DNA of 24,000 bases from Acidobacteriota bacterium (lineage in GTDB: Bacteria > Actinomycetota > Acidimicrobiia > Spongiisociales > UBA5794). Numbering within the stretch: the first letter of the stretch is position 1; each line of letters begins with the position of its first letter. The notes below the pieces were generated by a model, which saw only the letters and a list, made by a program, of their open reading frames with translations, made no database searches and was not told the DNA's origin. Positions 1 to 24,000 of the stretch are shown in pieces. The translations under genes and the position numbers were made by a program. The DNA lies in assembly GCA_022566415.1 (NCBI GenBank), contig JADFIY010000003.1, positions 14,470-38,469 of the forward strand, in the 5' to 3' direction.

Positions 1-373
1 TGTCGAAGATTGGGCGGGTGGCCCCGAGGATGACCACGTCGGCGCCAAGGTCAGCCGCCGCCTGAGAAATGGCGATGGAGGGATCGGCCCCATCGAGGTA
101 GATGACCTCGTAGGGGATCCGCGCTCCCTGCAGCGCTTGCGCCACCGGTTCCACCAGCCGCTGGCCGCGCTCTTGGAGGTATTTGTCGGCTGCCGCATCC
201 GATGCGTTGCCTTCGGTCGCACCCCTGTTCTGCTGCAAGTCATCGAGGAACTTGCGGGGCACCTCGATGACGGTGATCAGGGTGACCTTGCCGTGCTGGC
301 CGAGGAGCTGTCTCGTGAACTCGACCACCGGTTCTGGGCTGAGCACGCCGGTCGTCGCGATGAGCACGTGCAT
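1..373 (-). CDS. Universal stress protein (UspA family), partial; the 3' end runs off the window
   Basis: My own minus-strand translation from ATG 373-371 gives MHVLIATTGVLSPEPVVEFTRQLLGQHGKVTLITVIEVPRKF...AADLGADVVILGATRPIFD. The N-terminal strand and the C-terminal aDlvVlG pattern are Usp-like. AGGA lies 7 nt upstream. It is absent from the ORF track because there is no stop inside the window. Confidence 0.7.
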   Translation of the reverse strand, partial: MHVLIATTGVLSPEPVVEFTRQLLGQHGKVTLITVIEVPRKFLDDLQQNRGATEGNASDAAADKYLQERGQRLVEPVAQALQGARIPYEVIYLDGADPSIAISQAAADLGADVVILGATRPIFD

Positions 374-480
374 GGGGACATCCTAGTTCTGGGGGGGCTC
401 GGCGGTGCCGAGGCGGGCCAGCGCTCTGGAACGGGGTTGCGGCAGCGGGCCTGCTCGCGTTGCGGTGACGATACCTCGTC

Positions 481-569
481 AAGAGCGCGGCGGGCCGCTC
501 GGGCCACGGCTCCGCGAATGGCCTTCGCCGACAGCGACCGGATCGTGCCCTATTTGCGGAGCCTCTAAG
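481..569 (+). repeat. Copy 1 (short form) of the ~92-nt structured intergenic repeat
   Basis: AAGAGCGCG + GGGCCGCTCGGGCCACGGCTCCGCGAATGGCC..GCCGACAGCGACCGGATCGTGCCCTATTTGCGGAGCCTCTAAG is near-identical to 2451-2619. An internal 12-bp dyad pairs GGCTCCGCGAAT (508-519) with ATTTGCGGAGCC (552-563). Confidence 0.85.
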
Positions 570-2367
570 CCGATGTGATCAGCTGCTTCGCCGACAGCTC
601 GGTGTAGAGGCCACCGGCCGCAACGAGATCGTCGTGCGTCCCCTCCTCCGCGATCGATCCCGCGGCGAGCACAACGATACGATCGGCGGCACGAACCGTG
701 CTCAACCGGTGCGCGATCACGATCGTGGTCCGATCCCGCATGAGCCGCTCCAGGGCGTCTTGCACCAGTGCCTCGGACTCCGCGTCCAGAGAGCTCGTCG
801 CCTCGTCCAGGATGAGGATGCGCGGATCGGCGAGCACGGCTCTTGCGATGGCGAGGCGTTGTCGCTGCCCGCCCGACAGCTGCACGCCCCGCTCCCCAAC
901 CACCGTGTCGTATCCGTCCGGAAAGGCGACGATGAAGTCATGTGCGTTCGCGGTCCTTGCCGCGGTGACCAGATCGCCGTCGGGGGCTCCCGGTCGGCCG
1001 ACTTGGAGGTTCTCTGCGATGGTTCCGGAGAACAGCAGCACCTCCTGGGGAACGGCGGCCATCTCGCTTCGCAAGGCGCCAAGGGCTTGCACGCGAACAT
1101 CGATGCCGTCGACAAGAACCTCTCCGGAGGACACGTCGTAAAAGCGTGGGATCAACTGTGTGAGCGTCGACTTTCCTGCTCCCGACGGCCCGACCAGGGC
1201 GACGGTCTCCCCGGGCGCGATGACGAGGTCGACGGCGGAGAGCACCTCGATGTCGCGGCCCGGGTAAGAGAACGACACCCGATCGAACAGCACCGAGCCC
1301 TCGCGGACGGCGGGAGCCACGGGCGCCGCCTGCCGTGGCACTTCGATCGGCTCGTCGAGCAGCTCGAATATCCGCAGCGACGCTCCGAGGGCCTCCTGAA
1401 GCTCGGAGTACAGGCCGGTGAAGGTGCCGATCGCTCCGGCAACGATCAGCGTATAGAGCAAGAACGACACGAGTTCACCAGGGGACAGGTCACCGTTGAC
1501 CACGAGCCGTCCTCCAACCCACAGCACCACTGCCAGCGTTCCGAACGCGATGAAGGTGACGAACGGCACGAAGAGGGCCCGCAGCCGCGCCCGGCGCAAC
1601 GCGACCGCGTACGAGCTGAGTATCGCGCCGTCGTATCGCGAAACGACGTCGTCCTCTGCCGTGAACCACTTTATGACGCGGATCGATGCGATCGACTCGT
1701 CGGCCAGGGCGTTGGCCTCGGCGATCTCGTCCTGAAACGAGGTGGAGATACGCCGTATGCGCCGACCAAAAACCGCGGCAGCGACAATCACCGCGGGAAG
1801 GAACGCAAGCACGGCGAGCGAGAGCACCGGGCTGATCACCACGAGCAGGATCACACCACCGACGAGGGTGATCCCCTGGGACAGGGCCTGTGCGGAAGAC
1901 GACGACACCGTGCTTTGTACGACGACCGCGTCCGAGGTGAGCCGGGAGGTGATCTCCCCGGTGCGGCGACCATCGAAGAATGGAACGGGGAGACGAACGA
2001 TCCGGTCGTAGACGGACCGGCGCAGATCGGCCACGACACCCTCGCCGACAACGGCCAGCGCATAGATGCGCACGTAGTTGAAGACACCCTGGATGAGGAA
2101 GACGGTGAGCAGCACCAACGCGATCCGATCGAGCGTGCCCGTGCTGCCGTCCTCGGCGAGTGCGCTATCGACCAGGCCACCCATGATCCGTGGGAAGACC
2201 AGGCCGAGGGATGCCGAAACGACAACACCAACGACGGCGACGGCCAGCCATCGTCGGTACGGCCTCAGGAGGGCGAATAGGTTGGTCAGCTGGGTCAGCT
2301 GGTCATGTCGCGAAAGGTCGGAGCGAGAATCAGGCTTGGCAAGGCGGGATGCTCGCATGGGACGCAT
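565..2367 (-). CDS. ABC transporter, fused permease/ATP-binding exporter (MsbA/ABCB-like)
   Basis: 600-aa ORF with a hydrophobic multi-TM N-terminal half. Walker A GPSGAGKST, signature LSGGQRQR, Walker B ILILDEATS, H-loop IAHRLST. ATG at 2367; alternative ATG at 2358. Confidence 0.95.
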   Translation of the reverse strand: MRPMRASRLAKPDSRSDLSRHDQLTQLTNLFALLRPYRRWLAVAVVGVVVSASLGLVFPRIMGGLVDSALAEDGSTGTLDRIALVLLTVFLIQGVFNYVRIYALAVVGEGVVADLRRSVYDRIVRLPVPFFDGRRTGEITSRLTSDAVVVQSTVSSSSAQALSQGITLVGGVILLVVISPVLSLAVLAFLPAVIVAAAVFGRRIRRISTSFQDEIAEANALADESIASIRVIKWFTAEDDVVSRYDGAILSSYAVALRRARLRALFVPFVTFIAFGTLAVVLWVGGRLVVNGDLSPGELVSFLLYTLIVAGAIGTFTGLYSELQEALGASLRIFELLDEPIEVPRQAAPVAPAVREGSVLFDRVSFSYPGRDIEVLSAVDLVIAPGETVALVGPSGAGKSTLTQLIPRFYDVSSGEVLVDGIDVRVQALGALRSEMAAVPQEVLLFSGTIAENLQVGRPGAPDGDLVTAARTANAHDFIVAFPDGYDTVVGERGVQLSGGQRQRLAIARAVLADPRILILDEATSSLDAESEALVQDALERLMRDRTTIVIAHRLSTVRAADRIVVLAAGSIAEEGTHDDLVAAGGLYTELSAKQLITSA

Positions 2368-2376
2368 GAGCGGATG

Positions 2377-2619
2377 TTAAGAGCGCGCACCGATAGATGA
2401 CGGGCGGTCTCGACAGAAGCGGAGCCATTTTTCCCGCTCTTGGCTTCGGGCCGCTCGGGCCACGGCTCCGCGAATGGCCGTGCCGACAGCGACCGGATCG
2501 TGCCCTATTTGCGGAGCGCCATTTTCCCGCTCTTGGCTACGGGCCACATCGGGCCACGGCTCCGCGAATGGCCGTGCCGACAGCGACCGGATCGTGCCCT
2601 ATTTGCGGAGCCTCTAAGG
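2377..2619 (+). repeat. Long form of the structured repeat: outer terminus plus two tandem units of 92 and 94 nt. It is the left inverted arm of the cassette.
   Basis: GCGGAGC recurs at 2419, 2511 and 2605. The units share CATTTTCCCGCTCTTGGCT.CGGGCC....CGGGCCACGGCTCCGCGAATGGCCGTGCCGACAGCGACCGGATCGTGCCCTATTTGCGGAGC. Positions 2377-2530 match the reverse complement of 3991-4146. Confidence 0.9.
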
Positions 2620-2716
2620 AGATATATCGGGATCGATGGCGGCGCCAGCGGCTTCTCTGGCAGCTGTCTTCCGTCCACGCCGGTCCCGGTGCGTACCATG
2701 CGCGCCGGAGGTAGCG

Positions 2717-3211
2717 ATGGACGCTGCGGCGGTGAACCGGGTGATGTGGGCGATCCCCAACGTGCTGTGCCTCGTCGGGTCGCGTGCCGGTGACGAGCGC
2801 AACGGGATGACCACTTCGTGGGTCACCCAGGTGGCGATGGAGCCGGTCCTGGTCGCCATTTCGGTGGATTCGACGGCGGTGACCAACCGGCTCATCCGCG
2901 ACGGAGGGTCGTTCAGTGTCAACTTGTGGGATCGCGAGGACACCAAGGTGTTCCGGCGCTTCTCCAAGCCGGCGGAGGATGACGGCGCTGCGCTCAACGG
3001 CTATTCGGTCAGGAACGGAGTCACTGGTGTCCCGATCTTCGACGACGCCATCGCCTGGTTCGAGTGCGCGGTCCGTGACACGATCGACGTTGGTACCCAC
3101 GATCTCTTCCTCGGCGAGGTCATCGACGTCGGGATCCGAGACGGAGCCGAGGAGCAAGTTGCCAGGATGGAAGACACGCGGATGAAGTACGGCGGCGTTC
3201 GCCGTCATTGA
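2717..3211 (+). CDS. Flavin reductase-like (FMN-binding split-barrel) domain protein
   Basis: The track ORF is 2636..3211. I moved the start to ATG 2717, which has GGAGG at 2707-2711 and a 5-nt spacer. The motif region NGMTTSWVTQVAMEPVLVAISV and the ~165-aa size are typical of the HpaC/NtaB-type flavin reductase family. Confidence 0.85.
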   Translation: MDAAAVNRVMWAIPNVLCLVGSRAGDERNGMTTSWVTQVAMEPVLVAISVDSTAVTNRLIRDGGSFSVNLWDREDTKVFRRFSKPAEDDGAALNGYSVRNGVTGVPIFDDAIAWFECAVRDTIDVGTHDLFLGEVIDVGIRDGAEEQVARMEDTRMKYGGVRRH

Positions 3212-3221
3212 GGGGGTTGCC

Positions 3222-3989
3222 ATGGAGATCCGCTTCGATGGGATTGTCGCGCTCGTCACCGGAGGAACGCGCGGTATCGGAGAGGCCACCGCCAAGGAGT
3301 TCCTTTCCTCCGGTGCGGCAGGGGTTGCGATCACGTCTCGCCGTCAGGAGAACCTGGATGCCGTGGCGGAGAGGCTCGATGCCGGTAACCGACTGATGTT
3401 GCTCGAGGCCAGGGCGGACGACGACGCCGCCGCCGCAGCCGCGGTCGGAGCGGTCGTCGCCCAGTTCGGTCGTCTCGATGTGCTTGTCAACAACGCGGGC
3501 ACCAATCCGGCGGTGGGCGCTATCGCCGACGTCGATCTTGGCGCGCTGGACAAGACCTGGGCGGTAAACCAGCGGGGGCCGCTGGTCTGGTCGCGCGAGG
3601 CGTGGAACCAGACGATGAAGGCCGAGGGCGGCTCGATCGTCAACGTGGCCTCGGTGGGTGGGATTCGCCCGGGGATGGCGCTCGGTGCCTACAACGTGTC
3701 GAAGGCGGCGCTGATCTACCTGACCAAGCAAATGGCCTACGAGATGGCCCCCGGCGTGCGGGTGAACGCAGTGGCGCCGTCGGTCGTTCGCACCCGGCTG
3801 TCGGCAATGTTGTGGGAGGGTCTCGAGGATCACACCGCGGCAGCCCACCCCCTGAAGCGGATCGGGGAGCCAGAGGATGTGGCCCGCGCCATCGCCTTTC
3901 TCGCCTCGGATGCCGCGTCGTGGATCACGGGAGTGATCCTTCCCGTCGACGGGGGAGCGTTGGGGGCGACCGCAGCGGCCGGGATGTGA
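3222..3989 (+). CDS. Short-chain dehydrogenase/reductase (SDR) family oxidoreductase
   Basis: 255 aa. Cofactor motif TGGTRGIGEA, NNAG, catalytic YNVSKAAL (YxxxK). GAGGGGG lies upstream of the ATG, which is 10 nt after the flavin reductase stop. Confidence 0.92.
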   Translation: MEIRFDGIVALVTGGTRGIGEATAKEFLSSGAAGVAITSRRQENLDAVAERLDAGNRLMLLEARADDDAAAAAAVGAVVAQFGRLDVLVNNAGTNPAVGAIADVDLGALDKTWAVNQRGPLVWSREAWNQTMKAEGGSIVNVASVGGIRPGMALGAYNVSKAALIYLTKQMAYEMAPGVRVNAVAPSVVRTRLSAMLWEGLEDHTAAAHPLKRIGEPEDVARAIAFLASDAASWITGVILPVDGGALGATAAAGM

Positions 3990-3990
3990 C

Positions 3991-4146
3991 GCGGGAAAAT
4001 GGCGCTCCGCGAATAGGGCGCGATCCGGTCCTTGGTTGGTAAGGCGATTTGCGGAGCCGTGGCCCGAGCGGCCCGTAGCCGAGAGCGGGGAAAGAGGCTT
4101 AACTTCCGTCGAGACCGCCGGTCACCTATCGGTGCGCGCTCCTTAG
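3991..4146 (-). repeat. Inverted copy of the structured repeat (right arm of the cassette)
   Basis: The reverse complement of 3991-4146 aligns end to end with 2377-2530, about 85% identity by eye with two small indels. It begins 1 nt after the SDR stop and ends 7 nt before the stop of the convergent 4154..5353 gene. Confidence 0.9.
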
Positions 4147-4153
4147 ATGACCT

Positions 4154-5353
4154 TCATGGGAAAGGGTCGTAGCCGGGCATGCCAGCTTCGATCCAGGCCT
4201 CGAAGGCCGCCGTGCTACCCATGTCGTGGCCGCTCTCTGCCGACTCCCGGTAGCGATAGTTGAGGAAGTCGCAATAACCCTGTATCGGTTCGAAGCCGGG
4301 GCGAAGCTCAGCGATCCGGCTGGCGAAGGGCTCGAACCGTGTGGCACGCCACTGCATCGTTGTGACTGCCTTGGAGGTGGGTGACCCGGATCCTCCGTGT
4401 TTTGCCTCGTGGTAGGAGAGGTCGGCCAGAATCTGCCTGGCTTGGTTCTCCGATGCGTCGATGCCGGTGAGCTCTCTGAGCCGGGTCGAGTGATACGTGC
4501 GGCCCCCGACCTGAACCGTGATGCGAATCCGGCTGGACCCTCCATCCGGGGCGACGTCGATTTCGTCCACGGCGAAGCCGAGATCGTTGAGGCGTTCGAT
4601 GCGGCTGCGGATGAGGTACCGCTCGTCGGGGCCGATCAGCAGGTCGCTGTTCAGCTCGTCCCAAAGAGCGTTATACCGTTTGGTGATATCGGTACCGATG
4701 TCGAGGTCGGCCTCGTCGAGATCTTTGCCCGAGGCCGCCGCGATGTCCGCCATCCCGCCGGCGAGGTTCTCGCGCATGATCTCTAGGTCTTCGAATCGAC
4801 GCCCGTCGCTGATCATTTCATACAGGGTGGAGGTCTCGGCATCGACCATGACGGTCTCGATAGCGCCGGCGTCATAGCGATAGAGGACGTTGGACAGCGA
4901 GCAGTCACCCCAGAAGCAACCGGCAAGGTGCAGCTCGACGAGTAGGCCGGCGAAGGCATCGAGCATCTGGTTCCTTCTCGGGCCGAATCCGCTGCCGGAG
5001 ACGAGCTCGCGATATGGGAAGGCATAATCGACGTATCGAGTGATTACTGCCCCAGCGCCCTCTTCTTGCGGGTCGAGCCAGGGTCGCAGCACTAGACCCG
5101 CCGGCGATGCGCTCCGCTTGGTTCTCGTCTCCAAGGTACGGAGGGTCTGGTACTCGTGGTCGGCGAGCTCGGCGGCGAGCTCCTTGATCGCATAGATGCC
5201 TTCGTCGTATGCGACGAACACCACGGGGTGTCTGTGAATCCCCGTTGGCATATCGACGGTGCGATCCTCTTCCCATTCCAAAACCGGTCGCTCCCAGGGA
5301 AGGTCGAGAAAGTCCGGCCCGCCCGGCCGGATATGAAGCTTCGGTATCGGCAT
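4154..5353 (-). CDS. Kinase-fold (Kdo/RIO-like) protein with a DUF4032-like C-terminal region
   Basis: 399-aa ORF. FWGDCSLSNVLY resembles a kinase catalytic loop (hGDxxxxN) and MVDAETS resembles a DFG-like metal site. I recall the overall layout from actinobacterial DUF4032 proteins. This is a family call from memory, not a search. Confidence 0.6.
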   Translation of the reverse strand: MPIPKLHIRPGGPDFLDLPWERPVLEWEEDRTVDMPTGIHRHPVVFVAYDEGIYAIKELAAELADHEYQTLRTLETRTKRSASPAGLVLRPWLDPQEEGAGAVITRYVDYAFPYRELVSGSGFGPRRNQMLDAFAGLLVELHLAGCFWGDCSLSNVLYRYDAGAIETVMVDAETSTLYEMISDGRRFEDLEIMRENLAGGMADIAAASGKDLDEADLDIGTDITKRYNALWDELNSDLLIGPDERYLIRSRIERLNDLGFAVDEIDVAPDGGSSRIRITVQVGGRTYHSTRLRELTGIDASENQARQILADLSYHEAKHGGSGSPTSKAVTTMQWRATRFEPFASRIAELRPGFEPIQGYCDFLNYRYRESAESGHDMGSTAAFEAWIEAGMPGYDPFP

Positions 5354-5386
5354 CGCGCCCAGTATCGACGATTGGCGAGCGCCGAG

Positions 5387-5800
5387 CTAGATGGCTTGGG
5401 AATCCCCGGTGTCGTGCAATTTGGCATCGATCTCGACGATCCGACGCTCCAGTTGCTCACGCTCGGTGGCGTTCTGCTCGGCGATCATCTGGTTGATGCG
5501 GTTCGAATACGCCCCGGGGTCGTTGATCCAGCGGAAGTTGCGCTTCTCGACCCATGACTTCTTGACCGGTGTCGAGTCGAGCTCGGCGATTCGCCGTCTG
5601 GCCTGGTCCCGCTCGTAGCGCAGGATGTCGTCCGAGCGCGAGGCTACCGAGGCATCTCTTGCGGATTTTCTCAACTCGTCGCGGCGTGCCACCAGGCCGG
5701 CGCGGCCGGGATCGCCGGGCCCCATGGCATTGAGGCGGTCGATGATCGCCGTGACCTCGGCGAGCGCCTCGTCGACGGACAGGTTGCCGTTGTCGCTCAC
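5387..5800 (-). CDS. Hypothetical small charged, predicted coiled-coil protein
   Basis: 137-aa ORF with a GTG start, lying 21 nt downstream of the lhr stop and 33 nt upstream of the next gene. It is rich in R/E/D heptad-like stretches. I recognise no family. Confidence 0.55.
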   Translation of the reverse strand: MSDNGNLSVDEALAEVTAIIDRLNAMGPGDPGRAGLVARRDELRKSARDASVASRSDDILRYERDQARRRIAELDSTPVKKSWVEKRNFRWINDPGAYSNRINQMIAEQNATEREQLERRIVEIDAKLHDTGDSQAI

Positions 5801-5821
5801 AGGTGCAGGCTACTCACCAGA

Positions 5822-8800
5822 TCAGGCTCGGTTGCGAGTTTCGAACGTCAGGCCCTTGTAGCCAGGAACAAAGCCTGCGGTGACGAGAACATCGCTCCAT
5901 CGAGATCCGGAGACGGTGTCGCCGTCGACTCGCTCTAGCGTCATCCGCCGGTGGCGCGGTGCAACCACCGCCACCGCGGCCGCAAAGACGTCCGGGTCAC
6001 CGGTGAAGGCGAGCGCGCTGCGGCCGCCGCGTTCGACGAAGGCGACGAGGGCGCCGTCGTCGAGCACCACATGGGCTCCGGCGCGTCGTGCCGGCCTGGC
6101 GACATCGTGTTCGGGCCACGCGACCGCCGCTCCGTACGGGTTGGCAGGATCGGCGGCAGCCAGGACGATCAGGCCCGCTCCGCGCTCGGTGCGCAGACGG
6201 TCGGCGGCCGCCATGTGGCCGAACTGGGCACCGCCAAGGCCCTCGATGAAGTAGCCCCGACGAACCCGCCCGGCGTCTTCCATCGCGGTGAACACCGGGT
6301 ACAGGCCAGAGAAGCCGCCGGGAATGCCTTCGGCGAGCACGGCATCTCTGGTGACGACACCGTGGCGGTCGAGGAGCATCTCGGCAAGAGCTGTCCCTCG
6401 ATCCTCGTCTGTCGGTGTCGTGGTGAGCAGCTCAGCCGTTGCATACCAGCGCCCCTTCCCTGCAGGTGGGGAGCCTGAGCTCAGATGCGGGCGCCGGTCT
6501 CTCCGCCTCGCCGAACGACCGGAGACGAAGGCCCGCACCGGGGCAATGGTGTCGTTGGTGACTTCCCCGGCCCAGACCAGGTCCCACAGCGCCTCGAGCA
6601 CATCGTCGGGGTTGCCGCCCCCCGCCGCCTGGTACAGGTCGGCGAAGAACGATGCGCCGTGTTGAGCGAGCCAGGCCCGGATCGTCTCGTGGATGGGACC
6701 ATCCGGCGGATCGACGGTGTTCGGTCCAAGCAACAACGGCACCTGGTCCCTGGGGTAGAGGGAGAGCTTCCCGTCCTTGGTGCCAAGTGGCTCTCGCCCG
6801 AGCCACACCAGTTCGCCGGTGGCAAGCAGGGTGTCTATCCCGTCTGACGCCGCTCGGTCGGCCAGCACGTCGGACTCGAGGATCGAGGCGGGGATGGCCG
6901 CTCCCCGCAGCTGGCGGATGACGTGTCCGAGATGATCGGCACCGGTGCGGGTGGCTCCGACCTGCTGCCACGCAGGGAGGAAGCGCCCAAGGGCATCGGT
7001 TTCCACCGCCTCGACGTCGGCGCGGAGGATGGCGAGGCTGCGCCTCTTGATCCGGCGCAGCACCTCGATATCGACCCACTCGTGCTCCTTGCCCCCGGGG
7101 CGGTAGGCGCCCCCGGCAACCCGCCCTTCGCTTTCGAGCCGCCGCAGGACATCGGCGATGACGCCCGCAGGGAGGCCGAGGGATTGCGCGGCGTCGGTCG
7201 TGGTGAACGGGCCGTGGGTTCTGGCATAACGGGCGACGACGTCGCCTGTGGCGTCTGCAACCGGTTCGAGGAAAGTCTGCGCCAACCCCGCAGGGAGGGA
7301 CACCCCGATCGCGTCGCGCAGCCGAGCTGCGTCCTCTACGGCCGCATGGTGGACGACGCCACCGATTCCGACGGTCATCGCCCGCGCCCCGAGGTCCTCC
7401 AGCCAGTCGTCGAGGTTCGCAGGTGTGGTCACGCGTTTGGCCAGTTCTTCGTACGTGACGGGCCCGATGTCACGCAACAGGTCGTGCACTTGATCCGCCG
7501 ATGCCGCCCTACGTTCCGGTGTGTGGTGCTGCAGCTCAGACTCGACACCGGTGATGACGTCGGCATCGAGCAGGTCCCGGAACGCCGGTTCGCCCAACAG
7601 CTCGGCGAGCAGGGATCGGTCCAGGGTGAGCGCCATGGCTCGCCGCTCGGCGGTCGGGGCGTCGTATTCGTACATGAAGGCGGCGACGAAGTCGAAGCTG
7701 AGCGACATGGCGAACGGGCTGGGGCCGGGCAGGTCGACCTCGACCACCCGCGTCCGGCGTTTTGCGATGTCCGACAGGACCTCGATGAGCGCGGGGAGGT
7801 CGAAGTGGTCCTGAAGGACCTCGCGGTAGGTCTCGAGGATGACAGGGAAGGTGCCGTGCTTACTGGCGACCTCGAGGAGGCTGGCCGCTCTCTTTCGCTG
7901 CTGCCACAGTGGAGTTCTGCTGCCGGGGCGCCGCTTGGGGAGTAACAGGGACCGTGCCGCCGCCTCGCGGAAGCGGGATGCGAACAGCGCAGAATCGGCC
8001 ACCTCGGCGATCAGCGTCTCTTCCATCTCTTCGGGATCGATGAGCAGCTCGGCGGTATCGGGTGGTTCGTCGACGTCGGGGAACCGGAACAAGATGCCGT
8101 CATCGGCCCAGATGAGGTCGACGTCGCTTCCGTGCAAGTCCCGGTAGCGATGGCGTGCGGCCAGCGCCCATGGGGCGTGGATCCTGGCGCCGAAGGGTGT
8201 GAGCACGGCTACCCGCCAGTCGCCGATCTCGTCGCGGAAGCGCTCGACCACGATCGTCTTGTCGGTGGGAAGGGTGCCGGTCGCCTCCTGTTCCTCGGCG
8301 ATGAATGCCGCAAGGTTGCGTGCCGCCCACGGGTCGAGGCGGTACTCGTTCTCCAGGGTCCGGACCGCAGCGTCGTTGTCCAGTGCTCCGATGCGTCTGG
8401 TGAAGGCACCGACTGCTCGCCCGAGCTCGAGGGGTCTTCCCGGAGCGTCGCCGTGCCAGAAGGGGAGCCTCGCCGTTGCTTGAGCCGGTGCGGGGGAGAC
8501 GACCACCTGGTCGCGGGTGATCTCCTCGATGCGCCACGCCGAGGATCCGAGCACGAAGGTGTCTCCGATTCGCGATTCGTACACCATCTCCTCGTCGAGC
8601 TCACCCACCCGGCCACCGTCCGGCAGCACGACGCGGTACAGGCCGCGGTCGGGGATGGTGCCGGGGTTGGTGACGGCGAGCAGCCTGGCGTTGCGGCGGC
8701 CCTCGATCGATCCGGCGACACGGTCCCAAATGATGCGAGGGCGAAGCTCGGCGAACTCATCAGATGGGTACCGGCCGGCGAGCATGTCGAGAACGGAATC

Positions 8801-10195
8801 GAAGACTCCCCGGCCCAGCTCCCGGTACGGCATGGCGCGGCGCACCAGGTCGTACAGGTCGTCGACGTCGATGGTCTGGTCGGCGGCGATGGCCACGATC
8901 TGCTGCGCCAGCACATCGAGCGGGTTCTGCGGGATCTTGGTTTCCTCGATGGCGCCTGCATACATGCGCTCGACCACGACGGTTGCCTCCAGCAGATCGC
9001 CGCGGTGCTTGGGAAATACCTTGGCCACCGAGGGAGCGCCAACCTGGTGCCCCGCTCTGCCGACGCGTTGCAGGCCACTGGACACCGATGATGGGGACTC
9101 GACGAGCACGACCAGGTCGACCGAGGCCATGTCGATCCCGAGCTCGAGCGTCGAGGTGGCGACGACACCGCGTAATTCGCCCCGCTTGAGGCGGTCTTCG
9201 ATGTCGATGCGCTGTTCTCGGGACACCGATCCGTGATGGGAGCGAACGACTTCGTCGTCGGCGAGGCGGTTTAGCTCCGAGGCGAGCCGTTCGGCAAGGC
9301 CGCGCGAGTTGACGAAGAAGATCGTCGACCGATGGTCCAGCAGCAGGTCGAGGAGCTTTGGGTAGACGGCGGGCCAGATCGACTTCCGAACCGGTTCGTC
9401 GAGGCCATCGACGTCGGGACTCGCGGTGAGCTCGGGCCGGGTCATGTCCGCCACCGGGACCACGATCTCGACCTCGAGTGCCTTGTCTCTCGGGGCGTCG
9501 ACGATGGTGACGGGTCGCGGGATCCATCCGTCTTGGTGCGGCTCGCCGCCTCCGAGGAACGCAGCGATGTCCTCGAGGGGGCGCTGGGTGGCGGACAGAC
9601 CGATCCGTTGTGGCTCCTTGTCGGTGATGGCGGCGAGCCGTTCCAGGCTCAGCGCGAGGTGAGACCCACGCTTGGTTCCGGCGATCGAATGGATCTCATC
9701 GATGATCACCCACTTCACCGATCGCAGGATCTCTCTCGCTCGCGAGGTGAGCATCAAGTAGAGGCTCTCGGGGGTGGTGATCAGGATGTCGGGCGGGTGG
9801 CGGAGCATCGCCTGCCGGTCGCGCTGCGGTGTGTCACCGGTTCGCATACCGGTGGAGATCTGCGGCAGGTCGATGCCGAGCTGCGTGGCTGCAAGGCGGA
9901 TGCCGGTCAGCGGGGCTCGCAGGTTTCGGTCGACGTCGTGGGCCAATGCCTTGAGGGGAGAGATGTAGAGCACCCGGCACCGCTCCCGTTCCGGCGGGGT
10001 GGGTGCGGTGGCCAGGCGATCCAGCGCCCACAGGAAGGCGGCCAGCGTCTTGCCGGAGCCGGTGGGGGCGTGGATCAGGGTGTGCCGGCCGGAGGCGATC
10101 GCGGGCCAGCCATCGTATTGGGCTGCGGTGGGTTCGGCGAAGGTCGCCGAGAACCAGGCCCTGGTGGGGGCGGAGAAGCCGTCGAATACGTCCAC
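5822..10195 (-). CDS. lhr: Lhr-family ATP-dependent DNA helicase (large helicase-related protein)
   Basis: 1457 aa. Motif I HAPTGSGKT, motif II IIDEIHS (DEIH), a helicase C-domain region (VATSTLELGIDM), and the long C-terminal extension characteristic of Lhr. GTG start at 10195. Confidence 0.95.
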   Translation of the reverse strand: MDVFDGFSAPTRAWFSATFAEPTAAQYDGWPAIASGRHTLIHAPTGSGKTLAAFLWALDRLATAPTPPERERCRVLYISPLKALAHDVDRNLRAPLTGIRLAATQLGIDLPQISTGMRTGDTPQRDRQAMLRHPPDILITTPESLYLMLTSRAREILRSVKWVIIDEIHSIAGTKRGSHLALSLERLAAITDKEPQRIGLSATQRPLEDIAAFLGGGEPHQDGWIPRPVTIVDAPRDKALEVEIVVPVADMTRPELTASPDVDGLDEPVRKSIWPAVYPKLLDLLLDHRSTIFFVNSRGLAERLASELNRLADDEVVRSHHGSVSREQRIDIEDRLKRGELRGVVATSTLELGIDMASVDLVVLVESPSSVSSGLQRVGRAGHQVGAPSVAKVFPKHRGDLLEATVVVERMYAGAIEETKIPQNPLDVLAQQIVAIAADQTIDVDDLYDLVRRAMPYRELGRGVFDSVLDMLAGRYPSDEFAELRPRIIWDRVAGSIEGRRNARLLAVTNPGTIPDRGLYRVVLPDGGRVGELDEEMVYESRIGDTFVLGSSAWRIEEITRDQVVVSPAPAQATARLPFWHGDAPGRPLELGRAVGAFTRRIGALDNDAAVRTLENEYRLDPWAARNLAAFIAEEQEATGTLPTDKTIVVERFRDEIGDWRVAVLTPFGARIHAPWALAARHRYRDLHGSDVDLIWADDGILFRFPDVDEPPDTAELLIDPEEMEETLIAEVADSALFASRFREAAARSLLLPKRRPGSRTPLWQQRKRAASLLEVASKHGTFPVILETYREVLQDHFDLPALIEVLSDIAKRRTRVVEVDLPGPSPFAMSLSFDFVAAFMYEYDAPTAERRAMALTLDRSLLAELLGEPAFRDLLDADVITGVESELQHHTPERRAASADQVHDLLRDIGPVTYEELAKRVTTPANLDDWLEDLGARAMTVGIGGVVHHAAVEDAARLRDAIGVSLPAGLAQTFLEPVADATGDVVARYARTHGPFTTTDAAQSLGLPAGVIADVLRRLESEGRVAGGAYRPGGKEHEWVDIEVLRRIKRRSLAILRADVEAVETDALGRFLPAWQQVGATRTGADHLGHVIRQLRGAAIPASILESDVLADRAASDGIDTLLATGELVWLGREPLGTKDGKLSLYPRDQVPLLLGPNTVDPPDGPIHETIRAWLAQHGASFFADLYQAAGGGNPDDVLEALWDLVWAGEVTNDTIAPVRAFVSGRSARRRDRRPHLSSGSPPAGKGRWYATAELLTTTPTDEDRGTALAEMLLDRHGVVTRDAVLAEGIPGGFSGLYPVFTAMEDAGRVRRGYFIEGLGGAQFGHMAAADRLRTERGAGLIVLAAADPANPYGAAVAWPEHDVARPARRAGAHVVLDDGALVAFVERGGRSALAFTGDPDVFAAAVAVVAPRHRRMTLERVDGDTVSGSRWSDVLVTAGFVPGYKGLTFETRNRA

Positions 10196-10301
10196 GCCGC
10201 CAGGGTACCGGGAAGGGGTGACGCGAAACCGGTGGTCCCGTCTGGTGACCCTGAGGCGATGGGTGAGACTTCGCCGGATTCCTCAACGGTGGTGGTTTCA
10301 G

Positions 10302-10334
10302 ACCCAACCCTCGACCTCGAGTCGAGGGTTGGGT
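10302..10334. other. Perfect 14-bp stem / 5-nt loop hairpin in a divergent intergenic region
   Basis: ACCCAACCCTCGAC (10302-10315), loop CTCGA, GTCGAGGGTTGGGT (10321-10334); exact reverse complements. Confidence 0.8.
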
Positions 10335-10381
10335 GAATGACAAAATCGTCTTAGGCACGGTTTCGTGGGTAAGAAAAGAGT

Positions 10382-10423
10382 GAGTCGTAAGTCGCAAGTC
10401 GCAAGTCGCAAGTCGCAGGTCCC
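10382..10423. repeat. Heptanucleotide tandem array (AAGTCGC)n
   Basis: GAGTCGT AAGTCGC AAGTCGC AAGTCGC AAGTCGC AGGTCCC: four perfect units flanked by degenerate ones. Confidence 0.95.
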
Positions 10424-10444
10424 GATTTCGAGTTGGCAGCGACC

Positions 10445-10472
10445 GGGAACTGGGATCTGGGATCTGGGAACA
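10445..10472. repeat. Heptanucleotide tandem array (GGGAWCT)n
   Basis: GGGAACT GGGATCT GGGATCT GGGAACA; ends 16 nt before ATG 10489. Confidence 0.95.
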
Positions 10473-10488
10473 CATAGGATGCCGGAGC

Positions 10489-10824
10489 ATGGCTGAGCCA
10501 TACCTGACCGATCTGCAAGAACTCGCCGACCAGTGGTTCAGGGCCGATGCCGCAGTCGGCGCACTCGAGTGTCGTCACTTCTTCGCCGGCGCCGCTGCCT
10601 ATCGCGACGGCGCTATCGTTGCCTCGCTGACGCCGGTTGGCCTCGCCTTCAAGGTGCCAGCCGAGGTCCACGACGACCTGCTGAGCCGCGGATCCGCCAC
10701 CTCCCTCCGCTACTTCCCAACAGGGCCGATCAAACGGAACTACGTCCTCTTCCCCCCAGGGACGACACTCGACGCCCACGACGCGGCCCGCCTCCTACGC
10801 GGAGAGTATTTGGATGCCAAATGA
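10489..10824 (+). CDS. TfoX N-terminal domain-like protein
   Basis: 111 aa. The pattern HFFAGAAAYRDGAIVASLTPVGLAFKV resembles the TfoX_N core (mFGg.g.y.dG.mFa.v....l.lK). Assigned by motif memory only. Confidence 0.5.
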   Translation: MAEPYLTDLQELADQWFRADAAVGALECRHFFAGAAAYRDGAIVASLTPVGLAFKVPAEVHDDLLSRGSATSLRYFPTGPIKRNYVLFPPGTTLDAHDAARLLRGEYLDAK

Positions 10825-10867
10825 TGCCACCCTTCGCGGCCCGGGTGCGCCCTGTTTCCCATACGGT

Positions 10868-10891
10868 GGGGGGCTGCCTGAGCAGCCCCCC
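10868..10891 (+). terminator. GC-rich hairpin downstream of the TfoX-like gene (terminator-like, no U-tract)
   Basis: GGGGGGCTGC ctga GCAGCCCCCC is a perfect 10-bp stem 44 nt after the stop. A second hairpin follows: GAACCGC gggc GCGGTTC at 10912-10929. Confidence 0.45.
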
Positions 10892-11034
10892 GAAACGACC
10901 CACTTGTCGTTGAACCGCGGGCGCGGTTCACTAGGGAAGTGTCCGCTACGGCGTCGGTGGGGACTGTCCCTTGAGGGTGAGTGCCGGACATTCCCCTAAT
11001 GAGGGAGCACGTCGGGAGAGACGTCGGGAGAGAC

Positions 11035-11607
11035 ATGGAGCTTCGCCAACAACATCGCAGCGGAGATGAGCGGGTCTTCGACAGGTTCGTTCGTGATCAC
11101 GCCAGGCCCGTCCTCGCCTACTGCTTGCGCCGCAGCACCCACGCCGACGCCCACGAGGCCGCCTCGGAGGTGTTTTCCATCGCGTGGCGCAAGTTCAGTG
11201 ATGTGCCCGACGGTGAGGCGGGTCTGTACTGGCTGTTTGGTGTCGCCAGGCGGGTGCTGTCCAACCAGCAGCGAGGACGACTGCGGCGGCAGAAAATGAC
11301 CGACCGCGTCGGGTCGCTGGCCGAGGCTCCAGCACCGAGTGCGGAGACCGTGGTGTTGAGAAGTGTGTACAACCAGGAAGTCATCGACGCGCTCACCAGC
11401 CTCAACCCCAGGGACCAGGAGCTGGTGGCACTCATCGTGTGGGATGACATTCCGCGTCAAGAGGTCTCCAACCTTTTCGGTATTTCACTCACCGCCGTGA
11501 ACAAGCGATATCAGCGGGCGCTGCGTCGCTTGGAACATGCGTTGAGCGGCGGCGACGAATACGGCAGCACGACCCACCCGATTGCAGAGGAAGGAGGTGT
11601 CGCATGA
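11035..11607 (+). CDS. ECF-type sigma-70 family RNA polymerase sigma factor
   Basis: Region 2 (FDRFVRDHARPVLAYCLRR...EVFSIAWRKF) and region 4 HTH (IPRQEVSNLFGISLTAVNKRYQRALRRLEH). The track ORF starts at GTG 10981. I prefer ATG 11035, which is preceded by GGGAG; ATG 10999 is also possible. Confidence 0.88.
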   Translation: MELRQQHRSGDERVFDRFVRDHARPVLAYCLRRSTHADAHEAASEVFSIAWRKFSDVPDGEAGLYWLFGVARRVLSNQQRGRLRRQKMTDRVGSLAEAPAPSAETVVLRSVYNQEVIDALTSLNPRDQELVALIVWDDIPRQEVSNLFGISLTAVNKRYQRALRRLEHALSGGDEYGSTTHPIAEEGGVA

Positions 11608-12278
11608 ATGCTATCGAGCGACTCGAACGGGCCAACCCCGTGCCAGATGAAGACAGGTTGTTAGCCGCTCCCGGCGCCATGGATGCCTTCGTCTCCTCCG
11701 TGAAGGAAAGGAGCGGGATCGTGAAGAAGACTGAGAGGAAAGGTTCCGGTGTAGAGGATCGACCACCAATCGAGGTGCCGACAGACGCAGCACCGATTGA
11801 GGGGTCGAGAAGGCGTTTCGGCCTGGTCGCGGCCGCCGCCGTGGTTGTGTTGGTGATCGGAGCGGCGGCAGCGATCTTGACCCTGAGCGGTGACGGGGGG
11901 GACGACGTCGTTACCGCCTCACCTACGACGCCAGGCCCCATCACGTCCTTTGACGACATCGCCGGGACGATCTACGAGCGCGTAGATACCGGTGCTCCAC
12001 TGACCTTGCTCTACTTCGTTGAGGATGGGACCTTTCACGGCTCGACGAACCGAGAATTGATCGTGGACCGCCCGTTTGTCGTTTTTCAGACCAGTTTTGA
12101 GGAGACGAAGATCTTGATAACGACGGCCAATTTGTTCTGCGACCAACCCGATCAGGGCGGCACCTACGAGATCCTCGTCCTGGAGAACGGCAACCTGATG
12201 TTTGTGGCCGTCGACGAGGATTCGTGCGGGCTGCGTTCGGGCAACTTTTCGAACACTGAATGGGTGCCCGTTCCGTAG
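11604..12278 (+). CDS. Single-pass membrane protein, putative anti-sigma factor partner
   Basis: ATGA overlap with the sigma gene (11604-11607) and GAAGGAGG upstream. One TM segment (FGLVAAAAVVVLVIGAAAAILTL). N-terminal LERANPVPD-type segment, and a ~130-aa extracytoplasmic domain with two Cys. Confidence 0.7.
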   Translation: MNAIERLERANPVPDEDRLLAAPGAMDAFVSSVKERSGIVKKTERKGSGVEDRPPIEVPTDAAPIEGSRRRFGLVAAAAVVVLVIGAAAAILTLSGDGGDDVVTASPTTPGPITSFDDIAGTIYERVDTGAPLTLLYFVEDGTFHGSTNRELIVDRPFVVFQTSFEETKILITTANLFCDQPDQGGTYEILVLENGNLMFVAVDEDSCGLRSGNFSNTEWVPVP

Positions 12279-12296
12279 GTCGGGATGGTGGTGCGT

Positions 12297-12357
12297 GTCC
12301 GGTTCCCCTGGAAGCCCTCGGCTGGGTGTTCTCCGTCGGTCGCCAGGGGGACCGGAC
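12297..12357. terminator. Long-loop hairpin between convergent genes
   Basis: GTCCGGTTCCCCTGG (12297-12311) pairs with CCAGGGGGACCGGAC (12343-12357): 15 bp with one G-U position and a 31-nt loop. Confidence 0.35.
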
Positions 12358-12416
12358 ATGTAGACCACGATCCGACGGACGTGAATCACGGTTGAGCCGA
12401 TTGTTGTGCAGGCCGA

Positions 12417-12451
12417 TCTCGACTCTCGACTTTCGACTCTCGACTCTCCTC
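12417..12451. repeat. Heptanucleotide tandem array (TCTCGAC)n, which reads (GTCGAGA)n on the minus strand
   Basis: TCTCGAC TCTCGAC TTTCGAC TCTCGAC TCTCCTC. The last unit overlaps the stop codon (12450-12452) of the BtpA-family gene. Confidence 0.95.
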
Positions 12452-13214
12452 AGCCCGCGGCTCGGATGATCGCCGCGGCGAGGTCGGCGTCAACCGGGGC
12501 ATCGATCCGTCCCGCCGGTTTGGTCGCGGTGCCGACGATCACCCCGTCGGCGATCTTCAGGGTGGTGGAGACCGAATCGGCGGTGACGCCCGACCCGACG
12601 TAGACGGGGAGGCTGGTGGCGTCGGCGACGATGGCGAGCTCGTCGATGTCGGCGGCAGCGCCGGTGGCCGCCCCGGACACGATGATCGCATCGGCTCCTC
12701 CGCGCTCGGCAAGGTCCCGGGTCGCCGCAGCGAGCGCAACGCCGGCCGGGGGGGTGGCATGTTTGACGAACACGTCGGCCATAACGGCCACGTCTGGGCA
12801 GATGCCGGCACGGAGACGGGCGACTTCGGCAGCCTTGCCGGTGAGCTCCCCCTGATCGGTGAACATCGACCCGGAGAGCACGTTGACCCTGATGAAGGTG
12901 GCGCCGGTCGCGGCCGCAATCGACAGGGCGGCGAGGGCATCGTTGCGCAGCACGTTGACGCCGATGGGGAGCCCGCTGGCGGTGACCGCATCCACCGCTT
13001 TGGTCATCGCCGCCACCGTGGATTTGGGCACGTCGTCTGCGAAGAACGGTGCATCTCCGAAGTTCTCCACCATCACACCATCGAAGCCCGCCGCAGCGAG
13101 AGTCGTGGCGTCGATGACTGCGGCGTCGATGACCGCCTGGAGGTCACCGTCGTAGTCGGGTGCCCCGGGAAGGGGTCGAAGGTGGACCATCCCGATGACT
13201 CTGAGCGGGTCCAC
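12450..13214 (-). CDS. BtpA/SgcQ family TIM-barrel protein
   Basis: 254 aa. The N-terminal VIGMVHLRPLPGAPDY matches the BtpA-family signature (IGvvHL.PLPGsP). Gly/Ala-rich barrel strands. GTG start 6 nt after the upstream stop. Confidence 0.85.
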   Translation of the reverse strand: MDPLRVIGMVHLRPLPGAPDYDGDLQAVIDAAVIDATTLAAAGFDGVMVENFGDAPFFADDVPKSTVAAMTKAVDAVTASGLPIGVNVLRNDALAALSIAAATGATFIRVNVLSGSMFTDQGELTGKAAEVARLRAGICPDVAVMADVFVKHATPPAGVALAAATRDLAERGGADAIIVSGAATGAAADIDELAIVADATSLPVYVGSGVTADSVSTTLKIADGVIVGTATKPAGRIDAPVDADLAAAIIRAAG

Positions 13215-13220
13215 CAGGGC

Positions 13221-14003
13221 TCAGTAGGCCCTGGCGATCTCGAGCGCCCGCTCCGCGTGGTCGCCGACCGCCTTCAATCCGGTATCGGCTGGGTCCTGGC
13301 GCTGGACGACGACCCTGCACCAGTCGCCGGCCATGCCGCGGATGACCTGATCGGTGTCCTCCGGGCCGAACCGCCATGCCTGGTACTTGGGCCCCATCAC
13401 CTCGACCCTCACCCCCTGCGCCGGGTACGTCTCACCCACCTGGCGGTAGGAGAAGGGCAGGCTCTTCTGCCCGAACCATGCGATGTGGCGGAGGCGGAGA
13501 GTATCCGCCAGCGGATCCTCTTCCTCTTCTTCGAGGTCCTGCTCGGGAATCGGGAGAATTCTGCCCAAGATGGCGACCTTCACGTCCAGACCATGGGCCC
13601 ACGTCTCCATGAGGCGCATGGTGGCGAAGCTTTGCGCACTCATATCGCCATACAGCCAGGGGACCCTGTCGCCTGCGCTCATCCTGGACAGGGCATCGAC
13701 GACGTCGGCGCGGCCGTGGCGCCACCATTCGATGACCTCCTGATGACGCTGCGGACGTCCCAATGCAACCCCGACCGCGGTCCACTCGTCGATGTCGGTG
13801 ACGTTCTCGGCGTCGATCCGTTCCCTCCCCCGCTCCAGGACCTCAGCGGCCAGTCCCTCCACGTGGGCGAGATGGCTCACCTGGTCCTTGATCGTCCACC
13901 CTTCCGCCGGCGTCTTCTTCTTCCACTCACGGTCGGCGAGTCCCTGGAGAAATTGGTCCAGGTGCTGCTCTTCGGCCACGAGATCCGACAGAATCTCTCT
14001 CAT
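13221..14003 (-). CDS. Maleylpyruvate isomerase-family mycothiol-dependent enzyme / DinB-fold metal-binding protein (TIGR03084-like)
   Basis: 260 aa. The N-terminal LSDLVAEEQHLDQFLQGL...EGWTIKDQVSHLAH pattern is typical of the MDMPI_N/DinB fold. Confidence 0.75.
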   Translation of the reverse strand: MREILSDLVAEEQHLDQFLQGLADREWKKKTPAEGWTIKDQVSHLAHVEGLAAEVLERGRERIDAENVTDIDEWTAVGVALGRPQRHQEVIEWWRHGRADVVDALSRMSAGDRVPWLYGDMSAQSFATMRLMETWAHGLDVKVAILGRILPIPEQDLEEEEEDPLADTLRLRHIAWFGQKSLPFSYRQVGETYPAQGVRVEVMGPKYQAWRFGPEDTDQVIRGMAGDWCRVVVQRQDPADTGLKAVGDHAERALEIARAY

Positions 14004-14013
14004 CGGCGTGATT

Positions 14014-15096
14014 CTACAGGGGTTCGTGCGTTGAACTGATCTGAGCCCGCTGATCGATCACGCTCGCATTGATGCGGTCGATGAGCACCCTGAGCCTGCC
14101 GAACTGGCGACGATCGAAACTCAAACGCAGCCGCGCCAGGTCGACGTTGTCATCGGTGGCGATCTCCGGCGCGGTTGCGGTGATGGTGCGGATTTCGCCG
14201 TGGGTGAGGATGTCCGAGAAGTCCTCGTTGAGCGACCCGACCAGCTCGCTGGATGGCTCGCTCTTCAGGCGGAGGATGAGGTCGCCATCGACGAATCGCT
14301 GCGAGTGGTACGAGGCGTAGAAGTCGAGGATCTCGTTGATCGCAACGTCGACGTCTTCGGTGACGCGATACAGGTTGAGGTCGTCGGGTGTGATCAGCTC
14401 CTGTTCGACGAGGGTGTCGACGAATCGCTGCCAACCGCTCCAGTACCCGGTCCCCGGAGCCTCGAGCATCGCGATCGGGTGGATGTCGGACTTCCCGGTT
14501 TGGATCAGCGTCAACAACTCGAAGGTCTCATCCTGGGTCCCGAAGCCGCCGGGAAAGAGAACGAACGCGTGCGATTCCTTGACGAACGCCAGCTTGCGGG
14601 TGAAGAAGTACTTGTAGTTGATCAGGCGGCTCTCGTGCACGTATGGGTTGGCGTCGGATTCGAACGGGAGTCGGATATTCACCCCGAACGAGTCATCGCT
14701 TCCTGCGCCGAGGTTGCCGGCTTCCATGATTCCCGGGCCGGCTCCGGTTACGACCATCCAGCGGTGCTGGTCGACCATTCGGGAGGCGAACTCGGCGGCG
14801 GCCTGGTAGTTGGGGTCGTCTGGGGGGGTGCGCGCCGATCCGTACATGGTGACCTTTGGCACGTCCCGGTACTTCTGAAAGATGGCAAACGAATACCGCA
14901 TCTCCTTGAGGGCTGCGTTCATGAGTTTCACGTCGCCGCGGCTGGCGTCGTCGCGCACCAGTTTGAGCGCGGTGACGATCATCTCGCGAATGAGCTCCTC
15001 GTCGTGCTCGTGGTCCGGGTGGCTGGCCGCGACATCGGAGACCAGCGCGCTGATCCGATCGTCGATGGCGGCGTCGCCGATGCGGTATGAGCGCAT
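14014..15096 (-). CDS. LOG-family (TIGR00730) protein with N- and C-terminal extensions; PpnN-like nucleotide 5'-monophosphate nucleosidase candidate
   Basis: 360 aa. GAGPGIMEAGNLGA and PGGFGTQDE (the LOG motif PGGxGTxxE). The core is flanked by ~70 aa at the N terminus and ~110 aa at the C terminus. Confidence 0.85.
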   Translation of the reverse strand: MRSYRIGDAAIDDRISALVSDVAASHPDHEHDEELIREMIVTALKLVRDDASRGDVKLMNAALKEMRYSFAIFQKYRDVPKVTMYGSARTPPDDPNYQAAAEFASRMVDQHRWMVVTGAGPGIMEAGNLGAGSDDSFGVNIRLPFESDANPYVHESRLINYKYFFTRKLAFVKESHAFVLFPGGFGTQDETFELLTLIQTGKSDIHPIAMLEAPGTGYWSGWQRFVDTLVEQELITPDDLNLYRVTEDVDVAINEILDFYASYHSQRFVDGDLILRLKSEPSSELVGSLNEDFSDILTHGEIRTITATAPEIATDDNVDLARLRLSFDRRQFGRLRVLIDRINASVIDQRAQISSTHEPL

Positions 15097-15111
15097 GTGG
15101 TGAACCTAGCC

Positions 15112-15597
15112 TCAGTCCCTGTAGTTGACGTATTGCAAGGGCAGGGCGTAGTCCAGCCCCTTCAGCTCGGCGATCACCGCTTGCAACTCGTCCCGCTTCT
15201 TTCCTTGTACTCGCAACTGATCGCCCTGGATGTGAACCTGAACCTTGCTACCCATGTCCCGAATGTGTTTCGACAGATCCCGTGCCGCATCCTGCGAGAT
15301 GCCGTGGCTCAGCGTGTACTCGGCGCGGGAGCGCCCGCCGGCGGCCGGTTTGATCTCGCCCCCTGCAAGCGACTTCAACGAAACCTTGCGCCGGACGAGC
15401 TTGGTCTTGAGCACGTCGATGGCTGCCTCGACCCTTTGGTCGGACGCCGACTCGACCGTTATTCCTTCGTCGGTCAGGGCCACGGTTGTGTTCGTTCCTT
15501 TGAAGTCGTACCGGTTGACGATCTCACGCATCGACTGGTCGACTGCGTTGCGAACCTCCTGGTTATCGACCCGTGAAACGACATCGAATGAAGGCAT
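15112..15597 (-). CDS. yajQ: YajQ family nucleotide / cyclic-di-GMP-binding protein (UPF0234)
   Basis: 161 aa. MPSFDVVSRVDNQEVRNAVDQSMREIVNRYDFKG and the C-terminal LPLQYVNYRD match the YajQ family. GGGAGG lies 4 nt before the ATG. Confidence 0.92.
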   Translation of the reverse strand: MPSFDVVSRVDNQEVRNAVDQSMREIVNRYDFKGTNTTVALTDEGITVESASDQRVEAAIDVLKTKLVRRKVSLKSLAGGEIKPAAGGRSRAEYTLSHGISQDAARDLSKHIRDMGSKVQVHIQGDQLRVQGKKRDELQAVIAELKGLDYALPLQYVNYRD

Positions 15598-15612
15598 AGC
15601 CCCTCCCGTTGG

Positions 15613-16605
15613 TTAGCCGGGGAACGGTAGCCCCGCCGGGCCCTTGCGGACCACGGCGGCCCACACCGTGTCGTAGTGGTCCCTGTCGAACGCATCGATA
15701 TGGGGGAGGACGAACTCCTCCCAGGCGCTCCGTAACGGATCCTCGGCCTCGGCGTACATATCGAGACCGGCGGGGAGGCGGTCGAGGACCGTTCGAAGAC
15801 TCATCGGCGTTTCCACCCTGGTGGTAGCGTCGCCGGCTATGAACGACTCGTTGATCTCGACGGCGAGCTTCGGGATCATCTCGACGAGCTCCTTGCGCAT
15901 GTCCGGATGGCGGCGCAGCAGCATCAGCTGAAGCTCATCCTCTGACGGGAATTCCTTCTCCCAGATGATCCATCGGTCGGCGAAGGCCTTGTTCAGGGTC
16001 TGGGTCCCGGCATAGTCCCTCAGGTCAGTCGGGTTGAACGTTCCGAACACGCGCACATCATCGCGGAGGCGAACCATCTCCCCGGTCGGGAGCTCGAGCG
16101 CCTGGTGGCGATCGAGGAGCCCATGCAACGCGAACAGGGTCTCGGCTCCTGCGGCATTCAACTCCGAAAGGTTCACCAACGCCGGTCCGCGAATAGCTCT
16201 GGTGATGTCGCCATCCTCCCACCGGCTCTCGGTGCCACCCTTGCCATCACCGTGCAGCTTCACCGACCCGATGAGGGTGATGTCTCGCACTTCACCGGTC
16301 AGGGGGATGCGGTAGTAGGGGAGCCTGGTGAGCGCGGCGAATTGCTCGAGGTCGTGGTCCTTTCCTGTGCCCATGTGACCTCGCAGCGCAAGGTGGAGTG
16401 GGATCCCCTCGAAGCGGCTCTTTCTGGTCTGTTCGAGCATGGCGAGGCGGTACAGCATGCCGATGTCGACGTAGTAGGGATCGGGCTCCGGGATGTGGTC
16501 GTGGCGCAGATCGGCGTCTGGGACGTCTTTTGGAATCGTCACCGTTTCCAGCTCAATTGGTTTCCCCACGCCTGCGGGATCCTCGAAGGTGACGGTGTCG
16601 GCCAT
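15613..16605 (-). CDS. AAA+ ATPase, CobS/MoxR (AAA_5) type
   Basis: P-loop GHMGTGKD (16357-16380), Walker B region ALVNLSELNA (16153-16182), and the CobS-like FGTFNPTDLRDYAGTQTLNKAFADRW. The track ORF starts at GTG 16662 and overlaps the upstream gene. I prefer ATG 16605, with AGGAG 4 nt upstream and 8 nt after the upstream stop. Confidence 0.85.
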   Translation of the reverse strand: MADTVTFEDPAGVGKPIELETVTIPKDVPDADLRHDHIPEPDPYYVDIGMLYRLAMLEQTRKSRFEGIPLHLALRGHMGTGKDHDLEQFAALTRLPYYRIPLTGEVRDITLIGSVKLHGDGKGGTESRWEDGDITRAIRGPALVNLSELNAAGAETLFALHGLLDRHQALELPTGEMVRLRDDVRVFGTFNPTDLRDYAGTQTLNKAFADRWIIWEKEFPSEDELQLMLLRRHPDMRKELVEMIPKLAVEINESFIAGDATTRVETPMSLRTVLDRLPAGLDMYAEAEDPLRSAWEEFVLPHIDAFDRDHYDTVWAAVVRKGPAGLPFPG

Positions 16606-16613
16606 GGTGCTCC

Positions 16614-18842
16614 TCAGTTGGCGTATGAGTTGTCTGTGATCTGTCGGGTTGCGTCCATCCACCAGCTACCGCCGCCGCCTGCTGTGATCGAGCGGAACAG
16701 CGACGCTCGCACCCCGTCGATCATCGCCGTGGCGAGCGCATCCGGCTGCTGGACGACAGCGTTGCGTTGATAGGCGGCCTGCACGGTGTCGTCCCCGATC
16801 CCTATCCCGAGCACGGTCGTGCCGCCGCGATCGATCGACGATGTGGTCGCGGCGAGGGCGGCGACCGAGCCGCGGGTCATCCCGTCGGCGAGCACGACGA
16901 TGATTCGATGCGACACGTTGCGCGACGAGAGCCGCTCTGCAGCGTAGGCGAGGTTGAACTCATCGACGTTGGCGGCCTTGTCGAACATCGCCAACGGAGG
17001 GGCGACGAGTGGGTTCCTGCGGGTCTCTCTGACGGCTTCCCGCGGTGTGGCCGCCATCCAGAACAAGCCGGCGAGGACCTCTTCAGCGCCGCGCCATCGG
17101 TCGCTGAACCGCTTGACGAGATAGTGGTTGACGGTGAGGGTGAGTCGCTCCGCGGAACCACCCTGGGTTCGCCGGAGCGCCCCGGTCGTTCTTCCCCGGC
17201 GCTCGACATACGAGCGCTGTGTGTCGTCGGGCGCCGCAACGAACCCGCGGTTGAAGATGGCCACCTCGAACTCGATCTGTAGCTCGTCGGCGAGCCGCGC
17301 CAGCGTCCAGGCGCCGAGGATGGCGGCGGCGAGCGCCCACGGCTTCTTGCGCCCATTGGGCAGCTCGCGGGCCTGAAGCATCGATGCCGAGCCGTCTACG
17401 AGCAGGCTGACTCCGTAGGACCGCCGGTTGGGCAGATCGCGCCGCTCAAACATTCGCTCGTAGAAGCCACCGGCCAGGAGGAGCGGCGTGTACGGAGAGA
17501 GGTCACCGGCATCGAACCCGGTGCGTAGTCCCCTGCGCTGGTTGGCGAGAAACAACGGATAGAGCGCTCCGGACACCCGGCGCTGGGCAACCCCCCACTC
17601 ATCGGCTGCGGCCAGCAGCATCTTGCGACCCTGGGGACCAAACCGGCTGAAGGAGTACGGGAGGTCGGTGACGATGAGTTTGCCGGATTGACCCGTTGGC
17701 AGGTACACCGTTGGGCTGGTCGACACCTTCATCAGCTGATCGGTTGCAGGATCGCCTGCCTGATCCGCCTCCCCATGACGACCGTGCTCGGCAGAAACCG
17801 CCTGCGCCGCCTGGCGGGTCTGCTCGTACGAATCCTGGTCTGCGAGCGGCGGGGTGACCACCCTCACCGCGTCGACACTCTCGACGATTGACGACTGATC
17901 TGCCTCGCGGCCCTCGCTCCGGCCGATGGGGGCGTCGGCTGCTGCCCCCTCGGTGAGGATGCCGTGCATACGCGCCACCTCGATCAGCTGGAGCGCGACC
18001 CCACCGACCGTCCACGGATCTTCCAACTCGGGCATCGGGTCGAGGAAGGGCATGGCGTCGTCGATGGCCAGGGCAACGTGCGGAGCAGCCATCTTCTGCA
18101 ACGCCTCCCGATCGAGATAGTCGCCGACGAGCAGGAAACAGGCCAGGGCGAATTGGCCGAGCGGCCTTGCTTTGGCGAACCCACCGGGGACCGCCGCCCG
18201 GTACAGGTCGGAGAGCACAGACCGGGCTCCAGGAAAGGGCGCCATGTGCTTGCGTTCCTGGCGAGCGTCCTCGATGGCGAAGAACATCGCCTGGGCGGCC
18301 GGACCGGCCACCGTGCTCAGCGCATCGAGGAGCGATACGGCCGACACCGTCGGCACGTCGTCATAGCGGTACACCTGATCGTCGTCAGCGGAGGTGGGGT
18401 CAGGCTCGGTCCACTCGTAGGTGGTCAGCTCGGCGAGCGGAGGCGGTTCTGCGGTGTTCTCCAGCGACTCTCGGTGCGCCATCCACGAGTCGGGGATCGG
18501 ACGCTCCTCTTCGAAATCGGTGGCGATCAGGTGCACCGCCTCGTGCAGCGCCGAGGTGAGTGCAACCTCGGTTGGGGTCACCGGAGCCGCCCGTGCGTAC
18601 GCGGCCTGAAACACTCCGGGGTCGATCACGATCTCATCGGGTGAAGCGGACGCTTGCGAACCGAGTCGCACCGTGAGCTCATCGTTGCCTGCGATCGATC
18701 GAGCGAAACGGGTCACCGCCGGTGCGACACGCTGGTAGCGGGCGACAACGGCCTCGATCACCCGATCTTCGGGTGGAAGGACCTCGCGGAGAACTGACTC
18801 ATCGTGGGCGCGCATGAACAGACCATTGTAAGGGCCTGTCAA
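16614..18842 (-). CDS. CobT/NorD-like protein with a C-terminal von Willebrand factor A (VWA) domain and an N-terminal HExxH motif
   Basis: 742 aa. MIDAS-like DGSAS (17382-17396) within SYGVSLLVDGSASM, and a late VWA strand IIVVLADG. CobT-like AIEDARQERKHMAPFPGARSVLSDLY. HEAVH at 18531-18545. The start is uncertain: TTG 18842 or ATG 18815. Confidence 0.8.
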   Translation of the reverse strand: MTGPYNGLFMRAHDESVLREVLPPEDRVIEAVVARYQRVAPAVTRFARSIAGNDELTVRLGSQASASPDEIVIDPGVFQAAYARAAPVTPTEVALTSALHEAVHLIATDFEEERPIPDSWMAHRESLENTAEPPPLAELTTYEWTEPDPTSADDDQVYRYDDVPTVSAVSLLDALSTVAGPAAQAMFFAIEDARQERKHMAPFPGARSVLSDLYRAAVPGGFAKARPLGQFALACFLLVGDYLDREALQKMAAPHVALAIDDAMPFLDPMPELEDPWTVGGVALQLIEVARMHGILTEGAAADAPIGRSEGREADQSSIVESVDAVRVVTPPLADQDSYEQTRQAAQAVSAEHGRHGEADQAGDPATDQLMKVSTSPTVYLPTGQSGKLIVTDLPYSFSRFGPQGRKMLLAAADEWGVAQRRVSGALYPLFLANQRRGLRTGFDAGDLSPYTPLLLAGGFYERMFERRDLPNRRSYGVSLLVDGSASMLQARELPNGRKKPWALAAAILGAWTLARLADELQIEFEVAIFNRGFVAAPDDTQRSYVERRGRTTGALRRTQGGSAERLTLTVNHYLVKRFSDRWRGAEEVLAGLFWMAATPREAVRETRRNPLVAPPLAMFDKAANVDEFNLAYAAERLSSRNVSHRIIVVLADGMTRGSVAALAATTSSIDRGGTTVLGIGIGDDTVQAAYQRNAVVQQPDALATAMIDGVRASLFRSITAGGGGSWWMDATRQITDNSYAN

Positions 18843-18844
18843 AT

Positions 18845-18879
18845 GCGAGTAGCCAGTGGCAAGTAGCAGAACGTCGTAC
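18845..18879. repeat. Degenerate heptanucleotide array (GCNAGTN)n
   Basis: GCGAGTA GCCAGTG GCAAGTA GCAGAAC GTCGTAC, immediately upstream of the VWA gene start. Confidence 0.7.
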
Positions 18880-18913
18880 TTGATAGTTGCCCCGCTGGGG
18901 AGGGAGGGGCGCT

Positions 18914-18955
18914 TCGAGTCCGAGTCGCCAATCGCCAGTCGTGAGTCGCGGTCGG
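18914..18955. repeat. Degenerate heptanucleotide array (NNAGTCG)n
   Basis: TCGAGTC CGAGTCG CCAATCG CCAGTCG TGAGTCG CGGTCGG. It shares the AGTCG core with the arrays at 10382 and 12417. Confidence 0.7.
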
Positions 18956-19027
18956 GTTTCTCCCCCCTTTGGTGTCGTGCTTGGCGATAGTGCGACGGTT
19001 GGGGTCACGGGTGGAGCTTGGGCCTGA

Positions 19028-19270
19028 GGGGGGAGAACCGGCGCACCCGGGGGAGGGGTGCAGGTCTTTGCTCCCCCTCAGGGGGGAGTGCCCCCCGCAG
19101 GGCGGGGAGGGGGGTCGAGCCGTGACTACGACAAACGGTCCAATCCCCTCCGCCTCGCCAAACCTCGGCACCTCCCTCTGAGGTGAGGCAAAGGGTCCGC
19201 CAATGGCGCCTCGCAGCCAAGCGCGACTGTTCACCTTTTGGGGGAGTACCGCCGGAGGCGGGGAGGGGGG
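19028..19270. repeat. Dispersed G-run-rich ~31-34-nt motif: three direct copies plus an inverted degenerate copy
   Basis: Direct copies at 19028-19058, 19081-19114 and 19240-19270 share GGGGGAG-N(12-15)-GG(C)GGGGAGGGG. The inverted degenerate copy is at 19145-19180. Hairpins: CTCCCCC tcag GGGGGAG (19071-19088) and CCCCGC agg GCGGGG (19093-19107). Confidence 0.75.
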
Positions 19271-19367
19271 CTATTTTGAGGCGAGTGGGCGAGCAAACCT
19301 CGACCGCGTAGGTCACGCCGCCCATGTGTGCTGCGATTGGCGGGTGGTGTCAAGCCGTCGGGCCTGG

Positions 19368-19556
19368 TCACTTCTTGGTCCAGAAGGTGTCGCCGCAGTT
19401 AGGGCACTCCAGTTCCACGTCACCACCAGCCCACCAGCTTCCTTTCCGACTCCTCCCCGTCTCGCGGTAGGCAGTGACCGCCACCGGCTTCCCGCAGGCC
19501 TCGCATGGTTTGGTAGTCAGGTCCTGCCACCGGTCCCGCAGCCAATCCAGCATCAC
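19368..19556 (-). CDS. Small zinc-ribbon protein (two CxxC pairs), hypothetical
   Basis: 62-aa ORF MMLDWLRDRWQDLTTKPCEACGKP...ELECPNCGDTFWTKK, with CxxC-N26-CxxC. GTG 19556 is followed by ATG 19553. No clear SD. Confidence 0.45.
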   Translation of the reverse strand: MMLDWLRDRWQDLTTKPCEACGKPVAVTAYRETGRSRKGSWWAGGDVELECPNCGDTFWTKK

Positions 19557-19761
19557 GGAGACGCCAGGTCGTTATCGGTATCCGCGACAGAGGCAAGCAC
19601 GTCTCTGGAGGGTCGATCGATCATGATTTTCGCCCGAACCGTGCACTCGCCGAAGGCCATCATCGCTCCAGCCTCGCCAAATCATCTCCGAGACTACGCC
19701 CAGAAGCCGTCGCCCATACCTGCCTGATGGGAGGAGTCGGATACCACCCTGTGCGTCGGGA

Positions 19762-20532
19762 TCAGAACCTGAAGTGCTTGACCCCGAGCCCCTCTTCTGC
19801 GATTCGGGTCACCGAATCGATGCCGATCTCGAGGTGAACGTCAGACCATGTCGCGGTCACCTTGCGATCGCTCTCTTGAGTCTTGATGCCTTCTGGTCGT
19901 AGCGGAACATCGGAGACGAGCAAGAGGGCACCGCGGGCAATGCCATTGGCATGACCGACGATGAAGATCGTCGCGGTCTCCATGTCGACTGCGATCGCGG
20001 TCAGCGAGCGCATCTTGTCCAAGAAGCTCAGATCGTGCTCCCAGACGCGGCGGTTCGTCGTATAGACGACGCCGGTCCGATATTCGAGGTGCTTCTTGTC
20101 TACCTCGTCGGACACGATCTTGTGGAGCTCGAACGAAGGCAAGGCCGGAACCGCAGGCGGGAAGTACTCGTCCGACGTCCCCTCACCCCGAATTGCGGCA
20201 ATCGGGAGGATGAAGTGTCCGATCTCCGAGGAGTGCTTCAGGCCGCCGCATTTGCCGAGAAACAGCACGCTCTTGGGATCGACCGCGATGAGGAGATCCA
20301 TCACAGTTGCCGCGTTGGCGGTGCCGATGCCGAAGTTGATGATCGAGATTCCGTCGTCGCTCGTCGCCGACTGCATCGGGAGTCCATTGCCGGCGACGTC
20401 GCAACCAAATCGGTCGGCGAATCGTCCGACGTAGTCGGCAAAGTTCGTCAGCAGGATGTGCGTTCCGAAACCCTCGAGGGGCATTCCCGTGTAACGCGGT
20501 AGCCAATCTCGGGCTATGTCCATTTTTTCCAT
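19762..20532 (-). CDS. AMP nucleosidase-like protein, short form (PNP/UDP phosphorylase-fold catalytic domain only)
   Basis: 256 aa. RYTGMPLEGFGTHILLTNFADYV resembles the start of the Amn catalytic domain. NFGIGTANAA and AVDMETA are PNP_UDP_1-fold motifs. Confidence 0.7.
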   Translation of the reverse strand: MEKMDIARDWLPRYTGMPLEGFGTHILLTNFADYVGRFADRFGCDVAGNGLPMQSATSDDGISIINFGIGTANAATVMDLLIAVDPKSVLFLGKCGGLKHSSEIGHFILPIAAIRGEGTSDEYFPPAVPALPSFELHKIVSDEVDKKHLEYRTGVVYTTNRRVWEHDLSFLDKMRSLTAIAVDMETATIFIVGHANGIARGALLLVSDVPLRPEGIKTQESDRKVTATWSDVHLEIGIDSVTRIAEEGLGVKHFRF

Positions 20533-20616
20533 TGCGCTGCGACTTTAGGGTCGTAACCCAAGCCAGCAACATGCTGCGTCATAGCCGTGCGCGTTGAAGT
20601 GCGTAGACCCATGGGT

Positions 20617-20651
20617 TCGTAATACGTTGTACGTGATACGGAATACGGCCC
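20617..20651. repeat. Degenerate heptanucleotide array (ACGNNAT)n
   Basis: TCGTAAT ACGTTGT ACGTGAT ACGGAAT ACGGCCC; ends 16 nt before the arfB ATG. Related to the ACGTATT array at 23803. Confidence 0.7.
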
Positions 20652-20667
20652 TGCATACTGTTGGCTC

Positions 20668-21084
20668 ATGGACGACCTGCGCGTCTCGGACGAGGTCACG
20701 ATTCCCGCCGCCGAACTGGAATGGACGTTTCTTCCCAGCGGAGGGCCGGGCGGGCAGCATGCGAATCGGGCGTCTACCAAGGTCGTGCTGCGCTTCGATG
20801 CCGCGGCCTCCGCTGCCTTCGACGAGGCGACCCGCCGGCTTGTGATCGACCGGTTGCCGGAGCCCGTGGTCGCGGTCACCGTCGACGAGACGCGGTCGCA
20901 GTGGAGGAATCGACGGATCGCCAGACAACGGCTCCGCGAGCGGCTTATTGCCCTGCTGGCGCCAGATCCCCCGCAGCGCAAACAGACGCGCCCGAGCCGG
21001 TCGGCGAAGCAACGGAGGCTCGACACCAAACGAGCGCGTTCTCAGCAGAAGTCGCTCCGCAGACCGCCCGCCGTAGAAGACTGA
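20668..21084 (+). CDS. arfB: Alternative ribosome-rescue factor ArfB (YaeJ-type peptidyl-tRNA hydrolase)
   Basis: 138 aa. GGQ motif in SGGPGGQHANRASTKV, and a basic C-terminal tail (KQTRPSRSAKQRRLDTKRARSQQKSLRR). Confidence 0.92.
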   Translation: MDDLRVSDEVTIPAAELEWTFLPSGGPGGQHANRASTKVVLRFDAAASAAFDEATRRLVIDRLPEPVVAVTVDETRSQWRNRRIARQRLRERLIALLAPDPPQRKQTRPSRSAKQRRLDTKRARSQQKSLRRPPAVED

Positions 21085-21087
21085 GCG

Positions 21088-21732
21088 ATGTCGATCATCC
21101 CGTTCTACGGCGTCGATCGTCCCGATCTGTTCGCCATCGAGCGCGCGGCAATGGACCGGCCGGGCCGCGTCATCGAGCGGCTCGACCGGTTGCTCCCCGC
21201 GGGGACGATCGCCGACATCGGGGCAGGCGACGGCTTCACTGCCGAGCGGCTCGCCAACCCGCAGCGCAGGATCGTCGCCGTTGAGCCCGCCAGGGCCATG
21301 ATCGACCGCAGCCGCCACCGGACCTGGGTACAGGCCGATGCCGAGGCGCTTCCGTTTGGTAATGGTTCCCTCGACGCTGCATACGCCACCTGGGCATACT
21401 TCTTCTCGCGAGGGCCGCTCGATCCCACTCCCGGCCTCGAGGAACTCCACCGCACGGTGAAGCCGGGTGGCACCATTGTCATCGCCGACAACGCCGGGGA
21501 CGACGAGTTCTGTGCGTTTTCGCAGCACGACATCTCGGCAGATCCCAGGTTTTGGCGAGGGCGCGGTTTCGGCATCGAGATCGTCGACACCGTATTTGCC
21601 TTCGAGACCGCAGCGGACGCCTGGCGGCTGCTCGATTTCTATTTCGATGGGATCGGGTCGGCGCCACCGACGCAGCTCACCTATCGGGTTGCTCTTTTCA
21701 TCGGGGTGAGCCAGGGCCCCCCGCGCTACTGA
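21088..21732 (+). CDS. Class I SAM-dependent methyltransferase
   Basis: 214 aa. Motif I IADIGAGDGFTAERLA and a post-I acidic residue (VAVEP); VKPGGTIVIAD. The ATG lies 3 nt after the arfB stop. Confidence 0.85.
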   Translation: MSIIPFYGVDRPDLFAIERAAMDRPGRVIERLDRLLPAGTIADIGAGDGFTAERLANPQRRIVAVEPARAMIDRSRHRTWVQADAEALPFGNGSLDAAYATWAYFFSRGPLDPTPGLEELHRTVKPGGTIVIADNAGDDEFCAFSQHDISADPRFWRGRGFGIEIVDTVFAFETAADAWRLLDFYFDGIGSAPPTQLTYRVALFIGVSQGPPRY

Positions 21733-21759
21733 GCGACCGACCTCCCTAACATCGCGGCC

Positions 21760-23010
21760 ATGCATTACGACTTCACCACGCTTCCCAATGGCCTGCGCAT
21801 CATCTCTCAAGACATGCCGGCGCTTCGATCGCTTGCCGTCGGCGTGTGGGTCGACACCGGCAGCCGCGACGAAACACCGGTCGAAGCGGGAGCCAGCCAC
21901 TTCCTCGAGCACCTCTTGTTCAAAGGATCAGAAGAGTGGCCGGCGGAGCGCATCAGCGAAACCTTCGATGCCATGGGGGCACGCCATAATGCCTTCACCT
22001 CCAAGGAATACACCGCCTACTGGGCCCGGATGCGGGATGTCGACCTACCCACCGGCATGGAGATCCTCGCCGAGATGGTACAGAAGCCGGCCTTCCGCCA
22101 AGAGGAGATCGATCTCGAGCGTGGCGTCGTGCTCGAAGAGATCAACATGAACGAGGACGATCCCCCCGACGTGGCGCACGAGCAGTTCGTTGAGACTTTG
22201 TGGGGATCGCACCCGTTGGCGCCGCCCATTCTCGGGACAAAGGATTCCATAACCGAGATGACCCGCGACACCGTGAGTGGGTACTGGGCGAGGCGCTACA
22301 CGCCGCGCTCGTGCGTGATTGCTGTCACCGGGCGCGTCGACCATGACGACCTGGTGGCCCTCGTCGAGAAGCATTGGAGTACGTGGGAGGGAGAAGCGAT
22401 CGACCGACCGCTCAGCACGCCGGACTACGAGTCGGGCGTCGGTGTGGTGCGGCGCGACACCGAACAGGCACACCTGGTGTTTGGCGGTCCCGGCCTCAAG
22501 CGCGACGACGAGCGGCGATTCGCTCTCATCGTCGCCGACCATGTCCTTGGCGGAGGGATGTCGAGCCGTCTGTTTCGAGAGATCCGCGAAAATCGCGGCC
22601 TCGCCTATGCGGTTCACTCATTCCGGAGCCCATTTGCCGACAGCGGATCCAATGCGGTGTACGTCGGCACGACGCCGGATCAGACCGCCGAAGTGCTGAA
22701 ACTCGTGCGCGGAGAGCTCGACAAAATGATGGACAGCGGCATCACCGAGGATGAGCTGGCGCGGGCGCGGGGAAACGTGCAGGGGTCGCTTGCAATCTCT
22801 CTCGAAGATGCAGATAGCCGGATGAACCGGCTCGGTCGCAACGAGATCACCGGTCTCGAGCATCTCTCCGTCGACGAGATCGTCGCCAGGGTCGATGCGG
22901 TCACCCTCGATGATGTGGTCGAGGCGGCCGGTGCTGCGTACGGAGGACCGTATGTGCTCGGCGCCACCGGTCCGTTCGATGTCGAGGATCTCAACGAGTT
23001 CGTCCAGTGA
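21760..23010 (+). CDS. M16 (pitrilysin) family zinc metallopeptidase
   Basis: 416 aa. Inverted zinc motif HFLEHLLFKG (HxxEH). The N-terminal TLPNGLRII is typical of the family. Confidence 0.92.
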   Translation: MHYDFTTLPNGLRIISQDMPALRSLAVGVWVDTGSRDETPVEAGASHFLEHLLFKGSEEWPAERISETFDAMGARHNAFTSKEYTAYWARMRDVDLPTGMEILAEMVQKPAFRQEEIDLERGVVLEEINMNEDDPPDVAHEQFVETLWGSHPLAPPILGTKDSITEMTRDTVSGYWARRYTPRSCVIAVTGRVDHDDLVALVEKHWSTWEGEAIDRPLSTPDYESGVGVVRRDTEQAHLVFGGPGLKRDDERRFALIVADHVLGGGMSSRLFREIRENRGLAYAVHSFRSPFADSGSNAVYVGTTPDQTAEVLKLVRGELDKMMDSGITEDELARARGNVQGSLAISLEDADSRMNRLGRNEITGLEHLSVDEIVARVDAVTLDDVVEAAGAAYGGPYVLGATGPFDVEDLNEFVQ

Positions 23011-23774
23011 TCGTAGGGGTCTCTGGCGCCGCCGGACGGATGGGCACCCTGGTCGCCGAGACCATCGAGGCAACCGACGACCTCGACCTTGGTCCGCTGT
23101 TCGACCCGAAGCATGCGGGCTCCACAATCGCCGGCGCCACCGTCGAGGGATCGCGACAGATCATGGCCGATGCCGATGTTGTCGTCGAGTTCACCTTGCC
23201 CGACGTCGTCGTAGGCAATCTCGACGTCTGGCAGAGACTTGGGTTGCACTGCGTGGTCGGTACCTCGGGGTTCGATGCCGACCGGATCGCCCAGGTGACC
23301 GAGCGATGGGGAAGCGGGCCTCCGAACTGCCTCATCGTTCCCAACTTCTCCATCGGGGCAGTGGTGACCATGCAACTTGCCGAGATCGCCGCCCCGCACT
23401 TTGCCGCAGCGGAGGTGATCGAGCTGCATCACGATCGCAAGGCCGACGCACCGTCCGGAACGGCCATCGCAACCGCCGAACGCATTGCAGCGGCGGCCAC
23501 ACAGCACCGACACACGGATTCAGCTGAACTCGTCGCCGGAGCCCGGGGGGCCGATGTCTCCGGGGTGCCGGTCCACGCGATTCGGCTGCCCGGTATCGTC
23601 GCCGACCAGATCGTCATTCTCGGAGGGACCGGCGAAACGATCACCATCCGGCACACCACCACCGACCGCACCGCGTTCATCCCCGGCGTTCTTGCCGCGA
23701 TACGCGGCGTCGCCGGACTCGAAAACCCCGTCACCGTCGGTCTAGAGGCGGTGCTGGAGAAACGTATTACGTAG
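23007..23774 (+). CDS. dapB: 4-hydroxy-tetrahydrodipicolinate reductase
   Basis: 255 aa. N-terminal GVSGAAGRMG dinucleotide fold and ELHHDRKADAPSGTA signature. The GTG start overlaps the M16 stop (GTGA at 23007-23010). Confidence 0.93.
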   Translation: MIVGVSGAAGRMGTLVAETIEATDDLDLGPLFDPKHAGSTIAGATVEGSRQIMADADVVVEFTLPDVVVGNLDVWQRLGLHCVVGTSGFDADRIAQVTERWGSGPPNCLIVPNFSIGAVVTMQLAEIAAPHFAAAEVIELHHDRKADAPSGTAIATAERIAAAATQHRHTDSAELVAGARGADVSGVPVHAIRLPGIVADQIVILGGTGETITIRHTTTDRTAFIPGVLAAIRGVAGLENPVTVGLEAVLEKRIT

Positions 23775-23794
23775 TTACGTACGAACTGGGGACT
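23762..23794. repeat. Short bipartite heptamer module (ACGTATT-type units + GGGGACT)
   Basis: ACGTATT ACGTAGT t ACGTACG AAC T GGGGACT. The first two units encode the last dapB codons and the stop (TAG 23772-23774). Confidence 0.8.
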
Positions 23795-23802
23795 CGGAGA
23801 GA

Positions 23803-23862
23803 ACGTATTACGTATTACGTATTACGTATTACGTACGAACCGGGAACTGGGAACTGGGAACT
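23803..23862. repeat. Expanded bipartite heptamer module (ACGTATT)4-ACGTACG-AACC-(GGGAACT)3
   Basis: ACGTATT x4 (23803-23830), ACGTACG (23831-23837), GGGAACT x3 (23842-23862). It ends 6 nt before the stop of the convergent gene. Confidence 0.95.
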
Positions 23863-23868
23863 GGCTGC

Positions 23869-24000
23869 TCAGTTCAACGCGGTTGCCAACTGACGCCGGT
23901 AGGGGAGGGTCAGCGGGTGCTCGTCGCCGAGGATCTCGAAGATGTCGACCATGGCGACCCGCGCCTCATCCTTATGCTCGCCCCTGCTCCGCACCACGAT
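23869..24000 (-). CDS. Partial CDS (C-terminal 43 codons), product unknown
   Basis: My own minus-strand translation reads IVVRSRGEHKDEARVAMVDIFEILGDEHPLTLPYRRQLATALN*, with stop TGA at 23871-23869. The frame is open to the window edge and third-position GC is high. Confidence 0.5.
   Translation of the reverse strand: MVVRSRGEHKDEARVAMVDIFEILGDEHPLTLPYRRQLATALN

Follow-up and report, generated by a model that had tools for sequence, protein, structure and literature searches.

BOX of Streptococcus pneumoniae (boxA-boxB(n)-boxC) is a small modular intergenic repeat, regarded as MITE-like and predicted to fold tightly, that is mobilised in trans, if at all (PMC3049150). The repeat family described here, which was found in a stretch of 24,000 nucleotides (the window) and in related sequences, resembles BOX in that its 5' module and 3' end are fixed, with tandem internal modules between them that vary in number among strains; tight folding is likewise predicted for it. 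This comparison concerns architecture alone; the organisms are a G+C-rich actinobacterium and a firmicute, and no sequence relationship is expected. While boxB is approx. 45 nt long, the internal unit here measures approx. 94-101 nt and carries its own 12-bp hairpin. Moreover, the 3' terminus lies within the last unit rather than in a separate boxC, and some copies contain microsatellite modules.

With bacterial MITEs (e.g., Correia, RUP, Nezha) the family shares a length below 500 bp, the lack of coding capacity, a high copy number and presence/absence polymorphism, as well as imperfectly inverted ends, a putative short duplication and preference for a short palindromic target (CTNAG). It differs from them in its weak terminal repeat, in a duplication of 1-3 nt or none, and in that no matching parent IS was found. 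It may be a derivative of the IS5 family (IS1031/IS427 group). Elements of the IS1031 group are reported from Actinobacteria and reported to insert at a site of 3 nt (PMC2516522).

The family is also like the MIRUs in being actinobacterial and intergenic, in forming tandem, strain-variable arrays and in touching the stop codons of flanking genes. MIRUs are 40-100-nt units that vary in copy number between strains and often touch stop or start codons; they are described as containing short ORFs that are translationally coupled to their neighbours, and as being oriented with the operon. Conversely, the units studied here are 94 or 101 nt long (not multiples of 3), lie in sense and antisense about equally often (8 vs. 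9), and belong to an element with a distinct head and defined termini. A hairpin-centred structure and an intergenic location, often just past stop codons, are further shared with REP/BIME, REPINs (mobilised by RAYT transposases) and PATEs (IS200/IS605). These duplicate their target hardly or not at all, which would agree with the ambiguity of the junctions reported below. REPs, however, are palindromes of 20-40 nt in which a 5' tetranucleotide is conserved, whereas the element here is at least 147 nt long and has a non-palindromic head, and no Y1 transposase gene was seen. Overall, the family is an undescribed one of a known kind, i.e., a MITE with BOX-like modular architecture, and it is confined to a single genus-level lineage of uncultured Acidimicrobiia from marine (deep-sea) sediment.

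Arms of the inverted repeat and a third copy in the window

A preliminary description had reported a flavin reductase and SDR gene pair between two inverted repeat arms and had considered that the arms mobilised or captured the pair, that the segment is prone to inversion, or that two REP-like elements coincidentally occupy neighbouring intergenic regions. The inverted repeat itself (2374-2530 against 3991-4148) was borne out, with approx. 85% identity between the arms. A repeat search of the window resolved it into two inverted pairs, i.e., 2374-2487/4035-4148 (114 nt, 83% complementary) and 2491-2530/3991-4030 (40 nt, 95% complementary), and in BLAST on the window the reverse-complemented right arm matched 2381-2530 (86% over 151 nt); the longest exact stretch shared by the arms is 25 bp. 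A core 19-mer and a 27-mer occur four times each in the window, as compared to 0.07 and 0.00 occurrences expected from shuffling. The outer ends had been given correctly, as had the position of the right arm, which begins 1 nt past the SDR stop codon, and Pfam confirmed both that the arms enclose two genes (Flavin_Reduct, 2717-3211; SDR, 3222-3989) and that the window carries no transposase or recombinase. The left arm, however, had been drawn too short, as it reaches 2615 with a second tandem 94-nt unit (TRF: 2424-2611, period 94, 2.0 copies), and a third copy, at 482-566, had been overlooked beside the two arms. The features are:

482..566, forward strand: site A element, an internally deleted copy (the third in the window) that separates the Usp gene from the ABC exporter gene
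2380..2615, forward strand: site B element (left arm), a 47-nt head and two tandem 94-nt hairpin units (head 2380-2423, unit 1 2424-2517, unit 2 2518-2611, terminal CTCT 2612-2615)
2464..2517, forward strand: core hairpin of a unit, GGCTCCGCGAAT...ATTTGCGGAGC(C), from strand folding
2717..3989, forward strand: flavin reductase and SDR genes, ancestral here and outside the repeat element (Pfam; synteny)
3991..4142, reverse strand: site C element (right arm), a head followed by one complete hairpin unit and by 13 nt from the start of another
19651..19657, forward strand: unoccupied target site CGAAGGC, empty in the window and occupied in the related-species contig L040

The core hairpin recurs at 2558-2611, 508-563 and 4004-4058, the last of these on the minus strand. 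At site A, the 5' terminus AGAGCGCG runs directly into the last hairpin unit, which is followed by the CTCT terminus; AAG stands on both flanks (481-483 and 567-569), and the last two bases of the element form part of the TAG stop codon of the ABC exporter gene (565-567, minus strand). This site also shows structural alleles, i.e., two units with microsatellite modules in the strain-level contig L003, and a head, microsatellites and two units in the sister species (contig L121). AAG likewise flanks the site B element on both sides (2379-2381, overlapping the first bases of the element, and 2616-2618). The number of units at site B differs among strain-level contigs (one in L003, two in the window and L005, three in L006; L001, L002 and L004 have scaffold gaps here), and the element is absent from the orthologous site in L121. 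The site C element, which is truncated 1 nt past the SDR stop codon, occupies the space that separates the SDR stop codon (3987-3989) from the convergent one of DUF4032 (4154-4156). It is 100% identical in five of the contigs L001-L006 and 99.4% identical in L006; in a contig of the sister species (L045) the same head lies in the same place, with microsatellite modules within the element, and in L046 the head has been lost.

Enclosed genes and history of the two insertions

The arms are very probably two independently inserted, oppositely oriented copies of a non-autonomous, MITE-like interspersed repeat family specific to this lineage, and the gene pair between them is an old resident operon rather than a captured cassette. 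A composite, MITE-flanked cassette, in which inverted copies captured the flavin reductase and SDR genes and delivered both as a unit, would account for the presence of exactly two genes within the arms and for the same ATG outside both ends, yet we consider it scarcely credible. The synteny comparison proposed in the preliminary description showed the pair conserved in place in relatives that lack the repeats: in contigs L047, L048 and L049, flavin reductase-SDR adjoin DUF4032 in the same orientation with no repeat, and the gap between the convergent SDR and DUF4032 stop codons is short (5 nt in L047, 14 nt in L049). Flavin reductase and SDR protein identities to these relatives (77-82%) are comparable to those of the neighbouring Lhr (81-83%) and DUF4032 (74%) proteins, which indicates vertical descent. 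The copy-number comparison, likewise proposed there, showed the repeat at many unrelated intergenic sites and in both orientations. As the repeat is dispersed and the genes stand in place without it, the cassette reading is refuted, and the coincidental placement of two repeats, the last of the three possibilities, is supported.

The arms also differ in history. In the sister species (L121), the ABC exporter gene already adjoins the flavin reductase upstream region and the site B element is absent; the sister species lacks the left arm and has the right arm in an identical gene order, so that the arms were inserted at different times, which contradicts joint mobilisation. Each arm has, moreover, its own junction motif, and identity between them is only approx. 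85%. The ATG trinucleotides, which had been taken as weak evidence for a target-site duplication, cannot serve as such, as the left ATG is already part of the unoccupied orthologous site in the sister species. The site C insertion is the older one, as the sister species shares the right arm, and the site B insertion is the younger one, given that the sister species lacks it and that strains of the species differ in its unit number. That the operon lies between two arms is due only to an insertion having occurred in the intergenic region on each side of it.

Homologous recombination could flip the two-gene operon as a switch, for which inverted repeats of approx. 155 bp that are 85% identical might serve as substrate; we regard such an invertible segment as highly improbable. 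A perfect match of 25 bp is near the lower limit for RecA-dependent recombination, and a single orientation was found in seven assemblies (the window and six independent assemblies from different samples) as well as in the repeat-free relatives. Inversion would also take the operon away from its upstream region without giving it another obvious promoter, and Pfam found no invertase in the window. With two independently inserted repeats as the preferred reading, a false lead is removed, as there is neither a mobile flavin reductase/SDR cassette nor evidence of a switch; repeats of this kind can mimic cassette boundaries in sequence scans.

The ABC exporter gene (565-2367), which is flanked by the direct copies A and B and is not at the corresponding position in L047, was considered separately as a gene moved by the repeats. 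This was rejected, as far as the evidence goes, as L121 has the ABC exporter gene beside the flavin reductase upstream region without element B.

Composition, abundance and placement of the family

The family consensus, built from 44 copies, is 147 nt long and contains no conserved ORF. A full element consists, from 5' to 3', of the head AGAGCGCGCACCGATAGGTGACCGGTCGTCTCGACAGAAGTGGAGCC and an approx. 94-101-nt hairpin unit ending in ...GCGGAGCCTCT. The consensus stem is a perfect 12 bp (GGCTCCGCAAAT/ATTTGCGGAGCC). Some blocks are far better conserved than the remainder, TCGGGCCACGGCTCC being near-invariant across the 44 copies.

A 21-mer scan of genome contigs found 38 loci, nearly all in two related MAGs, and a scan of metagenomes with a 20-mer from the head found 67 loci. 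BLAST with the consensus then identified three arrays in the window and 141 arrays in 105 further loci from the related MAGs and metagenomes (52 arrays within 223 kb from the two MAGs, and a further 89 within the 418 kb that the metagenome loci span). Most arrays measure 140-350 nt and the longest reach approx. 480 nt. Arrays contain one to four units, a provisional count as all data are short-read metagenome assemblies, which may collapse or break tandem repeats, and in some copies heptamer or octamer microsatellite blocks lie between the head and the units. Unit number shifts between strains, presumably via slippage or unequal recombination. Scans of viral contigs with two motifs gave no match. 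An abundant, modular interspersed repeat family is documented here in a poorly known, uncultured actinobacterial lineage.

Genes around the elements were called with a crude, home-made tool. On this basis, 45 of the 57 elements overlap no called ORF, orientation relative to the neighbouring genes is even (tandem sense, 8; antisense, 9; convergent, 8; divergent, 7), and 12 of 39 neighbouring stop codons are located within 2 nt of an element end. The junction consensus is strong and reads CTNAG|AGCGC...CTCT|WRG. The family offers a system in which insertion beside stop codons and the growth of modular repeats can be studied in organisms other than the usual models; it leaves current concepts unchanged.

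It is conceivable that the units are not selfish DNA but a selected functional motif, i.e., that they act in cis at the RNA or DNA level, as mRNA stabilisers or attenuators or as sites bound by a host protein, and are kept at gene ends for this reason. The uneven conservation, with some near-invariant blocks, the many copies that touch stop codons and the pairing of 91% of the stem cells across the 44 copies (explicit pair counting) would agree with such a role. We nevertheless judge it improbable, as the elements show no orientation bias relative to flanking genes, and as presence/absence and unit number differ among close relatives. Pair counting in the 44 copies detected no significant covariation (RNAalifold covariation term, +0.12), and since the stems are conserved without significant covariation, we make no claim of a selected RNA structure. 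With Rfam, the window had no match at gathering thresholds, nor did 380-4200 at E<=1. Scans for promoters and terminators were negative inside the elements, the hairpins having neither a terminator-like T tract nor a promoter-like site. Secondary co-option of mobile repeats has been described for BOX, ERIC and Correia elements (PMC3049150). The features listed in favour of a functional motif would equally suit later co-option of a mobile element.

Insertion sites, element ends and mobilisation

Three pairs of orthologous occupied and empty sites show clean presence/absence with a putative duplication of 1-3 nt, in agreement with a mobile repeat. The first is the CGAAGGC site listed above: in L040, a contig of one of the two related MAGs that retains the synteny of the window at approx. 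90% protein identity, a 141-nt element is inserted exactly at the site that corresponds to position 19653, with AAG on both sides. L019 and L115 provide the second pair, and the third is site B, which is occupied in the window and L003 and empty in L121. At the three empty sites, duplications of 1 nt (A), 2 nt or 3 nt (AAG), or no duplication, all fit, with one exception per model. Between the 5' and 3' flanks of the same element, agreement at positions -3/+1 and -2/+2 exceeds that under permutation (z=3.0 and 2.6), and by hand count identical trinucleotides stand on both flanks in only 9 of 57 elements.

The two ends share AGAG/CTCT, ATAGG and CCGGTC blocks, which are similarly spaced from each terminus. 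Local alignment of the first 60 nt with the reverse-complemented last 60 nt gave a terminal inverted repeat that is weak (score 24, as compared to 15.8 +/- 3.2 with a maximum of 30 in 1000 shuffles). From these ends, we infer that a transposase supplied in trans would recognise imperfectly inverted termini (AGAG...CTCT, ATAGG, CCGGTC), and that insertion would create a very short duplication of 1-3 nt. Termini of GAG...CTC with a TNA duplication, as in IS1031-like elements, were also considered; this model was dropped as the empty sites assign the T after CTC to the element.

Neither the window (Pfam) nor 0.84 Mb of related loci yielded an autonomous partner. In the 0.84 Mb of related DNA, no head and tail pair surrounds a transposase-sized ORF, and all-against-all megablast of the related DNA revealed no IS-like repeated segment above 500 bp. 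Head and tail motifs 650-3500 nt apart yielded two candidates, both of which were rejected: in L110, a small gene lies between two distinct elements, and the L018 match arose by chance within an AMP-dependent synthetase gene. A solo head in L016, examined for a link to a transposase, is followed by ordinary sequence without a transposase gene.

Given the weak terminal repeat and the ambiguous duplication, mobilisation may have involved a single-strand (IS200/IS605-type) or other non-DDE mechanism. Taken further, the family could be an undescribed modular mobile element, composed of a head, a variable number of hairpin units and, in some copies, microsatellite blocks of heptamers or octamers, that homes to stop-codon-containing CTNAG sites, sometimes supplying the stop itself, and is moved by a non-DDE enzyme, e.g., a single-strand Y1/HUH enzyme or another site-directed recombinase. 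With such an enzyme, it would be understandable that the ends are weakly inverted, that a duplication is nearly absent and that no partner was found; on balance, we find this reading rather unlikely. Through co-option, modular elements of this kind might have acquired a role in shaping the 3' ends of mRNAs.

Whichever enzyme moved these MITE-like repeats, their variable-number loci could serve for strain typing. The repeats also break short-read assemblies, many copies being located at contig ends or scaffold gaps, and in sister MAGs the repeat-adjacent genes sit on 2-kb contigs.

The inverted arms and their modules

A repeat search of the window recovered the inverted repeat claimed in the preliminary description as two paired segments, i.e., 2374-2487 with 4035-4148 (114 nt, 83% complementary) and 2491-2530 with 3991-4030 (40 nt, 95%), and BLAST of the reverse-complemented right arm against the window gave 86% identity over 151 nt at 2381-2530. 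A conserved core 19-mer and 27-mer each occur four times in the window (0.07 and 0.00 occurrences, respectively, expected from shuffles). The two enclosed genes were as described, and, as also stated earlier, no transposase or recombinase gene is encoded in the whole window. While the inverted repeat itself stood, a second unit in the left arm, a partial second unit in the right arm and a third copy had been missed. The parts lie as follows:

482-566, same orientation as the left arm: site A element, third copy with an internal deletion, between the Usp and ABC exporter genes
2380-2423: 47-nt head of the site B element (left arm)
2424-2517 and 2518-2611: two tandem 94-nt units of site B (TRF period 94, 2.0 copies)
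2612-2615: CTCT terminus of site B
2717-3211: Flavin_Reduct protein ORF, enclosed by the arms
3222-3989: SDR ORF, enclosed by the arms
3991-4142, minus strand: site C element (right arm), a head and one unit followed by 13 nt of another

At least 22 public contigs carry the gene for this SDR protein; six were retrieved (L001-L006, ~99% identical to the window, NCBI MAG GCA_022563365.1 among them). Their gene order is that of the window; their repeats differ. Site B has one unit in L003, two in the window and L005 and three in L006, and is broken by a 100-N scaffold gap in L001, L002 and L004. Site A has one unit or, in L003, two units preceded by short tandem repeats, and site C is constant. 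These differences in unit number therefore indicate that the arms are variable-number arrays, with the proviso that tandem unit counts by short-read assemblers can be wrong. Inversion of the bracketed segment, previously offered as an option, was seen in no assembly, all being in one orientation, and the arms match exactly over at most 25 bp.

A dispersed repeat family

When 185,579 species-representative genomes were scanned for an exact 21-mer, 38 loci turned up, and two MAGs, CAXMPL01 and JACZST01, account for 36; a 20-mer taken from the head matched 67 metagenome loci, and viral contigs gave zero matches to the two motifs. Consensus BLAST yielded 52 arrays in these genome loci and 89 in the metagenome loci. 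Most arrays are 140-150 nt long (one unit), with other classes near 240 and 340 nt, and many lie at contig ends. The 147-nt family consensus, AGCGCGCACCGATAGGTGACCGGTCGTCTCGACAGAAGTGGAGCCATTTTCCCGCTCTTGCCGCTTCGCGGCGGGCCGCTCGGGCCACGGCTCCGCAAATGGCCTCGCCGACAGAGACCGGATCGCGCCCTATTTGCGGAGCCTCT, derives from an alignment (A2) of 44 single-unit copies, in which mean column identity is 83% and blocks such as TCGGGCCACGGCTCC are nearly invariant. In some copies, on contigs of the sister species and of other strains, octamer or heptamer microsatellite modules, (CAGTAGAT)n, GTGTCTGCCTTC and (GCTACTG..)n, separate head and hairpin units, so that modules of at least three kinds occur in the family:

L045:2455-2595, L046:1860-1990 and L121:1893-2214 (sister-species contigs): copies with octamer/heptamer arrays
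L003:7200-7260 (another assembly of the window locus): copy with such an array

L040, a contig of CAXMPL01, shares synteny with window 11.8-19.6 kb at ~90% protein identity, so the two MAGs are closely related to the window's organism. Their NCBI labels ("uncultured Kiloniellales" and "Acidobacteria bacterium"; L007-L044) clash with this, and both the gene content of the window and the source names of its protein homologues point to Acidimicrobiia or Actinomycetota; the labels look wrong, or the bins mixed.

The family appears undescribed (a literature search found no paper joining Acidimicrobiia with MITEs), and it belongs to an already known kind of element. Its closest architectural analogue is the pneumococcal BOX element, with fixed ends, tandem internal modules of variable number and strain variation (PMC3049150). 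MIRUs share an actinobacterial host and variable tandem arrays but, unlike this family, are coupled to ORFs. In behaviour the family matches bacterial MITEs, but its ends are only weakly inverted (alignment score 24 versus 15.8 +/- 3.2 in shuffles), where textbook MITEs have clear terminal inverted repeats, and its duplication, 1-3 nt at most, may lack the fixed length usual for them. No parent insertion sequence was found in the window and related loci; the IS1031 group of the IS5 family, which has a 3-nt target and occurs in Actinobacteria (PMC2516522), is a lead only. Movement by a single-strand IS200/IS605- or RAYT-type mechanism is a possible alternative.

History of the locus and insertion sites

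In relatives at 74% DUF4032 identity (L047, L048 and L049), Lhr, a 134-aa gene and DUF4032 converge on SDR and flavin reductase, with stop codons 5 nt apart in L047 and 14 nt in L049 and no repeat. At the protein level, identities for SDR (77-79%) and flavin reductase (81-82%) resemble those for Lhr (81-83%) and DUF4032 (74%). The two genes therefore occupy an ancestral position. Site C is occupied in the sister species (L045 has the same head and junction with other internal modules; L046 has lost the head), while site B is empty, yet the ABC gene is already next to the region upstream of flavin reductase. Insertion of the two arms thus took place at different times, and their 85% identity fits this too. 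Thus, the reading of the arms as bracketing a cassette was wrong, and the fallback of coincidental REP- or MITE-like elements was right.

The consensus junction of 57 complete, non-redundant elements reads C-T-N-A-G|AGCGC on the 5' side and CTCT|W-R-G-G on the 3' side. Within one element, flank positions -3/+1 and -2/+2 match in excess of the permuted values (27 versus 17.9, z=3.0, and 32 versus 24.6, z=2.6). Identical flanking trinucleotides were present in only 9/57 elements (manual count). Three orthologous occupied/empty pairs show that insertion is precise:

Pair 1: occupied L040, CCCAAG[AGCGC...CCTCT]AAGGCC; empty window 19651-19657, CGAAGGCC
Pair 2: occupied L019, CTCGAG[AGCGC...CCTCT]AAGGGC; empty L115, CTCGAAGGC
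Pair 3 (site B): occupied window/L003, ATGTTAAG[AGCGC...CCTCT]A(A/C)GGAGATATATC; empty sister species L121 (GCA_030624105.1, ABC protein 94% identical), ATGTTACGGAGATATATC

The T of CTCT is element sequence, not flank, and any duplication would span no more than 1-3 nt (A or AAG). The ATG outside the left end, formerly taken as weak evidence of a duplication, was already part of the empty site.

Elements often lie side by side (...CTCT-NAG-AGCGC...; L044:780-1190, L054:9031-9330, L096:4249-4560, L023:5630-5920), and the single element of L080 corresponds to a pair in L054 and L096. Either an existing junction recreates the preferred CTNAG-like target, or unequal recombination makes tandems.

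In samples ERZ27250328 and ERZ27250394 (L047/L048, L118/L119), Usp comes immediately after the DUF4032-SDR-flavin reductase block, the ABC gene being missing; an 86%-identical ABC exporter follows dnaN-recF-gyrB-gyrA on a separate contig. If both contigs represent one organism, the exporter lies at a different chromosomal position in that lineage. The window's exporter (565-2367) has the direct copies A and B on its two sides, but copy B is younger than the gene arrangement there.

Hairpins, genomic context and other repeats

Folding gave every unit a strong hairpin with a 12-bp stem (GGCTCCGCRAAT/ATTYGCGGAGCC) and a partly paired interior. Across aligned copies, stems are well kept (91% of cells paired) and covariation in them is not above controls. 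As Rfam gave zero family matches even at E<=1 and neither a terminator-like T tract nor a sigma-70-like promoter was found inside elements, we treat these as selfish or neutral DNA. A secondary influence on mRNA ends, which has been suggested for BOX, ERIC and Correia elements (PMC3049150), is possible.

By a crude ORF caller, which makes the context figures approximate, 45/57 elements overlap zero called genes, and no orientation class is favoured (tandem sense 8, antisense 9, convergent 8, divergent 7). Of 39 stop codons next to elements, 12 are no more than 2 nt from an element end, while gene starts are always at least 7 nt away. In the ABC exporter TAG stop (565-567, minus strand), one base comes from the flank and the other two are the final bases of element A; when element A and one AAG are conceptually deleted, TGA is read at the same codon position, so the insertion kept the protein length. 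The preferred target thus contains stop codons.

Sister MAG contigs L121, L045 and L046 are 2.2-2.6 kb long and carry the ABC exporter gene alone or DUF4032 with partial neighbours. As L121 and L045 end within these repeats, the family is a cause of assembly fragmentation there.

The window also has intergenic heptamer microsatellites (10383-10469, 12417-12448, 20618-20647 and 23762-23864), with motifs (AAGTCGC)n, (GGGATCT/GGGAACT)n, (TCTCGAC)n, (CGTAATA)n, (ACGTATT)n and (GGGAACT)n, the last also present in a related genome (L115); the microsatellites are similar to the STRR heptamer repeats of cyanobacteria. Two of the arrays (20615-20647 and 23804-23836) are mutually inverted and bracket four genes (20668-23774), which could pass for another bracketed cassette.

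Follow-up and report, generated by a model that had tools for sequence, protein, structure and literature searches.

The 6.4-kb cluster of six genes near the middle of the window (the whole 24,000-nt stretch of DNA that was analysed) is probably a compacted stretch of conserved Acidimicrobiia chromosomal backbone, made up of three separable units and not of one module. The units are: (i) a motor gene and an adaptor gene that form an obligate pair, which appears, from sequence, to be of the CobS/CobT (MoxR-VWA) kind, divergent and restricted to Acidimicrobiia, (ii) YajQ, which is a free-standing gene, and (iii) LOG, DinB-fold and BtpA genes, which probably form a small operon for some small-molecule reaction. 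The backbone order is DapB - M16 peptidase ... VWA-AAA ... YajQ ... LOG-DinB-BtpA ... Lhr helicase, and the probable co-transcription of the six genes would be incidental rather than selected.

Organization of the gene cluster

The cluster is composed of co-directional minus-strand ORFs (n = 6; 16614-18842, 15613-16662, 15112-15597, 14014-15096, 13221-14003 and 12450-13214). With ATG 16605 as the ATPase start, the intergenic gaps are 8, 15, 15, 10 and 6 nt; these values, reported in a preliminary description of the locus, were the same on recomputation, and the family labels it gave to all six proteins agree with Pfam and NCBIfam profile matches. From ATG 16605 the ATPase is 330 aa, a length identical to that of its homologue in L002 (L numbers denote loci of the comparison set). 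The VWA protein homologues all start with MR..D, which places the start at the in-frame ATG 18815 rather than TTG 18842. The features are:

12417-12448, no strand: heptamer microsatellite abutting the stop codon of BtpA, (GAGAGTC)n as read along the coding strand (TRF)
12450-13214, minus: BtpA/SgcQ-family TIM-barrel protein, 254 aa (Pfam BtpA, 8.7e-81)
13221-14003, minus: DinB-fold MDMPI_N/TIGR03084-like protein, metal-binding by family, 260 aa (MDMPI_N, 1.5e-25)
14014-15096, minus: predicted type II LOG-like phosphoribohydrolase, 360 aa (Pfam Lysine_decarbox, 3.3e-26)
15112-15597, minus: YajQ-family (DUF520) nucleotide/c-di-GMP-binding protein, 161 aa (NF003819)
15613-16605, minus: CobS/MoxR-type AAA+ ATPase (AAA_5), 330 aa (Pfam AAA_5, 8.5e-13)
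16614-18815, minus: CobT-like adaptor, 733 aa (ORF call; start from homologue alignments)
18823-18842, minus: conserved TTGACAGnCCnnTACAATGG motif, also in L004 and L006
18861-19360, no strand: lineage-specific non-coding insertion, ~500 bp (not in L004)

With gaps of just 6-15 nt, one transcript across the cluster is plausible in this genome, and the six genes are probably co-transcribed here and in the three nearest relatives, in which intervening DNA is likewise missing. The preliminary description went further and proposed one nucleotide-sensing or nucleotide-degrading module, in which the AAA+/VWA pair assembles or activates YajQ, LOG, the DinB-fold protein and BtpA. Consistent with such a module, the gaps leave no space for internal promoters, a consensus scan inside the cluster found no promoter or terminator signals above chance, most relatives keep all six genes within 10 kb, and YajQ and LOG belong to nucleotide-related families. 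The module is nevertheless highly improbable and is largely refuted by synteny, as detailed below. PADLOC defence models, run against the six proteins together with two neighbours upstream, also gave 0 matches (E <= 0.01), which counts against the module and bears out the earlier view that no named pathway or defence system corresponds to the set.

Conservation of gene order in Acidimicrobiia

The comparison set covers 80 related Acidimicrobiia species and 87 loci, one class throughout. The VWA and AAA+ genes adjoin in 79/79 loci and overlap by 1 nt in L084-L086. LOG and DinB are similarly tight (adjacent in 44/48 loci), usually together with BtpA, which adjoins DinB in 33/41 loci and is absent in the other 8. 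The remaining junctions are loose. YajQ is the immediate downstream neighbour of the AAA+ gene in 36/73 loci (gaps of 11-61 nt) and is otherwise on the same strand but more distant (16), on the opposite strand (10) or not found (11). For LOG, the distance to the cluster gene before it exceeds 600 nt in 40/52 loci. In three loci none of LOG, DinB and BtpA occurs within 8 kb or more. Thus, the six-gene synteny expected of a single module fails in the gene-neighbourhood comparison, and in roughly half of the loci YajQ is out of place, reversed or lacking. Where all six genes are held, they are contiguous in just 3/30 loci (L004, L005 and L006, with VWA identities of 95, 89 and 82%, respectively); elsewhere the blocks are often separated by unrelated genes (MIP aquaporin, methyltransferase, Na/H exchanger, AsnA and HAD), some of which lie on the opposite strand. 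Tight YajQ-LOG junctions are noted in three separate sub-clades (L006, L043 and L061), and six-gene contiguity may be ancestral, permitting a past functional link.

A backbone control places these figures in context. Within 10 kb upstream of the VWA gene lie the M16 peptidase (40/42 loci) and DapB (39/42), and within 10 kb downstream YajQ is found in 35/39, LOG in 36/39, DinB in 35/39 and BtpA in 27/39. The synteny of the cluster is not above that of M16 and DapB, which are unrelated neighbours; since these two are as syntenic with the VWA gene as the cluster genes are, the shared location follows from a conserved chromosomal backbone. Weak functional coupling is formally inseparable from this loose ~10-kb co-location because 87/87 loci come from one class, a limit that applies even at 28-30% VWA identity. 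The latter value is from a low-GC marine lineage (32.5% GC; AAA identity of 56%) with the order DapB / VWA-AAA / DinB-BtpA. No YajQ or LOG gene is found within 10 kb in this lineage, a further point against the six-gene module.

Two smaller groupings have to be weighed against the three-unit reading. The first takes VWA-AAA-YajQ as the true unit, with YajQ either regulating the motor in response to nucleotides or serving as its client. In favour of such a unit are the short AAA-YajQ gaps, which the 75-77%-identity clade shows in each locus whose contig reaches far enough. It is quite unlikely given the loci in which YajQ is inverted, displaced or not found and its absence from the low-GC lineage; in addition, as known for the family, YajQ is a widespread stand-alone gene. 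In the second grouping, the client of the pair is BtpA or the neighbouring DinB-fold metal-binding protein, which it would mature or metalate; this would account for VWA-AAA and DinB-BtpA remaining within a few kb of each other class-wide. Even where VWA identity is 28-30%, the two gene pairs are separated by 0.75 kb, DinB is retained within 10 kb in most loci (35/39, as above), TIGR03084-type proteins are annotated as metal-binding, and metal insertion is the typical service of MoxR-VWA pairs (PMC7159879). Against this stand the three loci in which 8 kb or more is free of DinB and BtpA, the equal conservation of the upstream backbone genes, and the DinB-fold and BtpA families being far more widespread than the VWA family, which returned 199 matches in a search of 1.84 billion representatives (in essence one 50% cluster and one distant lineage). 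Maturation of DinB or BtpA by the pair is very unlikely, and the three-unit backbone remains the preferred reading.

The motor and adaptor pair

The pair has the arrangement of the MoxR class, with the gene of an AAA_5 ATPase adjoining that of a VWA protein. The PDB matches of the ATPase include midasin, CobS, CbbQ and NorQ, with CobS clear and second to midasin. Its nucleotide-binding motifs depart from the canonical Walker A (GKS/T) and Walker B (hhhhDE) forms, yet the catalytic Glu is kept. The non-canonical Walker A (GHMGTGKD) is identical in 86/87 loci, and the core NLSELN of the non-canonical Walker B (LVNLSELN) is present in 86/86 loci with a readable stretch. The GKD and SE of these motifs align to the GKT and DE of midasin and phage CobS-like proteins.

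The adaptor begins with a helical domain and ends with a VWA domain, with a disordered acidic insert and linker in between. Secondary structure, the pLDDT profile and motifs together give the CobT architecture of M48C-like N-domain, linker and MIDAS-bearing VWA domain. The HExxH motif (H91, E92 and H95) and E187 are invariant in the N-domain, and HExxH/EDAxxE motifs are common to this domain, the 'peptidase' of phage S-SSM5 and the CRP-810 CobT. The MIDAS is intact (D474-x-S476-x-S478 ... D644, T647) and invariant across both subfamilies. Profile matches are sparse: a weak CobT_C match is the sole Pfam family match (E 0.01), and the NCBIfam CobT model does not match the adaptor. The full-length structure model is poor (pLDDT 54). 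Its VWA domain is closest to the NorD VWA in NorQD complexes (E 8e-7), and in BFVD the N-domain model (pLDDT 71) is matched by phage CobT-like proteins (E 7e-4); a Foldseek comparison of the N-domain model to the PDB gave nothing significant and no M48 match. By analogy to CobST, NorQD and CbbQO, the AAA+ ring would use ATP to move the adaptor, and the adaptor MIDAS site would hold an effector or target protein, which would then be remodelled or metalated.

A genuine cobaltochelatase motor would be a more specific version of this scheme, in which the pair, as CobS/CobT, inserts cobalt in aerobic cobalamin synthesis with a CobN-type subunit encoded elsewhere. The domain layout and motifs of the adaptor fit this function, as does the clear CobS match in the PDB, and CobS (TIGR01650) is the sole NCBIfam match of the ATPase; its score of 49.3 bits is, however, far under the 558-bit cut-off. 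Phage precedent also exists, since cobST is commonly found in phages with no cobN next to it, presumably relying on a CobN of the host (PMC8651126). Such a function is unlikely on several counts: the CobT model is unmatched, the Walker motifs are unlike those of phage CobS-like proteins, and neither the window nor the called genes of seven sampled neighbourhoods (L001-L003 and L084-L087) contain CobN, corrin-pathway or other cobalamin genes. Streamlined marine lineages often lack cobalamin synthesis, and the pair is retained in the low-GC marine lineage, which is taken to be streamlined. The pair is here regarded as a divergent relative of CobS/CobT.

YajQ and the LOG, DinB-fold and BtpA proteins

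YajQ matches NF003819 over its full length at 197.4 bits, above the 146-bit equivalog cut-off, and its PDB matches are XC_3703 (2.5e-34) and YajQ. The LOG protein scores 95.8 bits to TIGR00730, marginally under the 96.35 cut-off, and contains PGGFGTQDE, an instance of the PGGxGTxxE motif. Its best PDB match is 5wq3 (2.4e-40), 5zi9 is also matched, and the protein is extended at the N- and C-termini. The DinB-fold protein has the TIGR03083 domain (104 bits vs the cut-off of 50) and falls below the cut-off of TIGR03084 (210.9 vs 247.95 bits). Similarly, BtpA is within the TIGR00259 family (264 bits vs 153) and outside the PSI-biogenesis equivalog NF045918 (247.6 vs 400 bits).

Non-coding flanks

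The preliminary description bounded the cluster by a repeat-rich region upstream and by a heptamer array and hairpin downstream. The upstream repeats are real: the insertion holds 3-4 copies of a ~30-nt C/G-rich element, three of which were reproduced by no shuffle, and Rfam gave no match in this ~500-bp segment. The region is not a conserved boundary, as the insertion is missing from the closest relative (L004), in which the stop codon of a zinc-ribbon gene is 50 nt from the VWA ATG. Downstream, the heptamer array is likewise real (period 7, 4.6 copies by TRF) but differs among relatives (~8 copies in L004, absent from L005) and reads as a variable microsatellite. The putative hairpin did not hold up, folding no better than shuffled sequence (z = -0.54). 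The TTGACAGnCCnnTACAATGG motif ends 8 nt before the VWA start codon, with its TACAAT hexamer ending 10 nt before, and is a candidate promoter or operator.

Relationship to known systems

The closest likeness of the pair is to CobS/CobT and the cobST of phages and archaeal viruses, in which an AAA_5-type ATPase of ~330 aa is likewise encoded beside an adaptor of 650-740 aa. Similarly to CobT, the adaptor joins an N-domain with HExxH...EDAxxE, through a disordered linker, to a C-terminal VWA domain whose MIDAS is of the DxSxS form; the CobT_N of known CobT is described as peptidase-M48C-like. A published description of CobT as N-domain, linker and VWA with MIDAS matches this layout (bioRxiv 10.64898/2026.07.21.739949). 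Synechococcus phage S-SSM5 has the same adaptor-then-ATPase gene order, and it is this phage adaptor that is annotated 'peptidase'. The pair differs from these systems in its identity of just ~25%, in the GKD and SE of an ATPase whose phage CobS-like and midasin counterparts have GKT and DE, and, relative to CobS/CobT, in having no CobN or cobalamin genes nearby. Unlike phage and viral cobST, the pair consists of chromosomal backbone genes restricted to Acidimicrobiia.

NorQ/NorD and CbbQ/CbbO also include an ATPase gene adjoining that of a large adaptor with a C-terminal VWA domain, and by analogy ATP-driven movement of the adaptor would be expected to remodel or metalate a client. The Acidimicrobiia pair is distinguished from them by its surroundings, which lack nitric-oxide reductase and Rubisco genes, and from NorD and CbbO by the CobT-like N-domain of its adaptor. 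Of the companion proteins, LOG has its best PDB kinship, along with the PGGxGTxxE motif, to the type II LOG represented by the Cg1261-type cytokinin riboside 5'-monophosphate phosphoribohydrolase of Corynebacterium glutamicum, from which it differs by its length of 360 aa, with ~100 extra C-terminal residues.

Conservation of the six-gene neighbourhood

The cluster comprises, in order of transcription:

16614-18842, minus strand: ORF of the CobT-like VWA adaptor, likely start ATG 18815
15613-16662, minus strand: ORF of the CobS-like AAA+ ATPase, start taken as ATG 16605
15112-15597, minus strand: YajQ ORF
14014-15096, minus strand: LOG ORF
13221-14003, minus strand: DinB-fold ORF
12450-13214, minus strand: BtpA ORF

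By these ORF coordinates the six genes are co-directional with gaps of 8, 15, 15, 10 and 6 nt when the ATPase opens at ATG 16605, as first described. A Shine-Dalgarno-like GAGGAG lies 6 nt upstream of this ATG, from which the ATPase is 330 aa, equal in length to the called homologue in the related locus L002. For the VWA protein the likeliest start is the in-frame ATG 18815, since MR..D opens all homologues.

The family labels given to the six proteins in the preliminary description are upheld by Pfam and NCBIfam profile searches: (i) the VWA protein has CobT_C as its sole match, a weak one (E 0.01, Pfam/NCBIfam), (ii) the ATPase matches AAA_5 (8.5e-13, Pfam) and, in NCBIfam, only CobS (49 bits vs a 558-bit cut-off), (iii) YajQ scores 197 bits (NCBIfam cut-off 146 bits), (iv) LOG matches Lysine_decarbox (3.3e-26, Pfam) and reaches 95.8 against the 96.35 cut-off of TIGR00730, (v) the DinB-fold protein matches MDMPI_N and TIGR03084 (211 vs a cut-off of 248), and (vi) BtpA is labelled at 8.7e-81 (Pfam/NCBIfam). 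That the set matches no known defence system is likewise borne out by PADLOC, which returns 0 hits for eight proteins, and the surroundings are ordinary chromosomal genes (Lhr helicase, ECF sigma factor, ABC transporter, SDR and M16 peptidase).

The proposal that the six genes form one functional module is not supported by comparison of neighbourhoods. Close relatives of the VWA protein are numerous and all come from Acidimicrobiia-type MAGs; a tblastn scan with each GTDB species represented by one genome provides the best 80 of 206 relatives (60-95% identity), and homologues of all window genes were placed by tblastn in comparison loci extending up to 10 kb on either side. As the genome scan and both homologue searches give the best 80-120 matches, the comparison loci are all from Acidimicrobiia, and the LOG-DinB-BtpA linkage is assessed inside this group. 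Among the best 80 relatives, the six genes are contiguous only in the three closest, L004, L005 and L006 (VWA identity of 95, 89 and 82%).

Linkage differs from junction to junction. The VWA and AAA+ genes adjoin and are co-directional in 79/79 loci (tblastn). YajQ comes immediately after the AAA+ gene in 36 of the 73 evaluable loci; in 16 it shares the strand but is separated by more than 120 nt, in 10 it lies on the opposite strand, and in 11 it is not found. LOG sits right behind the preceding gene of the cluster in just 6/52 loci and is more than 600 nt away in 40/52, while LOG and the DinB-fold gene adjoin in 44/48, and BtpA comes after DinB in 33/41 and is absent in 8/41. The blocks are separated by an opposite-strand aquaporin gene in one locus (L001) and, in three others (L002, L003 and L087), by 5 kb encoding a methyltransferase, Na/H exchanger, AsnA and HAD hydrolase, several of them in the opposite orientation; in three loci tblastn finds no LOG, DinB or BtpA gene within 8 kb or more.

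Housekeeping genes upstream of the VWA gene serve as the control: the M16 peptidase gene occurs in 40/42 loci and that of DapB in 39/42, compared to 35/39 for YajQ, 36/39 for LOG, 35/39 for DinB and 27/39 for BtpA downstream. Unrelated upstream genes thus match the cluster members in synteny with the VWA gene, so the co-location is due to a conserved chromosomal backbone rather than to selection for a unit of six genes. The comparison shows conserved backbone order combined with local loss of spacer DNA; because that spacer is gone, the six genes are probably co-transcribed in this genome, and their contiguity is probably not maintained by selection. The finding is mainly a caution, in that tight packing in one genome resembled a new six-gene module and 80 related species argue otherwise.

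Three of the comparison loci (L004, L006 and L047) are from MAGs labelled 'uncultured Kiloniellales bacterium', an alphaproteobacterial order, yet carry an Acidimicrobiia-type locus with 64-95% VWA identity, and the L004 DNA is 91% identical to the window across 7 kb. These bins are probably mislabelled or contaminated.

Flanking elements

The sequences on either side of the cluster include:

12417-12448, no strand given: heptamer microsatellite of 4.6 copies, abutting the BtpA stop codon
18823-18842, minus strand: motif TTGACAGGCCCTTACAATGG, directly 5' of the VWA ATG
18861-19360, no strand given: non-coding insertion of ~500 bp, missing in the closest relative, L004
19368-19556, minus strand: zinc-ribbon gene (62 aa, CxxC...CxxC) upstream of the cluster, common to L004
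19762-20532, minus strand: short AMP-nucleosidase-like gene (PNP_UDP_1) upstream of the cluster

Both elements once taken as boundaries of the cluster are real but not conserved. The heptamer array at the last stop codon is a variable microsatellite, which in L004 has ~8 repeats of a mixed GAGTCGC/GAGTCGA unit and in L005 is missing; on RNA folding, the heptamer/hairpin region with the reported 'hairpin' folds no better than shuffled sequence. The 525-bp repeat-rich non-coding region upstream is present and consists mostly of the 500-bp insertion, which is absent from L004, where 50 nt separate the stop codon of the small zinc-ribbon gene from the VWA start codon. The insertion resembles a REP or MITE and contains, in 3-4 copies, a C/G-rich element of ~30 nt that reads, on the minus strand, CCCCTCCCC, a short GC hairpin (with a stem that varies among copies) and then CTCCCCC. 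Rfam gives nothing credible for the upstream region at E <= 1 or for the whole window at the gathering threshold.

The motif directly 5' of the VWA ATG, TTGACAGnCCnnTACAATGG, is kept in the window, L004 and L006 and may be the real promoter or operator. The end of its TACAAT hexamer lies 10 nt from the ATG, a position that suggests a transcript with a very short leader or none; TTGACA and TACAAT are spaced by 6 nt, unlike a standard -35/-10 pair. Inside the cluster, a consensus promoter/terminator scan detects no signal above chance.

The PNP_UDP_1 gene was considered as a member of a nucleotide module and rejected, being upstream of VWA in 0/42 relatives with at least 8 kb of upstream sequence. 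Three further ORFs match no Pfam family even at permissive thresholds:

20545-21912, minus strand: ORF of 455 aa
2537-3334, minus strand: ORF of 265 aa
11604-12278, plus strand: ORF of 224 aa

The last of these comes after the ECF sigma factor gene and overlaps it, and thus may encode the anti-sigma factor of this sigma factor.

YajQ and the LOG, DinB-fold and BtpA genes

YajQ, a nucleotide/c-di-GMP-binding protein, stands alone. A small operon for one reaction probably encodes LOG, the DinB-fold protein and BtpA, and this conserved trio retains some interest; a literature search on BtpA/DinB/LOG co-occurrence and BtpA biochemistry found nothing useful.

The VWA adaptor and AAA+ ATPase

The AlphaFold model of the full-length adaptor is poor (pLDDT 54), with the VWA domain alone usable; this domain most resembles the NorD of NorQD complexes. 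A deeper alignment gave a second model, covering the N-terminal 410 residues, with pLDDT 71 and pTM 0.70. Foldseek finds no significant match to this model in the PDB and so gives no structural confirmation of a zincin/M48 fold; in BFVD the model matches CobT-like VWA proteins of phages and archaeal viruses (Gordonia phage GMA7 at E 7e-4, HHTV-2 and others). HExxH (H91, E92, H95), E187 and a complete MIDAS site (D474, S476, S478, D644, T647) are invariant across both Acidimicrobiia subfamilies, and HExxH and (L/I)EDAxxE align with the 'peptidase' of Synechococcus phage S-SSM5 and the CobT of Roseobacter phage CRP-810. No Pfam family matches the first 460 aa of the VWA protein or its low-GC homologue at E <= 10, the VWA alignment finds nothing in the PDB at E <= 0.1 as a profile, and tblastn against phages and plasmids gives nothing beyond weak C-terminal VWA matches.

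Searched exhaustively with HMMER, 1.84 billion cluster representatives give only 199 hits for the VWA family: one full-length 50% cluster, many fragments and one distant full-length relative (P0130, 30% identity) from a low-GC (32.5%) marine Acidimicrobiaceae lineage. The remaining matches cover the C-terminal VWA tail alone. The pair is kept even in this lineage, in the order DapB, VWA-AAA (1-nt overlap), two small opposite-strand genes and DinB-BtpA; no YajQ or LOG gene is found within 10 kb. Compared to the window proteins, its ATPase is 56% identical and its adaptor only 28-30%, and by these values the adaptor evolves much faster than the motor. The adaptors of this lineage (L084-L086) are without an acidic insert of ~80 residues (window residues ~110-160).

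Comparison with CobS/CobT-type systems

CobT consists of a peptidase M48C-like N-domain, a ~90-residue linker and a C-terminal VWA domain with MIDAS (CobSTN preprint, 2026; 10.64898/2026.07.21.739949), and the adaptor has the same layout. PDB matches of the ATPase are midasin AAA domains, CobS, CbbQ and NorQ. From these matches, the CobT-like layout, the motifs and the resemblance to viral CobT-like proteins, the two proteins can be assigned as motor and adaptor of a divergent CobS/CobT type. Judged by NCBIfam score, the pair is not orthologous to the cobaltochelatase subunits, and neither the window nor the called genes of seven sampled neighbourhoods include CobN or cobalamin genes.

By analogy with CobST, NorQD and CbbQO, the AAA+ ring would drive the adaptor, the MIDAS face of which would bind an acidic residue of a client protein that would thereby be remodelled or metalated. 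We regard it as improbable that the pair is a non-chelatase remodelling machine with one of the proteins constantly encoded close by (the metal-binding DinB-fold protein or BtpA) or another CobN-unrelated target as its client; if so, CobST-type motors would gain a new class of client, and this would give a clue to the role of phage cobST pairs. Such pairs are widespread in tailed viruses, with cyanophage cobT often misannotated as a peptidase (PMC8651126), and the pair described here could inform the function of cobST pairs, which are core genes of many marine phages.

The residual interest is modest and lies in an Acidimicrobiia-restricted CobS/CobT-like pair with invariant, unusual Walker motifs (gene 15613-16605, minus strand):

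ATPase residues 76-83: Walker A GHMGTGKD, in 86/87 related loci
ATPase residues 143-150: Walker B LVNLSELN, as hhNLSELN in 86/86 readable loci

At the aligned positions, canonical AAA+ proteins, midasin and the CobS-like proteins of phages among them, carry GKT and DE, whereas this ATPase has GKD and SE, a change that looks like a reciprocal swap of two Mg-site residues in which the catalytic Glu is kept.

Follow-up and report, generated by a model that had tools for sequence, protein, structure and literature searches.

The window that we analysed, a continuous stretch of 24,000 nucleotides, carries on its minus strand two adjoining genes, one for a VWA-domain protein, here called the adaptor, and one for an AAA+ ATPase of the AAA_5 type. 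The adaptor gene is a genuine open reading frame occupying positions 16614 to 18842 when counted from TTG, and its existence stood as given in the first-pass annotation; the 742 amino acids assigned to it there probably did not, because the orthologues begin with MRAHDE and the start is therefore probably ATG 18815, giving 733 residues and placing HEAVH at residues 91–95. This and three further motifs of the same annotation, DGSAS, AIEDARQE, and PGARS, were each found where it had put them, and all features are collected in Table 1. The most likely start of the ATPase is ATG 16605, not GTG 16662, so that the two genes do not overlap. There are more than 1000 homologues of the adaptor, every one of them annotated as a hypothetical protein. 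Rfam and tRNA scans of the 24-kb window gave no matches.

Table 1. Features of the adaptor and ATPase genes (positions in the window; residues counted from the probable ATG starts)
Feature	Position	Strand	Basis or remark
Zincin-VWA adaptor CDS	16614..18815	−	733 aa from ATG 18815 (probable start); orthologue starts MRAHDE
N-terminal CobT_N-type (zincin-like) domain, aa 1–300	17916..18815	−	AF2, Foldseek BFVD, hhalign
HEAVH (H91, E92, H95)	18531..18545	−	On predicted α-helix 81–98 of the AF2 model; aa 100–104 in TTG numbering
Acidic, hypervariable, disordered insert, aa 105–160	18336..18503	−	Composition, alignment, AF2
AIEDARQE block	18255..18278	−	Aligned counterparts: ED.R.E (CobT-like proteins), EQARVE (canonical CobT)
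PGARS	18219..18233	−	Equivalent of FPGS in CobT-like proteins; G196 and S199 invariant
Linker region, aa 300–365	17721..17918	−	Mildly acidic; model confidence mixed
Shaft/finger candidate, aa 410–464	17424..17588	−	Motif correspondence to CobT segment
VWA domain, aa 465–715	16671..17423	−	Foldseek with full-length model; profile search
MIDAS DGSAS (D474, S476, S478)	17382..17396	−	CobT MIDAS definition
Other MIDAS residues	N616 at 16968–16970; D644 at 16884–16886	−	Alignment
CobS-like AAA+ ATPase (AAA_5), 330 aa	15613..16605	−	ATG 16605 after GAGGAG ribosome-binding site
Deviant Walker A GHMGTGKD	16357..16380	−	Asp in place of expected Ser/Thr
Deviant Walker B LVNLSE	16162..16179	−	Ser in place of expected Asp; catalytic Glu kept

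Scanned directly against Pfam and NCBIfam, the adaptor showed VWA matches below threshold and nothing else, and phmmer against PDB sequences returned only noise, with no CobT match. When the full-length model was used as a Foldseek query, the VWA domain of NorD (9qh6_G) was found at an E-value of 7.4e-4, followed by Ku and the MIDAS domain of MDN1; the adaptor family profile matched CobT (9uka_G) at an E-value of 3.7e-4, over the C-terminal VWA domain only. The MIDAS is intact, with D474, S476, S478, N616, and D644 unchanged in all of 32 sequences drawn from two clades, so that the C-terminal VWA domain of the first-pass annotation was borne out. Its low-complexity or acidic linker at residues 300–470 held up in part: only residues from about 300 to 365 were linker-like, and residues 366–464 contain elements that are structured and conserved, as well as the most conserved segment of the protein, residues 410–464 (AF2 pLDDT of 26–36). 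By motif, this segment appears to correspond to the part of CobT immediately before VWA strand β1, which forms the shaft inserted in the pore. The stretch that is really acidic, hypervariable, and disordered is instead residues 105–160, inside the N-domain, where it separates the HExxH helix from a helix further downstream; one 50-residue window here (92–141, or 101–150 in TTG numbering) contained 13 D/E and 2 K/R, the pLDDT was below 50, and the length varied among orthologues.

The AF2 model of the N-domain (residues 1–300) had a pLDDT of 78.9 and a pTM of 0.76. Searched against BFVD with Foldseek, it matched CobT-like proteins of phages over their N-terminal parts (E-value of 1e-4, probability 1.0); hhalign against CobT-like proteins gave 95.5% for the N-domain and only 64% for the N-terminal half. 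From composition alone the expected number of HExxH motifs in the adaptor was 0.0098. The motif was invariant in 120 of 120 adaptor orthologues at 64% identity or above, and also in a second, marine clade just 30% or so identical to the first; no more than 29 N-domain columns are invariant between the clades, and H91, E92, and H95 belong to them, so that both His and the Glu singled out in the first-pass annotation have survived this divergence. Both hhalign and Foldseek against BFVD lined the motif up with the HExxH found in CobT-like relatives; of 30 distant CobT-like proteins 24 have kept it, and so has gp049 of phage SSU5. The adaptor is thus not alone in having HExxH, which is usual among non-canonical CobT-like proteins; the canonical, structurally solved CobT has SMALR at the aligned position. 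Further downstream, E187 of the AIEDARQE block was invariant and D100 was conserved in at least 90% of sequences, making both candidates for a third metal ligand; residues E182–D183 of the same block were not kept in the marine clade, which has V and H there. A conserved general-base Glu such as E92 is not required by metal binding alone.

The crystal structure of the CobT N-domain has been described as M48C-peptidase-like in a 2026 preprint (bioRxiv 10.64898/2026.07.21.739949). Because HExxH is invariant in the adaptor and kept in its CobT-like relatives, and because the CobT N-domain is called M48-peptidase-like, there is indirect support for a zincin fold bearing a conserved motif in the adaptor N-domain, the zincin assignment being one preprint's comparison for CobT, carried over by remote homology. 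Foldseek with the model of residues 1–300, a check that the first-pass annotation had proposed, returned neither a zincin nor any other significant match from the PDB (best E-value of 0.41); the library evidently predates the CobT structures. Metallopeptidases in BFVD were matched only insignificantly (E-values of 0.66 and 2.3), the adaptor matched no peptidase family in Pfam, NCBIfam, or MEROPS-type collections, and the N-domain of P0241, a CobT-like protein that lacks the motif, had no match in the PDB by phmmer.

The ATPase matched midasin, CobS, CbbQ, and NorQ, the alignment with CobS spanning 237 residues. Its GKD Walker A and SE Walker B were present in 69 of 69 sequences (the protein of the window and 68 orthologues), and the marine-clade ATPases carry the GKD Walker A as well. 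Residues E167, N210, R230, and R290 are invariant. With these non-canonical Walker residues, the ATPase could be catalytically impaired. Our literature search for such a GKD/SE swap found no report.

To judge from a tblastn table of 71 orthologous loci, the association of the two genes is regular: the AAA_5 gene lay directly after the VWA gene in 66, and the other five were cut by a contig end or fell under the coverage filter. The genes adjoin in the same orientation, an arrangement conserved across orthologues, and the loci share a neighbourhood in which dapB, M16, and arfB are followed by VWA, AAA, yajQ, LOG, DinB, BtpA, and lhr. The pairing also occurs in the marine clade, whose DNA has 31% GC and which, from its GC content and source, suggests streamlined Actinomarinales of about 1.1 Mb. 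The two genes are a syntenic core gene pair of the class Acidimicrobiia, the marine clade included. The ATPase is 70–86% identical among orthologues at a fixed housekeeping position, and inheritance of the locus looks vertical. A representative search of the whole database gave 199 matches, mostly fragments, and limited the adaptor family proper to one lineage; there is therefore no orthologue in a studied organism from which a function might be transferred. A conserved third gene, client or partner, was sought around the loci and none was found: yajQ and the LOG-like gene come after the two genes at many loci, though not at every one, and are missing from the marine clade, and an upstream ORF for a 62-residue zinc ribbon is shared by the two closest relatives only. 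Retention of the pair throughout the class and in the marine clade suggests that it serves an important housekeeping client.

Three kinds of AAA+/VWA pair invite comparison. The first is CobS/CobT of the cobaltochelatase CobSTN (PDB 9uka, 9ujv, and 21vu). As there, the AAA_5 ATPase and adaptor genes are adjacent, and the adaptor follows the CobT order of N-domain, linker, shaft, and VWA domain with a MIDAS (D-x-S-x-S, N, D); alignment extends to the ED.R.E/EQARVE block and to the stretch just ahead of VWA strand β1. It differs from CobT in possessing HExxH, an acidic insert of about 55 residues within the N-domain, and a less acidic linker; the ATPase differs from CobS in its Walker swap, and the adaptor gene comes first here. 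By its sequence, then, the adaptor is a far-diverged CobT-type protein, only remotely CobT-like. The second kind comprises viral and phage-plasmid CobS/CobT-like pairs (phrog_1576, phrog_5298, phrog_17276, phrog_459 ‘peptidase’, and phrog_249), annotated by name carry-over, with examples in Salmonella phage SSU5 (gp049/gp050), Gordonia phages GMA3 and GMA7, and tailed viruses of haloarchaea. They share with the pair described here the N-domain fold, the HExxH, ED.R.E, and MIDAS motifs, and an AAA_5 partner, at N-domain identities of about 12–17%; whereas they are mobile or viral and their ATPases have a canonical GK[ST] Walker A, the Acidimicrobiia pair is chromosomal, core, and vertically inherited in one class. 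The third kind is NorQ/NorD, together with CbbQ/CbbO, NorD being the closest match to the VWA domain among solved structures. The mechanism is likely to be shared, with a finger in the pore, the N-terminal domain on the small domain of the ATPase, and the MIDAS turned to the client. The clients of those systems, cNOR and Rubisco, are encoded nearby, unlike here, where no client gene is linked; and the published NorQD study reports no HExxH or peptidase-like feature in the NorD N-terminal domain. Two analogies, drawn partly from general knowledge, are looser: FtsH, an AAA+ ATPase fused to an M41 zincin, couples ATPase to HExxH peptidase, and self-cleaving CLCA combines an HExxH zincin domain with a MIDAS-bearing VWA domain. 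In both, the peptidase parts are without detectable homology to the adaptor, and they differ from the present pair in AAA+ clade and in its having the components on two polypeptides.

We propose, with about even confidence, that the two genes encode an ATP-driven remodeller of the CobS/CobT and NorQ/NorD type that does not insert cobalt, and whose N-domain is most likely a metal-binding peptidase, since it keeps HExxH and an invariant downstream Glu on a fold described as zincin-like for CobT. The known complexes provide the geometry: in CobST the shaft lies in the ring and CobT_N is bound to the CobS small domain (bioRxiv 10.64898/2026.07.21.739949), and a finger-in-pore model has been put forward for NorQD. 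By homology, the 330-residue AAA+ protein would assemble as a ring, the adaptor N-domain would dock onto the ATPase lid, and the conserved shaft (residues 410–464) would enter the pore, leaving the MIDAS face to meet an acidic residue on the client, which is presumably one of the housekeeping proteins of Acidimicrobiia. Hydrolysis of ATP would then twist or pull adaptor and client, and the N-domain, having bound metal, would cleave either the captured client or the adaptor's own linker. As the adaptor retains the zinc-protease motif lost from CobT, it may cut its client and not merely grip it.

The strongest competitor, which we regard as a real possibility and still an unlikely one, is that the adaptor is a pseudo-protease whose N-domain serves for docking only, to the ATPase lid and to the client, HExxH being a non-catalytic structural metal site or peptide-binding relic. 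The equivalent domain in CobSTN is a pure docking module touching the CobS small domain and CobN; the motif has decayed in some CobT-like relatives, losing its Glu in P0226 (HLLGH) and disappearing wholly from P0241; and the failure of any peptidase family or solved zincin to match the N-domain points the same way. Against it, all three motif residues, the catalytic Glu included, have stayed invariant over a deep divergence in which most of the N-domain drifts, and where the family has taken up a docking-only role, as in canonical CobT, the motif is entirely gone. Rather improbable, in our estimation, is a metal-delivery adaptor, in which an HExxH...E site would carry a metal ion for insertion into a client metalloprotein. 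AAA+/VWA pairs of the MoxR/CobS class usually aid metal or cofactor insertion, the part that chelatases, NorQD, and CoxDE play in inserting metals would fit, and so would the structural nearness of the VWA domain to NorD; yet NorD and CobT function without an HExxH-type site, metal carriage has no need of a conserved general base, and among the orthologous loci no metalloenzyme gene was consistently linked to the pair.

We consider it very unlikely that these proteins are a true, highly divergent cobaltochelatase CobS/CobT pair whose CobN is encoded at another place in the genome, even though no named proteins come nearer to them in sequence than CobT and CobS and some Acidimicrobiia lineages carry cobalamin genes. 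The scores lie far under the family cutoffs: the ATPase reached 49.3 bits with the CobS equivalog TIGR01650, for which the cutoff is 558.55, the adaptor reached 16 bits with CobT_C (PF11775; cutoff of 21 bits, E-value of 0.01), and a scan with the CobT N-domain of Pfam (PF06213) did not match it. The 24-kb window contains no cob genes, as the first-pass annotation had said, and among the large ORFs within 10 kb of the 71 orthologous loci we found no CobN domain and hence no cobN linked to the orthologues; these ORFs were MMPL, SLC12-type permeases, FtsX, PGA_cap, and RHS toxin, and others were antisense artefacts of high-GC DNA. The suspicion that a cobaltochelatase label would be a name carry-over is upheld by these scores and this context. 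The HExxH that stands in place of the SMALR of CobT, and the keeping of the pair by the streamlined marine clade, also argue against a chelatase; Actinomarinales-like marine genomes, of about 1.1 Mb, show a pattern of vitamin dependence resembling that of other streamlined marine microbes. So does the HExxH-bearing homologue in phage SSU5, whose host, Salmonella, uses the CbiK pathway and is not known to have CobN. A ternary vWA-MoxR system for conflict or phage defence is scarcely credible, although the combination of a MoxR-clade AAA+ protein, a vWA protein, and a peptidase-like domain resembles such systems (Kaur et al. 2020) and the first-pass annotation had likened the pair to coupled MoxR-vWA systems. 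It was rejected because PADLOC gave no match, a third VMAP-type gene and an effector domain are both absent, and throughout the class the locus keeps a fixed, syntenic place between housekeeping genes, with inheritance that looks vertical. The finger-in-pore remodellers CobST and NorQD are closer analogues.

A broader form of the peptidase proposal, which we put forward tentatively and think unlikely, is that the Acidimicrobiia pair and the mostly viral CobS/CobT-like pairs that keep HExxH make up a distinct two-component class of ATP-dependent metalloproteases or maturases, with CobT as a derived pseudo-protease offshoot and the Walker swap compensated. In this scheme the pull on the adaptor shaft would come from a CobS/MoxR-type ring while the MIDAS held the client and the zincin domain cut it. 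If this were true, the widespread label ‘cobalamin/porphyrin biosynthesis’ would be a misannotation of the phage genes, and the AAA+ motor would still work with its Mg-ATP site rewired, the change of Ser/Thr to Asp in Walker A being compensated by that of Asp to Ser in Walker B. The reciprocal swap is a natural experiment on Mg2+ coordination in P-loop ATPases.

The locus adds to the Acidimicrobiia a class-wide core gene pair that was previously without annotation, and in practice it is inadvisable to annotate either gene as a cobaltochelatase subunit. An active HExxH domain would mean that a VWA adaptor links a MoxR/CobS-type AAA+ ring to a peptidase, an arrangement of which we found no description in the literature. 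The common ‘cobS/cobT’ auxiliary genes of phages, present even where the hosts lack CobN, would then have to be reread, and the CobT of cobaltochelatase would be, by origin, a disabled protease.

The open reading frame that the first-pass annotation had assigned to the adaptor, the zincin-VWA (CobT-like) protein, was present in the sequence, and all of its motif coordinates were right (see table), but its length of 742 aa is probably too great. Because orthologues begin at MRAHDE, translation most probably starts at ATG 18815, and the predicted product has 733 aa. This ATG lacks a Shine-Dalgarno sequence (window 18816-18845, -), and a TACAAT box (-) stops 9 nt short of it, suggesting that the adaptor transcript is leaderless or near-leaderless. 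In contrast, the gene for the ATPase, the CobS-like AAA_5 protein encoded next on this strand, has a strong GAGGAG site before its probable start at ATG 16605; the marine ATPase orthologue also begins with MAD.

Features of the adaptor-ATPase locus and of related loci
Feature	Position	Remark
Adaptor ORF	16614..18842 (-)
HEAVH	18531-18545; aa 91-95	aa in 733-aa numbering
AIEDARQE	18255-18278
PGARS	18219-18233
DGSAS	17382-17396
Adaptor long helix	aa 16-42	AF2 N-domain model
Adaptor two strands	aa 48-51, 61-64	AF2 N-domain model; then short helix
Adaptor HExxH helix	aa 81-98	AF2 N-domain model; then short strand
Adaptor disordered, acidic, length-variable insert	about aa 105-160	AF2 N-domain model
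Adaptor helix	aa 109-119	AF2 N-domain model
Adaptor helix bundle	aa 162-309	AF2 N-domain model
Adaptor linker	about aa 300-365	full-length model
Adaptor strand-helix unit	aa 366-409	full-length model
Adaptor low-confidence segment	aa 410-464	full-length model
Adaptor VWA core, confident	aa 467-672	full-length model
ATPase gene	15613-16605 (-)
ATPase Walker A, GHMGTGKD	16357-16380 (-)
ATPase Walker B, LVNLSE	16162-16179 (-)
Zinc-ribbon-like ORF	19368-19556 (-)	relatives L001:427-612, L042:6481-6666
Non-coding stretch	about 18861-19361
GGCGGGGAGGGGGG, two copies	19101, 19257	non-coding stretch
Imperfect inverted repeat	19008-19032 / 19073-19097	non-coding stretch
GTCGC-rich motifs, sigma-factor gene	10383-10410	AGTCGTAAGTCGCA then AGTCGCAAGTCGCA
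GTCGC-rich motif, adaptor gene	about 18925-18955	GACTGGCGATTGGCGACTCGGACTCG
PNP_UDP_1 gene	19762-20532 (-)
RHS-repeat/TcdB-type toxin ORF	L027:13747-22197 (-)
SSU5 gp049	L077:3956-6301

An unannotated 62-aa ORF precedes the adaptor gene in the same orientation; two CxxC pairs (CEACG...CPNCG) make it zinc-ribbon-like, and it was kept, at 84-87% amino acid identity, only in the two closest relatives, the orthologous loci L001 and L042. About 500 bp of non-coding DNA separates it from the adaptor gene. This stretch, which is absent from L001 (the gap there is 52 bp) and partly present in L042, contains a repeated sequence and a 25-nt imperfect inverted repeat, gave no match in Rfam, and may be a small inserted element. 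Similar GTCGC-rich short tandem motifs stand upstream of the adaptor gene and of a sigma-factor gene. A nucleoside phosphorylase gene (PNP_UDP_1) was found at the arfB/adaptor junction only in the window and in L042, which is 95% identical; elsewhere arfB and the adaptor gene are no more than about 60-100 bp apart, and the phosphorylase gene looks like a lineage-specific insertion.

The adaptor has more than 1000 close homologues, which come from Acidimicrobiia-type MAGs; every listed source name was 'hypothetical protein', and none carried a precomputed Pfam domain. When 1.84 billion representative proteins were searched index-free with the adaptor, only 199 matched, nearly all of them fragments of its own family. 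The 199 included one divergent full-length clade, whose representative is P0130 (650 aa, about 30% identity), and about 30 full-length proteins of 500-800 aa that matched at the VWA C-terminus only; those sampled carried Pfam CobT and/or CobT_C. At essentially all of 71 genome loci the ATPase gene directly followed the adaptor gene, in a conserved neighbourhood of dapB-M16 peptidase-(methyltransferase)-arfB, diverging from VWA-AAA-yajQ-LOG-like-DinB/MDMPI-BtpA-lhr. Identity across nearly all of these loci was 70-86% for the ATPase and 50-83% for the adaptor, with the two most divergent, L070 and L071, below. The P0130 clade, from 31%-GC marine DNA, has the pair in the corresponding place on the chromosome (in the order dapB, VWA-AAA_5, MDMPI_N-BtpA); from GC content and source we infer that it fits Ca. 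Actinomarinales, whose genomes have 32.5% GC and 1.1 Mb (Actinomarinales paper). We concluded from the conserved neighbourhood and this shared position that the pair belongs to the core of a bacterial class and is inherited vertically, and is not an island. Across the loci compared, marine clade included, no third gene was universally linked to it.

At locus L027 a 2817-aa toxin ORF immediately downstream of the ATPase gene takes the place of the usual yajQ-LOG genes. Contigs L001, L003, L038, L042, and L054, submitted as MAGs of Kiloniellales, Saprospiraceae, Acidobacteria or Gammaproteobacteria, carry the Acidimicrobiia-syntenic locus; these foreign labels are probably binning or labelling errors.

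The adaptor was modelled over its N-terminal 310 residues (AF2; pLDDT 78.9, pTM 0.76) and at full length (pLDDT 68). The MIDAS residues D474, S476, S478, N616, and D644 were invariant in the two-clade alignment and match the CobT set D422, S424, S426, N518, and D546 of the CobSTN preprint (bioRxiv 10.64898/2026.07.21.739949). The best-conserved part of the adaptor was the low-confidence segment, though poorly modelled; through a shared G.RSG...F.RR...LLVD.S.SM consensus it corresponds to the CobT stretch just before VWA strand beta1, within which Q373-R413 form the 'shaft' entering the CobS ring (same preprint). With the full-length model, Foldseek placed the NorD VWA of NorQD complexes first (E 7.4e-4), followed by Ku and MDN1 MIDAS domains.

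Compared with solved structures by Foldseek, the N-domain model matched no peptidase and nothing significant (best E-value 0.41). In a comparison with structures predicted for viral proteins it aligned along some 300 columns (probability 1.0) with the N-terminal regions of 'CobT-like' proteins of Gordonia phages GMA3 and GMA7, of proteins from haloarchaeal viruses, and of uncultured-phage 'cobalt chelatase CobT subunit' proteins. In profile-profile comparison with 21 distant CobT-like proteins the adaptor matched from the ED.R.E block onwards (probability 95.5%, E 1.5e-8), and its N-terminal half alone also matched (probability 64%, E 6.6e-5), with both HExxH motifs in register. The distant set matched solved CobT at E 5e-71, a match that takes in the N-domain of CobT (i-E 5.7e-10; E 6.6e-4 against 21vu_H, the N-terminal chain by itself). 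Through this remote homology the zincin fold, described for the CobT N-domain in one preprint, may be transferred to the adaptor, whose N-domain we call zincin-like.

The chance expectation of HExxH from the adaptor's composition was 0.0098. H91, E92, H95, and E187 were invariant in both Acidimicrobiia clades (29 invariant columns of ~310). Of 30 distant full-length relatives, 24 have the motif at the corresponding site, and in one relative its region was matched by PHROG 459, labelled 'peptidase'. Solved CobT (PDB 9uka_G) reads GLGDSMALRQARHN (SMALR) and EQARVE at the sites that hold HExxH and ED.R.E in the majority of CobT-like proteins. Judged by motif status across the superfamily, HExxH is the common, conserved state, and it was lost in the experimentally characterised cobaltochelatase subunit. 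In the literature searched, no paper analysed the motif. In Salmonella phage SSU5, gp049, named 'porphyrin biosynthesis protein', has HEVAH, EDVFIE, and DLSGS and lies next to a CobS-like gene. Its host is not known to have CobN, and phage genes of this kind may be misannotated as cobalamin/porphyrin genes.

The best PDB sequence matches of the ATPase were midasin, CobS, CbbQ, and NorQ. Relative to CobS, Asp replaces Ser/Thr in its Walker A (GYHGTGKS in CobS) and Ser replaces Asp in its Walker B (..VFDE in CobS). In 69/69 sequences, and in the marine clade too, the Mg-coordinating Ser/Thr has traded places with the Walker B Asp. The catalytic Glu, the sensor 1 Asn, the Arg finger, and the sensor 2 Arg were all invariant, and ATPases adjoining the distant HExxH adaptors have a normal GK[ST]. 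Since the P-loop Ser/Thr and Walker B Asp normally hydrogen-bond to each other around Mg2+, we infer that the swap is a compensated pair in a working enzyme. No report of a GKD/SE swap was found in a literature search.

We propose that the pair would work like CobST and NorQD. By homology with these, the ATPase would form a ring, with the adaptor N-domain on its lid domain and the adaptor shaft in its pore; the MIDAS face would bind an acidic residue of a client, and ATP hydrolysis would twist or stretch adaptor and client. The extra element here would be the zincin-like domain, a predicted peptidase whose substrate might be the client, or else the linker or acidic insert of the adaptor itself. 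Its HExxH, intact including the general-base Glu, favours a peptidase role, and we give the whole statement, a remodelling machine with such a role, about an even chance. It is rather unlikely that the domain is a pseudo-protease serving for docking only, and distinctly improbable that it is a metal-delivery site.

Less credible still is a true cobaltochelatase with a distant CobN. The CobS equivalog cutoff is 558 bits, and the ATPase reached 49; the adaptor had no match to Pfam CobT and a sub-threshold one to CobT_C. The ORFs of 800 aa or more lying up to 10 kb from the 71 loci include no CobN, the real ones being Lhr, MMPL, SLC12-type permeases, FtsX, PGA_cap, and an RHS toxin, and the window itself, as first reported, holds no cob genes. 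Because sequence cutoffs, CobN context within 10 kb, and motif state all failed, membership in cobaltochelatase CobT/CobS was rejected, which bears out the earlier view that such a label would probably be a carry-over. In their pattern of vitamin dependence Actinomarinales resemble other streamlined marine bacteria (Actinomarinales paper). That the pair is a conflict system we consider scarcely believable.

The pair belongs to a broader group of functionally uncharacterised CobS/CobT-like pairs, abundant in viruses, within which it forms a new and very divergent branch, chromosomal and class-wide, whose ATPase site is unique. In the haloarchaeal virus HHTV-2 (BFVD R4T663) the cobT-like gene is split, one protein carrying the N-domain (355 aa) and another the VWA domain (PMC8651126), suggesting that the two halves can work as separate chains. 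For the proposed peptidase role, this split agrees with the notion that a cut in the linker could do no harm or could even be of use.
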